IMG/VR virus record: IMGVR_UViG_3300034358_000008
Span: 62,001-126,000 of that record
Direction: 5' to 3' (one strand)
Length of the DNA: 64,000 nucleotides
Shown: positions 1 to 64,000 of the stretch, one piece after another
How positions within the stretch are numbered: the stretch's first letter is position 1
Layout of the letters: every line of letters begins with the position of its first letter
Notes under the pieces: model-generated
The model's database searches: none
What the model was told of the DNA's origin: nothing
What the model saw: only the letters and a program-made list of their open reading frames with translations
Position numbers and translations under genes: made by a program

Positions 1-960
1 ACCATAGATCAAAGGTGTCTTACCTGTAGTACCTTTCTCTACGATCAGTTCTACCGATGCTTGGTTAGGTAGGTCAAAGTAAGCCTCGGACCAGATAGCC
101 CCACCTGTCATGAACGTGTGTGCATACTTACCATCACGGGTAGTAATGTCACCAGCAGTTGTAGTGAAGATGTTACCGAAGAACTGTTTAGCTTTACGGG
201 CGTTATCACGTGCAGCAGATCCAGCAGCTAGTGCTACCGGAAGCGATGTTTCAATACGACTGATGTATGCAAATTCGTCGAACTGCATAATAGGTACGGT
301 CAGACCACGACCGAGTTTATCCGCAGCGATCTTATCGTTACGTGCAACAGACGTCTTGTAACGGTTACCCAAACGTACACAGGTCATCATCTCGGAGTTG
401 TCCGCATCGTTACGGTCAACCATGTCAATGTAATCAGGTAAGAGGTCTCTCATCTCCTTGAGTCGCTCAATGTTGGCGTCCCGGAGTTTGGAGTCTTTAG
501 TGATCAAGTTGATGGTAGTCTTAAAGCCCCAGATAAACATCAGGCCAACCATCAGTACGTCCGTTGATACAGACTTACCTGTCTGACGTGGTTGCAGTAG
601 TCCGAAGTTAATGTGGTTAAAGAAACTCCAGTACAGTGCGATGTTACCACGGTTAGCCAAGAAGATAGAAGGGACCGAACCTACTTGGGGAATACGGGAA
701 ACCTCACGGAAGTAATACCATGGGTTCCATTTACATTCGAAAGCAATCTTAGCTTTCGTAGTGATGTCTAAGCGTTCATCATAAGGATCGACACCTGACA
801 ACTCAGGTTGCATCAAAGCCAAATGAAACTTCCAATTCTTAACTTTGAGTTCGTCACGATACAAGTGTGCAAGTTTTAGGAAGGTTGTATTTTTGGTATT
901 AAAGTCTGCCCGAGCGGTATGGAACCGATCCCAGTCAGAAGCAAAAAGCAGCATATCCAT
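1..960 (-). CDS. Terminase large subunit, N-terminal ATPase part (runs off the window)
   Basis: Manual minus-strand translation from ATG 960: MDMLLFASDWDRF...NPWYYFRE...LLQPRQTGKSVS (Walker A)...LGRGLTVPIMQFDEF (Walker B). Position matches phiKZ gp25. Confidence 0.9.
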   Translation of the reverse strand, partial: MDMLLFASDWDRFHTARADFNTKNTTFLKLAHLYRDELKVKNWKFHLALMQPELSGVDPYDERLDITTKAKIAFECKWNPWYYFREVSRIPQVGSVPSIFLANRGNIALYWSFFNHINFGLLQPRQTGKSVSTDVLMVGLMFIWGFKTTINLITKDSKLRDANIERLKEMRDLLPDYIDMVDRNDADNSEMMTCVRLGNRYKTSVARNDKIAADKLGRGLTVPIMQFDEFAYISRIETSLPVALAAGSAARDNARKAKQFFGNIFTTTAGDITTRDGKYAHTFMTGGAIWSEAYFDLPNQASVELIVEKGTTGKTPLIYG

Positions 961-1005
961 TGAAAATTACCTATGGTTATTGAAGTATAGTCTCATAGTG
1001 TTAGC

Positions 1006-1040
1006 AATAGAAGCCATTATAAGCCTATATTACTTACGTG
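1006..1040 (+). promoter_or_regulatory. Early (virion RNAP) promoter
   Basis: AATAGAA-N13-TATATTAC; TATATTAC is the phiKZ early promoter core; heads an accessory operon. Confidence 0.75.
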
Positions 1041-1070
1041 AATCAATACCTAAAATCGATAGGAAATCGC

Positions 1071-1478
1071 ATGAAAGTTTATCGTTTTGTTAATCCGCAA
1101 GGTAATGGGATTTATCAAGATGACTTCTTTACCCAAATAGGTTTGACCTATATCGGTGAAGACATCCCGTTCTATCAACCTCCTTTATACGAGGACGTTC
1201 GTGGCTTCAAATGGCACGACCTCAACAAATACTGTTGTGCCTTTGAATCACCGTATCAGATTGTGTCCTGGTTCCGGGATATCAATCCACTTGATATTTT
1301 TATCGAGGGTGGTCAGCTATATGAATTTGATGTAGATATCGATACCGTTTTGCGTGGTCGGTGTCAATGCATTTTCATGAAGGCTAACTTCAATGAAAAA
1401 CGATTAGTTTCGGTAGATGAGTTTATTGACTTAATCGACCAAGTCAGTCAGAAAATGGATTCACTCATTAGTTGGTAA
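1071..1478 (+). CDS. Hypothetical protein
   Basis: ORF with AGGA RBS directly after the early promoter. Confidence 0.7.
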   Translation: MKVYRFVNPQGNGIYQDDFFTQIGLTYIGEDIPFYQPPLYEDVRGFKWHDLNKYCCAFESPYQIVSWFRDINPLDIFIEGGQLYEFDVDIDTVLRGRCQCIFMKANFNEKRLVSVDEFIDLIDQVSQKMDSLISW

Positions 1479-1502
1479 CTCAAATTTAGTAGGAGGCCTG
1501 TT

Positions 1503-2108
1503 GTGGCTTTGAGTAATATTGCACCAGCGTTGGAAACAAAAGCTAAATGGGACGAACGTCTTAGCTGTTTGCATTTGGTTGGGCCTGGAGGTCAGCGTCG
1601 GAAACACATCGACGATCATGCGTGGTGTATCTTGACGGAAGAAACCGCTAAACGAATTGGTCGCTACCTGCAACAGTTCAATAGCGTTATTGAAGTATTC
1701 GCAGGAACAGGTTATATTGCTTCTCATCTCCGTGAGCATTCCGGGTTGGGGCGTAAGTATCGGGCGTATGATCCATGTCGCTCTCATTGGAGGCGTACCG
1801 AACGACCTAACTACGGGTTTACACGTAAAGGTTGCTTTAACGTCAACCTGAAGAAAGCTGATTGCATCGTAATGACTTGGCCTAACTACAACGATAATCT
1901 CGGTTACCGAGTAGCTCGTAAAATGGTGTCAGGCCAACGGATGATTTATCAGGGTGAGGGTACTGGCGGGTGCACTGGATGTGACAAGTTCCATGAATAC
2001 CTCGACGCCAACTTCAGTCGAGTCCAGTATTGTGAAGAGTTGTTCGACCGTGACCATGTTAAGTGGCCAGGTATGTGGGACAGTTGGTGGGTCTACATCA
2101 AAAACTAA
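1503..2108 (+). CDS. Class I SAM-dependent methyltransferase-like protein
   Basis: Motif I VIEVFAGTGY, later acidic AYD motif; AGGAGG RBS. Confidence 0.65.
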   Translation: MALSNIAPALETKAKWDERLSCLHLVGPGGQRRKHIDDHAWCILTEETAKRIGRYLQQFNSVIEVFAGTGYIASHLREHSGLGRKYRAYDPCRSHWRRTERPNYGFTRKGCFNVNLKKADCIVMTWPNYNDNLGYRVARKMVSGQRMIYQGEGTGGCTGCDKFHEYLDANFSRVQYCEELFDRDHVKWPGMWDSWWVYIKN

Positions 2109-2237
2109 AAGGTGATTACATGCGCCGTAAACAGAAACTTCCAGCTGGTGATTGTAAGTGGGTAGCCATTATTTTGGCACTCGACTTTATCGTTGCCGCT
2201 ACTGGCGGCGCATTCTTTCTTTTCTAAGGAGTTAAAC

Positions 2238-2957
2238 ATGCAACAGCAACCGCATTACTACAACCGTCAGCACATCCGTAAGATGATCGAGTCGTTGGCT
2301 ACGGTCTACAACATCCCTGCCGAACGTTGGTACCTCACCTTCGGTACTGCAATGGTAGTACATGGTCTGAACACGAGTACTAGTGATGTTGATATCACAC
2401 TCAGTGAAGATGACTGGAAGATCATGGCTAAGTATCACGAAGTGAACACTGACACTTTGGGTCCAATCATCGAGTTGCCGGGTAAAGTTGAAATCCGTCC
2501 GATGGAAACTCTCATGTCTGACCACGTTTGGACTCGTTTGAATCACACCATGGTTCCTACCAAACAAAGCCTACACTCAGCGTATACCTGGCTCATCGAA
2601 AACCCTATCCCTGGCCGGGATAAACTCGATGCTGACCTCAAGAACCTGAACAAGCTTGATGTAGTGCTTGAGTCAGACAAAAATGAAATTGAAAAACAGA
2701 TCACTCAGGTACTCAGTACCGTTATGTCTGATGCTGTTTCAATGGTCATCCAACTTGAGTCATCGAAGTTGTTCGAGTTGATCGGCGATGATGTCCATCG
2801 GACTACTATCAAAGATGACAGTAATGACAAGTGGGGTGTGAAGGTACATCCTAAAGCTAAGTCGGTAGAGTTCTGGGAAATCAATGAAATCGACATGCAT
2901 GGTAATGTCGAAATCCACTCCATCCGTTTTGATAAACAGGTAGGTAAAGTCTCATGA
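2238..2957 (+). CDS. Pol-beta-type nucleotidyltransferase-like protein
   Basis: hG[ST]...DxD motif (LTFGTAMVVHGLNTSTSDVDI); AAGGAG RBS before ATG 2238. Confidence 0.6.
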   Translation: MQQQPHYYNRQHIRKMIESLATVYNIPAERWYLTFGTAMVVHGLNTSTSDVDITLSEDDWKIMAKYHEVNTDTLGPIIELPGKVEIRPMETLMSDHVWTRLNHTMVPTKQSLHSAYTWLIENPIPGRDKLDADLKNLNKLDVVLESDKNEIEKQITQVLSTVMSDAVSMVIQLESSKLFELIGDDVHRTTIKDDSNDKWGVKVHPKAKSVEFWEINEIDMHGNVEIHSIRFDKQVGKVS

Positions 2958-3205
2958 AAGCGTTACTCATCTCTACCCTTATTGCTGGCGCTCCTGTAAA
3001 CGGCGGTTCTACCGTTGATACTGATCAGATGCATATCTGGTTTGAAGGCCCAGCGGCACATGTTGAGTGTGATCGTACCAAAGCTGCACTCACCCTCAAA
3101 GGTGATGGTGGTGGTACCGACTACGGTGACCTGACCGCAAGCAGCGTAAAGGTAGATCGTAATGGTAGCGTAGAGCGCCGCGTTATCTGCATCAAGTTTA
3201 ATTGA
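2954..3205 (+). CDS. Hypothetical protein, possible signal peptide
   Basis: Hydrophobic N-terminus; ATGA overlap with the upstream gene. Confidence 0.6.
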   Translation: MKALLISTLIAGAPVNGGSTVDTDQMHIWFEGPAAHVECDRTKAALTLKGDGGGTDYGDLTASSVKVDRNGSVERRVICIKFN

Positions 3206-3212
3206 GGTAGCA

Positions 3213-3605
3213 ATGAACGAACTACGTTTACGTTTTATCGAAGACACCGCTATACTTAGCCGTAGTCACCCACTCGATTTCAGGGTGAGTACTCAGGTTG
3301 GTCAAGAAGGGCGTTTCCTCGATAAGAAAACTCATCAAATGTGGTTGGGCTATGAGTTGTTTCACAAGGCAGCGATGCATCGGGTGGAAGCTGACGAGAA
3401 AGCCCTACTACATGGTACATACGTCATCGGTGCACATATTGGTCCGGGACCTAAGCTCGGTATGAGTCATAGGCCGTTCGTACATAAGACGAAGCATTCA
3501 GCTTTTGAAGAAGCCGAGCGGTTGACTAATGAACATGGTGGACCATACGCCATTTTCCGCTGTATCAAAGTAACTGAGTCAAGTGGCGTAACTGAAAACG
3601 CTTAA
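3213..3605 (+). CDS. Hypothetical protein
   Basis: GAGGT RBS; operon context. Confidence 0.7.
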   Translation: MNELRLRFIEDTAILSRSHPLDFRVSTQVGQEGRFLDKKTHQMWLGYELFHKAAMHRVEADEKALLHGTYVIGAHIGPGPKLGMSHRPFVHKTKHSAFEEAERLTNEHGGPYAIFRCIKVTESSGVTENA

Positions 3606-3631
3606 TCAACCTTACCTAAAGGAATTTAATC

Positions 3632-4237
3632 ATGGAACTGCAACCGAGTAACGATGTACATGCTGAAGTAGATTTTCTGGAATTCCATAACACCAAGGGT
3701 ACCCTCCCAAAGGGTACGTACAAAGTGGTCGAGGCAGATGGCGATACCAGCTACGCTGTACTCGGTGACTTCCGTGGCGACATCAAGTGGTTTACTGAAG
3801 CTGAATACGAGTCTGCGATTCAAGAGCAGATGTTTAATCAGCGTCAAGATGATGCTCTTGATGACATCATGCGTAGCGGTGATGACTTTGACGATGATGA
3901 TCGGGAAGAGTTGATGGATAGCTGGGATGATGCAATGCATCGTGATCATGATGAACAACGTCGCTTTGATTCAAGAGCGGAAGACAGTAATATTACCGAT
4001 ACTGAATTCAACCAGTATGTTGATGATACGTACAAGTGCAACGAAGCTGCATCCGTAGCTTTCGATGAACGTATGGCTAAGCCTGTAAAGACTCTGGGTG
4101 AACTGTTGCGTGAATCGATGTTGGCCTCTCCATTGGCTACCGAGTCTGGCGGTTATGAGATTGCTACTCATGAAGACCAAGCTGCCTTCGCAGCAAAGCG
4201 TAACGCGTCGCTAAGACTGCGGGGGTTCAATGTTTAA
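3632..4237 (+). CDS. Highly acidic hypothetical protein
   Basis: AAGGA RBS; D/E-rich central region. Confidence 0.7.
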   Translation: MELQPSNDVHAEVDFLEFHNTKGTLPKGTYKVVEADGDTSYAVLGDFRGDIKWFTEAEYESAIQEQMFNQRQDDALDDIMRSGDDFDDDDREELMDSWDDAMHRDHDEQRRFDSRAEDSNITDTEFNQYVDDTYKCNEAASVAFDERMAKPVKTLGELLRESMLASPLATESGGYEIATHEDQAAFAAKRNASLRLRGFNV

Positions 4238-7200
4238 GCTTATCCGTTGGTTTCTCGGTCTGTGTCAACACGATGATGCAATCGTTAAGAAGGAAGATGT
4301 CAATTGGCATTCTAAAACGGACAGCAGCTTCGTAGCGATTGACATGGGTAAGCGAAATATCGTTCACCACACTAACTACCTCATGCAATGTAAGCACTGC
4401 GGTCGACTAAAACAAAAAAGGATCAAGCGTGGTTAGTCAAATTATCCCTTACGTGTTCGCTGGTTGTATGCTGGTGCTGTTTGTGGGTTTCGTAATTACC
4501 TGTTATAAGGCTTGTGAATAATGTCTAAGAATGACAACTTCCGCGTACTGGCTTCTGGCTGGCCATCTGATCCGGTTCGTGAATCGGGTATCTGTATTGG
4601 CTTTTGTCAAACTCCTATCCAGAAAGGATATTGGTTGATTGGCAAAAAAGCACAGCTTCGTCAGGTTCTGGATAAACATAACGTGTTTACTCATGGTGAT
4701 ATTCATCCAGTTCCAACTACGCCGTACGTGGGTGAAGTATGAAGAAAGTAAAAGATCACAAATGGGACATCCGCTGGTATCGAATAGGTATCTTTGTAGC
4801 GGTGTTGTCTGTCGTCCTTAACGTCAATACGTTAGTCTTCAAATCGGCTTATCTCATCCGAGGTGAGTTGGTTGGGGATCAACTCGAACTGGCGTTACTT
4901 TTTGCCACGTTCTTCCACTCCTTGATTGCTGTTGGTCAAGGGTACCTGCTGGTCTACTTCCACAAATGGATTAAAGAATTAAAGGATGGTTAAAATGAAA
5001 TGGCTTAGCCTTCACTGGAAACAGATTCGCTTTGCATGGTTGGCGTACAGGCTTCGTCGTCAGTACCAAGCCAAACTCACTGAGGTGCATCATGCTCGGT
5101 GGGAAAGAAACCGTCGAGGCCTTATGACTCAAGATCGCCGAAAGGTTCATGAGTGGTATGGCCAAGAGTTCGACAAGCTGTATAAAAAATTCTTCAATCA
5201 GGAGTAACAACATGAACTTCAGTTATCGCGTTAAACTGTTGGGTTGCACTATCACTCAACTGATGCAACAGGGTTTCAACGTTAACCTCGATGATTGCAA
5301 GGACGGTGAGTTCTGGGTGGTGGGTTGCTCGAGTCATGAACTGGAACGCAAGGTTAAACGTTTTGGTCACAAGGCTATTACGTCGTACGAGGCTATCCGT
5401 TAATGAGTGGTAATTGGAACGACATTGATTTCACCTTACCTGCTGGTGAAGCTTTCGTCAAAGCTATCCGCGAAAAGATTATGACCTGTCACGAAAATAA
5501 GTTTCAGGTCAATAACATTCACCTCGGTTATAAGGCTAACTACTCAGGTTATTCCCGTGCATCACTGGAAGATGTGGTAGCAGGTAACGGGATTGTAACT
5601 TGGTGTGGTGGCTTTAGTGTCATCTGGCCAAACGTGTTCTGGGATGACCGTACCCTACCCATAAAGAAAATTCCTATCTGGGAACTCGACGCTGAACAAC
5701 GTGCTATGTACGATAGTAAGTTGGCTCAAGCACAACGCTGGATCATTTATCCAACCCATTGGAAGAAGGTTAAGAACTAATGCTTATTCAACGTAATACA
5801 AAGCTGGAACAAATGTTGACTGCCGATTGCAAGAAGGCACTCGAAGAGATCAATCGGGCTATTCGTCTTACGACTCTCTCCGACCTCGAGTTCGATCAAG
5901 ACGATCAGGTAATTGTTAATCTTGAGACTTTACTCGATACAGATGAGGAGCACCTGGTTAAAGAGATGCTCGATCAGGCCGGATGGAAGAACATCCGTGT
6001 CAAAGATCAACGTGTAAGTTTCTACTTCTAAGGAGCGGTAAGTGGCAATGTCTATTCCGGCCTCAACGTACTATCGATTCGTCTATGATAAGACGCTCGG
6101 TACTCGTTGGGGTCAACAGTTCTATGACTTCATGGGACTGCACAAAATTACTAACCCATTTGACAAGGCCTGGTGTGACGGCATGTATCAAGCTGGTGCA
6201 CACGTAGGTCGTCAGATGGTTCTGGCAGCTCTCGATCAAAATAACTAATGGACTCAGGTATGAAGTTATTTCTTGTTAAGCGTGACAACCCAAATTCGGG
6301 TATGGTGACAATGATTCTCATGTGCTCGCCAACCCAACGTAAGTGTGAACAACTCATGCATCAGTTCAATGTCGATCAAGTTATCCGTGATGCCGGCGGG
6401 TGTCCGATTGAGATGGACCCACGTGACAATGACTGGTCATGGCATTACGTGGGTTACGCACTCGAAGCTGATACCGAACCACGTATCATGCACTATCAAT
6501 ATCAACACTAAAGGAATTTGCAATGTCTATTAAAGTAGACTCTTTCAAAGTAAGACGTGATTTTGCCTTGGTTACATTCGATCGTCATGGAAGTTGCTAT
6601 GGTGGGTTAGTTCATATCAAGGCCGCAGAAGAATACAATTTAGAAGCGGCCATGACAATGATAACTCAGTTGTATGGCGACCTCCCATGGTTACCTTTTA
6701 TTAAGGGTGAACGTGTTGAAGAGATCGTTCCTCGGTTGGATGCAATTCTCTCTGGGATTCTGGCTGGTGACGATAACTATCACAAATGGGAAGGTGACAT
6801 GCATGGCATTACACTTTCCTTCTGTTCGGGATATGCGGCTAACAGCCGTAACATGATCGAGCACTATAGTTACATGAACCAACATGAAGACTCTAAACCG
6901 TATTACACGGATGCTATCTAATGGCCGAGCATAATTACATTGTTTTGATCCGACCTAAGTTGGAATGTAACCTGTTACCGCACGTTGCAGTATTCGACGG
7001 GTCGAATGGTGTTAAGTCTATTTCGGTCAAGGTGCATGAATTTGAAGTGGCAATGCGTAACTTCAAGTTGTCGGTGCGCCTCGATACAGCTGTAGCTAAA
7101 AAGGTCTACCCCTACAACAATGCTATCGCTTTGCAGTGGGAAGGAGGTGAGTCGTCTATCTTAGATCAGGTTGACTCATTCACCTTCGAAGAACCTCGTC

Positions 7201-8129
7201 CTCATTCTGTTGAACCGATCGACGAAATCAACGTACGTATCTACATGGTTGATCATACCGTCGATGTTATCTCGGTACATGGTAAGCAGGTTAAGGAATG
7301 GGCTGATATCAATCAACTCAATCAAATCTTCTCGCTTTCCCGACCAACGATGGAACGTGATATTCTAGAACGTACCTTCGCAATTCTTCCACGTATTTCG
7401 AACAAGGTTGATTGATATGTCCATGCAAGACGAAAGCATTATCTCCCACAAACAGGTCCTGGAAACTTTCAAACGTCGCAAGCAAGGCGAATGTCGACGC
7501 TTGTTAGAAACTGCCTTTGAAGAAGGCACTCGCCAGATGATGAAATACGTGAGTGCCTTGGCCTTCAACATCACGGTGAAATTCCCTTATGTACTCCCTG
7601 AGTATGTGAAGGAAGAACTCGTGAAAGATCTGAAGACTGGCGGCTGGGAGAACTACACTTTCGAAGAGTGCGGTAAGATCCTAACTGTTCGTCTGAATTC
7701 GGAGGAGGCAAGTAGTGTCGATCACGGCTGATATGGCAGAACTGATCCCGAAGCTGAGGATCTCTATCGCTAACCTTTCATGGAGTCCAGTGGTAACTGG
7801 CGGTGAACGTAAAGAGTGGCGGATTGGAATGCCTCGTCTTATGGACTGTTCGGAGATGTTCATGATTGTCGCACACCTAGGTCTTGCACCCGGCAGGTTT
7901 GCTTTTAAACCTACTGAAAAAGGTGAGTCTCATAACCTACACATTTACTCGGAACCAGCTAATGGCAAAGAAACTATCCAAGGGGAAGCGTAAGCACCTT
8001 ATTTCCTTGGTAAAGGAAAATATTCGTGCTGAGCGGGTTTTAAGGAATGCCATGATTGATGCTCGCCGCATCGTGCATGAGAACTTCCAGTTACGTCAGA
8101 ATCGCGCTTACATGTCTATCTACTGTTAA
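4230..8129 (+). other. Cluster of tightly packed small early hypothetical ORFs (4230-4436, 4521-4742, 4739-4993, 4986-5207, 5212-5403, 5403-5780, 5780-6031, 6048-6248, 6248-6511, 6523-6921, 6921-7415, 7408-7731, ~7715-7993, 7962-8129)
   Basis: Abutting or overlapping start/stop codons on one strand, ending at a terminator. Confidence 0.65.
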
Positions 8130-8131
8130 AC

Positions 8132-8180
8132 GACATAAAGCCCTCTCCGATCGGAGAGGGCCTATGCCTTATTTTTTTTT
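8132..8180. terminator. Bidirectional intrinsic terminator
   Basis: GCCCTCTCC-GATC-GGAGAGGGC hairpin plus T-run between convergent genes. Confidence 0.85.
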
Positions 8181-8186
8181 GCGTTC

Positions 8187-9848
8187 TTACGGATTAGAAC
8201 GACGGAAGATTGGTACTCCCGTGTAAGCCAGTTGCAGATCGGTATCGAACATTTCACGGACCCACTGGATACCCAGCAGTTCACCGTTGCCCAGATCGTT
8301 GTTCACACGTAGGATGTCACTCCACTGATTCACACTGAACTTGTATTGGTTATGCAAGAACTGGAGAATGAAGTGAGTAGGTTCTGGTGGGAACTCTTCC
8401 ACAGCTGTGTTTACCAAAGGCTCTGCATTGAAGTACATGCGTTGCAGCCACTGAGTCTTAGACTGTGCACCGTTAGCCAAACGAAGATCCCACATGTTGG
8501 TAGCTACGTAATCGACATCTGCTTTGAGATCTCGACCATAGGCAGCATCAACGTTAGGGCGTGGGTAGACTTCCCAGTTAGCAGTACCTTCACCGGAGTT
8601 AAGCAATGCAATCTGGAACTCACTCACATACCGGAATGGTGCAAAGCGACCATCTACCTTATTCAGGTTGACAGCGTAGGTCAGAGTTTGCATCTCACCG
8701 TAAGCACGTGGACGATATGGAGCCGAGTTAACACCCAGTTCAACGTAAGGTGTAACGTTGTAGAATCGTTGACGATCCAAGTTGTACAGCCAGAACTCCA
8801 GACGATAGCCAATGGCAGCGTTGACCCAAGTAGGGTATACAAACAGACGGCAACTATAAGCATTGTCTGCTGGTACGGTTCGAGCAATGTAGTTCTCAGT
8901 GATAGCACGATCAACAGTAGGTACGTTCTGGTAACTGATCTCGTCAGCCGCCAGTTGGTAGCGAAGAGTAATAGGGAACTCTTGCCCTTCTGCTGTAGCC
9001 ACGTAGTTTTCCAGACCCAAGATACTCATTGGTGGAATACCTACATCCAGACGAAGTTGCTTACCACCACGATACTTCACAAGACCCTGCATAGGCAGCG
9101 ATTTCACCATCACGTTCAATGGGAATTCAATTACCTTAGGATCAGAAGTCGAGAGGAATGGCGTATCAATCTGGATACCTTCAACGTAACGTTTCGATTG
9201 GTCAGTCTGACGCAGTACCTGAGTATTCATGACCAGCAATTGAGCGTAGCTAATCACACCTTCTTTGCTATCGTAAGCTACCAACGTTACCCGCTCGCCG
9301 TCTTCCAGTTCTGCAACCGAGAAGCCAACCATTGGGATTTTGATAGTCGATACGGTCTGCCCAGTAATAACAGCAGACTCAACTGGAATGTATGGTCCAG
9401 CAAACGCCCCAGAAGGGTCGTAGAAGGCCGAGATCATCTCACCAGTCTCACGGTCAATGTCACTACCACGAAACACTGCATACGACGCTACCATAGATCC
9501 GTAGAAATGCAGTCGGGCATCAGGAGCCAGTACGTGTGGAGTAACCGAGTTGTCGATAAAGCAACGATACGACTCGGAGCTATAGCCGGGGCCAACTCCA
9601 ACCAGTACGTTCTCTTCGCCATCTGGATCGGTATGTTTCTTAGGTTCCCAATCCTCAAAGGTCGGAACCCATGTACCGAACTCTACATCACTTACACGTT
9701 GGAAACCTTTCTCATAGTCGATAACCAAGTCATTGACGTTGGCGATCCACTTATCAGTTTGTCCTGCGTTTACCAGGATGTCCGCCTTGTTCCAAACCCG
9801 GAAACCTCGATCCGGGTTATAGAAGTTGGAGTTATTAAAATCAGCCAT
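8187..9848 (-). CDS. Virion structural protein (phiKZ gp26-like)
   Basis: 553 aa; synteny between terminase and sheath. Confidence 0.7.
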   Translation of the reverse strand: MADFNNSNFYNPDRGFRVWNKADILVNAGQTDKWIANVNDLVIDYEKGFQRVSDVEFGTWVPTFEDWEPKKHTDPDGEENVLVGVGPGYSSESYRCFIDNSVTPHVLAPDARLHFYGSMVASYAVFRGSDIDRETGEMISAFYDPSGAFAGPYIPVESAVITGQTVSTIKIPMVGFSVAELEDGERVTLVAYDSKEGVISYAQLLVMNTQVLRQTDQSKRYVEGIQIDTPFLSTSDPKVIEFPLNVMVKSLPMQGLVKYRGGKQLRLDVGIPPMSILGLENYVATAEGQEFPITLRYQLAADEISYQNVPTVDRAITENYIARTVPADNAYSCRLFVYPTWVNAAIGYRLEFWLYNLDRQRFYNVTPYVELGVNSAPYRPRAYGEMQTLTYAVNLNKVDGRFAPFRYVSEFQIALLNSGEGTANWEVYPRPNVDAAYGRDLKADVDYVATNMWDLRLANGAQSKTQWLQRMYFNAEPLVNTAVEEFPPEPTHFILQFLHNQYKFSVNQWSDILRVNNDLGNGELLGIQWVREMFDTDLQLAYTGVPIFRRSNP

Positions 9849-9852
9849 TGAG

Positions 9853-12495
9853 TTAAGCCCCCGTAATAAAGAAGAATGGAGACAGTTCCATCTCTTGGCG
9901 TAGATACAGTTTCAGAACACGACGATAGAAGTCGTATTGATCCTGAGTCAGGCCGATGGGACTAGAGTTCCAATGTGGATATACTTTCACATGGTTGGTG
10001 TTGTAATCGTGGTTAAGAATGTCAAGTGGTTTTAGCCACTCATACGACTTCATCAAGTTCACGATATCCATGTCGGTGTAACGACCATTTACAAAAGGAG
10101 GTTTCAGTCGTCCCTTCAGCATATCTTGCACGACTTTATTCGAGAACGCCGAGTAGACGTGATAGTGGTTAGTGAACACATCAGGGTTTGGACGATCCCG
10201 TTTAGGGAAGTAGTAACCCATTACCTCACTCGTTATCCGATCACGTTCATCATCTTCCACACGGGCTTTGGTATCGTCTTTAAAGACGGTCTTCAAGGTA
10301 ACCTGTGGAGTTTGAATCTGGTAAGGAGAACCATTACGTTCACCCTCAACTACTCGACCATTACGGTCTTCTTCGAATACCACATCGCGATAGTCTTTGT
10401 AGTGGCCATCAACGATAATCCGCTGCATTTTGTGTGAGTGTATATGGTACTGTGAATCGTTAGACAACACGCCGTACTCAACAAACCCAAACTCAGCTGG
10501 ATCGTAACGCTTCATGTCTGGAGAACAGAACCCAGTGCCGCGCAACAGAACCTTCTGCAAACCGTCTTCACGGTACTCGAGGTTATGGATGCCAATCAAC
10601 TCTTCGCTAATCAGATAGTCCAACCCTTGGATCACAGGACGATAGTTAAAGAACGCATCGAGTTGCCCGAAAGGGATCTCCATGGTTTTATTAACCAACT
10701 GACCGTTCTGTTGTTCCCAAGCTGAGATAGCCAACCGAATAACACCTGGGTCATCGTTAAAAACGAATTCCTTAAGGTAGAAATACTCGTCAGTTCTCAG
10801 GTAGCCAAGCCATTCAGTTGCAGGAGCTGTCCACACCCAACGAGGTGCATACAGATCGTCTACGAAATAACCCCAGTCACCACGGTTAGGCAGATCGGTA
10901 ATGTCCTGCCATTCATTGGTAGGTACACCACCCCAAACTTTGGTTACATACACACGGAAGTTATAGCCGTACTTCAAAGCTACTTCACTGTTACCGTAAT
11001 AACCATTCAGGTTGTCTGAACCTTTACCGGTGACACATTCAACCAGCACACAACGGATGTTCTTAGGGACATAAACCTGACCACCCACGTGATAATGGTA
11101 TTCGAGTAGAACGCCCTTATCGTCGTATTCAAAGCACGTTGCGTTCCGCCAGTAGTAGTACGCCAATCTTGCCATGCGAACGCCCGTATGGGGGTCTACG
11201 ACAACCTTAGCGGGGTTATCGTTCATGAGTTTAGCACACTCGTGATAACCGAAGACTTCACCAGCAAAGTTCTGTGCATCTACCTTACCTTGATGGTTTA
11301 GTTCAGGGATGTTAAAGGTGATCGGATAGATGAAGCTAGGTTTGGCCGACATGAACTGAGCATAGTAGGATCGCTCCAAGTTCTCAGCACGCCATAGTGG
11401 GTTAAGAGCATCAACACCTGTCATGTTCCGAAGGATCTGATCAGAGGTCAGTCGATACAGTTCCCAGATACGGTGAGCATCTGCAACCAAAGGACGTTGA
11501 TAACCACCATCACGAATGTACAACTTAACGTACATGTCTTCGATACCAGTCCACTCAGGAGTCAATGTAATAAACTCTTGAATGCGACTAACGGAGATAC
11601 TGTAATCCTTGTGGGTCAGTTGTCTCAGCCAAGTCCCTTGGTTATGGTGATAAGCCAAACCTTTGAACTGTTGTGCAGTTGGACCCTGCTTAACCAGCAA
11701 CGCCGTGATGTCATCATAGAAATCGATCTGATCAGTTTGTCCCGGATAATGCAGGATGTACTTACGTTGAGTATCCAGAGTACTGTTAAATACTTGGAGG
11801 TCAGAGATCTTGAAGTCAACCACTTTCTTAATGGTTGGATCTAGGATGAAATCACAAAGATCACCGGGTACAGCAGTTACAACACTGATCTCATTAACAG
11901 CTTTACCGTTAACGAAGTACATACCCACACCGCCATCAGCGATGATTCGATCAGAGTTACGGATTTGGAATTGGCGAATCGCTTCGGTATTAGCCGCTAC
12001 GATTGACTCTGCGTGCAACCAACGTTTGTTCTGATCACCACTACGTTCCGATTCATAGAAAGCGTTGTGGTATAGATGCAGATAGATCTGGTTGTCATCC
12101 AATGCAGGGAAGCGGTCGTTAACCTTAACAGCAACCAAAAGGTTCTGTCTTGAGGTAACCATCACGTATGTTTCAGACATGCTGTAACGTACGCCATTGG
12201 TTTGGTATACGCTGGCTAATGTCAGGTTGTCCTTCGCAAGACTCGTCAGGTTGATCCAAGTGTCCTTAGTCTTCGGCATGCCGATATTCGCAGGAATCAC
12301 TTGGCCAATCTGGAAGATATGATAGTAGTCACGATTGGTATTCGTCGGCATGAAGTACCGAGTGTGCTCAACCACGTAATTACCCCGGATGCCGTAGCGC
12401 GGGGTAAGTTGTTGGAGGGCGTACGTGAACTGCTTATCTTGCGTTGGGTTACACCAGACATTATCAATTGCGTAACGCAAGAGATAGTTATCCAT
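9853..12495 (-). CDS. Large virion structural protein (phiKZ gp27-like)
   Basis: 880 aa; N-terminus YAIDNVWCNP; synteny. Confidence 0.7.
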   Translation of the reverse strand: MDNYLLRYAIDNVWCNPTQDKQFTYALQQLTPRYGIRGNYVVEHTRYFMPTNTNRDYYHIFQIGQVIPANIGMPKTKDTWINLTSLAKDNLTLASVYQTNGVRYSMSETYVMVTSRQNLLVAVKVNDRFPALDDNQIYLHLYHNAFYESERSGDQNKRWLHAESIVAANTEAIRQFQIRNSDRIIADGGVGMYFVNGKAVNEISVVTAVPGDLCDFILDPTIKKVVDFKISDLQVFNSTLDTQRKYILHYPGQTDQIDFYDDITALLVKQGPTAQQFKGLAYHHNQGTWLRQLTHKDYSISVSRIQEFITLTPEWTGIEDMYVKLYIRDGGYQRPLVADAHRIWELYRLTSDQILRNMTGVDALNPLWRAENLERSYYAQFMSAKPSFIYPITFNIPELNHQGKVDAQNFAGEVFGYHECAKLMNDNPAKVVVDPHTGVRMARLAYYYWRNATCFEYDDKGVLLEYHYHVGGQVYVPKNIRCVLVECVTGKGSDNLNGYYGNSEVALKYGYNFRVYVTKVWGGVPTNEWQDITDLPNRGDWGYFVDDLYAPRWVWTAPATEWLGYLRTDEYFYLKEFVFNDDPGVIRLAISAWEQQNGQLVNKTMEIPFGQLDAFFNYRPVIQGLDYLISEELIGIHNLEYREDGLQKVLLRGTGFCSPDMKRYDPAEFGFVEYGVLSNDSQYHIHSHKMQRIIVDGHYKDYRDVVFEEDRNGRVVEGERNGSPYQIQTPQVTLKTVFKDDTKARVEDDERDRITSEVMGYYFPKRDRPNPDVFTNHYHVYSAFSNKVVQDMLKGRLKPPFVNGRYTDMDIVNLMKSYEWLKPLDILNHDYNTNHVKVYPHWNSSPIGLTQDQYDFYRRVLKLYLRQEMELSPFFFITGA

Positions 12496-12507
12496 TTGGT
12501 CACACCC

Positions 12508-13449
12508 TTAGTCAAAGTTTTCGTATTGCTCGCTCACTTGACGGAACACAAGATCCGTAAAGGTTTTCAATTCGTGCGGACGAGCGACTGTATCTGCACG
12601 TTGGGTAATAACGGTCTTGCGATAACTACGGTCAGCAATAGCCATGTAAAGCATTGCAATGAAAGTAGGGAGGTGTTCCAGTGCTACGCCAACGTTCTCA
12701 CGTGAGTTAACACCAAACCAGCTGTTAGCCAGCAATACGTATAAGTCCTGAAACTTCAGTACACCAGTACGTTCCTGATAGGAACAGGTGGACATTGCCG
12801 TAGCAAGATCGTCAGCATTACGCAGTGGACCTACTTCCAGAATCACATTGATTACGAAATCAGGTGGTACGCCAGTGATCCGAGAAATAACCGGAGCGAA
12901 CTCTTGACGGGATTCTGGATTAGCTTCTTGCAATTCTGGCATGCACATTGCGTAATAGTAGTAGGCGGTAATAACGTAAAGTGCCATCTGCGATTCAATA
13001 GGCAGACCGAACTTCGAGATTACTGGACCACTCACCCAACGGTTAAACACCTTAGCCGGGATATCGCCAAGACGGCTAAACATAGTCTCATCACCTTTCA
13101 GTAGACGAGTATTCAAAGCCATTCGGATGCATTGATAAGTCCAGTCATTGTTTGCTACCAGACGATATGTACCAGAGCGTGGTTCGTACTTCATGTACTG
13201 CCGCCCGTCGATGAGCATCTTAGGTTCCCCCGGTTGCCCAATATCAATGAACTGGGTGAACATAGGGATATCTTCATGCTCTGGTAACGGAGTAACGAAA
13301 TGACAATTCTTAAGCAGGTATTGCGCGGTAGTCTTTACCTGAGGGAATGGAAGACTCAGAACAGCCTTATTAACTTCACGACGAAGTTTGTCTTGCTGGC
13401 TCTGTGGATAAATGCTACAGATTTTAGTCTGATACGGTAGCGTGTGCAT
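12508..13449 (-). CDS. Virion protein (phiKZ gp28-like)
   Basis: 313 aa; AAGGAG RBS; divergent from the sheath gene. Confidence 0.65.
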   Translation of the reverse strand: MHTLPYQTKICSIYPQSQQDKLRREVNKAVLSLPFPQVKTTAQYLLKNCHFVTPLPEHEDIPMFTQFIDIGQPGEPKMLIDGRQYMKYEPRSGTYRLVANNDWTYQCIRMALNTRLLKGDETMFSRLGDIPAKVFNRWVSGPVISKFGLPIESQMALYVITAYYYYAMCMPELQEANPESRQEFAPVISRITGVPPDFVINVILEVGPLRNADDLATAMSTCSYQERTGVLKFQDLYVLLANSWFGVNSRENVGVALEHLPTFIAMLYMAIADRSYRKTVITQRADTVARPHELKTFTDLVFRQVSEQYENFD

Positions 13450-13579
13450 TACCGAATCTCCTTTATTGAAGGTCGTAAAATTTAACTAGTGGGATCAATC
13501 GTGTTTAATAAATATGATTGACTGTTAGTTAACACTCATAACATCGAGTTCAAAGCTCCATACTTGGGAGAACCAAAAG

Positions 13580-15688
13580 ATGGCAACTTTCACTAATGCG
13601 GTCCCGCGGGTTGTATTTAACGGGATTCGCGATCGTAGTCGTCGGGCGTTGATTCGTCCAGATGAAACCTACGCTCAACACACCCCCTTGCTGCGTCTCT
13701 TCACTGAGACTGGTCCGACCGCCACAACTTACGTTGGCGATACCGATGATGGCTTTGCTGGCATCTATGGTCAGATGTCGCTCGATCCACGTAGCAAGTA
13801 CTTTAACCAACAATCGCTTCTTGCTCTGAACCTCCTGGGTCAGGGTAATGGTTTCTATGTAAAACGTCTGCGTCCAGAAGATGCTGGTAACTCGGCACGT
13901 TTGATTCTGGCCATCGACATGGTTCGTGATATGGTACCTAAGGCAGTAACTCGCCTGAGCGGTTTCCTGTATCCCGACACAACTACCACAGGTGTTAGCG
14001 GCGGTGTAACCACCCTGGCTGACCAACTGGTAGAAGGCTTGAAGGCTCGCATCGTTTTGATTGTAGACAACGATTCTGAAGTCGGTACTCAGCGCGTTCT
14101 GCCTGGTACTATGGTTTCGAGCATCGATGGTACTCAGTCGACTATGTATCCTCTGATGGAACTGCCAACCAGTTTCTTCGGTGCCTTGGGTAATAACCTC
14201 GGTATGCGTATCTGGTCTCCAACTGCTATGGATACCGAAGGGTACGATGAGCAGGCAACTGATCAGTTCGACACCCGTATGTATCGTGTTCAGTTCGTAG
14301 AGCTGATGAACGGTCTCAACACTCCGCAGATCATCAAGACTGCACTGGGTGAAGACTACGTGAACGTTTCCTTTGATGAAGGCGTTTATTCGGAGTCTAC
14401 TGACCGCGACCTGACTATCGACCAAGTGTTGATTGCTCAGTACGAAGATGACGGTATCGAGAACGGTTTGACTCCTATGTTCTCGCCTTTCAGCCAGGTG
14501 TTCGTATATCGCGAAAACATCAGTATGGTTCAACAACTTATCTGGGATTCGGAATTGCTGGCTAACCCAGCCTTCTCTGATCAGGTAAAAGGTCCGGGTC
14601 AAATCGACTTCCTGACCATGTTGGATTTCAGCGGTGATCCGTACATGACAGTTCAACTGTTGGGTGCTTTGGATGGCGGCGTGCTGCTTGGTAAGAATGC
14701 TACAGTATTCGCTGTTGGCGGTTCTGACGGTTCTACCACCTTCGACAACTACGTTGCCCTGACTGACTTGGAGAACACCAACTTCGGTCAACTGGAAGAT
14801 CAGTACGAAGACATCGCGCGTTACCAATTCGGCTTCATCTACGATACTGGTCTGCCTCTGGCTTCCAAGTACAAGATGATGCAAGTTCTGGGTGCTCGTC
14901 GTGACCTGTATTGCATGTTCTCTACCTTCGTTGAAACCGATGCTCGTGGCCTGTCCACTAGTGATGAAGTTTCTCGTTGCATCGCGATCATGACTCGTCT
15001 GAAAGCTTTCCCTGAGTCGACCCTTTACGGTACTCCTGTTTGCCGGGCATCTATTGTTCTGCAATCCGGTAAGCTGATGGGTAGCAACTACACCAAGCGT
15101 GTTCCACAAGTGCTTGACGTTGCAATGGCTTGGGCTAAGTATGCTGGTGCTGGTAACGGTATCCTGCGTCCGGGTCTGGAAATGGATCAATCTCCGAACA
15201 ACGAGGTTAATTTCGTTAAGTCGTTGAACGTTCCGTTCTTCAATGCTCGTGTAGCTTCCAACCTGTGGGTTAACGGTGCAACCACATCGACTACCTACAA
15301 TAAGCGTCGTCAGTACTACGCTTGCCATCGCTCGGTTATGCTCGACGATACTTCGGTATTGCTGTCGCCGGTGACTGTGAACATCTGCTGCGTGATCATG
15401 CGTTTGATCCACAAGATCCACGCCAAGTTCTCGGGTAACGCTTCCCTGACTAAAGAACAACTTGTAGAGCGCTGTGACCAGGAAATTCTGGATATCACTC
15501 GTGACCTGTTCGGTGGTCGTGTGGATATCACTCCTCGGACTGAGATCACCCCAATCGACGACAACAATGGCTTCAGTTGGACTTGCACCGTTACCGTTGC
15601 GGCTAATAACCCACGTACGGTCATGAACTTCAAGCTGGAAACTGTTCGTCGCGAAGCTGCTACCGAAGGTACTGTTGGCACTGTATAA
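13580..15688 (+). CDS. Tail sheath protein (phiKZ gp29-like)
   Basis: 702 aa; N-terminus [15 protein letters not shown]; YDTG motif; followed by a tube-sized gene. Confidence 0.85.
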
Positions 15689-15728
15689 GTGCCAACTCCC
15701 TCAGAGCACTCTACTAGAGGAATAAAGA

Positions 15729-16604
15729 ATGAAACGCTATAATGATCCAATGGCTCCCGTAACTGGTTACGGTGCGGGTGGTCCTAAGAACACCATTAAC
15801 GTGAGTCAGGCAGGTACGGACGTCATGCGTCCAGACTTGGCTAACCTTGCGAGTAACACTCCGTATGTAAGCCGTAACGCTATTCCTTTCCTGCTTGAAG
15901 CTCCTCGGTTCTTCCAGTATGCCAAGGACCCTAAGCAATTGGTTCGTTCTCTGAAAGCCCTGATTGAAAACCATGTTCGGACTATCGACGGTCTGCAACA
16001 GACGATTCAGGTTGATACTGCGGATGCCCCTTGGGGTGGTTCGGGTGAAGCCATTCAGGTAGCCACCAACGTTACCCGTGCACGTTCTAACCCGTCGTTG
16101 GGTTGCTGGGAACTGCAAGGTCGAGCCATTCAGCGTTTCTTGCGCTGGTGGATCACTTACGGTATCGCTGATGAGAACACCAAAGTTCCACGTATCGTTG
16201 CTGAAGGTAACGTTCCAGTAGAGAAGTACGATGCCACCTTCTACGGTGCTACAGTACTGTTCATCGAACCGGACCCAACCTTCCAAGACGTAACCAGTGC
16301 ATATCTGTGTACTAACATGTTCCCTCTTTCCACTGGTCCATGGGAGTCCCGTAAGGATGCTTCCCAGATTGGTCAGAACCTCGATCTCTCGATTGAGTTT
16401 GCTGCCATGACTGACGTATCGGAAGGCGTGATCATGTACGCACGTGAACTGTTCCAGCGTATGAACATCCGTGGTATGAACCCTAACGATCAACGCACTT
16501 GGACCGAAGGCATCAGTGCCAACGTTAATGCTGCGAACATCGGTCTCAAGCAACAACTTGAGCGTTCTGCTACTAACCGTGTGACTTACAACGGGGTTGA
16601 CTAA
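15729..16604 (+). CDS. Tail tube protein (phiKZ gp30-like)
   Basis: 291 aa immediately after the sheath gene. Confidence 0.8.
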
Positions 16605-16876
16605 TGGCCGATACGTTCCCGCTGCAAAAGATACAAACCCAATACACTGGTAAGTCTCCATCGGCGGTAACGGATCAAGCTGAAGCATATAAAAACATGC
16701 TAGGCTTCCAAGCCGCTGGTGAAGACGTTGGGTTGTTCTACCAATTGAATCAGATTGCTGCTGTTCCACCAGTTGAAGTTGAGACTTATACGAACAGTAA
16801 TAGTCGTCAACTTCAAAACATCAAACGGTACGGTAACTATGCCGAACCAATTGAAGCTGGTGGCGTGTACGCCTAA
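16604..16876 (+). CDS. Small hypothetical protein, probably virion
   Basis: TAATG coupling to the tube gene. Confidence 0.65.
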   Translation: MADTFPLQKIQTQYTGKSPSAVTDQAEAYKNMLGFQAAGEDVGLFYQLNQIAAVPPVEVETYTNSNSRQLQNIKRYGNYAEPIEAGGVYA

Positions 16877-16880
16877 GACA

Positions 16881-16924
16881 ACATAAGACCCCGACCGAAA
16901 GGCCGGGGCTTTATGCCGTGTTTT
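16881..16924. terminator. Bidirectional intrinsic terminator
   Basis: CCCCGACC-GAAA-GGCCGGGG hairpin with CATAA/TTATG outer stem. Confidence 0.75.
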
Positions 16925-17396
16925 AAATAAGCCAGCGAGCTTCTTTAGTCATCGCTTCTTCGTGGGTGGCACCATCAGTCATACGTTGAGCTACTCGAGA
17001 ACGATAGATCTTGCAGCGTTGGTCAGGAGTGAAAAGCGTTACATCAGTATGGTCATTAATAGCACTGTCCCGGACGACTGATTGAATTAGTTCTGCGGTG
17101 AACAATGGATCTGGATCGTTTTCGTCCATCACCACGTGTACGGTTTGTTTCTTACGTGCCCAGAATGAAGCCACTGTTTTACCAGTCTCGCTCATTACGT
17201 AAGCATTGCCTGTAACAGGATATACGACACCATTACGGTTATCACCTTTGCCAGCATTAACTGTAACAATGGGTTCGCCTTGAGCATTGTGACCAAATTC
17301 GAAATGGTCGCCTTCATCAACAAGAACCATCTTAAACCCTTTACCCACATCGGAGTCGGCTAGGTTTTCACCGGACATGATTTTAATAGAATACAT
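16923..17396 (-). CDS. Hypothetical protein
   Basis: ORF; probable start MYSIK after an AAGGT RBS. Confidence 0.6.
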   Translation of the reverse strand: MYSIKIMSGENLADSDVGKGFKMVLVDEGDHFEFGHNAQGEPIVTVNAGKGDNRNGVVYPVTGNAYVMSETGKTVASFWARKKQTVHVVMDENDPDPLFTAELIQSVVRDSAINDHTDVTLFTPDQRCKIYRSRVAQRMTDGATHEEAMTKEARWLI

Positions 17397-17465
17397 CTTA
17401 TTACCTTCTAGTAGTAGTGTAGCGATAGTGCTACACATCATGTCCAGCTGAGTATTACTTCGTGT

Positions 17466-17500
17466 AACAAAAGATATTTTAAGAGTATATCACTTAGGTG
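17466..17500 (+). promoter_or_regulatory. Early promoter for the HNH gene
   Basis: AACAAAA-N13-TATATCAC-N5-TG. Confidence 0.6.
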
Positions 17501-17523
17501 TTATAGATACATGAAGGTGATTT

Positions 17524-18336
17524 ATGGGTTTATCTAAAGATTTAACTGGTAACCGATTTGGTTATCTGATAGCTAAGGTTATCGTACCTACGGTGAATAC
17601 ACGTTTTAGGTCGTGGCTGTGCGTTTGCGATTGTGGTAAAGATCGTATTGTTGCAACATCTGATTTAACCAGACATAAGGTTAATTCATGTGGCTGTAAA
17701 AATGCAACGTGTATAACCAATGAACGCTTTGGTCGACTTGTAGCTAAGGGTAGAGTAAAGCGCGCTAATACCCGAAACTCTTATTGGAAATGTTTATGTG
17801 ATTGCGGTACAGTTGTTGAAGTGGCCTTACATTCACTGAAAGCTGGTCTAACTAAATCGTGTGGTTGTTTAGCACGAGAATTAGCCGGCACACATACGCT
17901 CAAACATGGGTTGAGTGGTACGTATGAGTACAAGTCATGGAATGCCATGATGGATAGATGTAAGAACGATGACCGTTATATTGATCGAGGTATTACTATC
18001 TGTGATCGATGGAAAGAATCATTTGAGGCATTCCTTGAGGATATGGGGCCACGTCCAGAAAATACTTCACTCGATCGGCGAGATAATACACTTGGTTATT
18101 ATCCAGATAACTGTAGGTGGGCAGATCAGACAATACAGTTATTAAATCAGGGTATGCGGTCTGATAACAAAACTGGTATTACTGGTGTAAGCTTATTAGA
18201 ATCTGGTAAATATAGAACCCAGTTAGCTGCATACGGTAAAATGTTATTCAAAGAAGAGTTCGATACTATCGAAGAGGCTATTCAGGCACGCGTAGCTGCT
18301 GAAACAAAATATAAAGAACCGCTATTAAGGACATAA
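17524..18336 (+). mobile_element. Free-standing HNH homing endonuclease with C-terminal AP2 domain
   Basis: Two N-terminal RFG..L...WxCxCDCG...SCGC repeats; HNH-like [19 protein letters not shown]; AP2-like NKTGITGVS...[11 protein letters not shown]; visibly more AT-rich than flanks. Confidence 0.85.
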
Positions 18337-18376
18337 AGGAGAGGGCACATGCCCTCTCCAATACCTTTTCTTTTTT
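18331..18376. terminator. Intrinsic terminator
   Basis: GGAGAGGGC-ACAT-GCCCTCTCC plus T-run. Confidence 0.8.
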
Positions 18377-19619
18377 ATTTCGTGTAATAGGATTTACACA
18401 TTGCTCTCAAAACAATGTACAAAATTAATCCTGTTCTCGTCGCCGCGATTTGACCAGCATGTCTTGAATTAGTAGCATTCTTAACAATTTGATCACCCAT
18501 GTCACGTAAGGTTAATACACGTGGGTCAGAAGACTTTGGCGCCATTAACAACAATCTTAGTCGAACGATTAGCTCTTTGAGATCGTTTTGTCGAGCTACC
18601 GACTGACGCATTGACTGCATATACTCGAAACAATAGAGTAACGATTCGTCAACAAATTTCGTCAAGTCTTTTGATTTAGGTTGATTGAAATTACGTGCGA
18701 CAAATTCTAATGACTTAATGAGTTGCTCTTCCGGCATTGTGTGCATTGCTGAGTTAATGATCGGAAGTAATTCAGGTCGGATTAGGTTGTCACGGTTAGT
18801 ACACACGCCATGCATGTAAGTCAGGTAAGTACGATAACCATTCACCTTATCCCGCAGTGCCATCTCACCATCGGTGTTAACCATAATGTCCGAAGTAGTA
18901 CGGATAGTGTGGCCAGCGTTGAGAGTAGCGATATAAACGGAGTAGTACTTGTTGATCAGTTCACGGATACGAGTTTGGGTATCGGTTACAATCCGGCGAG
19001 TCCAGTAATCGTAATCAGTACCAGGCTTCTCAGTCAGTACGTCATGATAGATCGATTCCTTAGACATGATGCCATCAGCACGATCCTTGACCAATAGTCC
19101 CCAACTACCAATTGTCTTGATATCGAACTTGTAGTTCAGTGCAGCGAATGAAGCTTCAGCTACTTCACGTCTTGCAGGGTACTTGAAACGTCGTACAAGC
19201 AACGATGTGATGTACTTGTAGTGAAGGACCTGGAATGCGTGGCGGCACGCCTCCTCGCGCGTTCTGAGAGGGATGTCAGATTGCTGCATCAATCGCATAG
19301 CCACATAACCCGGAGTGTAGTTCATCACGTCTGATGCCACTTTCTGGTTCTTAGGGTCTACGCCTTCAGCTCTCTGGAAATCATGTTGCAATAGATCTTC
19401 ATCTACCTTCAGTACGTCATCAAACCAAAGCTCTCGGTCTGTGTCGTAGAAGTAGACAGGGTTCACACCCATAAGCACACCACCAAAGAAGGCAGAGTGA
19501 TCTTCGTTACGGTTCATGAAACGAATCGAGTACTCGATAATCCGTTTGCATAGGGCGGTATCGAACTTGACGTCACGGAAGTGATCATCCATTACCTCCC
19601 GCATTGTTTGCTTAGCCAT
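18375..19619 (-). CDS. Conserved virion protein (phiKZ gp32-like)
   Basis: 414 aa; GAGG RBS; synteny. Confidence 0.65.
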   Translation of the reverse strand: MAKQTMREVMDDHFRDVKFDTALCKRIIEYSIRFMNRNEDHSAFFGGVLMGVNPVYFYDTDRELWFDDVLKVDEDLLQHDFQRAEGVDPKNQKVASDVMNYTPGYVAMRLMQQSDIPLRTREEACRHAFQVLHYKYITSLLVRRFKYPARREVAEASFAALNYKFDIKTIGSWGLLVKDRADGIMSKESIYHDVLTEKPGTDYDYWTRRIVTDTQTRIRELINKYYSVYIATLNAGHTIRTTSDIMVNTDGEMALRDKVNGYRTYLTYMHGVCTNRDNLIRPELLPIINSAMHTMPEEQLIKSLEFVARNFNQPKSKDLTKFVDESLLYCFEYMQSMRQSVARQNDLKELIVRLRLLLMAPKSSDPRVLTLRDMGDQIVKNATNSRHAGQIAATRTGLILYIVLRAMCKSYYTK

Positions 19620-19664
19620 GGTTAAAACCTCTTGATTAATCAGATGATTGGGTACAGATGTAAT

Positions 19665-19699
19665 ATTAGAAGGTCTTTAAAGAGTATATTACAACTGTG
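19665..19699 (+). promoter_or_regulatory. Early promoter
   Basis: ATTAGAA-N13-TATATTAC-N5-TG. Confidence 0.75.
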
Positions 19700-19726
19700 T
19701 ATTAACCCAACTTAAAGGATTTTAAA

Positions 19727-21797
19727 ATGGCACATAACACAGTACACTTGTTCATTCAACGTCTCAAGACCGTGTTGCGTGAACGGGATAAAAAGGACAT
19801 GGCTATGCTAGAGTCCCTTCGTGGTATCCGATTTGCTTACCAGGGTTTGTTAGACTACGATAGTGGACTGACGGATGAAAAAGTTCAAGAAGCTATCATG
19901 CAAGCTTTGTTCAAGAACCCTAACATTCTTAAGCTGGATCTCACTGGAGAACTTACACGTCTTTCCAACGAGATCACCATCGATGGCGTAGCTCTGGCTG
20001 GCTCGCCGCTACTCCCTGAAGATCGGATGATCCTAACCGAAGTTGTGCATCAGTGTGATCTGGCAATTAATACGCTTATTCGTTCTATTAACTAAAGGAA
20101 TTTGTAATGCTCGTCAAGTCCAAGAACTCCGTACTCGACATGTTCGTTGCGGTCCATCATCTGTACACCAACGTACAAAGCAACAGCACGAAAGAACTCG
20201 GTATCGAAGTAGTGGGTCATTCGTTGGTAATTGAAGATACGCCGTTGCGTACGTCTTTGCATTATCAGGTTGGTCGTGAATCGGATATCATCGTCATACA
20301 GAAGTATGCTCACGCTGATGACGATCACCAGCTGTTGGAAAAGAAGCAATTCAGTTTGCGAGATATGCCTGGTGTAGAAGACTACATCATCGAAGCTTTT
20401 GAACTCTAGCTAAAGGACTTTAAAATGGACATGCAAGACGATCTCGATAGAGAACCTACCGATGCCGAGGTTGTTCTTGGTGTCGTACTGGTTGTTGTTA
20501 TGGCTGTAGCGGTATGGAAGTTCCTCGATTGGGCTGCTGAATAATTACAGGATTTGTTATGAAAGCTAATACTGGTGACAAAGCGTTCTTCTTGTTCATG
20601 GCTGAGATGTTTCATCTCGACCCAGATGACAAATTGGAGCTGGAAGAACACAACTTCTTGCAACGAGCAATGTGCGTAACTCATCTGGAAACCCGGCGTT
20701 CTTTTACAGTGCATCGTCGGGTGTATGGCTGTGAGTTCGACTACATCAATGGTAACGGTAACGTTACAGAACAAATCATCGACGATCCCATTGTAGCTGC
20801 TGAACGTGCAATGGCTTTCCTCAATCGTACAACCGATCAAATCTAAAGGACGTTCCAATGAACCCGAATGCAATTCCAAAAGAAGCCCATCACGATATCA
20901 TCGAAGACGATAACTACATTCCGCCTGGGATGATCCTCTCCAATACCGATCGGAAGAAGATGCTGGCGCGTGAACACAACCGGGCTTACAACGCCGGTGA
21001 ACTCACCCGGAAAACTGATCTGGTGGACATCGTGCGTGGTGCAGTTAGCCATGCACAGCACTCGCTCGGTCTGCCTGTTACCCAATCTGTACTCAGTAAA
21101 AACCGTTAATCTCATTGGCTATTAAAGGAATTTAATCATGGAAGCTACAGTATCCAAATCTGCTCTGGCTGGCTTTGCTGGTATCAACCTCGACATCTTC
21201 TCCCGTGCGTTCAGGGAGTGCGGTATCGGTGGTCGTTTCTCCAAGTTCCACCTGCTACAGTTCGGGCAATGGTTTCGGCTGATGGAACATGACGTCGAAG
21301 CTAACCTGCGTCTGGGGTTTGTGGTCCATAGCGAAATCAACCGGGACCTGATGGAAGAAATCGATTCCATTAAAGCACTGGCGTTCGGGAAGCAATTCCC
21401 TGAATGGACTACCTATCTGCATACGGCTCAAAAGGTCATTGCCAAGATCGTTCGTCCCGGTGGTCCAGGTAACAAATATTCCACGACTACAGAATCCCCT
21501 GACAGCCGTTACTTCATTCATCCGATCACCCGGAACCTGTTCGTCGCCAACCGGATGTACATTCTGGAGATCAGTCCAGTTGTGGGTCCTGCTCCATACG
21601 TCAGTACTTCAGCAGCATTCGCTTATCTGAAAACACGTAATTCGACTGTTGGTGAAAACGATGTGGTTGAAGTATTCACTGAGTACGATGACGTGATTGT
21701 TGTAATCACCGATAAGGTATCAGGTGGTGTGACTACACACGAGTCTGGTGTAAATGCAGCAACCTTCGAACTGATGTACGGGGAAGCAGTTGAATGA
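19727..21797 (+). other. Early hypothetical ORFs (19727-20095, 20107-20409, 20559-20846, 20858-21109, 21138-21797)
   Basis: Most are preceded by a TAAAGGA RBS. Confidence 0.7.
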
Positions 21798-22171
21798 AGT
21801 TGGAAGTACAGGACGTTCCTTACATTGTGATAAAGCAATATCTGGAACAGCATGTCAAAGACGGCCTTCCTGAATGGGAGGCCGCTACTCTGGACATGGA
21901 CACCGTTACGATGTTGTTGACTAGGGGTGCATTCGCTCGAGAGCGTTCAGCTTGGGTAGTAGCATTGGAAGGACATGTGGTAGGTTATGCAGTCGTCGAT
22001 AACAAGATGAAATGTCTGGATCTATTACACCTTTCTCCTGAAGTCAGGGGTAAGGGTCTGAGTAAGTGGTTCCTCCAACACCTCGACATCAAGAATGTCG
22101 TTGTAGACATCCGTAACAAAGTTGCCCTAGCTCTTTACAAGGGTTTGGGTTATGAAATTGAATACGCTTAA
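21794..22171 (+). CDS. GNAT-family acetyltransferase
   Basis: Acetyl-CoA motif A LHLSPEVRGKGLS and motif B NKVALALYKGLGY. Confidence 0.8.
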   Translation: MKLEVQDVPYIVIKQYLEQHVKDGLPEWEAATLDMDTVTMLLTRGAFARERSAWVVALEGHVVGYAVVDNKMKCLDLLHLSPEVRGKGLSKWFLQHLDIKNVVVDIRNKVALALYKGLGYEIEYA

Positions 22172-22182
22172 AGGAATTTGAA

Positions 22183-23732
22183 ATGTTAAGATTCATGCCG
22201 TCGCCTGTGTTTCGCTTCAACGAGCAGTTATTGGTGTTGATGACCTATGAAGGCGGTCGTAACGTGGACCCACGCAAACGGGTGTTCGTGAACTCGATTG
22301 AGGACGGGCTAGCCTTTCACACCATGGCGCGTTTTCATGAGGTCACTATCCGACTTATTGAGAGTGGTATTGCTCGGGTTATTTACACCGACAACGCCGC
22401 CCGCGATGCAGTCATTGTTCATAAAGACTACGACCGGAAAGACATTCAGGAAATCGCCGAGGATATCGTCGGTTATCTGGAAGATCGTTTTGATCCAGCT
22501 GCTACTGAAGAGGTGGTGTAATGGGCAAGATCATTCTGCGTGGTATGACGAGTGCAATCAATGATGTTCTGGAAGAAGTGAATATTCTACTGGAACCCCG
22601 TGACTACAATCTGACCAGTTACTTCATCGGTAACAGCATCAGCTTTATCCGCGTCGGTATGATCCGTACCGTTCAACTCCGTTCTCATTCCGGGCACCGG
22701 GTAATGGTTACTCTCAACCTGCCTTCTATGGAACTGAAAATCCCATTCGATAAACCTACCGGTCTTAAGGAAGCTGCGATTTATATCGCGGATAGTTTCC
22801 TGCCACGCATACTGACTCTACCTGAGCGTGACGCCATTTACGAGGAGCGTTGTGAACGGATGGAGCAGGAAGCGATCAAGAACGAAGTGATGTATCCACA
22901 CGTAATGCGTCTTCTGCGGATGCCGGGTGAAACGAACGACGATCGTCACAAGGCTCTGGACTTCCGTGGCGTTCCTCGCTTCGGCCAAGAAATCAATACT
23001 CAAGAGGTTTAAATAATCATGGCACTGAATATTAGTGGTTCCGTTGTAATGGCTGAAGTAATGGCATTCAATGACCGCCTTACTAAAGCAGCTAAATCCG
23101 TAGACATCAGTGGTATGGATGTTTACCACACCATCAACACGAACATCGGTAACCAGTGTCTGGCTTATTCTTTGGATAAGCGCCGGGTTGAAGTAAGTGT
23201 GCAACATACTGACATGATGTTGACTTACTATCTCGATCGCGTTCAGGTGTTGGATTCTACATTCCCGCAACGTGAGATGGATGCCCAGGTAAATGGTGCA
23301 TTGCGCTGGTTGTTGGGTATGCCGATTTGCCTTGATCCATTGCCGCAAGAAACCATCCGCATCGAAAGTCCAGAAGACGGTAAAGACTACAGCACTGTAG
23401 ATCTGGTTGTTCAGATCAACTCCAGTTTCGAAGTCAGTAAGCTGTACGCTGAAGTGAAAGAGAAAGGCTGGGTCTATCAGCAGGATATGGGTGGCCCATT
23501 GAAAATGGTTGGTACTATTGCCAAACATCAGCTTTGGGTAATGCCTCAAATTCACACCATCAACGGTGTGAAGGTTTTGTACATTCAACCGACCAGTGCT
23601 TTCGTTCACTGGGATATGGTTGAGGAATGGGTTAAGCAACGTGTGCCTGAAGACACTCCAATGTTGAGTGAGCCAGGGCGCATGATCTGTGAAATCCGTG
23701 ACATCGCTGACAGCCGTAAAGAAGCCGCGTAA
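22183..23732 (+). other. Hypothetical ORFs 22183-22521, 22521-23012, 23019-23732
   Basis: RBSs and coupled stops/starts. Confidence 0.7.
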
Positions 23733-23735
23733 TAT

Positions 23736-23780
23736 AGCCCCCTCCGTAATGGAGGGGGTTACTCTTTCTTTTTTTCTTTT
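23736..23780 (+). terminator. Intrinsic terminator
   Basis: CCCCCTCC-GTAAT-GGAGGGGG plus T-run. Confidence 0.8.
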
Positions 23781-23818
23781 ATCTTGTGTATCCAATAACT
23801 TTATCGAGGTCTGTAGCT

Positions 23819-24634
23819 ATGAGTTGTTGCAACCCTAGAGGAGTCCCAGATTCAGACATTCCGTTTGAACATCTAGGATGTCCTTGTGACACTTGGTCTC
23901 ACCTGAAAGATATGTTCGTCTATTTAAAAGATGAACGTGCTGGTGGAGTACCATGCAAACCTGAACAATTCAAAGTTCAGTGGACCGGTATCGATGCAAT
24001 GACTTATATGTTCGTTGTGACCGATAACATTACTGGCGAGATAATCGAATACAGCGTGACTAAGGAATTCACCAAGGAATCTCCTGAGCAAGCGTTTGAG
24101 CGCGATTGGCGCTTCAGAGAACTCGTGTATAACCGTGGCGTTAATCGTGCCATGGAGGACCTCCTAGAGGCCATGGAAGAAACGAATACGACTACATTGT
24201 ACAAGCTGTCCCGTGTACCAATGAAGTCACATGTAATTCACAAACCAATACAAGAAGATCTGGGGGTTATCGTATTCCAAACCGATTACCTACCAACATT
24301 CCGTCATGCTGAACCGATGACGAAAGATCAATGGAATGATTTCTATAGCGACATGCCTATCCAACTCCCCGATATCGTTTCGAAAGTGGCCTATGGTACG
24401 GATGTACTGTTGAAGCGCTTCCGTAAGATCGGGGTTAAGTTCCTTCGCATCGAACACGAAGAACTAGAAGATCTGAAACGGTTCACGATTGTAGGGGTAG
24501 CCTACCGTGACCACTCCACTGATACTGAGGTACGCATCCGCTATCAGGAGATGGATTTGGATAACCCAATCCTTCGCGCATACCACACGTACTTTACTAC
24601 GAAAGGACCACAGAATGGCTTTTTCAATTGCTGA
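23819..24634 (+). CDS. Hypothetical protein with Cys-rich N-terminus
   Basis: GAGGT RBS before MSCCNP. Confidence 0.65.
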   Translation: MSCCNPRGVPDSDIPFEHLGCPCDTWSHLKDMFVYLKDERAGGVPCKPEQFKVQWTGIDAMTYMFVVTDNITGEIIEYSVTKEFTKESPEQAFERDWRFRELVYNRGVNRAMEDLLEAMEETNTTTLYKLSRVPMKSHVIHKPIQEDLGVIVFQTDYLPTFRHAEPMTKDQWNDFYSDMPIQLPDIVSKVAYGTDVLLKRFRKIGVKFLRIEHEELEDLKRFTIVGVAYRDHSTDTEVRIRYQEMDLDNPILRAYHTYFTTKGPQNGFFNC

Positions 24635-24974
24635 CAAATTCGAGTATGACCTAGCTGCTGTAGCTACTGCTAAAATGCTTCCCTTGACTGTAATGAAGCG
24701 TTTGGTTATGAAGCTATTTAACATGGCTCCGTTTGCTACGATCCCAGACAAGATCTTCTTTGTTGAAGAATCTAAAGCATTTACTCCAGTCGTCAACGAC
24801 AAAGGTGAAACCCTTGATACAGTACGTACACAACGTTTGCTGTTGAATGGGGAAGACTCCGTTATTATCGGTTTGCGTCCAGGTGAAGGTACAGATGCCG
24901 CTTCGGTGACGACCTATATCTTCAAAGCTCAACCCGGTGTGTATGACTTGAGTGTGTGGCTCCCCGCAGCGTAA
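24615..24974 (+). CDS. Hypothetical protein
   Basis: AAGGA RBS before MAFSIA. Confidence 0.6.
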   Translation: MAFSIADKFEYDLAAVATAKMLPLTVMKRLVMKLFNMAPFATIPDKIFFVEESKAFTPVVNDKGETLDTVRTQRLLLNGEDSVIIGLRPGEGTDAASVTTYIFKAQPGVYDLSVWLPAA

Positions 24975-24977
24975 TAA

Positions 24978-25010
24978 TAGCCCCTACCTTCGGGTAGGGG
25001 TTTATGCCGT
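24978..25010 (+). terminator. Intrinsic terminator
   Basis: CCCTACC-TTCG-GGTAGGG. Confidence 0.8.
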
Positions 25011-25012
25011 TC

Positions 25013-25047
25013 AATACAATTTATTTCAAATTTATATCATGGTTGGG
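25013..25047 (+). promoter_or_regulatory. Early promoter
   Basis: AATACAA-N13-TATATCAT. Confidence 0.7.
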
Positions 25048-25070
25048 TAATCTTGATCAACGAGGCTAAC

Positions 25071-25385
25071 ATGAAGGTAGGTCAGAATGTAAAAGATAAA
25101 TCTTACCTAGGGTATCGAGAAGGCCTTCTGTATGGACACGATATGGTTATCCACCATTTGATTTCTAGTCGTAAGTGCGCCTTACATTACCGTGATAAAC
25201 GTGCAGTTGAGTGCGGTCCTTATATCGGTGAGTCATTCCGGGAAGCCGATCGTGCAAACGGGTTGTCTAAATTCGTCCGTGAGAGTAATACGTGTAGCGA
25301 TGTCGAACTCAGATATGTATCCGATGCTAAAGCTAATGCTCATACACGTGGCAGACATGAACTAATAGACCTAGGTAGGAATTAA
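25071..25385 (+). CDS. Hypothetical protein, RxRxE paralog family
   Basis: YLGYR near the N-terminus; AKANAHTRGRHE near the C-terminus. Confidence 0.6.
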   Translation: MKVGQNVKDKSYLGYREGLLYGHDMVIHHLISSRKCALHYRDKRAVECGPYIGESFREADRANGLSKFVRESNTCSDVELRYVSDAKANAHTRGRHELIDLGRN

Positions 25386-25386
25386 C

Positions 25387-25650
25387 ATGGTCGAAAAGAT
25401 CAGACTCTACATGGGTGTGCGTAGTGGCGTTATCTGGTACAGCGATAGTGAGCAACGTAAAAACGGTGGGTCACGGGGACTAGATAAAGTCTACGGATGG
25501 CGTGGACTTGAACACGCAAATCGTGAAACTGCATCAGACGACTACTACGTTAACGCTAGTAGACGAGAACGATTTTACGAGGGAGTTGATCAAAATCAAG
25601 CTCGACGAAATGGCCCCCATCGCGATAGACAGGAATGTGAATTCTCATGA
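25387..25650 (+). CDS. Hypothetical protein, RxRxE paralog family
   Basis: YMGVR...ARRNGPHRDRQE. Confidence 0.6.
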   Translation: MVEKIRLYMGVRSGVIWYSDSEQRKNGGSRGLDKVYGWRGLEHANRETASDDYYVNASRRERFYEGVDQNQARRNGPHRDRQECEFS

Positions 25651-25850
25651 TTAGTAAAGGTAAATTCCGACATCTGCGTGAGTTGTATGGTTACAATGAT
25701 TTCGTGATGTATAAAGATCTTAAGACTGGTTTCTCCACAGGTTATCATCGTGGGAAGGTCTATCACAACATGTATCCGATTAGCGGTGGTGGTCCAGCAT
25801 TCGACTGCACCGGTGTAAACGTAACTCTTAATTATCGAGTAGAGGTGTAA
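25647..25850 (+). CDS. Hypothetical protein, SKGK-leader family
   Basis: MISKGKFRHL. Confidence 0.6.
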   Translation: MISKGKFRHLRELYGYNDFVMYKDLKTGFSTGYHRGKVYHNMYPISGGGPAFDCTGVNVTLNYRVEV

Positions 25851-25851
25851 C

Positions 25852-26067
25852 ATGGCTAAGCGTAATAACTTCAAACGTATCCGTAAGATTGCTGACATCA
25901 CTGAACACAACCGCAAGTATGCTTTGCTTCAGGCTGAACAGAATAGTCCTGAAGCTCTGGAACATAAGGTCAGTGAGTTACATGGTGCAATGCGTATCCT
26001 TCCAGCTGAGTCTCCACCAAAACAACCTGCACCTTCGCTGGGTGAACTCTTCAGCTTCTGCAAGTAA
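25852..26067 (+). CDS. Hypothetical protein
   Basis: GAGGT RBS. Confidence 0.6.
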   Translation: MAKRNNFKRIRKIADITEHNRKYALLQAEQNSPEALEHKVSELHGAMRILPAESPPKQPAPSLGELFSFCK

Positions 26068-26077
26068 GGATTGAACC

Positions 26078-26266
26078 ATGTTCTGGATAATCTTGGGTAT
26101 CATTTGTCTGACATGCGGTATCCTTCTCGCAACGAGTACGTTTGTATTAAGTAGTTCGAATAACAACTTCAGTACGAAAGATCGGATCGAACTGTATACC
26201 CTTTCGCTGCTGCTTTATGTCGGGGGCATCTATGGCATCATCAGTAACGTCTGTCCGGGGACTTAA
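26078..26266 (+). CDS. Small membrane protein with 2 TM segments
   Basis: Two hydrophobic stretches; AAGGA RBS. Confidence 0.65.
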   Translation: MFWIILGIICLTCGILLATSTFVLSSSNNNFSTKDRIELYTLSLLLYVGGIYGIISNVCPGT

Positions 26267-26615
26267 CAAAGGGAATAGACGGTATAAGAACCGTTGCTAT
26301 GAGCAACCGCGTGTTGCCTCTAACGGCATGGGTTGTGAGTGGACACATAACTACTTCCGTGATGAATGGACCTCGCGATTAGATCCACCCGATTCCTCTC
26401 GACGTACTGAAGCTGATGGCCATGAGGAAACTCCTGAGGCTCACCGGACCGGAGTGGATTTCTGGGGTAGGGCAGGTCTACGTGATGGTCAGGGTGCCTG
26501 TCTATTCATAGGTGCGTTTGAGGTTAGCGCTATACGCGATAACGATTGGCACCGTAAACGTTCTGAAGATTGCATTAACCCACCTGACGATGATGAGGAT
26601 TGGATAGATGATTAG
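26217..26615 (+). CDS. Hypothetical protein, RxRxE paralog family (start uncertain)
   Basis: AIRDNDWHRKRSE motif. Confidence 0.5.
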   Translation: MSGASMASSVTSVRGLNKGNRRYKNRCYEQPRVASNGMGCEWTHNYFRDEWTSRLDPPDSSRRTEADGHEETPEAHRTGVDFWGRAGLRDGQGACLFIGAFEVSAIRDNDWHRKRSEDCINPPDDDEDWIDD

Positions 26616-26877
26616 CAAAGGTAAGCGTAGGTTTCTGGTTCGACTTAACCTCCTGACGGTGTTGTGCGCTCAGCACCGGAAAGATGGTCAGATCGATTTA
26701 TTTGGTTGGGCTAAGTTGGCAGCTTTGAAACCTCGGTTGCGCTATCGGACTACTACCCCTAGAAAACCTTGGGTAATGCCAACGCTGGCTACACCAGAAA
26801 CGCATGCAAAACTCAGAGAGATCCAGAACAACATAATGGCGAGGTACCGATCTAATGTCGAAAATATCCAAGGGTAA
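26608..26877 (+). CDS. Hypothetical protein, SKGK-leader family
   Basis: MISKGKRRFL. Confidence 0.6.
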   Translation: MISKGKRRFLVRLNLLTVLCAQHRKDGQIDLFGWAKLAALKPRLRYRTTTPRKPWVMPTLATPETHAKLREIQNNIMARYRSNVENIQG

Positions 26878-27187
26878 GCGACGCTATCTATTACGGATGT
26901 ATCGTAGTTGGGTAGAGCTTCGAAGGCTCCGTGAGATATTCGGTCACCCTATTCTCAATCATGAATTTTTGAGTATCATGAATAAACGCTGGGTCGATTT
27001 AATGAGTCAGTGGCGCATGAATAGTCAAAAGCTCCTTGATGGTCTGGGTGCACCGGAGTCGTATATGGTGGCTACTCTACCAATGCGTCGTCAACGTGTT
27101 ATCGAAATAAACAAGAGCACTGGGTTACCACGCGGTGGATTACCCATGGTTACGTTGTTCACCGAGAAAGGACCAGTCAATGACTAA
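26855..27187 (+). CDS. Hypothetical protein, SKGK-leader family
   Basis: MSKISKGKRRYL; GAGGT RBS. Confidence 0.6.
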   Translation: MSKISKGKRRYLLRMYRSWVELRRLREIFGHPILNHEFLSIMNKRWVDLMSQWRMNSQKLLDGLGAPESYMVATLPMRRQRVIEINKSTGLPRGGLPMVTLFTEKGPVND

Positions 27188-27392
27188 TCTTCCAGCAGTT
27201 ATCCCACCATCATTTCACATACCCCTGGTATCGCCATATGGATCGACTGCACAAATGGTCCGTAATACCATGGCTAGGGTGTATGCTGGTATTATGTTAA
27301 TGGGTGTGACTCCAGGGGTAGCTCCAGAAGACCTTCCAAAGCATCGTAAGCTCATTGAGGACGTTCTGCATGTCACGAGTAAGCAAGGGTAA
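27180..27392 (+). CDS. Hypothetical protein
   Basis: AAGGA RBS. Confidence 0.55.
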   Translation: MTNLPAVIPPSFHIPLVSPYGSTAQMVRNTMARVYAGIMLMGVTPGVAPEDLPKHRKLIEDVLHVTSKQG

Positions 27393-27960
27393 GATCAAGC
27401 ACCTATGGGCATTGTACGGCGTTTGGGATATTGTTAGTCACCATCGGTTGATGGATGAATATACTCAATTCATTGCCACGGCAAAGCGATGGGAAGCGCG
27501 GTTGCATGACCCTAAGGTGGTTTCTCGGATATCGCGGTTCAGGGATGCAGTGGATCAACGTCTGGTTGAACCAATGGTTCAACAGATCGCTACCAAAGGT
27601 TACTACGATGGTTGCCGTAAGTTGGATAGTGAGTTTGATTTAGAAGTGTTCATTGATATCAAACGGATGGAAAACCTAACGCACCTGACCTATTCCCGTG
27701 GGAAGCATCACCATCATTCCCTGAAAGATAAAGTTATTACTTACGACATAAAGCCCGATATCCTAGAGGCGATGTCAAAACCAGTCATACGTAAGTCAAC
27801 TATGTCTGGTGCGATTTATGCAGAAGGTAGCCTTGACCGTATAGCGCATCTCGACATTGCCGACACCTACCCTAAGACAATTACCGTGACCGATGAAGAA
27901 TGGCTTGAACGGGAGTTGTGGGTTATTCACGGGAGATGTGATGAGACGTCCTCAACGTAA
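27370..27960 (+). CDS. SKGK-leader mosaic protein with DnaB-like and PolB motif A-like fragments
   Basis: MSRVSKGKIKHL; KGYYDGCRKLDSEFDLEVFI...RGKH; LDIADTYP. Confidence 0.6.
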   Translation: MSRVSKGKIKHLWALYGVWDIVSHHRLMDEYTQFIATAKRWEARLHDPKVVSRISRFRDAVDQRLVEPMVQQIATKGYYDGCRKLDSEFDLEVFIDIKRMENLTHLTYSRGKHHHHSLKDKVITYDIKPDILEAMSKPVIRKSTMSGAIYAEGSLDRIAHLDIADTYPKTITVTDEEWLERELWVIHGRCDETSST

Positions 27961-28186
27961 AGACCTCTACTATGGTTTCAGGAGTCAGGACTATGCGATG
28001 AGACCTGAATATTTTTACGGTCGTCAGTTAAGGACCAGTAAACCTGAACGTGATTGTCAATACGATCTTGAACGCAATGACGTGTGTTACGATGAGGGAG
28101 ATGGACCTAGGCATTGGATGTCTTTAACCGTTGCTCGTGACAACCAGTGTCAGCGTGGTAGGCATGAAAACTTCTATGCTCCATAA
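27941..28186 (+). CDS. Hypothetical protein, RxRxE paralog family
   Basis: YYGFR...ARDNQCQRGRHE; GGGAG RBS. Confidence 0.6.
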   Translation: MRRPQRKDLYYGFRSQDYAMRPEYFYGRQLRTSKPERDCQYDLERNDVCYDEGDGPRHWMSLTVARDNQCQRGRHENFYAP

Positions 28187-28390
28187 AATGCGCGCCCGGC
28201 GCATAAGTAATTCTAGGTAAAGCAATTTACATCGATAAATTAGTTTATCTAAAGAGCTTTTGTAATTTGCTTTTTAGATAAATTACTTAGATATAAATAG
28301 TATATTATGAGAGGGGGCCTTGGGGGCCCTCGAATAATATTCCTTATTCTTAGTATAGCAAGAGCTATACGCATTATGCCCTATGGGAGT
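28187..28390. repeat. AT-rich intergenic region with nested inverted repeats
   Basis: TAAGTAATT/AATTACTTA, AGCAATTTACA/TGTAATTTGCT (imperfect), GATAAA/TTTATC, GTATAGC/GCTATAC and others. Confidence 0.7.
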
Positions 28391-28394
28391 TAAC

Positions 28395-30338
28395 ATGCAA
28401 CATTACTATCGCGTTAAGCGTGCCAATGGACTTGTGTCTACCTTACACACTTACTGTGACTGGGACAAAGTCATAGCGGAGTACGGAGATGATCTAATCG
28501 GGGAAATGAATGGTCGTGGAGTATTCCAACGCATCAATGTTCCATCTGCTATCCGTGGTCAAATCAATGAGCTATTACTTTCCATGAATGAAAATAACAT
28601 TCTTGAGGTTAATCAAAAGATCACTGAACTACATGACAGTGTGTTGAAGCGTGAAGAACCATTACCGGATTATCGATTCCATCAGTACTCCTTAATGCAG
28701 CTACAACAGGATTACTATAACGAGGTAATCATTCCATCCCTATATCCAGAGGTAAAATGCAAAGTGTGTGAATCCCCTATGTTGGAAAGTGTATTCCCTG
28801 ATCTGTTCTTCAAGTTAGACGCTATGAAAAATAAAGTACAAGCTGATCCTAAGGGTAATCCAGTACGTACCGATATACAACTGATCCTACCTGACTTCTT
28901 CAAGAATGTAGGTGGTCAAACAGTCGTTGATACCGATGCAGTCGATGAACGTAATCGTCGTATAGCAATGAGACGTACTGCTGATGCTGTATTCAGTGGT
29001 CATAAACCGGGAACTACTCCTGATCCAGTGATTGATAAACGAGTGGATGAATTCAGTGCTATGTTTGAAGCACAGTCTGTAACTACCCCTGAAGAAGGTG
29101 GTATTACTGTCGTCCTACCGTATAGCGGGATCGAACTAAATTTGAAAGCACCGACTCAAGAAGATATGTACGCTTCAACAACTACAACTTTTGAATTCCT
29201 TGATCGGATTGGCATTAACCTTTTCGGAGAAGAATGGAAGAACATGAGAACCCCTAGACCCGTGGAACTGTCTAAGACAATCGAACCAGTGGTTCAGAAG
29301 ACCGCTTACGAACTGTGGCTGGAAGATGGTAACGTGGGTGAGATCGAAGATTACATTAGCGAATGTGGTCGGTATCGACGGTCTCCTTCGCTTTACCCTG
29401 AAGACTTCAAAGAAACCGTTAAGTATTTCCATAAGCAAGGTGGCCACAGTGTGGTCATCCGTAAAGATAACTACGGTGGTTACGCGCTGAGTGTTTACCC
29501 AGCTAAGACTAAAGACACATGCAAACGGCCAGAAATTAAAGGGGTAATCCTTAAAGGTTCTAAACCCCCAATCCAAATTGATGATGGTGAAGTACGTTCC
29601 CATATCAAGAATTTCGTAGAAGCTCAATACGAACCACATCTTGCCGCACAGGTACTCGAGAAATTGGATACGATTGCTGAAGTAGAGAAGAAACCACTCG
29701 TGGCCATCCTGCCACCCCATCTGAGCCGTATCATCGATTCATTGAAGTTCGGTAAAGGTCACATCGAAGCTGCTGTTGCTATGCTCAAAGACATTCAGAG
29801 TAATAATCCTACAGTAGCAGAGTCCGGTGAATATGACCAAGTTAAGGTTGATACCGAATTCACTACTGGTTATGAAGCCGTCTTTGAAGAAATAGCTCGC
29901 GAAGAGCAGGTAAAAGTAGATGCCGCTTCAACTGTACCTTCCTTGGCCCAATACGACGCTGTCCTTGAGCAGCTTACATGGGAAGCCGAACGTCGCATTC
30001 TGATCGGTACTAGCTCCTACGGTATTCAAGAACAGTTCCTTCGTTTCCTGAAACGTTGTGATGAAGAACAATTGAATACAGCTACACCATCGGCTTACGA
30101 TCGTGAACACTTCGACAAGATCTATAAAACTAACCGTGACAGTATCGGTTACATGTTGGCTACGGTGTTGACACCACATCTGGAGAACGCTGCTCATCGT
30201 CGAGAGTACATGGTCGATGGTACCGAGAACAATGTGCTCCGCGTATCACGTATTTGCCATGGTCGTAAAGGTGCTTCGTATCGTCCATTGGTAACCATTC
30301 GGTTTGTCAAAGGTTTCTTCAATATCGAAATGCATTAA
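28395..30338 (+). CDS. Large mosaic protein with chimallin-like, tail-fibre-like and DNA-polymerase-like segments
   Basis: About 650 aa; GGGAG RBS; motifs detailed in findings. Confidence 0.65.
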   Translation: MQHYYRVKRANGLVSTLHTYCDWDKVIAEYGDDLIGEMNGRGVFQRINVPSAIRGQINELLLSMNENNILEVNQKITELHDSVLKREEPLPDYRFHQYSLMQLQQDYYNEVIIPSLYPEVKCKVCESPMLESVFPDLFFKLDAMKNKVQADPKGNPVRTDIQLILPDFFKNVGGQTVVDTDAVDERNRRIAMRRTADAVFSGHKPGTTPDPVIDKRVDEFSAMFEAQSVTTPEEGGITVVLPYSGIELNLKAPTQEDMYASTTTTFEFLDRIGINLFGEEWKNMRTPRPVELSKTIEPVVQKTAYELWLEDGNVGEIEDYISECGRYRRSPSLYPEDFKETVKYFHKQGGHSVVIRKDNYGGYALSVYPAKTKDTCKRPEIKGVILKGSKPPIQIDDGEVRSHIKNFVEAQYEPHLAAQVLEKLDTIAEVEKKPLVAILPPHLSRIIDSLKFGKGHIEAAVAMLKDIQSNNPTVAESGEYDQVKVDTEFTTGYEAVFEEIAREEQVKVDAASTVPSLAQYDAVLEQLTWEAERRILIGTSSYGIQEQFLRFLKRCDEEQLNTATPSAYDREHFDKIYKTNRDSIGYMLATVLTPHLENAAHRREYMVDGTENNVLRVSRICHGRKGASYRPLVTIRFVKGFFNIEMH

Positions 30339-30349
30339 GGGGTAAAGCC

Positions 30350-31568
30350 ATGAGCTGCTTGTCTTTGGGTAATTGCGGAAGTTGCTGGGATAATCCATGC
30401 ACTTGCGGTATGAAAGGTTTTAGCGATACAACACTTGAATGCTTACGCACTGACGAGCTGCTGGTACTCCAAGCTAAGATCACTTCAATCATTAACAAAC
30501 GTAGCCAGTCGGTTAGCTATGCCGCCCATACAACGGGTAAGGTAATCGACCGGTCTCACCATTCAGTTATTCAACACATCAATGGTAGTCCATTCGATGT
30601 ACTCACCACCAAACATAAAGGTTAATTCAATGCCAACTTTCGAAACCACTGAAAAGAACATCAACTTGAACGCCACTATGCAAGATGCCATCGATGAAGG
30701 TCGTGGTTTGGTATTGACGGTTGGTGTGAATAACTATGCTAAGCTGTCGATTGAAGCAGCAGTAGAAGAGGAGACTACCAATGCCCGTTGAGCGTGATGT
30801 AATCGTAGAAGCCTTGGGTGCAATGACTACACCTATCGAAATGGGTATCTTGTTGCAAGCGAGTTATGAAGACGGCATCCCACTGACTAACCATCAGGCT
30901 CGTGAGATCGCCCGTATCTCGGAAAAGTGTATTCAGATTGATGGCTTTTACACCATGAACAATATGACTGATGGTAAAGGGACTGTCTTCACTTTCTTCA
31001 ATCGCGAAGGATTGATTCTTAGTACCATCATCCTTAATTTTCCTAACGTAGCCGTTGAGCGTAAGATTCCATCGTTGCGTGATGTGAAGACGTGGTTTAA
31101 TTACATCGGTTACCATAACGAACGTATTGAAATTAAGATGCTTCAGACTCTGATCGAATCACACATCCGCGATGGCGGTAGCTTCAACCACTTCATTACA
31201 TCAAATGCATTGACCTTCACTCTCCGTATGAATGGTCATGTTAAATCCCGTTATGAATTTATGCGTGAGGATCTATCAGCGTGAGTAATCCAGGTATCGG
31301 TTTTGCAGAACACCAACGCACTGTGATCTTTATGTGCCGTGAGACTATCACGTCGATCATGAAAGAGACTGGCGTTAATACACTTAAAGGCTTCAACAAT
31401 CTTGCCCAACAAATGGTTAAGGTTATTGGTGCTGAGCGTGGCATTAAGATCAAAGAAGGCGAAGAACATCTGTGGGCACTGGGCACGTTGGCTAAAGACG
31501 ATGCCCCGTATCTGGCTAGTTACCTGACTGGTAATGAGCGTTCTGAGATCGTAGACCTGCGTGCTTAA
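30350..31568 (+). other. Hypothetical ORFs 30350-30625 (Cys-rich), ~30630-30791, 30781-31284, 31281-31568
   Basis: Same-strand packed ORFs. Confidence 0.6.
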
Positions 31569-31610
31569 GTCTACTCAGCTGTAGAACAATATGTTTCACT
31601 AATCAATTGC

Positions 31611-32600
31611 TTGGAGCTTTACTTGATGACCCCTTACGATTTTGAAAAACCAACTGGCCCAGTAAAAACATGTTTGATCTTTGCCGGTGGTGCTGGTCTT
31701 AACGTAGCAACCCATTTGGTGGACCTGCCTAACGTCCACTGTATTGATACCTGTGACAAGAACCTGGTTGATGCACACAAGAAGACCAATGTGTTCCTGA
31801 CCAAGGGTACGCGTGGTGCCGGTAAGAACCGTAAATACATCTTGCCTCTGATCCGTCCTCAATTGCCAGACATCATGGCGACTATCCCAGATGCAGACTT
31901 CTACATTCTCTGCTATTCGTTGGGTGGTGGTTCGGGTTCGACTCTTGCTCCATTGATTACCAACCAGCTGGCTCAACGTGGTGCTTCGTTTGTAAGCTTC
32001 GTAATCGGTGCAACTGAATCTCCTGAGGTTCTGCAAAACGACACTGATACCATGAAGTCGCTTGAAGCGATTGCTATGCGTATGAAGCTGCCAGTCGTTG
32101 TGAACTACACCCCTAACGTAAATGGTCTCACTTTCGATGCCATTAACCGCGGTGTTGCAGAGAACATCCGTCGTGTGGTTTGCCTGACTAATGGTAACCA
32201 TGGTCGCTTGGACGTACATGACGTATCCAACTGGGTACGCTTCACTGATAAACATACGCAACTGATGCCGCAGGTATGTGAACTGCATATCGAGACCAGC
32301 CGTAAAGATGCTGAAGGTATCCCTGAACCCATCGCTACAGCTAGTCTGTATCTGGATGAGTCCAAGGAATTCGCTTTCGGTAACCCTGTAGCGCGCACTG
32401 TAGGTATTATGAAAGCAGATGATACCGATGTGACGGATGATCAGATGCACTTCGTGATCAACTCCGTAGGCGTCGTAGAGATCATGAAAGGTATTGCTGA
32501 TACCCGCACCGAACAAGTCCGTAAGCAAGCAATGTTCGTACAACGTAACCCGCTGCTCGATCCAGACGACAACATCGATGACGATGGCATGGTAGTCTAA
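31611..32600 (+). CDS. phuZ: Phage tubulin PhuZ
   Basis: FAGGAG loop, GAGKNR, tubulin signature SLGGGSGS, LDVHD, acidic C-terminal tail. Confidence 0.92.
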   Translation: MELYLMTPYDFEKPTGPVKTCLIFAGGAGLNVATHLVDLPNVHCIDTCDKNLVDAHKKTNVFLTKGTRGAGKNRKYILPLIRPQLPDIMATIPDADFYILCYSLGGGSGSTLAPLITNQLAQRGASFVSFVIGATESPEVLQNDTDTMKSLEAIAMRMKLPVVVNYTPNVNGLTFDAINRGVAENIRRVVCLTNGNHGRLDVHDVSNWVRFTDKHTQLMPQVCELHIETSRKDAEGIPEPIATASLYLDESKEFAFGNPVARTVGIMKADDTDVTDDQMHFVINSVGVVEIMKGIADTRTEQVRKQAMFVQRNPLLDPDDNIDDDGMVV

Positions 32601-32637
32601 ACATAAACGCCCTACCTTCGGGTAGGGCTTTATTCCG
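32601..32637 (+). terminator. Intrinsic terminator
   Basis: GCCCTACC-TTCG-GGTAGGGC. Confidence 0.8.
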
Positions 32638-32649
32638 TTAGGAGTTAGT

Positions 32650-33202
32650 ATGAACGAAATACTAGTTGAAGACCAAGACCTTAGTCCGGGTTACCCAGGG
32701 GATTTCCTCCTCATTGTTAAACATGTAACAGATCAATTCGTTACTGTAGCAACCACTTATCCTAGTGCACTGTCGCACGAAGAAATGTGGATACGTAGTT
32801 ACAAATACGTTGGTCCAACAGTCTTCAATGAAGAAACCGATATGTTCCATGTAACTTATCAACGTCACCACTGAGGTTACTATGCCGAACTGTAAAGAAG
32901 GTGAAGGCCTCTGTTATATCTCACCTGATGTATTCGAAACAACCGCTCTTGTAAAAGGAACTCGTTACACAGTCATCCTCTTGGGAGATGGCGATGTAGT
33001 AGTCCGTGGTTATGCCACCGTCGGTAAGAGTGAGTTTGATGAAGACTTCCGTATTCATTTAGCTGATGATAACCAACGTGCATTTGTGTCTATGAAGTTA
33101 CCGGTGTTCAGTACACGATACATACACAACTTCGATATCATCATCCGTGATGAAGAGCGAACTCTAATCATGCTTCCTAACGTGGGTGCTCCGCGTGGCT
33201 AA
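32650..33202 (+). other. Hypothetical ORFs 32650-32874 and 32882-33202
   Basis: AGGAG and GAGGT RBSs. Confidence 0.6.
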
Positions 33203-33656
33203 AGTTACTTTCCTTAACTGTTGGAATGCTGAGAAGTACCCTCTCCCAGTTCCGGTAGTGAGCTTTAACGAGTGGAACGGTCTAGAGCCGGGTCAACGCC
33301 ACACCTACCCACTCGGAACACACCACAAAGACGTACAGCGGATCTACTGTGATGACGTACCCGATGCACCGGATAACACTTACCGGGTATTCGACTACAT
33401 TGATGCCATCAAGATCCTCACGTTCTTGGATAAGTATCCAGGTGAAGACATTCTGGTCCATTGTGCAGCAGGGGTTAGTCGCTCCCCAGCCTTGGTCAAG
33501 TTCATGATCGACTACTTCGGGTACACACAAGACCTCGAGTTGAATGGTAGTCCTGATGCATTTAAGTGTCACAATACTCAGGTCTACTATACTTTGAAAC
33601 GGGCGATCCTAGATCACCCTAACATTCAAAAACGTCTAAAGGAAGCTAACCAATGA
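33186..33656 (+). CDS. Protein tyrosine / dual-specificity phosphatase
   Basis: P-loop LVHCAAGVSRS (HCx5R). Confidence 0.85.
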   Translation: MLRVAKVTFLNCWNAEKYPLPVPVVSFNEWNGLEPGQRHTYPLGTHHKDVQRIYCDDVPDAPDNTYRVFDYIDAIKILTFLDKYPGEDILVHCAAGVSRSPALVKFMIDYFGYTQDLELNGSPDAFKCHNTQVYYTLKRAILDHPNIQKRLKEANQ

Positions 33657-35749
33657 AGAAGACCAAGTTTAAAGGGAACAATGCAAAAATCGTTGGCGAC
33701 ACCCGTCTTACCAAGCGTGAGATGAAAAAGATGCAAGCTGCTTACCACAATGTGGAACGTGACTTCACAGCTAAACTGGAACGTGAGAAGAACAATCCAG
33801 CCCATACTAACGAAGACATCGTACCTGCGGATCTTGGCCATGAGCTGGCATGATGCGCTGTCCCTATTCGGGATCTGGTTTGCAATGGCTATCGCGTACT
33901 GGGTCATCAGTCGTATTGATTCAAGGGGAATGAAATGAGCCTAGCTTACTTCCTCGTCTTCTGGGGAATCTGCGGAATGATCTTTAGCGCGCTCTGTTGG
34001 TTCGGTACATGGTGTGAAGGTCAACGTGCTATCCACTGGCGTTGGATCTTCATCGTATCACTGGTTGCAACTATGATCGGAACAATTCTTTAAAGGTGAT
34101 GTATGACTAAGTCTAAAGCACGGATTGATTATGCCGTTGCTTGCGACTTAGGTCTTGTACTTTCAACCCATGCTACAACGATTAGGGAGATTGCCGAGAA
34201 TCCAGAAAACGTGTTGGCTTTGCTCTTCGCTTACGAAGATGGAGAAATAACCCAATACGACCTGGTACCGCTCTGGCGTGAGATTAATGGGATGCGAATC
34301 AAGTTACCTAAGTTCCAGTTGCATCCCATTATCGAGGAGCGACTGAGCAAGCAATTCTATCAACGTTACTACGTGGCACACAGTCGTACGCTTACTCCAA
34401 TCAAGCTGAAATCCACAGCGGAGTTTGCTAGACGTTTGCCATTTGAGACTGGTAATCTCATCGAGTGTTTAACTTCAACAGTTGTCCCTGAATTAATCAT
34501 GGGTCTTCGGGCCAAGCCACTTTTATTCCATCGAAGGAAAATCCAATATGAACACCCACACAAACGCACTGAACCTATCTGCGTATAAACCGCTCTATGT
34601 GAAAGAGCTTCAACTGTCGATCTACAAGATCCTCAAAGAAGCCAACAAGTGGTACCGTGAAGACTACCTCAAGACGGGTAAGATCACGACTTATGGCATC
34701 AAGGGTTTGACTCCTACGTGGACGACAGTCGGTGATATCCTAACCATTCGGTTGGAGGCAGATCATTGCAACTACTGTGTGATCACCCATCAGATTAACC
34801 CTGGTGAACTGTGTCTTACTCACCTCACATTCCATGTAGCTCCAGAAGCAGTGGACGAAGCTGAAGTATACGAACTGATGTTGATCGGTATCGTACGTCT
34901 TTACGCTCAGTTCAAGGAGTTGAACGATGCATCGTAAGGATCAATTGCACAAGAACATACAGGACTGGTTGGATCTGGATCTACCAGAAACCTGTACGTC
35001 GATGGACCAGTTCAATAGCCTCAATGTTAAGCGGGTTGGTATGCGTGTAGAGTTCAATCAAAAGATTCGAGGTAATACCAACTTCCTAGGTCTTGCAATG
35101 TTGAATCCAGATGGGACTTTGAATGGTGTAATTATCCCAGGCCTATCCACTCCGATCATGAGTCTTATTTTGTTCGGACTAGAGAAAGCTGTCGAGACTA
35201 ATTGATGCATACGCAAGCCCTCATAGAGCAAGTTAAAGCTGACGCTTATGAGTTACTACTACAGTTAAGTAAGAGATCGAAGCAAGATGAGATTCACAAC
35301 AGGGTTGATGGTGGTAGCAATGATTGGCGCAACGGCGTACTTCGGGAAATTGTCATACGACGTCCGTCATCGACCAATCGAGCATAAAGCTGCACCAACC
35401 CAGATCGAACTTGACTATCAACAATGCCTACGCGGTAAACGTGGATCTGTTGGAGTAACCTCTATGGATCAAATGCAAGCATGTAAAAAGGAAACCGGTT
35501 ATGATCTGGCTTAAAACAATGACCTTGGTTATTGGCGGTATGATGGGCTATGAAAGTGCTGCCGTAAACGAAGTTATCGTACCTAGCATGCGTGAATGCG
35601 TAGCTTACCTCGATTACCATGTGAACGAACCATCCGATGGCGGCATTCAACCTGACCAGTATCGTGAATCTAAACAGTCCCTCACGACTGTATTTGAATC
35701 ACAAGGTACCCGTATCAAGATCGTTCGTGACTGCATAGAAATCAAGTAA
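33653..35749 (+). other. Small hypothetical ORFs (33653-33853, 34103-34588, 34548-34937, 34927-35205, 35287-35514, 35501-35749, plus tiny membrane peptides around 33840-34093)
   Basis: Overlapping stop/start chain. Confidence 0.6.
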
Positions 35750-35750
35750 C

Positions 35751-35800
35751 AGCATAAAGCCCAGCCGTAGTGGCTGGGCAATATGTCCTTTCTTTTTTCA
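35751..35800. terminator. Bidirectional terminator
   Basis: GCCCAGCC-GTAGT-GGCTGGGC plus T-run. Confidence 0.8.
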
Positions 35801-36628
35801 CTGACCAGCAATGATGGTTCGAATGTGAGAGCGGTTACCCTCTGGATCGTTGAAGCAACGAAGGATCTTCTGAACACGTTTAAGTTGTTCATCGTATTTC
35901 TCGTTAGCATCCGACCATTCGTAGACCTTATCACGGAACACACCGAGTTCTTGACCACCACTCAACTGAGCTTCACCCATAGAGATGAACATCTCGTTGT
36001 AGCAGTGTGCTTGAACAGCGTACTCAACCAGTTTAGCAAATGCCGGGTAACTAGGTTGACGGATATTCAATAGCTCATCATCGTTACCCAGACGACAGCT
36101 CAGATAAGCGGTAGCCGAAGGCATGAAGATAAAGCGAACCATAAAGGTGTTGTGGTTAATCAAACCTAAGTAACTGGTTTGAGCTACCGGCACACGTTTA
36201 GCGGAGTCCAACACTTGGCGGGTGACCGAAGTCATTGCCCCTTGGTTACCATGCATTGCATAACCACCACTTTGATAACCCAGTACCCCAAAGTGGATAC
36301 TGTAAAGCTGTACGATCGGACGACCTTGGGTATACTCATCAGGGATGTAGTAGATCGTGGTGTATGGATCGACGTATTGTGCTCTGACGGGATAGTCGAG
36401 GGGAATGAATGTCTTCGTACCCCCAATGATCTCCAGATCGGGTTTAATACGTGCTTCGATTACGGCTTCGCGAATTCGGTGTTCCATGGAGATGTTAGCA
36501 CCACAGCCAGATAGCTGACCGAGTTGTGCGTTCTGTTCTCCGTCATTACTGCTTACAAAAACCTGTTGCAGAATCTGACGCGGAATACGAGGTCGGATGT
36601 AGTTAATCGCATATTGGATAGCGCTCAT
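35798..36628 (-). CDS. Conserved phiKZ-like protein (gp42-like, probably virion)
   Basis: 276 aa on the minus strand downstream of phuZ; synteny. Confidence 0.6.
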
Positions 36629-36716
36629 GTCGAAAACGTCCTATATCGCATTTTAGAGGCCTTCCTGCCTGCGTAGTAATACTCACAAGGGGTATACTAT
36701 ACGTGGGGAAGCATTT

Positions 36717-36751
36717 AATACATTTTATTTGGAATCTATATCATGAAGGTG
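36717..36751 (+). promoter_or_regulatory. Early promoter
   Basis: AATACAT-N13-TATATCAT-N5-TG. Confidence 0.7.
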
Positions 36752-36771
36752 TATGTATTGAGGAATAACTG

Positions 36772-39447
36772 ATGTACGACAATCCAATTCTCCCGCACGT
36801 AATGTTAACCTTTGACATTAGACCGGTGCTACCGCTACTGGATCTCTACCATATCAACTACATTGCCCAAACGCGATACTTGAGGGAGATCGGTCACAAC
36901 CCTGATCACGCCTTCATCATGCAACTGGGTTCTGAAGGAGATCAAAAGATCCGAGTGCACCGAGAGAACGTAATAGATGACCTGATCTGTCGGGCAATCA
37001 ATTCGTTCGAGCACACATGGGTTCATCGTAACCTGAGAAACATTACACATGACGAGCAACGTGCATTCGAATCTTGTCATCTCGCTTGGTCGGCTTTGTA
37101 CCGATGCCTTATATTCCAACCTGAACATGCTGGACTATTCGCTCATTATCAACGGATTAATGATTCGATCTTCTTAGCTGTTCCCAAGTATTAATGGTAG
37201 ATGAAATGTCTGGATCTAAACGTTTTATTGTGCTTGAAGTTCAAGACCAAGCAGATGTAATTAAACAGCTCGTGGAGTACATGGCGTTATCCGCTCCACA
37301 GCTTGGCCTGAAAACAATCACTCGACGTGAAGCTACTAACATCCTTTACTTCATCGTCCGTGATGAGCTGGATGCTCTGCTGGCACACAAGCTGGGTGAT
37401 GTAGCCAATGCTGAGATGCTGATGGCTATTCTCTGGGGTATCCCAAGGAACAAGTTGACCAAAGCTCACGCTGACATGTATCGTGAACTGAAGCAACATA
37501 GCCTGTTCCAAGGTGCGATCTATGAGATCAACCTACAGATCAAACGTTACATCGAAGCCGATAGCTGGACGGATTGGAATGCTGTTAAAGTAGGTACTCT
37601 GATTGCACTGCATGAAGGTGAAGATCATCGCATCACCGAATACCACAAAGAAGCTAAAGCTCTGAGTGTCGATGATGAAGCAGTAGTAACCGTGAACTGC
37701 TGTAACCCGATCAACTATCTATACAACCAATTCAAAGTACGTTACGGCTCTAACATGCAGCAGTTGATGGCTCATGTACAGAACCCAATGGTTGAGATGG
37801 ACCCGTTCTGGCGTAAGATCATTTCAGATTTCTTCGCTGATCCTTCGGAATTCATTTCGAGTATCTTCGTAGATACGTTGATCAAGGTTAACCCACAGAT
37901 CGAGTTGGCTCCTACCGCTGCCCCGAAATTGAATCACATCATCCTCAAGATGCTGAACATCCATGATCTGGAGAAGTTCCAGAGTGATGTAGTATCGAAA
38001 CTGATCATCGCCTTCGGTTTGGGTTGGTTGGGTAGTAGCATTGCGAAAGATGAAAGCTACACGTTGGAGTACTATCGCGGCACCAACATCATGGCAATCT
38101 TCAAGAAACAATTTACTTCACTGACTGAAAAGTATGAAGAAGACTTGTTGCGTGCTTTCATTCGTAATGATTACCTCCCTGAGAAAGAACGGGTGATCGC
38201 GGAACGTCTTTACATTGATCGTCCCCAACAGGTACTTAACCTTAGCCAATGAAGACTATCCTCATCGCGTTAGATCACTGGAATGCTACCGCGTTCGGAA
38301 GTGATCATTGGTCCGTTGCTTCGTGGTTCTTTGGACCACGAGGTAAGTTCCTCAGCGCAATCGCTACGATTGCTGTTATCAACCCCATTAAAGAACTTGG
38401 TGAAGAATATGTTGAAACGATTACTGAAACGGCAGAGGAACTCATTGGTCGACGGCTTGATGATCCAGACGAAGAAAATCCACCTCCAGAAGATCTCACC
38501 GATTCTGACCGAGCGGAAATTGTCTCCTACTTGTTGGACTGTCATAAAGCGATTCGTCCGTACCTGCCAGACTGCGGGACACTCGCTCTGCACTCCTTTG
38601 TAACATCTCCCGAATACGAAGACCTGTATCTGATAATCAAACATCACGATGATAAAGAATATTCTGATCAGACTGTCCCCGGAAGTGGTATACGGGCCAT
38701 CACTATCCCTAGTTGAATTGCTGGGTGATAAAGTTGGTTTATCAGTGAGTGATATAAATGACGCCATGATAGCTTACGTTGAGTATCAATGGTTTAATGG
38801 ATGTCACTCGATGGATGATAGCGAATTCGTACAGACGTACTTCATGGGTGATACCGTGGGGTACTCTGTACTTTATGCCGTTCAAGCCCAGATGATGGAA
38901 ATTGGGTCATATGTTCCAGGCCCAGTACAGTCGTTACGTTACGCTCGAACTATCAAAGATGGCTTCTATGTCATCGGGACCATTGATGAACACGCTTCTG
39001 ACCTTCGATGCAACTAGATTCAACCGACACGTATCACCTAATGATGACCACTGTATGGTCGATTTCATTGTTGAAGAATATGGAGCTGCTTTACAATACG
39101 CAATCCGTTACTATGAAGGTAATCTAGCTTGCCTCATCAAGAGTCATTATGATGAAGCTTACCTTTACGCAGTTCTGAATAAGACCGATAACATCCATGA
39201 CCTAGACTGCCATGACGTCCGTAAGTTCATTAAACGGACTGTAACGGAGGATGGGGTAGTGTTAAGTACTAAGGCTCGATACGATGAATTAGTCGACTTG
39301 GTGATAGATGCCTTCAATGATGAAATTGGAGTTGTGCTCCGTAGAGTCCAGATGCAATCGCGGAGAATAAATACTGTGCAAGTACTAGGCTATGAAAACA
39401 GACTCCTCCGTGTGTTACTCGGTACCGACGCTCCAATAATTCCTTAA
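36772..39447 (+). other. Operon of hypothetical proteins (36772-37194, 37194-38252, 38249-38716, 38649-39017, 38986-39447)
   Basis: Coupled ORFs. Confidence 0.65.
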
Positions 39448-39455
39448 GGTGTAAC

Positions 39456-40310
39456 ATGAACCAACCACGCACAATCGGAATGATGATTAACCATCATGAG
39501 ATCGAACACACTTTGACTTCAATGGCAGATGTGATTCGTAACGCAGCCTACAAAGTTGCCACAGCCAGATATCCAATCGGTCATAGTCAACGAGATGAGT
39601 TCTTCGATGAAACAGGAACTCTATTGGCTTACGACGAGATGTCGATTAAAAGCTTACTCAAAGATGCACTGGAACATTACCTTCAATTCAATGCGGGTAT
39701 GCAGAATCCGCAGGCAATCGAATTCAACTATTACCTGAGTGATACATTCAAGCTGGTCCATGATCACATCAACTCGGAACCACACGTACTGAGTTTCCTT
39801 TCAGCTCAGTTCGCGATGGCGTGTGGTAATCTAGCTGGGATGTTATCTCCAGTTATAGAAGACCTGTCTCGTAGCGGACAAGGGATTGAGAAGGTTGAAT
39901 CGTTTACCATGAATACGGATGAATCCTATTACTTGGTGTACGGTGAGAATCATGAGAGTGTTGAAACTTACGATCCCAAAGACGATGATCTCAAGAGTAT
40001 GGTGATTAACGATACTCCAGAAGTCCTAGCTAACTGGGAAGTAAAGAAAAGACAAATCCGTGAGCAGGAAGATAACCAAGCGTATGGCGAATACACTAAA
40101 GCCCTTAAGAAAGCAGTAGATGAAGCAATCGATAACCCAACTCAACCATTGTGGAAAACGACTATCCCAAGGGTTCGTTTCAACGGTATTAGGGATACCT
40201 CGGTATTACCTATCATTGAAGCGCACCATGGTCCTACTGAACACGGCCATAGTTGGGGCGTCAACGTTACTATGCCACCTGCCATATTCCCGGAGCTAGG
40301 ATTAAAATGA
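39456..40310 (+). CDS. Hypothetical protein with a C-terminal tail-sheath-like peptide
   Basis: IPRVRFNGIRDTS matches the sheath N-terminus [13 protein letters not shown]. Confidence 0.65.
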   Translation: MNQPRTIGMMINHHEIEHTLTSMADVIRNAAYKVATARYPIGHSQRDEFFDETGTLLAYDEMSIKSLLKDALEHYLQFNAGMQNPQAIEFNYYLSDTFKLVHDHINSEPHVLSFLSAQFAMACGNLAGMLSPVIEDLSRSGQGIEKVESFTMNTDESYYLVYGENHESVETYDPKDDDLKSMVINDTPEVLANWEVKKRQIREQEDNQAYGEYTKALKKAVDEAIDNPTQPLWKTTIPRVRFNGIRDTSVLPIIEAHHGPTEHGHSWGVNVTMPPAIFPELGLK

Positions 40311-40732
40311 TAGCCGTCACTAATTTGTTCATTGTAGGTGAACCTACGAATGGACCTTTCTTAGCTCAGCGATTCGTCACTGAGTTCGAACAACGTAAAA
40401 AGGAGATACACCATGACGTCGATTATCCAGAAGACCCCATGGTACAGAAGGTAATCGATTTCACGATAGCGAATGGTTTAGACCTGAGGAGGTTCCAGCG
40501 TAATGTCATCGATACATTCGATCAATATGCAATGACGTTCTTCGATGATGATCTGGTAGAGCAACTCATTGAAGAAGGTGAGTCTCCAGACATGCATGAC
40601 GTTATTCAGATCATCGCTGAGTTCCAGACTGAGAACCCAGGCTACATCGTGCAGAGTCTAATACCTTTGGATCTCAAGGGTGCATTCGGTTACGTAGTTA
40701 AGGCGACTCCAAATGGAAATACCGAAGTATAG
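40307..40732 (+). CDS. Hypothetical protein, paralog of 40713-41168
   Basis: Shared GP..A.R and PLDxxGxFG[YF]VV motifs. Confidence 0.65.
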   Translation: MIAVTNLFIVGEPTNGPFLAQRFVTEFEQRKKEIHHDVDYPEDPMVQKVIDFTIANGLDLRRFQRNVIDTFDQYAMTFFDDDLVEQLIEEGESPDMHDVIQIIAEFQTENPGYIVQSLIPLDLKGAFGYVVKATPNGNTEV

Positions 40733-41168
40733 CTTTATCACGATGGTTCCTTGGGCTGGACCTATCATGGCTGAACGTTGGAAGATTGATCTAACTGAAG
40801 CCATGGGACGGGTAATCGAAGAATACGAGTTCTTGATGAAACGTCATGCGGCACCTAAAGGTGACTTCAGTATCTACAGTCGTATGGCCCAATGTAAGTC
40901 AAAGGCTGAACTAGCTATCGAACTGATGAACGTATCAGTCTCACTCTTCGATTCGTTTCAGTATGAGATCCGTGATACTTACCGTGAAAACTTCAGGGAT
41001 ACCCATTACCCAGATGAGTTCTTTGAATGTGCTGATACGGTATCAGTTAAGGAAATCTTGACAGAGTTCTACAAGTTACATCCTGAAGTAACGGTCGTTA
41101 CTATGATGCCATTAGACTTCGATGGAACGTTTGGATTCGTAGTTATCCCCAAAGATATGAATCCATAA
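40713..41168 (+). CDS. Hypothetical protein, paralog of 40307-40732
   Basis: Same shared motifs. Confidence 0.65.
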   Translation: MEIPKYSFITMVPWAGPIMAERWKIDLTEAMGRVIEEYEFLMKRHAAPKGDFSIYSRMAQCKSKAELAIELMNVSVSLFDSFQYEIRDTYRENFRDTHYPDEFFECADTVSVKEILTEFYKLHPEVTVVTMMPLDFDGTFGFVVIPKDMNP

Positions 41169-41183
41169 ACAATCGGTATCATC

Positions 41184-41591
41184 ATGGCAACTATTCAAGA
41201 GATCCCTATTGGGACAGTAATCTCCTTCGAGGTATACCCATCTGCCCAGTACGGTAACGACTTTAAAGCGGTAACCCTACAGGCCGTGTTCGATGCCAAC
41301 ATTGCACGTATGCTTGGTTTCGACGTAGTATCCGCTAACCAAAACGTTTACCAGTCTCTGCCATCAGGGACGCCGGTAGACCCAACCCAGTACAGCTACT
41401 TCCAGATCCGCTATGCTTCTGGGGAGACTCAGATCCTTGGCGTACCTTGGATTCGTTCTGGTACCCTATCGGTTCATAACGGTAAACGTCTGACTATGGT
41501 GTTCGACGACTTTGATGAAGTACGTAAGGATCGTATCTTGGCTGCCGTTAAGGCACAGGGTGAAAATCCTAACTCGGTTACTTTTGTTTAA
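41184..41591 (+). CDS. Conserved phiKZ-like protein (gp49-like)
   Basis: 135 aa; synteny upstream of the polymerase gene. Confidence 0.55.
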   Translation: MATIQEIPIGTVISFEVYPSAQYGNDFKAVTLQAVFDANIARMLGFDVVSANQNVYQSLPSGTPVDPTQYSYFQIRYASGETQILGVPWIRSGTLSVHNGKRLTMVFDDFDEVRKDRILAAVKAQGENPNSVTFV

Positions 41592-41593
41592 CT

Positions 41594-41634
41594 AAAGCCC
41601 TCTCTTCGGAGAGGGTTTATGCCGTTTTCTTTTT
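41594..41634 (+). terminator. Intrinsic terminator
   Basis: CCCTCTC-TTCG-GAGAGGG plus T-run. Confidence 0.8.
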
Positions 41635-41666
41635 AGAAGTTATTATAGGCCTATATTACTTTGGTG
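41632..41666 (+). promoter_or_regulatory. Early promoter
   Basis: TTTAGAA-N13-TATATTAC-N5-TG. Confidence 0.7.
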
Positions 41667-41706
41667 CAGTTGAGAGTAATATCCCTTCAGCTTCAGGAGT
41701 AATACC

Positions 41707-42024
41707 ATGGAACTTAACAAATACGTAATTGGTGGTACCGTTGCAGCAGTAGTAGCCATCGGTGTTGTCGTCTATTGGGTCGCGAGTAAAAAGGACGATA
41801 TTCCCGCCCCACCGTTTAAAGAGCCAAACGTGGAAGCGTTTAAAAAGTCGATGGAAGAACGCTACAAACATCCTGAGTCGATTCACATCAGTGATGAAGC
41901 TCGTGCTGAGATCATTAAGGGTGTTCACTACAACATCCAAAATGATATCAAATCGATGTTCAGCGTGATTCACCACATTGAGCTGAACGCCTACAACGAA
42001 AAGCTCTTCAAGAAACACAGTTAA
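41707..42024 (+). CDS. Small protein with an N-terminal membrane anchor (monocistronic early gene)
   Basis: One TM helix; own promoter and terminator. Confidence 0.7.
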   Translation: MELNKYVIGGTVAAVVAIGVVVYWVASKKDDIPAPPFKEPNVEAFKKSMEERYKHPESIHISDEARAEIIKGVHYNIQNDIKSMFSVIHHIELNAYNEKLFKKHS

Positions 42025-42030
42025 CCAGAA

Positions 42031-42072
42031 TGGGCTACCTCCGGGTAGCCCACTTCTACCCTTTCTTTTTTT
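42031..42072 (+). terminator. Intrinsic terminator
   Basis: GGGCTACC-TCCG-GGTAGCCC plus T-run. Confidence 0.8.
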
Positions 42073-42110
42073 ACTCAGCATCCCTCTAGTATGTATTTCT
42101 GGAGGTTCTC

Positions 42111-44270
42111 ATGGAACAAACTCACACCGATGTAAAACCAAATCCTTTTTACCAAGACATTTCTGAGTATCACCGCGAACTTGAAATCGTTAACCCACTG
42201 ATGCGTGACACAGCGCTGTATCTTTCGAGCATGACCGGAGATGATCTGGACAAGTGCTTGGCTTTCGTACAGTCGTCTATGGCCCCCGGTGGTCAGTTCG
42301 AGCTTAATGATCCTAAGACAATGATTCTGGATAAAGGTGAGAATGGTGATCGGGAGAAGAAGGTTATCCGGTTCAGCCAGTATCTAGGTCGAGTAAAGAA
42401 ACAGAACCTATTGCTCTCACCTAGTATGACCGTCTATTTACCAGAAGAAGTAAGAGCATCTACACATGCCAAGTACATCGAAGAAGGCGTTGCTAATCGT
42501 AAAGCAGTTAAGAAAGAGCAGATGCGGTTGGAAGGTGAGGGTACAACTGAAGCACTCGAATTAGCCCAAGTTCGTAAAGGCGAACAAGAGAACTTCAAAA
42601 TCAACAATAACTCCTACTCAGGAGCTACCGTTAGTGCTGCAACGATTCTCTACTACAAGTCTACTCACTCGAGCCTGACCTCTACTTGCCGTACTGCAAC
42701 TTCTTATGCTAACGCAAACAATGAGAAGTTCATCATGGGTAACCGTCACTACTACTCCCCAGAAGTGACTAAAGCTAACATGTTGAGTCTGGTCAATAAC
42801 ACTGACTTGAAACAACTTGAAGCTTGCATGCAGAAGTTCAAGATGCACTACCCAACAGCAGACGAGATCATCGACATGATTCTCTACTCGACTGCTCACT
42901 ACTGGTCCAACCCTGACTACACTGCACAGCTGCGTAAACTTGCAGCTGGTATGTCCCCGATTGGCCGTGCAGCTATCATGTACGTCGGTGACCTCTACCA
43001 TACTTACAAATACAACCCTACTTTGGTTAAGGGTTTCTTGAATGAGTTGTCGAGTGTTGGTACACCAGATAAAATTGTATCTAAAGAACAATACAACAAA
43101 TACGATGGCGACATGCAGTTGCTGGCAAGCTTCATTAACTTTGATATGATCAAAGGTCGTAACAACGAAAAGCTCGCTGAAGAAAACCCGGAAGTGTTTG
43201 ATCTGATCTACGCTACCGGTAACAATATCTCCCTAGTGTTGAATAAGTACGTTCTATTTATCAAGGCATTGTTCCTGACTAAGAACGTTCCTCCAAGCAT
43301 CCATGCATTCCCGACAGCTTATCGTCGTGCTGCCGTAATCTCAGACACTGACTCTACTATGTTCACCATGCAATACTGGGTGGAAGAGTTCTTTGGTCGA
43401 GTTACCTTTAGTGATGAAGCCAAGCGTCTGGTATTTGCTTTGGTGTTCTTGGTGTCCGAAGTGGTCATGCACATTCTGGCATTGCAGTCGATCAACATGG
43501 GCGTTACGTCCAAGAAGCTTCGTCTGCTCGCTATGAAGAACGAATACTACTTCGCAGTACTTAGTCTGACTACCCGCTCGAAACACTACTACGCGTCTCA
43601 GGATGCGGTAGAGGGTATCATGTTTGCTAAGGCCCGTATGGAAGTGAAGGGTGTTGGTCTACGAGACTCTAAGGTTCCGCCACGTATCAACAAAGCTGCT
43701 AAGAAGATGATGGAACACGTCATCACCACGATCAAACGTGAAGAGACGTTGGATCTTCCAGCCATGCTTAAGCAGATTGGCGACATCGAACGAAACATTA
43801 TGACTTCGATCTATACCGGTAAAGCGGAATACCTGACCACCGGTAAGGTTAAGAAGATTGATGCTTATAAATCGGAAGCTAACGCTACTTACGCTAAGTA
43901 CAAGTTCTGGAAAGAAGTGTTCGAACCTAGCTTTGGTTTCTTGGAAGCGCCGCCATACTCCTTCGTTAAGATCTCCGTGACTATCGATAACCGTACTCGT
44001 TTTGAGGCATGGATCGAAACTATCGAAGATAAGCCATTGGCCATGCGATTGAAGAAGTGGGCTTTGGAGAACAACAAGAAAGGCATCACTAACTTCCACG
44101 TACCAATGTCTGTGGTTGAGAACCATGGTATTCCTGAGGTTATCACCCGCGTAGCAAACGTACGTCAAACTATCGCTAACACGATGGGTAGCTTCTATCT
44201 GATCATGGAGTCCTTAGGGATCATGCTTCAGGATAAGAAGAACACCCGTCTCATTTCGGACTTTTACTGA
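42111..44270 (+). CDS. Family B DNA polymerase subunit (phiKZ gp50-like)
   Basis: Motif B KINNNSYSG, motif C ISDTDS, KHYY...EVKGV; GGAGG RBS. Confidence 0.88.
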   Translation: MEQTHTDVKPNPFYQDISEYHRELEIVNPLMRDTALYLSSMTGDDLDKCLAFVQSSMAPGGQFELNDPKTMILDKGENGDREKKVIRFSQYLGRVKKQNLLLSPSMTVYLPEEVRASTHAKYIEEGVANRKAVKKEQMRLEGEGTTEALELAQVRKGEQENFKINNNSYSGATVSAATILYYKSTHSSLTSTCRTATSYANANNEKFIMGNRHYYSPEVTKANMLSLVNNTDLKQLEACMQKFKMHYPTADEIIDMILYSTAHYWSNPDYTAQLRKLAAGMSPIGRAAIMYVGDLYHTYKYNPTLVKGFLNELSSVGTPDKIVSKEQYNKYDGDMQLLASFINFDMIKGRNNEKLAEENPEVFDLIYATGNNISLVLNKYVLFIKALFLTKNVPPSIHAFPTAYRRAAVISDTDSTMFTMQYWVEEFFGRVTFSDEAKRLVFALVFLVSEVVMHILALQSINMGVTSKKLRLLAMKNEYYFAVLSLTTRSKHYYASQDAVEGIMFAKARMEVKGVGLRDSKVPPRINKAAKKMMEHVITTIKREETLDLPAMLKQIGDIERNIMTSIYTGKAEYLTTGKVKKIDAYKSEANATYAKYKFWKEVFEPSFGFLEAPPYSFVKISVTIDNRTRFEAWIETIEDKPLAMRLKKWALENNKKGITNFHVPMSVVENHGIPEVITRVANVRQTIANTMGSFYLIMESLGIMLQDKKNTRLISDFY

Positions 44271-44456
44271 TGGATAAATTCAAAGACAAAATTGACGGTA
44301 TCGTCGAAGGTCTCCACATCTTTAAACCGCAGTCTTGGCAACATCGCAGTCAGGGGGATGCAAAAAGGGTACTCATGGCAATCCTTACCTTAAGAGAAAA
44401 CCTAGTCGGTCTGTCTCAAGAAGATTTTGAAAGAACTATCCTTAAGGCCCTTGAGT

Positions 44457-44491
44457 AATAGAACCCCTTTCAAGTTTATATCATGCACTCG
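44457..44491 (+). promoter_or_regulatory. Early promoter
   Basis: AATAGAA-N13-TATATCAT. Confidence 0.7.
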
Positions 44492-44536
44492 TATCCTAAA
44501 CAGATGTGAGTGCATCTATTTCGTCTTGAGGTTTAT

Positions 44537-44707
44537 ATGACCAAGAATGATCCTGAAATCCGAAAGCTTTTTGAACGTATGCGTAAGTTCACCCGTAATA
44601 ACAAGGTTGTGATGATCACAGCCAAAGCCTCTCCGATGACTCAAGCAGAAATCGATAGGGCTAACTCCATTCCTTACACCTGTGATTACATTGGGATGCT
44701 TCGATGA
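44537..44707 (+). CDS. Mini-protein resembling DnaB helicase motif fragments
   Basis: IRKLFERMRKFT...VVMITA; CDYIGML; GAGGT RBS. Confidence 0.5.
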   Translation: MTKNDPEIRKLFERMRKFTRNNKVVMITAKASPMTQAEIDRANSIPYTCDYIGMLR

Positions 44708-45848
44708 CATTTAACGTATCTATCGTAGATAAGGTCTATGGTGAATGGTATCTAATCGCACCAACCAAAAATGATCTATGTATGCTGCTCACCAGACTTG
44801 AAGCTGAAGACGCCGTTGAGCGCTACAAAGTAGTAGGTCACGATGGAAAACATTATGCGGCCATCGCCTATGAATTTGGGTGGATGCAAGATAATTACAA
44901 GAAGGGCTATTGAATGAACGATGCAGCCAAACTGAAAGAACTGATGACCCCAGCTAAGATGAATGGTGCGGTCTACGATAACCTATTTCAACTGGCACGT
45001 TGGGGTGCTCGTGAAGTAGGTGAGATCCCATCCAAGGGTCACATGCAAGAACTGGTTCAGAATAAATGGGTTCGGTTCAATGGGGATGAGGAGAAGTGCT
45101 GGACCATCACTGACGCTGGCCTACAAGCATTTCTGGAAGCTTACTCTAAGATCCCTAACCCACACTACAAGATCTTTGGTACCCTCCGTATCGGCTTTGC
45201 AGAGCGTTGTGGTAATGGTGAACTGGATGGTACGCCTATCCACTGTTTGGGTGGTTGCTTTGATTGGGCACGTGAAAACGTCTTCCTTAATAAGGTACTG
45301 AACTGGGCTGAGAGCTTCGGTTCTTATGACTACGCCACATTCGACTTCATTCATCCAGTGACTAAGGTTAAGACCCACTTGAAACCGGGTGACTGGGTTG
45401 TCCTGTCCGAAGACCATAACCACACTGTTCACAAACTGAGTGAAGATAATTGATGGACCTCATTAAAACAGCTGATTCTCGTTTCATGCGTAAAGGCGAC
45501 CAAGGTATCTTTGTTAATCATGTCCCTATGACTAAAGAATACCACATCACTGTTGAGAAAGAGTATTCGTGTGCAATCACCGAAGCTGTTGCCGGTTATC
45601 AAATTACTTGCAATCTGTGTAATGATCTCGGTTCGCATGCGGTACATAGTAAGTCGTTTGACATGTTCAGCGGTGGCTATACTACCGTTTACGCACTCGT
45701 TCCACGTGATGAGTACATCCGCCGAGCTAATACCATCCATGCACACGACGTGCTTACCTTAACCGATAAGTTCACCTTGGATATGGAAACACTTAATACT
45801 CGACAGGCTAAACGACTGGAGGTTGCTAATGTTACCGCATCCGTTTAA
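44704..45848 (+). other. Hypothetical ORFs 44704-44913, 44914-45453, 45450-45848
   Basis: Coupled ORFs. Confidence 0.65.
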
Positions 45849-47199
45849 GACAGATACATGGGTTGAAGGTGAGCGTTCGAATCACGCTAATCTTTGCAAT
45901 GAGATCGATCTACCTCAATCGGGAAGCGATATCTGCGTGTTGGGTATGAAGCCTTCGATGTTGAAGTACATAGCGCTCAATAACCAGATCCATCAACATC
46001 AGGTACATGGTCGGGTATGGAATCTGATTGGTGACCCTAACCTGAAGATGCTCTTTAGTTCATACTCGGGCTCAACTCCAGATCAACGCATGGACCCAGA
46101 AGCTGTAATGGATCTGGCTCGTGAACTCTATGATGAACATGAGGAAGATCTGACTGAGCTTTACAACAATTTAGGTTCACTGCGCACTATCCGTGCAATC
46201 GAACAACTTGAACGACTAAAACTCTTCGGCTCACTCGCAATCAATCAAAACTTCAAGGAACAAGGTATCATGCAATCCACAACTGAACAAATTGCAAAAC
46301 TGACCCAAGCTCAACCACACGGTCTTCGCCGTGGCGAACTGGCAATGATCTCCTCTACTGCCAATACCGGTAAGTCATCAGATACAGATGAGCTGATTCG
46401 TCTGCTGGAAGAAGCTGTTCCGGCTGTGGATAATATTGGTCCTGCCGGCACGCAGGGTGATCGTGGGGAACACGCACCTAAACTGCAATCGTTCGACAAG
46501 CCTTCTAAGGTTAAACGTAAGAAGTCCAAGCCTAAATCTAACCATCTCCCGAACATGCGTAACGCTCGTACCAAACGTGTACTGGGTGCAACCATCCTGA
46601 ACATGCTGGGTAAGGTTCAACAAGATACCCAAGACAGCTACAAGCGTTCTCTTTTGAAAGAGATTCCACTGGCTGACTTCGTAGAACTGGCATCGGGCGA
46701 GAAGCTGCCGGACTATCAGGCTAACCTGTTGAACGCAATGCAGGCTAAAGCTGATCCAACTGCCCCAATCGTTGAACGCGTTAACGCTGGCACCGGTATT
46801 GGGCTGGACATCATTCAGAAAGCATTCGATGGTTCTGTGGCAACTGATGAGCGCTTGATCGCCAATGACCAATTCGTAGAGGCATTGTATCCAGGTACAC
46901 TCGAGCGTGAGGCAAATGTAGGTCGTGGTCTGACTGCACATGTCTTGACTTTCGATGATGCACCAGAACAACTGTCTAACGAAGAACGTCTGGCTATCTT
47001 CGAAAAGAATGTTGACGAAGCTTTGGTTAAGTACATCTCCCCGGAACTGTTCCCAGAAGAACTGTCCGAAGAGAAACGTACTGAAATCATCGCATTGGTT
47101 AAGGCAGATGTGATGGAACGCAATTCGTCTATCGATCGTCAAAGCATCGTAACCACCGCAATGAGTATCCTGCATCCGCTGGACCCAATCGCTGGCTAA
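45829..47199 (+). CDS. Mosaic protein with RNR-, PolB-, DnaB-, collagen- and terminase-like motif fragments
   Basis: GGAGG RBS; motifs detailed in findings. Confidence 0.65.
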   Translation: MLPHPFKTDTWVEGERSNHANLCNEIDLPQSGSDICVLGMKPSMLKYIALNNQIHQHQVHGRVWNLIGDPNLKMLFSSYSGSTPDQRMDPEAVMDLARELYDEHEEDLTELYNNLGSLRTIRAIEQLERLKLFGSLAINQNFKEQGIMQSTTEQIAKLTQAQPHGLRRGELAMISSTANTGKSSDTDELIRLLEEAVPAVDNIGPAGTQGDRGEHAPKLQSFDKPSKVKRKKSKPKSNHLPNMRNARTKRVLGATILNMLGKVQQDTQDSYKRSLLKEIPLADFVELASGEKLPDYQANLLNAMQAKADPTAPIVERVNAGTGIGLDIIQKAFDGSVATDERLIANDQFVEALYPGTLEREANVGRGLTAHVLTFDDAPEQLSNEERLAIFEKNVDEALVKYISPELFPEELSEEKRTEIIALVKADVMERNSSIDRQSIVTTAMSILHPLDPIAG

Positions 47200-47232
47200 A
47201 CATAATCCCCTCCTTCGGGAGGGGCTTTATTT
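47200..47232 (+). terminator. Intrinsic terminator
   Basis: CCCCTCC-TTCG-GGAGGGG. Confidence 0.8.
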
Positions 47233-47249
47233 CGTAAAGGAGTTTAAAT

Positions 47250-47696
47250 ATGCGTCACTTCGCATTCCACAAGATCGCTATGCTTCGTCGTCACTTCGGG
47301 GTGAATGGTGAAGACCTGTTGGCTATCTACGATACTGCAATCGCAGGTTATCAACCCCTCGCTGAACTTAGCTATATTACCCTGTCGACGTCTAAGGTCG
47401 TTTGGGATCGTATTGCGGCTAACCCTAGTATCGAACGGGCAAAGCATCCAGGCACGAACGTAGACTGCCTGAAGCTATTCGGTGACGTGTATCTGCGTAA
47501 ACAGAACCGCGTTATAGATGAAGACGTTATTTGGCTCAGTAGTCTCGGTTGCTATGTTCCGACTGTACGGTATATGCACAATCAATTCCAGCATCTGATT
47601 GCAAGTAGTAGCTCTACCAAGAAGATCATTGCTTACGCAGAATCCTTGGCAGATAAACTGAAAGCACATATCGACGAAAACAAGGTGAAGTTGTAA
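47250..47696 (+). CDS. Probable degenerate paralog of the nucleotidyltransferase-like ORF at 2238
   Basis: ITLS..W and VPT...H...LI similarity; no DxD motif. Confidence 0.45.
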   Translation: MRHFAFHKIAMLRRHFGVNGEDLLAIYDTAIAGYQPLAELSYITLSTSKVVWDRIAANPSIERAKHPGTNVDCLKLFGDVYLRKQNRVIDEDVIWLSSLGCYVPTVRYMHNQFQHLIASSSSTKKIIAYAESLADKLKAHIDENKVKL

Positions 47697-49240
47697 TGGC
47701 TGATTTCCTGACCCTGCTAAATAAACGGAATGACAAGATTAATGTGTTCGTCACTCCTACCGGTATGATGCCTCTACCCAATGCTGGTGCCCCTGACAAA
47801 CGTTACCTCTGGTCGTTCCATACTAAGCATCCCATGCAGACTGGTTTGTATGAGGGGATTATCCTCAGTGCAGCCGATAAGTTAACAGCGTACGCACGCT
47901 TCCTTGAAGTACTGCGCCCCAATACTGACCACACGTATCACTACGAAGGTGTTCAGTGGTACAGCACCTGCGAAGGGGAAGATAACTACCCTGAACGCCA
48001 ACACGCAGTCCTTATCGCAGCTAAAGCAACAGACTGAGGTTAACATGCATCATATTGAAGTTGCTCTGAAACAACGTCGTGAAGCTAAGGCTAACACTCC
48101 ATTCGATCTGGATAAGATCGAAAAGCAACATGCGTACATCAACTCCCCACAATATTACTTCTCCATTAGTAGTATGGGTTCGGCTAACCAGAAAGTACTG
48201 ATGGATGAAACCGATGTTCAACACACCGCTTAACGTCACAGCTAAAATTCCTAAGGCTAAATCTGCTCCTAAGGTTAAGCCCTTGCCCACCGCGCAAGAT
48301 CTGAATATTACCTACGAGCGCATCGTTAATACCAGTATCGATATCTCTGGGTATAGAAGTTACTTCTATCAGTTCGTTCAGACAGGTGAAGTAGGGGATA
48401 AAGAAATGGAGAAGATCATCATCTCCAAACCGGATATGGATCAAGCCATTGCTGCATTCGAACAATACTTCTTCCGGGGTGATTACTACAAGAATGCGAA
48501 GATCGCCGTAGAGTGCATCGGAATTGATGTTAAACCTCCTCGGACTGATCCTATCGTGATGGCCTACTAATATGCCTACCTTTACTAATATCGATGAAGC
48601 TGAAGTGGTTATTGATGGCCAGGCTAAATACCTGTATCACTTCTTTAATCGTGGGGAAGCTTTCATGATCCACTCCATGGGGATCAAGGTTACGGATTAT
48701 GTGGATTGTCACCATGTGATGGAAGCAATCATCTCAGCGGAAAGTTTTGATGAGGCTCAAAATATCCTTATTAAAGCTGAGATCTCACATGCTCAACAAC
48801 GGTACCACTTCGACGTATATCTGACAGGTGTTGATTTGGTACCTTCCCGTGAGAACCCAATCATCATGATTAGTTATAAACAATCCGTGTTCTAAGGAGA
48901 TAGAATGTCTACCGTTCTTGATATTGTTGATAGCGACAATGTGATTCATCGCATTACTGTAACCTCCCATAGTCGTGAAGACTTGCCTGAGGGTAGGACC
49001 TGGCTGTGGAAATATGAAGCATCTGATATCACCGATCACGATATGGTCAATGGCGTTATCTTGAGTAGTGAGTCCTTCGACGAGGCAAACCGGATCTTTA
49101 TCGATCATCTCCATCGAACTACTCCACACTACAATATCCCAAACTACGTTGGTACCAAATGGATTGCACGTATCGAGGGAGAGGACTATTTCCCAGAACG
49201 TGAAGATCCTATCCTGATGACGGATTACATTAACGCTTAG
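47696..49240 (+). other. Tandem paralog family (47696-48037, 48205-48570, 48572-48895, 48905-49240) plus small ORF 48045-48233
   Basis: Shared I[IL]S...[DE]A and GxDxxPxRxxP[IV]xMxxY motifs. Confidence 0.7.
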
Positions 49241-49247
49241 TAAAGAC

Positions 49248-49296
49248 GGCATATGCCCCCTCCAATCGGAGGGGGCTTTATGTCATTTTTCTTTTA
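49248..49296. terminator. Bidirectional terminator
   Basis: GCCCCCTCC-AATC-GGAGGGGGC. Confidence 0.8.
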
Positions 49297-50368
49297 GTTC
49301 ACGAATCAACTCTTGGATCTGTTTGCGGAACTGTTTCACATAATCGGTATTGCCCATCGTATTGAAGATCTGATCGTGAGAACCCTCAATCAAGTCAATC
49401 ATGATAGCGTTCAATTGAGACGCATCGTAACCATGATTGCGCAGGACCATACGACACAGGTATCGGATAGCAGGTAACCTCGCTAGTGTAATAGCCCACT
49501 GATTCTGAAGAGTCACAGGCTCACGTGGAAGCTTGAGTACTTCGAACAAGTTAGTATCCACCAACATAGGAACGATTGCGGCTAAGCCTTCAACTTCAAT
49601 ACCCTTAAGGATAGCTTCGAAGTTAATGAACTCTTCCAGTCGAACTAACTTAGAAGTCATGTCGGTTAAATAGAAAGGATGTGACACAGGGAATGTAGGT
49701 GTAGCGATACCCTGAGACTGTCGATCGAGTCTATTAAAGAAAGCGATATCCAAGAAGCTATCAATCATGTTAGGTAATACGTAACTACCCACAAAGCGAT
49801 AAGCGTTCTCAAATTGGATCACTCCTAAGGACTCTTGCCATCTACGCCAGTAACGGTATTGAACCATTAGCATGGGGATGTTGATTTGAACCACACCGAA
49901 TGCACGACCCGGAGTAGAGTTGTTCATGATCGGTAGGGTACAGTCGGTACGCGTATGGTAAAGATACTTAACGGGTGTAAGTTCCCGCCAACGTTTACCA
50001 AGACCGACTGTGTCGAACTTATCGTAACTAGCAATCACCACTTCTTCAGATTGCGGACCCAGAGTAATACCCTTCGGATGAATCTTTCCTTTATTAAGGG
50101 GAGTGGTGATACCGAAGTCTTTAAGGAACCCTCGCGACAATCGCTCAACCCGGTTAACCCATTCGTTGTCGTCGACATTGGTATTGATCACAAACTGCTG
50201 GATGATCAAAGCGAACATGTTCCTGGAGTCTACGTACTTGGGTGCCTTACGGTAGTATTGCTTGACATCGTGTATCAGTGTCTTGAACGTACGTCGTACG
50301 TAAAGCATATTAGGATCGAGTGCTTGCCCCAGTTTCCTGTTAGGCTGATCCCGGAAAAGTGCGTACAT
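49283..50368 (-). CDS. Conserved phiKZ-like protein (gp52-like)
   Basis: 361 aa; synteny upstream of chmA. Confidence 0.6.
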   Translation of the reverse strand: MYALFRDQPNRKLGQALDPNMLYVRRTFKTLIHDVKQYYRKAPKYVDSRNMFALIIQQFVINTNVDDNEWVNRVERLSRGFLKDFGITTPLNKGKIHPKGITLGPQSEEVVIASYDKFDTVGLGKRWRELTPVKYLYHTRTDCTLPIMNNSTPGRAFGVVQINIPMLMVQYRYWRRWQESLGVIQFENAYRFVGSYVLPNMIDSFLDIAFFNRLDRQSQGIATPTFPVSHPFYLTDMTSKLVRLEEFINFEAILKGIEVEGLAAIVPMLVDTNLFEVLKLPREPVTLQNQWAITLARLPAIRYLCRMVLRNHGYDASQLNAIMIDLIEGSHDQIFNTMGNTDYVKQFRKQIQELIRELKEK

Positions 50369-50444
50369 TTGGTTATCCCTATAAATTGTTAAAACTATAG
50401 AATGGGCCTAGTCAGTATATATCATTCTCTTCCTTTATAAGGGC

Positions 50445-50479
50445 AATAGAATTTATTTCAAGTTTATATCATAGCTGTA
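50445..50479 (+). promoter_or_regulatory. Early promoter
   Basis: AATAGAA-N13-TATATCAT. Confidence 0.75.
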
Positions 50480-50500
50480 CACTAACAGGAGATAATCGCA

Positions 50501-51494
50501 ATGAACATTTCCATTGTAGAGACTGAGAACTACGTACCTAATCGTATTCCTTTTGAACTCATTCGCATTAACTGGCTTTACACTGAAGTCAACTGGCAAC
50601 CTGCTCCCGGTAAATATGACGGAGTCAGTTGGAAGCGAGCCGGGGATGCCATTCAACGTCTTGTTAATAAAGTGCATCGTGGCGACACTATCACTAGCCT
50701 TGTTGTAACTACTCGAGGTAACTCCTATGACAACCGATGCTATTAGAGCAATGAGTATTCCTGATCGTTATACCTTAAACAGTAAAGCGCTGGTTGTTAT
50801 TAACGCAGTGTTCTCCGATGTACGCATGGTTATCCCAGCAGGTGCATCACGGGGTGTCTATATTGATGCAATCAACCGTATCAGCAATCGAATCCGTAAA
50901 GGTGATACCATCACCAGTGTTGTCGTAACCAAACGTGGAGTAGTCTAATGTCAGCTGATGCGATTAGAGCACTGGTAGAGTTCCCAGTACAAGCCTTTAA
51001 AGAATCCGCTCAACGTTGCCAGATGAGCGCAGGCTTACGTAAGCAACAGGAAATCCATCGCCCTAGCCGAGCTACAGCTTATACCGGTTTAGAGCCGTCC
51101 TTTAAAATACTCACCCCTGATAACATCGATGATGAGTTGAAGAACGTTCAGATCGTTGGCCGCTTGAAGCGAGTAGATCATGAAACTGAGTGATATCCCG
51201 TTTGATCAATTGCAGACTACCGAAGATTGGCTGACTAGCGCCAATGGTTTACCCGGACGTATCTTCAGTATCAGTCATCATGAGGATGGCAAGTTCTACA
51301 AGACTTACTTAACCATTCGGTGGAAAGGTCCAGAGGGTATCAAAGTCTCCATCGCTGAATGGCCTGATGATTGCAGAAAGATTGAAGTAGATCTCTCCAA
51401 CAAAGGTCTGCTATGTCGTCCTTATGCTGAAGATCAAATCAAGCGTCGTGAACGTGAGATCGAATTCTATAAGCAGTTCAGTAAGGTCGAATAA
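50501..51494 (+). other. Small early ORFs 50501-50746, 50727-50948, 50948-51193, 51180-51494
   Basis: RBSs; internal tandem duplication. Confidence 0.65.
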
Positions 51495-51677
51495 AAGAAA
51501 TACCTTGTGGTGGTATCTAGTAAGAGCAATGCCGTTATGGATTGTCGCTACAGATTTATTCCCTGATCAGATTCAATTCTAGTTAAGGAATACTTTTTGT
51601 AGTATGTTATGTAACACTCTAATCAGTGTTACGACCACAGGCAACTATAGCCTGTCGCTCAGGTCTATAACGCCGTT

Positions 51678-51712
51678 AATAGAAAAATCTTCAGATTTAT
51701 ATCATACACGTG
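51678..51712 (+). promoter_or_regulatory. Early promoter of chmA
   Basis: AATAGAA-N13-TATATCAT-N5-TG. Confidence 0.75.
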
Positions 51713-51778
51713 AATCTGAAACCCAGATCCAACACACTAACTTGATCAAGTTAATCGTAATCGCTAAAGGAAAGAATC

Positions 51779-53677
51779 ATGATTCGTGACAAAGATACCG
51801 CTGCTACTCAAACCCCAGCCGCAGCAGTTCAACCAGCTCCAGCTTATCAAGCACCACAACAATCGCAGGCGACGCAAATGGAACAACCACAAGTGCAACA
51901 AACCCAATTCGCTGGTCGTGACCTGAACTCGAACTTCGAGCGTTCCGGTAAGACCCAAGGTGGCGACGCTCGTTCGAGTGAAGCACTGCAACTCTTCAAC
52001 CGTTTGAAAGAACAAGCTGTTGCATCCCAGGATCTGAAGGACGACTTCACCATCCTGCGTTTCGACCGTGACCAGAACCAAGTCGGTTGGTCTTCGCTGA
52101 TCATCGCTAAGCAAGCTACCATCAACGGTAAGCCACTGATCGTGGTTCGTCCACTGATCATGCCTAACGCTGCGATCGAACTGCCAGCCCGTAAGGTCAC
52201 CCTGCAAAACGGCATGCATCAAGAAATCATCGAGACCGAAGTTTCGGTTGGTGACGTATTCAGCAAGAAGTATCACGGTAAGCTGGTAGCTTTCGTTCAG
52301 GCATCCCTGAGCAAGCCAAACGCTGAAGTGGTTCTGGCTGGTGCATTCCCAATCCCTGCTGATCTGGTCCTGAAGGATTCCGAACTGCAACTGCGTTCGC
52401 TGTTGATCAAATCGGTTAACGCCTGTGAAGATCACCTGCAACGTCGTAGCGGTGAGAAGCCGTTCACCATCGGCATGCTGAAAGGCAACGATGAAACTCT
52501 GGCAGCCAAGATCGATACTCGTGATCTGACTGTAACCGATACTCTGGGTAACCCGATCCGTTCGGACGTGGTTGTAGGCATGCAGCGTGTTCGCCGTCAA
52601 GGTCAACAACAAGAGAACGAGTTCTACGAGACTGACGTCAAGTTGAACCAAGTATCCATGTTCACCAACCTGGAATATCAGCAACAAGCTCAGCAGAACA
52701 CCATGTTCGGTGCTGGTCAACAAGTTGCTCAACCAACCCCACCATGCACCGCAGCAGTGGTAATCACTGACGTACGTAACGCTGATGGCATTCAGGCTAA
52801 CACTCCTGAAATGTACTGGCTGTCGCTGTCCAACGCATACCGTGCAACTCACGGTCACGCTTGGGCTCGTCCATTCCTGCCACAAACTGGTAAGGTAAAA
52901 GACCTGCGTGACATCGGTGCTCTGGGCTGGTTGTCTCAGCTGCAAAACAAGATCGACACCAAGGCTGCTTCGTTCGACGACGCACAGTTCGGCATGCTGA
53001 CTCTGAGCATGATCAAACAACAGCCAGTGTTCCAGATCGACCTCAACCGTCTGGGTGAGAACGGTCCGATCGATGGCATGCTGTTGGACGCTGCTGGTGG
53101 TGAGAACCAACAGAAAGCAGTAGCAACTGTAGTTCGTCAGGTAACCAACCTGCTGGGTGTTGACTTCGGTAAGTTCTTCGACTACACCACTCAACCGATT
53201 CTGGTTAAGACTGGTCAGACTATCGACCTGGGTCACTACCTCGATGAAGATGGTGAGAAGCGCGACCGTCGTGAACTGGATAACCTGGGTGCCCTCAACG
53301 CATCGGAAGGTAACCTGAACGAATGGTGGGCTTACTACGGTTCGCAACAGAACACCAACATCCACCCGGATCAGCGTACCAAGCAGTCGCGTAACTTCGA
53401 CCGTCAGTACCTGGGTAGCACTGTTACGTACACCGGTAAAGCCGAACGCTGCACCTTCAACCCTAAGTTCATCGAAGCACTGGACGCAGCAATCGTTGCT
53501 GTTGGTCTGAGCGTAACCATGGACAATACTTCGGTATTGAACTCCGGTCAACGCTTCACCGGTAACTCGGTGATCAACCAGTTCCAAGTTGGTGGCACTG
53601 CACAAGTACAACAGTACGGTGGTCAGCAACAAGGCTACGGTCCTCAGTACAACGCTGGTGTTGGTAGCTTCTACTAA
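51779..53677 (+). CDS. chmA: Chimallin, phage nuclear shell protein
   Basis: 632 aa; Q/P/A-rich flexible N-terminus and G/Q/Y-rich C-tail; strong codon bias; immediately upstream of the nvRNAP beta' gene as in phiKZ gp54/gp55. Confidence 0.85.
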   Translation: MIRDKDTAATQTPAAAVQPAPAYQAPQQSQATQMEQPQVQQTQFAGRDLNSNFERSGKTQGGDARSSEALQLFNRLKEQAVASQDLKDDFTILRFDRDQNQVGWSSLIIAKQATINGKPLIVVRPLIMPNAAIELPARKVTLQNGMHQEIIETEVSVGDVFSKKYHGKLVAFVQASLSKPNAEVVLAGAFPIPADLVLKDSELQLRSLLIKSVNACEDHLQRRSGEKPFTIGMLKGNDETLAAKIDTRDLTVTDTLGNPIRSDVVVGMQRVRRQGQQQENEFYETDVKLNQVSMFTNLEYQQQAQQNTMFGAGQQVAQPTPPCTAAVVITDVRNADGIQANTPEMYWLSLSNAYRATHGHAWARPFLPQTGKVKDLRDIGALGWLSQLQNKIDTKAASFDDAQFGMLTLSMIKQQPVFQIDLNRLGENGPIDGMLLDAAGGENQQKAVATVVRQVTNLLGVDFGKFFDYTTQPILVKTGQTIDLGHYLDEDGEKRDRRELDNLGALNASEGNLNEWWAYYGSQQNTNIHPDQRTKQSRNFDRQYLGSTVTYTGKAERCTFNPKFIEALDAAIVAVGLSVTMDNTSVLNSGQRFTGNSVINQFQVGGTAQVQQYGGQQQGYGPQYNAGVGSFY

Positions 53678-53801
53678 TAGCAGTAGTAACACCGGTCATT
53701 ACAAAGACCCAACCACATCTACCTAAATACTGGATAAACAGATGTGGTTGTAAAACTCCAAGTAACCGGTATCGGCTAGATGGAGCGTAATGATCAACTA
53801 A

Positions 53802-53848
53802 GAATACTGGGCTGCTCCTTCGGGAGCAGCTTAGTTATTCCTTTTTTG
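53802..53848 (+). terminator. Intrinsic terminator
   Basis: GCTGCTCC-TTCG-GGAGCAGC plus T-run. Confidence 0.85.
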
Positions 53849-53871
53849 TCTTTTGGTGATGAGGTAACTTA

Positions 53872-55335
53872 ATGGGTCTTCATTTGTCCATTGTCGATTT
53901 AGACGTGGTGCACGACAACTTCAAAGGCAAGATGGTTTATGCCAATGACTTTAACACCAGTACAGCAGAAGGTAAAGAAGCATTCCAACGTCACTTCTAT
54001 TCGCACTATCAAGATGCGGATGCAGTAGAGAACTCTGCTGCTTGTGACTGCGATCACATTACAGACGCACACAAACTGGGTGTGATCTGTGAAGTATGTG
54101 GTAACCCTGTAGTATCCACTAGTAACCGTCCTATCGTACCATCCATGTGGATCAGAGCACCAGAGGGAGTAGATCGTTTGATCTGTCCACAACTCTGGAT
54201 CATGCTATCGAACTACATGACGATGAAGGAATTCGATTTCCTTGAGTATCTAACGAACACCAGTTATAGTTACGATTATAATTCGATCAGTTCTAAAGAG
54301 ACTAAACGTAAGCTCGATAAAATGCTCCAACGGAACTTCCCTCGTGGTCTGAACAACTTCGTTCGGAACTTCGATGAGATCTTCCAGTTCTTGCTTGATG
54401 CTAACATCATCAACAATAACAAAACTGAGATGAACGAATTCATCCAGCAGAATAAAGGGAAGATGTTTCCACGACATATTCCTATCCCATCCAAACTCTG
54501 CTTCGTAGTGGAATCTACCACTAGCGGCAACTACATGGATGAACCTATTGGACCGGCTATCGAAGCGGTACTGACGTTCTGTTCCATTAGTAGTAGTCCG
54601 ATCCCAATTAAGCCGATCGTTGTCCAGAATCGGGTTGCAGAGTCCCTGAAGAACTATTCGTTGTATCACAAGACTCTAGCCAAATCGCGTATCGCGCAGA
54701 AGCCTGGATTGTGTCGACGACATGTACTCGGTGGTCGTTTGAACTTGACTGCTCGTGGTGTAATTACTTCGATCAGTGATCCGCATGATTATGATGAACT
54801 GCATATCCCGTGGGGCATTGCATGTCAACTGTTTAAGTATCACCTGATCAATAAGCTCAAGCGTAAGTATCGGATGCCTACGCGTAAGGCCCAAAGCTTC
54901 ATCTATGAACACGTTCTGCAATACAACCCCATCTTGGATGAGTTGTTTCAAGAGCTGATCGCAGAAGCGAAGTATAAAGGTCCATCGTGTACGTTCCACC
55001 GTAACCCGACCTTGCAACGTGGTTCGACTCAGATGTTCTTCATCACCAAGGTTAAGACTGACCTTCGTGATAACTCGATCAGTATGTCGGTTCTCTGCCT
55101 GAAGTCTCCTAACGCTGACTTTGACGGTGACCAACTGAACTTGACCTTGCTCCCAGATAACTATCTCGGCGACGCATGTGATCGTATTGCTCCACACACA
55201 TGGGTACTCAGTACAGATGATCCTCATCAGATCTCGGGTAACCTAGAGCTACAAGGCCCAGTTGTTGAAACTGTGGTGAACTATGTCCACGAAGATTATC
55301 TACCTTCACTTGAAGATTGGTTAAAAGGGGAATAA
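53872..55335 (+). CDS. Non-virion RNA polymerase beta' N-terminal subunit (phiKZ gp55-56.1-like)
   Basis: Zn-binding CDC...CEVC, RNPTL, catalytic NADFDGD. Confidence 0.9.
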   Translation: MGLHLSIVDLDVVHDNFKGKMVYANDFNTSTAEGKEAFQRHFYSHYQDADAVENSAACDCDHITDAHKLGVICEVCGNPVVSTSNRPIVPSMWIRAPEGVDRLICPQLWIMLSNYMTMKEFDFLEYLTNTSYSYDYNSISSKETKRKLDKMLQRNFPRGLNNFVRNFDEIFQFLLDANIINNNKTEMNEFIQQNKGKMFPRHIPIPSKLCFVVESTTSGNYMDEPIGPAIEAVLTFCSISSSPIPIKPIVVQNRVAESLKNYSLYHKTLAKSRIAQKPGLCRRHVLGGRLNLTARGVITSISDPHDYDELHIPWGIACQLFKYHLINKLKRKYRMPTRKAQSFIYEHVLQYNPILDELFQELIAEAKYKGPSCTFHRNPTLQRGSTQMFFITKVKTDLRDNSISMSVLCLKSPNADFDGDQLNLTLLPDNYLGDACDRIAPHTWVLSTDDPHQISGNLELQGPVVETVVNYVHEDYLPSLEDWLKGE

Positions 55336-55336
55336 G

Positions 55337-56275
55337 ATGCATACGCCAGCCTGTCGGACCATCTGCCTGTGTAACAACCCCGACAGGTTGTGCATAGCTG
55401 AACGGGAAGTATTAGACGACCCATCGATCATGACGAATAATCTTGGTGCTGACTACAGTCACTTCAAGACACCTCGTCTGCGACGACTGTATTGTGAGAC
55501 GGTAAAACGTGTCACCGGTACAATCATCGTTGACGATAATGACGTTAAAGTTGCTCGTGGTACATACCTCAAATTCGAGTCAGCTGTCCAACAGGCAGCT
55601 AATAATTTCTATGACGTTATCACCGATACGTTGTGGACCGATCCATGGGTTATCGTTCTGTCTAAAGGTTTGGGGTTGGGTTACATCGAACATGGTGACG
55701 AATGTAAATACCGTTACGCGATCCATTCCCTACAACACCCATTCTTCGACTGGTGTGGCAGTCAAGTATTGGATCTGATTAATAATGAAGCTGATCGAGC
55801 ATCCCTTTACACTCGAATGGGCAAACCAACTGAAGACCAGTACGCTGAAGCGGTTATCAAAGTCATTCGTATGATCGGTGAACCGTTCATCCCAACATTA
55901 CCAGAACTCACTAAATCAGAAGAAGCTCCTATGTCTGAAGAACCTGTTGTATCTAAAGAAGTAATTCTCTATCATAAAAACGGGGGTTGGCATCTCCAGT
56001 GGAAAGGTAAAAACCATCCTACTAAGATGGGTGGGTTACCAAAAAGTGATGTAGTGTACTCCAACGAGTTTTATAGCTTCGTTAATGGTGTCGCTAAGAC
56101 CGGTTTTAGTTTGCATGGCATTAACTACACGATTGAAGTTAACAAAGAGTTCATCATTGATACGATTATTGATGAGAAAGGAGATCCCCATTACGAAGTA
56201 GCCTTCCCAGTGGGTCATCCAGTGTTGGACTTACTCATGATTGATTACTCGGTCGTGGAGTTGACTAGTGGCTGA
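55337..56275 (+). CDS. Hypothetical protein
   Basis: 312-aa ORF. Confidence 0.65.
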   Translation: MHTPACRTICLCNNPDRLCIAEREVLDDPSIMTNNLGADYSHFKTPRLRRLYCETVKRVTGTIIVDDNDVKVARGTYLKFESAVQQAANNFYDVITDTLWTDPWVIVLSKGLGLGYIEHGDECKYRYAIHSLQHPFFDWCGSQVLDLINNEADRASLYTRMGKPTEDQYAEAVIKVIRMIGEPFIPTLPELTKSEEAPMSEEPVVSKEVILYHKNGGWHLQWKGKNHPTKMGGLPKSDVVYSNEFYSFVNGVAKTGFSLHGINYTIEVNKEFIIDTIIDEKGDPHYEVAFPVGHPVLDLLMIDYSVVELTSG

Positions 56276-56450
56276 AACTAGAATACGTCGTGGTAAGGTT
56301 GTCACCATCCCAGATGAGTGGCTGCACAACATCACTACTCGTGGAACTTTAAAGGACCGTAGAGATGCACGGATTGTAGTACGCGCTTCAAGGAAGCGTA
56401 GACTGCGAGCCGAACGGAACTTTGACTTCGATAGCCAATTGACTGAGTAG
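56268..56450 (+). CDS. Small basic protein
   Basis: GGAG RBS; Arg-rich. Confidence 0.6.
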   Translation: MAETRIRRGKVVTIPDEWLHNITTRGTLKDRRDARIVVRASRKRRLRAERNFDFDSQLTE

Positions 56451-56480
56451 ACTTTATTTGAGATCTATATCACAGGTATG
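56446..56480 (+). promoter_or_regulatory. Early promoter
   Basis: AGTAGAC-N13-TATATCAC-N5-TG. Confidence 0.65.
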
Positions 56481-56654
56481 CAAATGAAGAAACGCATTGA
56501 TCTAGATTACTTGGCTGATCGTATCAAGGCCTGGGGTAAACCAACGCCACAACAGGTAATTGATTTGATTGCTCAGATGTATAAAGAGTTGGAACCGGAT
56601 TACACAGGTAATTCGATGGACCATGTCAACTGTTGATAACGGGAGAAATGACAT

Positions 56655-57266
56655 ATGCTACAACAAGCCTACGGCGTTGACCTGATGGATATCGCCGCTG
56701 GTGGACATCTCGATTCGCACACCTCGAACTGGCTCCAAGATCGAACGTATAACCTGATGCAGAATGTATCGTCCACTACAGCTGGATGGTTCAACAAAGC
56801 TCGTACGTTCTATCAGACGATCTCTGAGTCGGATGCACTGCAAGCACTTCGGAACTTGACTGCGAAAGCTGACACTAGTTGGATGGGTAACAACATTCAC
56901 TATTGCAACAGCATTGAACAGATCCAAACTGCTAACCCAATCATGCAACGTTACATCATGGCTGAACCACGTCTGCGAGATATGTATCTCAATGAATCGG
57001 TTGAAGGTTATGCTGGTAGCTATACCAACTATCATGGTACGGCTGTCGGTGTGAACCATTATGACTATCGTCGAGTAATGGACGGTATGGCGATGGTGTC
57101 TGACACTCATCTTGAATGGAACGATTTCTATGAGAACGTACCAGAAGAAGACAAAGAGTTGTCGTTGTTTGAGAAGGTAGATGTCATCCGTACTTGGAAC
57201 CTAGTGAACGGAGAACTTGATGCACACGAGATGGACCCAACTAGTCCAATCGGTAACCTGCTGTAA
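56655..57266 (+). CDS. Conserved chimallivirus protein (phiKZ gp59-like, possibly Imp3 import factor)
   Basis: Q.ANPIMQRYIMAEP, HYDYRRVMDG and DPTS motifs; synteny. Confidence 0.55.
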   Translation: MLQQAYGVDLMDIAAGGHLDSHTSNWLQDRTYNLMQNVSSTTAGWFNKARTFYQTISESDALQALRNLTAKADTSWMGNNIHYCNSIEQIQTANPIMQRYIMAEPRLRDMYLNESVEGYAGSYTNYHGTAVGVNHYDYRRVMDGMAMVSDTHLEWNDFYENVPEEDKELSLFEKVDVIRTWNLVNGELDAHEMDPTSPIGNLL

Positions 57267-57271
57267 GATCC

Positions 57272-57303
57272 CATAAGAGAGCCCTACGGGGCTCTCATTT
57301 ATT
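57272..57303 (+). terminator. Intrinsic terminator
   Basis: GAGAGCCC-TACG-GGGCTCTC. Confidence 0.75.
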
Positions 57304-57308
57304 CCGAG

Positions 57309-58702
57309 GTGCACATGCAAACTGAATACACTAGTCTTAATGAAATTCCTGGTCTAGGTCCATTCAACGAGGCTGCTGTTTACGATGCTAGTCAGTATCA
57401 CGACTTCTATCGTAACCGTGCAGGTAACTTTACCTATCGTGGTGAAGACGAAACTGATGAACGTACGCCACGTTTCTACCCAAACACTTTCTTCGGACGT
57501 GGTGAAGTAGCTGGTGTTTACCCAACACCATTTCAGACCGTAGAAGTTAAAGCTGAAGGTAAAACATACCACTTGATTTTCCGTAGTGAGTTCAGTCACT
57601 TCTTCTGTGATGAAGTATGGCGTGAAGATGGACCAGGTATCTTCAGTGAAGTGCATGTCCTGCGTCTACCACAGGATCATCCAGCCACCGCTTTGTTCGT
57701 TACTGAACAAGTAGGAACATCACGTGTGGTTCAAACCGTATACGACCCTGTCGCTTAATCCATTTAAGAGGAATGATCATGTCACAACCTAAAGAACCTA
57801 TACTCCTCAACTATCACTTCCATAAAGAAGAAGACGGTAAATGGATTCTCTTCTCGGAATGGGGTGGTGACATCGCTTATACCCCTGAGATCTTCGAGCA
57901 ATACATCCGTCCACATATCAGCGTTGTAGCGGGTGTGGGTGATCACCTGTTCCACGGTCATGACTTCTCGATGGACTCCGTAGGCTTCGGTAAGTTGCCT
58001 GCTCGTCTGGCTATCCATTTCTTTGGTGGCCAACTGCATAACGTGAAAGTAGCCTTAGGTGGACTCGATCCTCTGACCTATGGTGTCCCTGTTAATCAAT
58101 TCATATTGCGTCTTCCTCTCATGGAAGGTGTACCGTTGATTGTGTTCGAAGCTGAAGAACTAGATCCAGCGGCATAACTCTGCAATATCTTGTGTAGTGG
58201 AACCTTCGGGTTCCACGCACTTGTTATTTTTTTTTACAGAGGGCTTCACATGACTGAGATTACTTTCGGCACCTATGCTAGCATTAACGATTTGCCGCGC
58301 TTTGCTGCACTGGTTGCAGAGAAAGGTCCATTTAACCCGCAAGTCTACGTTGTCATTAAACGTAACCTACAGGGGCAATACACTATCGACGAAGAAGTGT
58401 CTTATACCGAAGACGAGTCTGGTGTACGCACTCAGTTGATTGAGTGGGACTTCGAGATGTATGAAGAAGATGGTGGTGTACTGGGTCTGTCTACCGCTTT
58501 GCCGGGTATTGCACAAACTGAATTTGGTGGTGCACGTTACAACATTTGGGCAAACGATACCGTAGTTAGTGATCATGAACTGGTCTATTCGGTTACGTTC
58601 GATATCCCTAATGCTGGTGGCCAAATGCACATGTTGGCTTTGGCGATCCCTTCGGATCACCCGGTTCTGCAATGCTATCGCCGCATTAACCAACCAGTGT
58701 AA
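57309..58702 (+). other. Acidic hypothetical ORFs 57309-57758, 57773-58177, 58250-58702
   Basis: RBSs; terminators at 58197-58235 and 58708-58747. Confidence 0.65.
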
Positions 58703-58754
58703 AACCTGCGGGGCCTTAGGGCTCCGCATCTATCCCTTTCTTTTTTGGTGACTT

Positions 58755-59162
58755 ATGCCTAAGTATCTACCAACATTGGGTGTTACAGGTTGGATCAATG
58801 ACTTTGCTGGCACAGCCGATTACCTGTTGTCCTGCTACATTGCGACTGAAGCATCTGACTCAGTATTACATGATGAACAAAATACCTCAATGCAATATAC
58901 ATTGAAGACTAAAGCTGGCGACATGCTTGGTATCGAACAACAGATGGTTAACGACCTAGCCACCAAGTTTCAAGCTGTTTATGGGAATACTGCTGAAGCC
59001 TTTGTAGAGGTTACAGCTGATGACCCTAATAAGCCTGATCAATTCTCTATCAGTTTTACTGGCGTTGTTTACGACGAACTCGGTAGACCTTATACAGTCG
59101 GTAAGCTTGTGTTCATCGATGAAGGACGTGTCGTCAGAATCGCTAAACTCAACAATGGATAA
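58755..59162 (+). CDS. Conserved phiKZ-like protein (gp62-like)
   Basis: PTLGVTGW N-terminus; synteny. Confidence 0.55.
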   Translation: MPKYLPTLGVTGWINDFAGTADYLLSCYIATEASDSVLHDEQNTSMQYTLKTKAGDMLGIEQQMVNDLATKFQAVYGNTAEAFVEVTADDPNKPDQFSISFTGVVYDELGRPYTVGKLVFIDEGRVVRIAKLNNG

Positions 59163-59166
59163 ACAC

Positions 59167-59688
59167 ATGGACACTACACCTAACAGCCCATTCGATCAAC
59201 TGGCTATCGACGTAGCCGGTATCAAACAAACTCAAGCCGCTATCCAAAAACGTCTTGATGAACTCGACGTTACTATCCTGAAGATCATCAAGCTCTTCAA
59301 GTCTGGTGAAGAAGCTTTCGAACTGCGTGTTGCACGCGTTCTGAGCAATACCTTCAAAGGTCTGACCGATAACCTCGATCATTCGATTCAAGATGCTGCC
59401 GAAGGCGTAGCACAACTGGAACGTGGTTTCGATATCTACCCAGTTGATGGAGAGACCGTTCAAGAGAACGAGCAGACTGTTCTGGTAGTTAAGACCGAAG
59501 AGGGTGGTTACAACTATTCTCTGGCCCGTGATCCAGAAACTATCATCAACGATGGTTGTGAACCATTCAGCCGGTTCTTTGATGAGAACCCACAACTGTT
59601 CGGTGAACGTAAAGAGCTACTGGTAAACATCATTGCTTATACCACTAAGCAAACGACTAAGCCGGAGAGTACTGATGGGGAACGTTAA
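59167..59688 (+). CDS. Hypothetical coiled-coil protein
   Basis: ORF in a core operon. Confidence 0.6.
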   Translation: MDTTPNSPFDQLAIDVAGIKQTQAAIQKRLDELDVTILKIIKLFKSGEEAFELRVARVLSNTFKGLTDNLDHSIQDAAEGVAQLERGFDIYPVDGETVQENEQTVLVVKTEEGGYNYSLARDPETIINDGCEPFSRFFDENPQLFGERKELLVNIIAYTTKQTTKPESTDGER

Positions 59689-60286
59689 CTATCTCTCGGG
59701 GCTGCACGTAAGTGAAATGGAGGTTCAGCGCGCATGCGCTGACATCCTAGCCAATGACGAGCGACAGACTCCCGTTGTTACAGAAGATATCTTCGAACAC
59801 CAGATTGTTCCTTTGCTGCAACGACCATGGGATGAAAAGAACCTTGCTATTTATAAGCGGTATGTAGTCGAACTGACTATGCCTCTACGAGTAGCGGGTG
59901 TACGTAACGGTCAGACGGTTACGTTGTTCACTGTTCCACCTCTACACGCTCGTGTGGATACCTCTATGAGTGGTATTCATGACATCACGGTTAACCATCT
60001 AATCGAACATGCTTCGATGTTACGTCACCGTGGTACGAACGAACCTGTAGAACGGTACGTTGCCGAATACCTACATCAGATCTCTCAACTAGTTCCTATT
60101 GAAGAGAAACTCCTTGTCCCACTTGGGGCTATCCTAGCGTTGTACGGAAAGACTTTCGTCGACGACGGAGGGTTTCCTTTATACGAGTTGGATGGCCAAC
60201 CAAAGACTACGATCAGTAGTACAGGTGAAGTAATTAACCTGTCGGGTGACCCATTCCAAAGCGACGGATTATTGGATGAAGACTGA
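59675..60286 (+). CDS. Conserved hypothetical protein (gp64-like)
   Basis: GGAG RBS; LFTVPPL motif. Confidence 0.6.
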   Translation: MGNVNYLSGLHVSEMEVQRACADILANDERQTPVVTEDIFEHQIVPLLQRPWDEKNLAIYKRYVVELTMPLRVAGVRNGQTVTLFTVPPLHARVDTSMSGIHDITVNHLIEHASMLRHRGTNEPVERYVAEYLHQISQLVPIEEKLLVPLGAILALYGKTFVDDGGFPLYELDGQPKTTISSTGEVINLSGDPFQSDGLLDED

Positions 60287-61424
60287 CCGGACTAAAATGC
60301 CTGGAGTGTTCAAGTACATTAGTTTAGGCGATGTCCATTTAGGGCATCGCTTGACTCCAGCATCTCACATCATCAAAAACCTACAACGTTTGATTACTGA
60401 TGATCTGTTGAAGACACTTGACATGATCATTATCACTGGGGATCTATTCGACCGTCAGTTGAACAATGGTGACGATGACGTAAACGCTATCAACCGTTGG
60501 ATCACCATTCTGTTGTACAAGTGCGCTGCGTATGACGTGCATCTGTATATTGTAGAAGGGACTCCAAGTCATGACCGTAAACAATCTCAATTCTTCATTG
60601 AGCAGAAAGTAAACGCCAATATTCCGGTGGAATTACACTATGCGAAAGAGCTAGAGATTCTTTACAACGACCGCTTTGACGCTCATTTCCTTTTTGTCCC
60701 TGATAAATGGCATCCTAGTACTTCCGTGACCTTGGGTCAAGTGAAAGCTAAGATGAAGGAATTGGGAATTGAGCAAGTTGACTTTGCTGTAATGCACGGG
60801 GCATTCACTTATCAACTACCTAGCATCGTAGAAGAACCTACTCATGATCAGTTCGAATACCTCTGCTTGGTTAAACACCAGATCTTGATTGGTCACGTAC
60901 ACAACATGACCGTCTACGAAGACAAGATCTATGCTGCGGGTTCATTTGATCGAATCTGTCACGCTGATGAAATCCCTAAAGGAATGTTTCACTTTGAAGT
61001 CCGTAAAGATGATACGTTCACAGCTACGTTCATTGAGAACAAAGGGGCTAAGTCTTACGTTACTTGGGAAGTCCACGGGTTAGATACCAAAGAGCTGAAC
61101 TTCCAAGTCAAAGAACGTATACAAAACCTACCAAAAGGTTCCTCTATCCGCCTAAGGTGTGATCCGGGAGACGTAGCTAACGGTGACATTGATTCATACC
61201 GTCGAGAGTATCAATCTTTCGATTGGCAGATCACTGTGGAAAAAGCTACCGCCAAGAAGAATACTGTGATGGAGTCCATGCGTAACTTCGATATGTCAGA
61301 GTTTGTCCCTATCACTAAGGATAACATTCTAGAACTGTTGTTGTACGAGTTGGAAAACCAAGGGCACTCAGAGACGACCGTGGAACGTTGCGCTATGAGA
61401 TTTAAAGAGTTAGTAAAGGGATAA
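60276..61424 (+). CDS. SbcD/Mre11-like metallophosphoesterase nuclease
   Basis: GDVH, GDLFD, GTPSHD, MHG and GHVH motifs. Confidence 0.88.
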   Translation: MKTDRTKMPGVFKYISLGDVHLGHRLTPASHIIKNLQRLITDDLLKTLDMIIITGDLFDRQLNNGDDDVNAINRWITILLYKCAAYDVHLYIVEGTPSHDRKQSQFFIEQKVNANIPVELHYAKELEILYNDRFDAHFLFVPDKWHPSTSVTLGQVKAKMKELGIEQVDFAVMHGAFTYQLPSIVEEPTHDQFEYLCLVKHQILIGHVHNMTVYEDKIYAAGSFDRICHADEIPKGMFHFEVRKDDTFTATFIENKGAKSYVTWEVHGLDTKELNFQVKERIQNLPKGSSIRLRCDPGDVANGDIDSYRREYQSFDWQITVEKATAKKNTVMESMRNFDMSEFVPITKDNILELLLYELENQGHSETTVERCAMRFKELVKG

Positions 61425-61427
61425 ACC

Positions 61428-62255
61428 ATGGATCTCATTGAAAGAGAAGTTGGGCAGATACCAGTTAGTATCGGAACCTCTCTTGCCTTTGAGGGTTACT
61501 TAGGTACTCATCCGAATCCACCTAGGCAACCAATTGACGTTAAATCGGTAAAAGAAATCTGGGTCAACCTTAGAACGTTGGCTCGGAATCTTTGGTCTGC
61601 TGTACCTACATCTGAAGTGGCGAACTTAAACCCAGCGGCTGCTGTAGATGTTCTGATGCAAGAGGTCCAAACGATACCGGTTGCATTGGCGCAAGCTGGC
61701 GCTCGGGCGAAGATTCGTTATTACATTGCAGGTAAAGACGCAATGAAATGGATGTTCCCCAAAGCTATCTTTAAAGAAGCCAAGACGCCTAAACAAATGG
61801 CATACGAAGTTTACGAGCGGTACGCCGCTATCGAGTTGTATCAGCGAATGAAAGCTGAGGGCATAGAGGTTATGGAGATCAATAAGAAGCCTCCACCTAG
61901 TGAAGGCACTATTGCACTCATGACTCACTACCCACATGAATTACTATGGAAGGAACACTTCCAACGTCTGCTGTTGCTTGAGTCCCATACCGGTAAGTTC
62001 AAGCCATGGCAAATGTGGTACACCAAGCTAAACAACATAAAAGAGGATACACCCATGCCCTTCCTCAAATACACCATACAGGTGTTTGGAGATGGCGTGG
62101 ATCTAGTGCCTCAACCGCGTGCGATCGTAGGACAGTTACGTCAACTAGCCCTTAACAAGAAGTGGTCACCCGTTACCACTGAAGGCAAGTTGTACCATGA
62201 CATTCAAGCCTACGGCTCAAAAGAACTTAAAGAATCATATGCTACGCTGAGATAA
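61428..62255 (+). CDS. Conserved chimallivirus protein (gp66-like)
   Basis: 275 aa; LLESHTG motif; synteny. Confidence 0.6.
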   Translation: MDLIEREVGQIPVSIGTSLAFEGYLGTHPNPPRQPIDVKSVKEIWVNLRTLARNLWSAVPTSEVANLNPAAAVDVLMQEVQTIPVALAQAGARAKIRYYIAGKDAMKWMFPKAIFKEAKTPKQMAYEVYERYAAIELYQRMKAEGIEVMEINKKPPPSEGTIALMTHYPHELLWKEHFQRLLLLESHTGKFKPWQMWYTKLNNIKEDTPMPFLKYTIQVFGDGVDLVPQPRAIVGQLRQLALNKKWSPVTTEGKLYHDIQAYGSKELKESYATLR

Positions 62256-62326
62256 TACTCCAGCAGCATATCTTACGTACCACACACTCTCGAGAAGTGT
62301 AATTTAATCCAATTGGAGTTATACCC

Positions 62327-63100
62327 ATGTCGCAACAGCAAAACTTCCCAGCACCAATCCTGAACATCTTCTCTGTAATGTCCAACTGGATGTTCGCAGA
62401 TCCTGTAGAAGGTTCTCAGAAGCGCCCTAACCTGCGCTTTGGTGTTTACGGTAACGTTCCACGGGTTACTGTTAAAACCAACGTTCAAGGTGATATGAAC
62501 AATGGCAAGATCGATTTCAACATGGACCTTGGTACTTTCGCAGTAGCTATGGCTTACCTGCGCAAGCTGACTGAAGGTGTGCCAGATACTCCAAACGAAC
62601 TCAAACTGATCTATCAAGATGACTTCGTTGCTGGTAAGAAGTTGGATCGAGTAATGACTCTGTCCACTCTGGTAATCGGTAAAGCTACTGATGGTCGTAT
62701 CTACATCGCTGTGCTGAGTTCCCAACAGTCGCGTCCACGCATTCGCTTCTTCTTCGGTCCTACCAAATACCATGCTATTCAAAATGGTGATGGTTCCATG
62801 CTGGGTGCTGATGCAATGTCCGTAGCTTACGCTAACGGTTTCGCTCGTACTGTTGAACCACTGATCTACAACCTGCTGACCGGTGCAAACTTCGACCCTA
62901 ATGCTAAGAACGTTGCTAACCCAGCCAACATGAATGGTGGTGCTGGCCCTGGTGGTAAGCCGGGTGGTGGCGGCTTCAACGGCGGTGGTCAAGGTGGCGG
63001 TCAACAACAGCAACGCCCTCGTCCACAAGGCGGCGGTAATACCGGTACAACTGCTAACTTCGACTCCTTTGATGCCGAGCTTCCAAGCTTCGACTTCTAA
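62327..63100 (+). CDS. ChmC-like nucleus-associated nucleic-acid-binding protein (phiKZ gp67-like)
   Basis: Folded N-domain plus G/N/Q-rich disordered tail ending acidic-Phe; immediately before the gp68-like gene. Confidence 0.6.
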   Translation: MSQQQNFPAPILNIFSVMSNWMFADPVEGSQKRPNLRFGVYGNVPRVTVKTNVQGDMNNGKIDFNMDLGTFAVAMAYLRKLTEGVPDTPNELKLIYQDDFVAGKKLDRVMTLSTLVIGKATDGRIYIAVLSSQQSRPRIRFFFGPTKYHAIQNGDGSMLGADAMSVAYANGFARTVEPLIYNLLTGANFDPNAKNVANPANMNGGAGPGGKPGGGGFNGGGQGGGQQQQRPRPQGGGNTGTTANFDSFDAELPSFDF

Positions 63101-63174
63101 GTCCCTTCTTTAACATACGGCGATCTTGAGTTTAACTCAGGGTTGCCATATGCCCTCCCGCTCGGTTCAGAGCC

Positions 63175-63209
63175 AATAGAAATTATTTCAGATTTATATC
63201 ATACAGGCG
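63175..63209 (+). promoter_or_regulatory. Early promoter
   Basis: AATAGAA-N13-TATATCAT. Confidence 0.75.
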
Positions 63210-63231
63210 TAGTACATATTAGAGGTTCTCT

Positions 63232-64000
63232 ATGAAATTCGCTGTAACCAATGTGCAGGGCAATGGGTTTACTCAGGTAAGTGTTACACATGGCGATATT
63301 GAATTGCTATGGAGTGCACGTGCGTACAGTAAGGTTAAACTTCAAGATCCTAATCGGGTCTTCCGGGAGTTGAATGGCTATCTAGAAAACGTTGATGCAC
63401 CTACGCAAGATCGGTTGTTCCACAGCTATGAAGAAATCCACAAGCTGTTCAAGATGGGCTTCGATCCTTCGATGCTCGTTAGCAGTTTGATTCACCACAT
63501 CGGTGAGATCTATAAACAGATCCCAATGAACCGTCTGCGACGTTGGTTGTTGACTATCGGTAACTTGCACATCCCTGCTGATATCCAGGATACCATCACG
63601 GAAGACTCCCGCTATAACAAGCGTGAGCAAACTTATCTGAAGTCCGACTACATCAACATCGCAACTGTAGCCCTAGCTCTCCAAGCTATGATTCCAGTAT
63701 GGGGTGAGTACATTGATCAGTGTACCGATCAAGAGTTGTATAAAGAGAACAACGTAATCGGGTTGGTCTCTGAAACAGAACTGGCCAACTGGCCAATGGG
63801 TGAAGTGGATATGTTGGGGGAAGAGATCCCAACTGTATTCGATAAGCTCGGTGGTTATGTGAAGTATTGCGTTGACGATGAACCATTGTCGTTGGCTCGT
63901 GCTTGGGCAGGTCTGAGTTCCACAGACATTCGTGTGCTACTGCAATCTAAAGTGTTGGTACGTCGTCTGACTATCATTCCACTGAACGATCCAACCAGCC
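63232..64000 (+). CDS. Non-virion RNAP specificity subunit (phiKZ gp68-like), partial
   Basis: Open to the window end (MKFAVTNVQGNG...TYLKSDY...PVWGEYI); GAGG RBS; synteny. Confidence 0.65.
   Translation, partial: MKFAVTNVQGNGFTQVSVTHGDIELLWSARAYSKVKLQDPNRVFRELNGYLENVDAPTQDRLFHSYEEIHKLFKMGFDPSMLVSSLIHHIGEIYKQIPMNRLRRWLLTIGNLHIPADIQDTITEDSRYNKREQTYLKSDYINIATVALALQAMIPVWGEYIDQCTDQELYKENNVIGLVSETELANWPMGEVDMLGEEIPTVFDKLGGYVKYCVDDEPLSLARAWAGLSSTDIRVLLQSKVLVRRLTIIPLNDPTS

Follow-up and report, generated by a model that had tools for sequence, protein, structure and literature searches.

Can a protein of only 56 residues be a rearranged piece of a replicative helicase, and what would such a piece do? 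This question is raised by a small ORF in IMG/VR virus record IMGVR_UViG_3300034358_000008, which a preliminary description made from the sequence alone had called a mini-DnaB mimic and the first gene of an early operon. The window analyzed here, i.e. the whole stretch of 64,000 nucleotides, covers bases 62001-126000 of this 324,912-bp record, which was assembled from a peat metagenome. The DNA polymerase gene just upstream of the ORF (42111..44270, Pfam divDNApol) is about 80% identical in DNA to that of Pseudomonas phage 201phi2-1, the nearest phage, which indicates that the genome is a chimallivirus (nucleus-forming jumbo phage). No alternative genetic code was needed. The ORF and its surroundings contain the following features:

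44456..44484 (+), a promoter-like motif (AATAGAA, spacer, TTTC, AAGTTTATATCAT), 53 nt upstream of the ATG
44483..44515 (+), a stem-loop with a weak T-rich tail, which overlaps the 3' end of the promoter-like motif
44537..44707 (+), the 56-aa mini-protein gene, whose stop overlaps the next start (ATGA)
44704..47199 (+), four tightly packed or overlapping downstream ORFs of the same gene string (69, 179, 132 and 458 aa)
47207..47224 (+), a strong intrinsic-terminator-like hairpin (7 pairs, 6 of them G-C, followed by a T-rich tail), which closes the gene string

To determine whether the ORF is a gene, its sequence, conservation and distribution were examined. The ORF starts with the ATG at 44537, ends with the TGA at 44705-44707 and has a GAGG 5 nt upstream of the ATG. 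Against two metagenomic relatives (loci L021 and L022), dN/dS is 0.088 and 0.061, with synonymous sites near saturation, which indicates strong purifying selection. Word searches found 31 relatives, and a profile search of 1.84 billion representative proteins found 68 clusters at E<=0.001, mostly of 51–66 aa. In an alignment of 28 family members, Thr28, Lys30 and Asp50 are invariant, and Arg16, Pro46 and Tyr51 are nearly so. The mini-protein matches the family profile over its full length, with the conserved Thr-x-Lys and Asp-Tyr positions. No Pfam family and no named PHROG covers this family; phrog_22250, of unknown function, is hit weakly by five members. The possibility that the gene is a decaying remnant of a partial DnaB duplication without a function of its own is very unlikely. 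Phage genomes do carry gene fragments, and Pseudomonas phage Psa21 (locus L005, about 3990-4075, + strand) holds an unannotated frame with the helix-strand half of the module (56% identity over 25 aa) but no Asp-Tyr motif, which runs into the dCTP deaminase gene, overlapping its start, and may be a degraded copy or a differently ended protein. However, the low dN/dS, the conserved length, the invariant residues across genera and phage types, and the presence of a ribosome-binding site and a promoter-like motif argue against decay.

The gene is accessory. Named phages that carry it are the PA1C group of Pseudomonas aeruginosa phages (54 aa, directly after the DNA polymerase gene), Erwinia phage AH04 (gp34) and Xanthomonas phage BUDD, in all of which it is annotated as hypothetical. 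A tblastn search did not find it in 201phi2-1 or Viktualia, and apart from the PA1C-group phages, AH04 and the partial match in Psa21, no other phage record matched in that search, which indicates that it is not a general replisome part. In the relatives' loci L022, L023, L027 and L028 it again follows divDNApol, after 0–3 small ORFs, whereas in L021, whose contig starts inside an unsearched upstream gene, it heads the same downstream gene order; the order of the downstream ORFs is the same in L021, L022, L023 and L028. The 62-aa ORF between the polymerase gene and the mini-protein gene (44270..44458, +; phrog_33585) varies in copy number, with one copy here, two in 201phi2-1 (gp85, gp86; L001 6092-6533) and three small ORFs in L022 (3334-3922). 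The 179-aa ORF two genes downstream (44914..45453, +) matches phrog_4365 and has a weak PadR-like winged-helix hit (E 0.16), and may be a DNA-binding protein.

To find the helicase with which the mini-protein should be compared, the whole genome was searched with Pfam DnaB_C (PF03796), which found nothing. A Walker A pattern scan of long ORFs followed by a Pfam scan found other ATPases but not DnaB. As chimalliviruses are reported to have a divergent DnaB (PMC7824862, PMC13648687), a motif scan was applied, which located it at genome 191214..192743 on the minus strand, outside the window. The protein (P0008) is 509 aa long and matches Pfam PF20307 (divDNAB) at E 9e-151, and its AF2 model (pLDDT 87) matches solved DnaB structures such as 2r6a, 4esv and 9dls at E about 1e-16. 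A Walker B strand (model strand 348–356) ends in Asp356-Tyr357 and is followed by a helix (373–386) and a strand (392–399) that ends in His-Gln. Both motifs named in the preliminary description are thus present in this helicase, and two segments of the mini-protein correspond to them:

44552..44629 (+), residues 6–31, a helix plus strand homologous to DnaB 373–398 (the helix between Walker B and H3, plus the H3 strand)
44675..44701 (+), residues 47–55, a Walker-B-like strand with the invariant Asp50 and the near-invariant Tyr51, matching DnaB 353–361

BLASTP of the mini-protein against this helicase aligns residues 7–44 with 374–411 (E 0.001). Profile-profile comparison (hhalign) of the 28-sequence family with a 43-sequence DnaB alignment aligns mini 6–31 to DnaB 373–398 (score 44.5, P 5.8e-7, probability 92%), and the second-best hit places mini 47–55 on the Walker B strand 353–361 (P 0.006; 0.001 when the C-terminal piece is searched alone). 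When the family alignment is circularly permuted in silico, one contiguous 39-column alignment to DnaB 353–398 results (score 60.3, P 7.7e-10, probability 96.5%). In contrast, 300 column shuffles gave a mean score of 13.4 (sd 2.6, maximum 27.6), and the reversed alignment scored 15.3. Among all 3200 six-frame ORFs of the genome, DnaB is the best non-self hit of the family HMM (E 0.01; 0.0012 for the permuted form; next hit 0.4–0.6), and in the reverse search the mini-protein is the third hit of the DnaB profile (E 0.02). The AH04 member, searched by tblastn against all phage records, hits after its own family almost only the DnaB-like helicases of RAY-like phages (E about 0.9, residues 1–43). 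The absence of any DnaB hit had been named beforehand as the outcome that would refute the resemblance, and this outcome was not observed.

The mini-protein is nevertheless not itself a DnaB-family helicase by sequence criteria. It has no Pfam hit at E<=1, and although divDNAB is the family most often hit when the 28 members are scanned, only three members hit it, with a best E of 0.0086 that falls below the family cut-off. It is 56 aa long against 509 and lacks the N-terminal domain, the P-loop, H4 and the arginine finger, with a counterpart only of DnaB 353–398. Within this unit it agrees residue for residue with DnaB at several near-invariant positions (Arg376, Leu378, Arg383, Asp356 and Tyr357), which includes the Asp-Tyr that ends the Walker B strand. 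The sensor tip differs: in DnaB the His is nearly invariant and the Gln invariant, whereas the mini-protein family has Lys-Ala at these positions.

A convergent or chance resemblance was also considered, because any amphipathic basic helix followed by a hydrophobic strand would look similar and the alignments are short (26 and 9 columns). No full-length DnaB reached E 0.001 in the database-wide HMM search, so that the link rests on profile-profile scores and intermediates; the PA1C member shows no BLASTP similarity to its own DnaB, and a PDB sequence search with the family profile gave only insignificant hits to an ASFV histone-like protein (E 3.7). An ESM Atlas feature search gave no usable hit. 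However, the observed scores lie about 12 and 18 sd above the shuffle controls, DnaB is the reciprocal best hit within the genome, the second motif lands on the strand adjacent to the first hit, and AH04 gives an independent hit. Natural permutants and intermediates further disfavor this reading, which we consider unlikely. The database search returned five proteins (P0150, P0169, P0171, P0209 and P0211) with the two halves in DnaB order, i.e. the Asp-Tyr strand first, then a linker, then the helix and the Thr-Ala-Lys strand. Their alignment matches DnaB 354–396 contiguously (P 4e-9) and the artificially permuted family at P 2e-21 (probability 99.4%), as for a circularly permuted pair, and P0169 alone gives a contiguous BLASTP alignment to DnaB 356–395 (E 0.011). 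The metagenomic protein P0193 (214 aa) begins with the mini module and continues collinearly into the DnaB H4/arginine-finger region (DnaB 411–459; alignment over 373–459, P 1e-5). Together, these make common descent from the β3-α-β4 unit of a DnaB-type helicase the only economical reading. The module can also be fused to other sequence, as it appears as a C-terminal or internal domain in the longer metagenomic proteins P0184 (243 aa), P0180 (107 aa) and P0160 (100 aa).

One detail is less settled. BUDD has a canonical gp41/DnaB_C helicase, which shows that the family is not confined to chimalliviruses; a second DnaB_C hit in BUDD (locus L026) lies antisense within a large structural-looking ORF and was dismissed as spurious. 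The 79-aa BUDD member P0181 (locus L020, 5001-5240) joins H3-like, Walker-B-like and Walker-A-like pieces in the reverse of their order in a helicase, the last being a stretch like the strand before Walker A plus a P-loop-like G-K-S. BLASTP aligns P0181 residues 28–70, which include the Asp-Tyr motif region, collinearly with the start of the ATPase domain of BUDD's canonical helicase, i.e. with the segment before Walker A rather than with Walker B (E 1e-4). hhalign still places the Asp-Tyr motif on Walker B, and the mini-protein's C-terminal strand also hits the Walker B of BUDD's canonical helicase, so the Walker B assignment appears probable but not certain.

The preliminary description further proposed that four helicase motifs are spread over three accessory genes, with a Walker A piece in the large ORF of the same gene string. 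The two other regions concerned are as follows:

27355..27960 (+), a separate accessory ORF (201 aa) whose residues 72–134 are a copy of DnaB 411–465 (H4/arginine-finger region)
46321..46377 (+), residues 167–185 of ORF 45823..47199, a piece resembling the strand before Walker A plus a G-K-S triplet

The first is clear: the DnaB HMM gives E 8e-17, BLASTP gives 51% identity over 49 aa (E 5e-13), and PF20307 positions 265–328 match at E 1.6e-14, above the family cut-off, while the rest of the protein has no match. With this identity it is a much younger copy than the mini-protein. The second is only weakly supported. The DnaB HMM gives E 13, and hhalign to DnaB 218–233, the right place, gives P 1e-4 for the segment and 0.0027 for the whole ORF, although the piece clearly matches the C-terminal half of P0181 (P 4.8e-8). 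It lies in a variable insert that a pattern search did not find in L027, L028, 201phi2-1 or Viktualia; as L027 and L028 do have the mini-protein, co-occurrence is not strict. PA1C has a similar piece at a different position in the homologous ORF. Two of the three accessory genes therefore carry well-supported DnaB pieces, and the third is a lead.

To examine the transcription context, the motif upstream of the gene was searched throughout the genome. Its core decamer TTTATATCAT occurs 10 times in the 325-kb genome, all on the + strand, and the shorter octamer TATATCAT occurs 17 times on the + strand and once on the - strand, with most + sites sharing the extended motif in intergenic positions. 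Within the window the ~29-nt motif (AATAGAA, spacer, TTTC, then A-R-R-TTTATATCAT) lies at 25012-25040, 36716-36744, 44456-44484, 50444-50472, 51677-51705 and 63174-63202 (all +), 25–70 nt upstream of start codons, and at most sites a G lies seven bases after the motif. The motif is conserved in L021-L023 while the flanks diverge. It resembles the AR9 early, virion RNA polymerase consensus AAATATATATTAT-6N-G, with its start seven bases downstream (PMC5312081), and phiKZ early promoters are likewise AT-rich (PMC10914365), which makes early timing plausible but inferred. Among sequencing runs, only DNA runs from peat metagenomes contain the stretch and no RNA run does, so that translation is supported by purifying selection alone. 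The hairpin at 44483-44515 has 13 pairs, and its stem is kept by compensatory substitutions in L022 and L023. It may be a 5' hairpin; if transcription starts about seven bases after the motif, and thus inside it, the hairpin would form only in read-through RNA from the polymerase gene and could act as its terminator, which is speculation. Between the mini-protein gene and ORF 45823, the only terminator-like site listed is weak (45236-45254, inside the 179-aa ORF). Strong terminator-like hairpins at 42043-42061 and 47207-47224 (+) bracket the block from the polymerase gene to ORF 45823, and the second is palindromic and scores on both strands.

The observation in the preliminary description is thus confirmed: the ORF, both DnaB-like motifs and their permuted order are all as described. 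Its interpretation is partly supported, in that the DnaB resemblance, the position first after a promoter-like motif and the DnaB fragment of ORF 27355 hold, whereas functional mimicry and early expression remain hypotheses and the Walker A piece is weak. In our best explanation, the gene encodes a DnaB-derived microprotein: an ancestral phage copied the Walker B strand/helix/H3 strand unit of the RecA-type core of a DnaB-family helicase into a free-standing gene, the unit was circularly permuted in most descendants, including this one (helix, H3 strand, linker, Walker B strand), and the Asp-Tyr was kept while the sensor His-Gln became an invariant Lys followed by Ala. We regard these steps as shown by the analysis, whereas transcription from its own virion-polymerase-type promoter as the first of five genes, early timing, binding to any partner and the mode of action are inferred. 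In a β-α-β unit, the Asp-Tyr and the Thr-x-Lys would lie side by side at the edge where RecA-type folds bind nucleotide. The AF2 model of the monomer is only moderately confident (pLDDT 69.8) and has helices at 6–21 and 36–44 but no strands. The most likely mode of action is that the two hydrophobic strands cannot fold alone, and that the protein would work by pairing with a DnaB-type protomer (of the phage, a co-infecting phage or the host) or with other helicase-derived pieces such as that fused to it in BUDD, with its Asp/Thr/Lys cluster at or near a nucleotide site, modulating or poisoning ring assembly or ATPase activity. This mechanism is tentative (about 0.35–0.4), as the copied elements are buried core strands in DnaB rather than a surface that a mimic would normally present, and a predicted complex with DnaB 150–509 gave no verdict and counts neither for nor against. 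We put a real, selected gene of DnaB origin at about 0.9, and the whole statement including the mechanism at about 0.4.

Two other functions are possible but less likely. The protein may be an autonomous tiny α/β domain of DnaB ancestry that now works without any helicase, self-associating into a small parallel sheet and using the Asp/Thr/Lys cluster and its basic helix to bind a phosphate-bearing ligand, nucleic acid or another replisome protein such as the neighboring polymerase. The regular helix-strand-helix-strand pattern of the permuted order, the survival of both orders in nature (as expected if the chain ends lie close together in a compact unit), the invariant residues where RecA-type folds bind ligand, the company of the polymerase gene in seven loci and a net charge of about +5 counted from the sequence are consistent with this. 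However, the monomer model forms no sheet, and 56 residues without a P-loop is very small for a ligand site. Alternatively, and more doubtfully, it may be a decoy or weapon that titrates a host defense factor or a competitor's factor recognizing the phage helicase, or poisons the helicase of a co-infecting chimallivirus. The patchy distribution, the location in a variable block of small genes behind a putative early promoter, the second DnaB fragment in another accessory gene and the occurrence in unrelated phage types such as BUDD suit this reading, but they are purely circumstantial. No defense system is known to us that senses this buried part of DnaB, and the DnaB segment is nearly invariant across chimalliviruses, so that self/non-self discrimination by this segment would be hard.

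A literature search found no description of such helicase-derived microproteins, although microproteins derived from oligomeric proteins are known. MicroProteins such as plant LITTLE ZIPPER and animal Id proteins are small paralogues of part of an oligomeric protein that act as dominant-negative partners; like them, the mini-protein is a short free-standing copy of one piece of a larger self-assembling protein, lacks the catalytic parts and is kept under selection, but classical microProteins copy the interaction domain, whereas here a core β-α-β unit is copied and binding to the parent is hypothetical. Helicase loaders and inhibitors (lambda P, DnaC and DciA, solved with DnaB in 9oa1, 6qel and 8a3v) are also small, often phage-encoded and early, and act on DnaB rings, but none of them derives from DnaB itself, and the accessory status of the mini-protein argues against an essential loader role. 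ORF 27355, P0193 and P0181 show the same phenomenon of a helicase piece embedded in a small or unrelated protein, with other or additional pieces; P0193 and P0181 contain the mini module itself. Laboratory-made minimal β-(P-loop)-α prototypes of P-loop NTPases show that fragments of about 55 residues from this fold class can oligomerize and bind phosphate ligands, but those contain the P-loop, of which only the BUDD relative carries a similar stretch.

Chimallivirus replication is poorly understood, as a divergent DnaB is known but no loader, primase or classical clamp had been recognized (PMC13648687, PMC13648698). An unlikely but not excluded possibility is that phages maintain a toolkit of single DnaB core motifs (Walker A strand, Walker B strand, H3, H4/arginine finger) cut out, shuffled, sometimes fused, as in BUDD, and spread over accessory early genes, which either assemble with each other into a split, minimal nucleotide-binding unit or insert into DnaB rings to open, cap or poison them. 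That would be a new class of helicase regulator or inter-phage weapon, and might also be the missing loader-like activity of chimalliviruses. The homologue in the cultivable Pseudomonas aeruginosa phage PA1C, protein QBX32201, makes the question testable at the bench. A conserved, selected microprotein descended from the catalytic core of the helicase, encoded next to the polymerase gene and probably expressed early, is a concrete candidate for a helicase regulator or anti-helicase factor. It also shows that very small pieces of the RecA-type fold, in either circular order, can persist as independent genes, which bears on how minimal α/β units fold and evolve.

What the first reader, a model, noticed from the sequence alone, without database searches (positions are those of the whole stretch)
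45829..47199. One ORF concatenating RNR, PolB, DnaB, collagen and terminase motifs
In order: SNHANLCNEIDLPQSGSDICVLG (45877-45945) resembles the ribonucleotide reductase alpha active site SNLCxEI..P...C.L. NLKMLFSSYSGST (46039-46077) matches this phage's polymerase motif B (42591-42629). GLRRGELAMISSTANTGKS (46321-46377) is a DnaB/SF4 helicase Walker A context. GPAGTQGDRGE (46438-46470) is a collagen Gly-X-Y run. VGRGLTAHVLTFDD (46918-46960) matches this phage's terminase Walker B region (minus strand ~271-312) and shares GGTCGTGGTCTGAC. None of the surrounding domains is present, so it cannot be any of these enzymes. RNR and DnaB calls rest on family knowledge because those donors are not in the window.
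Basis: partly seen in the sequence, partly recalled or inferred. Interest (0 to 1): 0.88.

Follow-up and report, generated by a model that had tools for sequence, protein, structure and literature searches.

The report
Mosaic phage protein copying enzyme motifs
A nucleus-forming jumbo phage encodes a non-enzymatic, mostly helical and disordered protein that carries short conserved peptide copies of key segments of the phage's own ribonucleotide reductase, terminase and portal around a unique core, which points to peptide-level mimicry of unknown purpose.

Summary
The ORF is real (45829-47199, +, 456 aa). It is the positional orthologue of 201phi2-1 gp88 and PhiPA3 gp49, lying between the DNA polymerase and chimallin genes of a chimallivirus. 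It has no enzyme fold.

Tested with family profiles against whole phage genomes and the PDB:
- **RNR-alpha catalytic loop:** supported.
- **Terminase Walker-B strand:** supported.
- **Polymerase motif B:** weak, and it sits inside an NrdB-like stretch.
- **DnaB:** not supported.
- **Gly-X-Y run:** short, but a conserved positional feature of the family.

- A 55-aa hairpin homologous to the portal protein.
- An NrdB-like stretch.
- The terminase-like peptide recurs in an unrelated virion protein family (gp140/phiKZ gp81-like).

The modules lie in low-confidence loops. They change order between relatives and are conserved as amino acids, not as DNA. They flank a unique 95-aa helical core found in only 35 protein clusters out of 1.84 billion.

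Best reading: a hub protein displaying peptides copied from the phage's own proteins. The packaging motor is the most consistent partner. Function is untested.

The parts
45818..45822 (+). Ribosome-binding site GGAGG, 6 nt before the ATG
   Evidence: Read directly from the sequence
45829..47199 (+). ORF of 456 aa; orthologue of 201phi2-1 gp88 and PhiPA3 gp49
   Evidence: the same locus in a distant 183-aa member
45877..45945 (+). RNR-alpha (NrdA) finger-loop-like module, residues 17-39: N21, C23, E25, I26 and C36 are invariant in 19 homologues
45976..46278 (+). NrdB-like helical stretch, residues 50-150 (probable, sub-threshold)
   Evidence: PF00268 hits in 7 of 23 members, best E 0.0031 over 100 residues. 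The own NrdB is the top genome hit, but the score is not significant (6.3 bits, reached by 16 of 40 shuffled databases). hhalign P 0.003 against controls of 0.22 and 0.29
46039..46077 (+). Polymerase motif-B-like peptide, residues 71-83 (weak support)
46321..46377 (+). P-loop-like peptide, residues 165-183; not significantly like DnaB or the TerL Walker A
46438..46470 (+). Short collagen-like Gly-X-Y run, residues 204-214
   Evidence: similar runs in tail fibre gp230
46504..46788 (+). Family-defining core, residues 226-320: a basic patch (227-237), one long helix and three short helices
   Evidence: no sequence or fold relative
46918..46959 (+). Terminase Walker-B-strand-like peptide (RG, 8 residues, DD), residues 364-377
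46960..47121 (+). Helical hairpin homologous to residues ~695-760 of the portal protein, residues 378-431
   Evidence: pLDDT 80-88
47207..47235 (+). Intrinsic terminator hairpin plus T run, directly after the stop codon
42591..42629 (+). Motif B of the phage's divergent family-B DNA polymerase (the compared segment)
268..312 (-). Walker B strand region of the large terminase (the compared segment)

Best explanation
Shown:
- The ORF is not an enzyme.
- It belongs to a small family found only in chimalliviruses. The family is defined by a unique core of about 95 aa: a basic patch, a long helix and three short helices. In many members a short collagen-like run precedes the core.
- Around the core, members carry a variable string of short modules of 15-55 aa. 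Several modules copy segments of the phage's own hallmark proteins. The NrdA catalytic finger loop, the TerL Walker-B strand and a portal hairpin are well supported. An NrdB stretch is probable. Polymerase motif B is doubtful.
- The short peptide modules lie in low-confidence, non-helical stretches; the portal-like hairpin is confidently helical. The RNR-like and terminase-like peptides sit in different places relative to the core in different relatives. All the modules are conserved as amino acids while synonymous sites drift.

Inferred:
- The protein is an oligomeric hub, perhaps a trimer built on the collagen-like run and the long helix.
- It works inside the phage nucleus and displays these peptides as linear mimics. 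The peptides would either dock onto the parent proteins or compete with them for a partner.
- The most consistent partner set is the DNA-packaging motor. After the core, the terminase-like peptide is the most widespread module. It sits next to the portal-derived hairpin, and it also occurs in the disordered N-terminus of an unrelated virion protein family.
- One concrete version is a regulator of the kind a small terminase subunit is. The RG...DE peptide would engage the ATPase interface of TerL.
For: - Family and synteny.
- No fold or family match.
- NrdA loop.
- TerL peptide.
- The same peptide occurs in 21 of 50 gp140-like proteins. In the window's own genome it matches TerL at 10 of 16 positions.
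- Portal hairpin: blastp E 1.5e-11, a blastp-short E of 2e-14, hhalign probability 94% with E 1.7e-8, and E 8e-5 for the window ORF against its own portal.
- The short peptide modules lie in low-pLDDT loops.
- Module order varies between relatives.
- Constraint is on amino acids, not DNA: motifs 0.45-0.55 aa identity, linkers 0.21, core 0.78. Among identical amino acids, 0.46-0.64 use the same codon in every region, apart from one poorly conserved linker with only 13 such sites.
- The core model is confident: pLDDT 84.8.
- The Gly-X-Y run is positionally conserved.
- PhiPA3 gp49 was labelled by RecA-miniTurboID inside the phage nucleus, in 1 of 3 trials (PMC10643120).
Against: - No partner has been shown. 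Everything about binding and the packaging role is inference.
- In the parent enzymes the Walker-B strand and the RNR finger loop are buried, so it is unclear what could recognise them as free peptides.
- The RNR-like modules do not fit a packaging role.
- The terminase-like peptide is absent from 201phi2-1 gp88 and PhiPA3 gp49.
- A profile built only from distant members hits gp140 (30.7 bits) but not TerL. The TerL likeness may therefore be secondary to a gp140-type motif.
- There is no sequence or fold similarity to any small terminase subunit.
- The gene sits with replication genes, not packaging genes.
- The nuclear-localisation evidence is a single weak proximity-labelling hit on a relative that lacks most of the modules.
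Confidence: 0.4

Rival explanations
1. Frozen mosaic without mimicry. Short gene fragments were captured by illegitimate recombination at a hypervariable locus. They are now kept because they form part of this protein's own structure or interactions, with no functional link to the donor proteins.
For: - The locus is hypervariable, with members of 85-822 aa around one core.
- Other modules are shared with proteins of no obvious common theme: gp34 and gp160 (E 4e-6 and 0.003) and a tail-fibre repeat in PhiPA3 gp49 (E 0.001).
- The two Cys, the His and the acidic residues of the N-terminal module could simply be a small metal site.
Against: - The invariant residues of the RNR-like module are exactly the catalytic N, C and E plus the second redox Cys.
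- The terminase-like peptide recurs independently in gp140-like proteins, and there it closely resembles the TerL sequence of the same genome.
- Donors are enriched for hallmark proteins, and within them for catalytic strands.
Confidence: 0.25
2. Immune decoy. The peptides imitate epitopes of terminase, portal and other hallmark proteins that host pattern-recognition defences such as Avs sense, and so block or divert those sensors.
For: - Terminase and portal are the two known Avs triggers (my own knowledge of Gao et al. 2022, not retrieved here), and both are represented.
- Chimallivirus proteins are made in the cytoplasm, where they are exposed to such sensors.
Against: - Avs sensors recognise folded domains, not 15-aa strands.
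- A true mimic would be expected to trigger the sensor rather than block it.
- No known sensor for RNR explains the most conserved N-terminal module.
- The one localisation datum puts a relative inside the nucleus.
- No similarity to PADLOC defence-system models. None of the libraries used holds anti-defence proteins, so that comparison was not made.
Confidence: 0.12
3. Chance resemblance and over-reading of a disordered ORFan.
For: - The DnaB call is at chance level and the polymerase call is close to it.
- A 9.4-bit 'NSNLCAEI' hit occurs in a non-coding antisense frame.
- In the unbiased sliding scan several top hits fall in antisense frames.
Against: - NrdA and TerL are the top hits of whole-genome searches in two genomes, beyond nearly every shuffled database (0 of 40 for both in 201phi2-1, 1 of 100 for TerL in the window).
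- RNR alpha makes up 11 of the 13 hits in a 177,635-sequence PDB search, including the ten best.
- The portal match has E 1e-11 or better.
- The ORF has 30 or more homologues under purifying selection.
Confidence: 0.05
4. DNA-level function: decoy or landing sites for homing endonucleases or inteins, which typically target exactly these active-site codons, or patches maintained by gene conversion from the donor genes.
For: - All donors are classic intein or homing-endonuclease hosts, and chimalliviruses use intron endonucleases as weapons (PMC12908238).
- 201phi2-1 carries an HNH gene and an intron-split RNAP gene.
Against: - The ORF and its own NrdA share only 19-23 of 45 nt across the motif in four genomes, and the synonymous codons differ.
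- There is no excess of codon identity in the motif regions.
- The shared 14-mer is expected by chance.
Confidence: 0.03
5. A degenerate or split enzyme: an RNR, a P-loop ATPase or a polymerase fragment that still works in trans.
For: - Sub-threshold Pfam hits to both RNR subunits.
- Chimalliviruses do split enzymes; both the polymerase and the RNAP are in pieces.
Against: - Only 27 residues match the 523-position barrel model.
- No motif A or C, and no Walker A/B pair.
- The model is all-helical or disordered, with no fold match.
- Intact NrdA, NrdB, Pol, TerL and portal genes exist in the same genome.
Confidence: 0.02

Closest known systems
201phi2-1 gp88 / PhiPA3 gp49 (uncharacterised chimallivirus proteins)
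   Same: - Same core domain (E down to 1e-47).
- Same position between the DNA polymerase and the gp52-like and chimallin genes.
- gp88 also has the NrdA-like, NrdB-like, polymerase-like and portal-like modules.
   Different: - The window protein adds the terminase-like peptide and the P-loop-like peptide, and it lacks gp88's ~100-aa insert and C-terminal domain.
- gp49 shares only the core and instead carries a tail-fibre repeat.
- Neither relative has a known function.
N-terminal disordered region of gp140 / phiKZ gp81-like virion proteins (PHROG 18270)
   Same: It carries one or two copies of the same RG...DE..Y peptide that resembles the TerL Walker-B strand.
   Different: It is an unrelated protein and a virion component. 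It has no core domain and none of the other modules.
Short-linear-motif mimicry by viral proteins (well described for eukaryotic viruses; my own knowledge)
   Same: Short conserved peptides in disordered regions, modular and shuffled, evolving quickly around a folded anchor.
   Different: Here the models being copied are the phage's own proteins, and their normally buried catalytic strands, rather than host interaction motifs. I know of no phage precedent.
Small terminase subunit as regulator of TerL (e.g. T4 gp16; my own knowledge)
   Same: A small oligomeric helical protein with a basic, possibly DNA-binding region and a short peptide that could engage TerL. No small terminase subunit is annotated in the complete 201phi2-1 record.
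   Different: - No sequence or fold similarity to any TerS.
- It is not adjacent to terL.
- The TerL-like peptide is missing from some members.
Protein decoys against defence systems (e.g. Ocr, Avs inhibitors; my own knowledge)
   Same: The idea of imitating a recognised molecular pattern.
   Different: Known decoys imitate DNA or bind sensors as folded proteins. None is a string of peptide copies of several phage proteins. Nothing here was tested.

Membership tests
201phi2-1 gp88 / PhiPA3 gp49 family | Conserved ~95-aa core (basic patch, G..IL..LG.VQ.DT, LP.YQ) | tested here: met
   28 invariant columns in 23 sequences. 35 clusters with E<=1e-10 among 1.84 billion representatives.
201phi2-1 gp88 / PhiPA3 gp49 family | Position between the divergent DNA polymerase and the gp52-like and chimallin genes | tested here: met
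Class I ribonucleotide reductase alpha (PF02867) | Ten-stranded alpha/beta barrel of about 500 residues | tested here: not met
   Only residues 13-39 match profile positions 202-230, at 13 bits against a cut-off of 23.9, and only in 2 of 23 members. The model has no strands.
Class I ribonucleotide reductase alpha (PF02867) | Finger-loop N-x-C-x-E and the following redox Cys | tested here: met
   N21, C23, E25 and C36 are invariant. They align to NrdA residues 434-466.
Ribonucleotide reductase beta (PF00268) | Ferritin-like helix bundle with six metal ligands and the radical Tyr | tested here: not met
   Sub-threshold hit of 17.4 bits against a cut-off of 33.6, covering profile positions 87-187 only. 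The helix carrying the last two metal ligands is outside the matched stretch. Counterparts of an earlier His and Glu ligand (H55, E128) were assigned by eye from spacing, not by an alignment.
Family B DNA polymerase | Motifs A, B and C in a palm/fingers fold | tested here: not met
   Only an 11-13-residue resemblance to motif B. No Pfam hit.
DnaB / SF4 helicase | RecA-like core with Walker A, Walker B and an arginine finger | tested here: not met
   GKS is present in 4 of 13 aligned members. No DnaB hit in the PDB or the genome.
Large terminase (TerL) | ATPase domain (Walker A, Walker B, coupling motif) plus a nuclease domain | tested here: not met
   Only the 14-17-residue Walker-B-strand peptide matches.
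Portal protein | Clip, stem, wing and crown domains forming a dodecamer | tested here: not met
   Only a ~55-aa hairpin is homologous.
Collagen-like protein | A long uninterrupted Gly-X-Y array able to form a triple helix | tested here: inconclusive
   4 in-register Gly here, up to 7 in relatives. This is too short to stand alone, and the oligomeric state is unknown.
Small terminase subunit | DNA-binding domain, oligomerisation domain and TerL-binding peptide | tested here: inconclusive
   No Pfam, PHROG, PDB or fold match. The architecture is only loosely compatible.
Anti-defence decoy | Binds and blocks a host immune sensor | not testable with these tools
   PADLOC models defence proteins only, and it gave no hit.

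The most novel reading that the evidence does not exclude
Chimalliviruses keep a dedicated 'self-mimic' hub. Its disordered arms display peptide copies of normally buried catalytic or interface strands of the phage's own terminase, portal and ribonucleotide reductase. The peptides would act in trans in one of two ways. They could plug into the packaging ATPase as a pseudo-subunit regulator, which would make this the missing small-terminase-like factor. Or they could act as multi-epitope decoys for host sensors of hallmark phage proteins. The same terminase-like peptide in gp140-like virion proteins would then be a shared address or regulatory tag.
Probability: 0.15. Interest if true: 0.9.

Novelty: categorically new. 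Interest (0 to 1): 0.62.

Why it matters
If the modules work as mimics, this would be a new way for a phage to regulate or protect its own machinery: short linear peptides copied from its own essential proteins. It would also give entry points into open chimallivirus questions.
- How is the terminase controlled at the phage nucleus, and where is the small terminase subunit?
- What marks proteins for the nucleus or the capsid?
- How do these phages cope with sensors of terminase and portal?

Even on the conservative reading it documents a hypervariable locus where 15-55-aa gene fragments are captured, shuffled and kept under selection. That is a clear case of new protein construction from pieces of old ones.

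Tried and rejected
- **Family and fold searches.** The whole protein and the whole-family profile found nothing in Pfam, PHROGs, PADLOC, NCBIfam or PDB sequences. Foldseek on two AlphaFold models and the ESM Atlas also found nothing.
- **DnaB.** The family profile, a subset profile of the GKS-containing members, and direct comparison with the 201phi2-1 and own-genome DnaB-like helicases all stayed at chance level. So did an alternative match of TGKS..TD.L to the TerL Walker A.
- **PolB.** No PolB appears in the PDB hits. Only the phage's own divergent polymerase matches, and weakly.
- **NrdB.** The PDB search with residues 38-160 found no NrdB. The genome HMM hit is top-ranked but not significant. 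Support rests on Pfam and hhalign only.
- **TerL derivation.** hhalign aligns only the motif, with P 0.026-0.043.
- **DNA-level explanations.** Gene conversion and endonuclease decoys were rejected by codon analysis.
- **Literature.** Nothing on function in papers mentioning gp88, gp49, phiKZ gp51 or gp81.
- **gp140 relatives.** The IMG/VR scan for gp140 relatives found only the query itself.
- **Not used.** Sequencing-run and read tools were not used, because the source is an uncultured viral genome.
Full report
**What is there**

The window is part of an uncultured chimallivirus (nucleus-forming jumbo phage) genome, IMGVR_UViG_3300034358_000008, 324,912 bp. Window coordinates are contig coordinates minus 62,000. 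The evidence for the phage type:
- Chimallin at 51779-53677 (PF25677, E 4e-254).
- A phiKZ-type tail sheath and an RNAP fragment.
- A large terminase running off the window start (PHROG 2, E 4e-43).
- A divergent family-B polymerase at 42111-44270, 76% identical in DNA to that of Pseudomonas phage 201phi2-1.

The finding is one ORF, 45829-47199 on the + strand, 456 aa. It has a GGAGG ribosome-binding site and ends at a strong terminator hairpin. By sequence and by position it is the orthologue of 201phi2-1 gp88 and PhiPA3 gp49, both annotated as hypothetical.

**No known fold**

Nothing was found in Pfam, PHROGs, PADLOC or NCBIfam. A family-profile search of PDB sequences, Foldseek on the AlphaFold model and the ESM Atlas also gave nothing.

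The AlphaFold2 model built with 23 homologues is all-helical with long low-confidence stretches (mean pLDDT 62.6).

**Are the motifs more than chance?**

The first key fact is that they are conserved. Thirty homologues were found. In the alignment the invariant residues of the N-terminal segment are N21, C23, E25, I26 and C36.

I cut family profiles for each segment and searched them without filters, using two background sets. One was the 314 six-frame ORFs of the window. The other was the 1,513 six-frame ORFs (205,588 aa) of the complete 201phi2-1 genome. The null was shuffled copies of the same databases.

| Segment | Top hit | Score | Shuffled databases reaching it |
|---|---|---|---|
| RNR-like | phage's own NrdA at its active site | 14.6 bits | 0 of 40 |
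| Terminase-like | TerL in both genomes | 14.0 and 12.7 bits | 1 of 100 and 0 of 40 |
| Polymerase-like | polymerase motif B in both genomes | 7.8 and 8.2 bits | 2 of 100 and 3 of 40 |
| DnaB-like | no helicase hit | not significant | 8-10 of 40 |

Further points on these segments:
- The RNR profile searched against 177,635 PDB sequences returns 13 hits. Eleven are RNR alpha chains of different subclasses, all aligned on the catalytic finger loop and the next Cys.
- An unbiased sliding-window scan of the whole alignment again put NrdA and TerL at the top.
- The DnaB-like profile finds no helicase in the PDB.
- The Gly-X-Y run is short but real. 16 of 56 relatives have at least four in-register Gly, always 82-104 residues before the core.

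- **Portal hairpin.** The confidently modelled helical hairpin at residues 378-431 is homologous to residues ~695-760 of the portal protein (201phi2-1 gp214, the counterpart of phiKZ gp129, which is the portal according to PMC13250141). A relative gives blastp E 1.5e-11 and blastp-short E 2e-14. The window ORF against its own portal gives E 8e-5. The profile-profile probability is 94% with E 1.7e-8.
- **NrdB-like stretch.** Seven of 23 members give sub-threshold Pfam hits to the RNR small subunit. The best covers 100 residues at E 0.0031. The phage's own NrdB is the top genome hit of that segment, and hhalign gives P 0.003 against 0.22-0.29 for controls. The polymerase-like peptide lies inside this stretch, which lowers its standing further.
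- **A recurrent linear motif.** A profile of all 23 instances of the terminase-like peptide hits 201phi2-1 gp140 even better than TerL (23.3 against 21.3 bits; null maximum 10.4). gp140 is a virion protein (phiKZ gp81-like) with two tandem copies. The peptide is present in the variable N-terminal region of 21 of 50 gp140 homologues. In the window's own genome it matches TerL at 10 of 16 positions.
- **Other shared modules.** Other family members share modules with gp34 and gp160. PhiPA3 gp49 starts with a tail-fibre repeat.

**Architecture of the family**

The only part common to all members is a ~95-aa core, residues 226-320. It has a basic patch, a long helix and three short helices, and it models at pLDDT 84.8 on its own. 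It has no sequence or fold relative.

A full scan of 1.84 billion representative proteins finds it in just 35 clusters, in proteins of 85-822 aa. A 183-aa member occupies the same locus.

The peptide modules move around the core. The terminase-like peptide is N-terminal of the core in the small members and C-terminal in the window clade. The N-x-C-x-E peptide turns up at various places.

**Peptide or DNA?**

Across four genomes the ORF and its own nrdA share only 19-23 of 45 nt over the motif, and they use different synonymous codons.

Among five homologues, amino-acid identity is 0.45-0.55 in the modules, 0.21 in the linkers and 0.78 in the core. The share of identical codons among identical amino acids is 0.46-0.64 in every region, apart from one poorly conserved linker with only 13 such sites.

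The shared 14-mer is expected by chance. Selection therefore acts on the peptides. Gene conversion and endonuclease-decoy ideas are disfavoured, even though all the donors are classic intron or intein hosts and chimalliviruses do use intron endonucleases.

**Interpretation**

It is shown that this is a real, conserved, non-enzymatic mosaic whose modules copy segments of NrdA, TerL and the portal, probably NrdB, and doubtfully the polymerase.

It is inferred that it is a hub displaying these peptides as mimics. The packaging motor is the most coherent partner, because the terminase-like peptide is the most widespread module, sits next to the portal hairpin and is shared with a virion protein.

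The only experimental datum is weak. PhiPA3 gp49 was labelled once in three trials by RecA-miniTurboID inside the phage nucleus (PMC10643120).

Three things remain unexplained:
- The RNR-like modules do not fit a packaging role.
- The copied strands are buried in their parent enzymes.
- Some members lack the terminase-like peptide.

The immune-decoy reading is not excluded, but nothing supports it directly.

**Verdict**

No described family or system fits. Function is untested.

Noticed in passing
Same genome, outside the window (protein P0087; 201phi2-1 gp140 = L004 33311-34714): gp140 / phiKZ gp81-like virion proteins carry one or two copies of a peptide resembling the TerL Walker-B strand in their variable, probably disordered N-terminus. 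In the window's genome it matches TerL at 10 of 16 positions.
   Followed up: partly
L027 1001-2524 (same genome, outside the window): The phage's DnaB-like helicase (PHROG 3213) reads NFKS at the position where 201phi2-1 gp197 has QGKS, so its Walker A looks degenerate.
   Followed up: no
window 44200-47400: There are no sigma-70-like promoter matches where about 5 are expected by chance. This is consistent with transcription by the phage's own RNA polymerases.
   Followed up: no
window 46378-47175 (-): A 265-aa antisense ORF lies entirely inside the gene. Several other long antisense ORFs shadow real genes in the window (for example 13550-15460 and 51764-53692). They look like shadows of codon usage, not genes.
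   Followed up: no
window 17524-18336 (+): An ORF at the same position, and of about the same length (270 aa), as the HNH endonuclease gp35 of 201phi2-1. It lies between the tail tube and the gp36-like gene and may be a free-standing homing endonuclease. The sequences were not compared.
   Followed up: no
window 42111-44270, and 201phi2-1 gp144 (L004 35838-37967): The family-B polymerase is split. The polymerase domain is next to this ORF, and the exonuclease part is encoded about 40 kb away in 201phi2-1.
   Followed up: no
window 45450-45848 and 45829: The upstream 132-aa ORF overlaps the start of the gene by 20 nt, which suggests translational coupling within the polymerase operon.
   Followed up: no
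L003 19152-19838 (201phi2-1 gp34), 201phi2-1 gp160, and window 16923-17441 (-): A 'DPDP.RT.E..Q.IV' module is shared between gp34, gp160 and some members of the family (E 4e-6). This is another short peptide that recurs in unrelated proteins.
   Followed up: partly
L002 4278-5402 (PhiPA3 gp49): The N-terminus of PhiPA3 gp49 is one copy of the 'SAYE.A...GF.G...EW..SL.G' repeat found in the tail fibre gp230 (E 0.001).
   Followed up: partly
L006/L007 (201phi2-1 196441-201279): The virion RNAP beta-subunit gene gp273/274 is annotated as interrupted by a mobile element.
   Followed up: no
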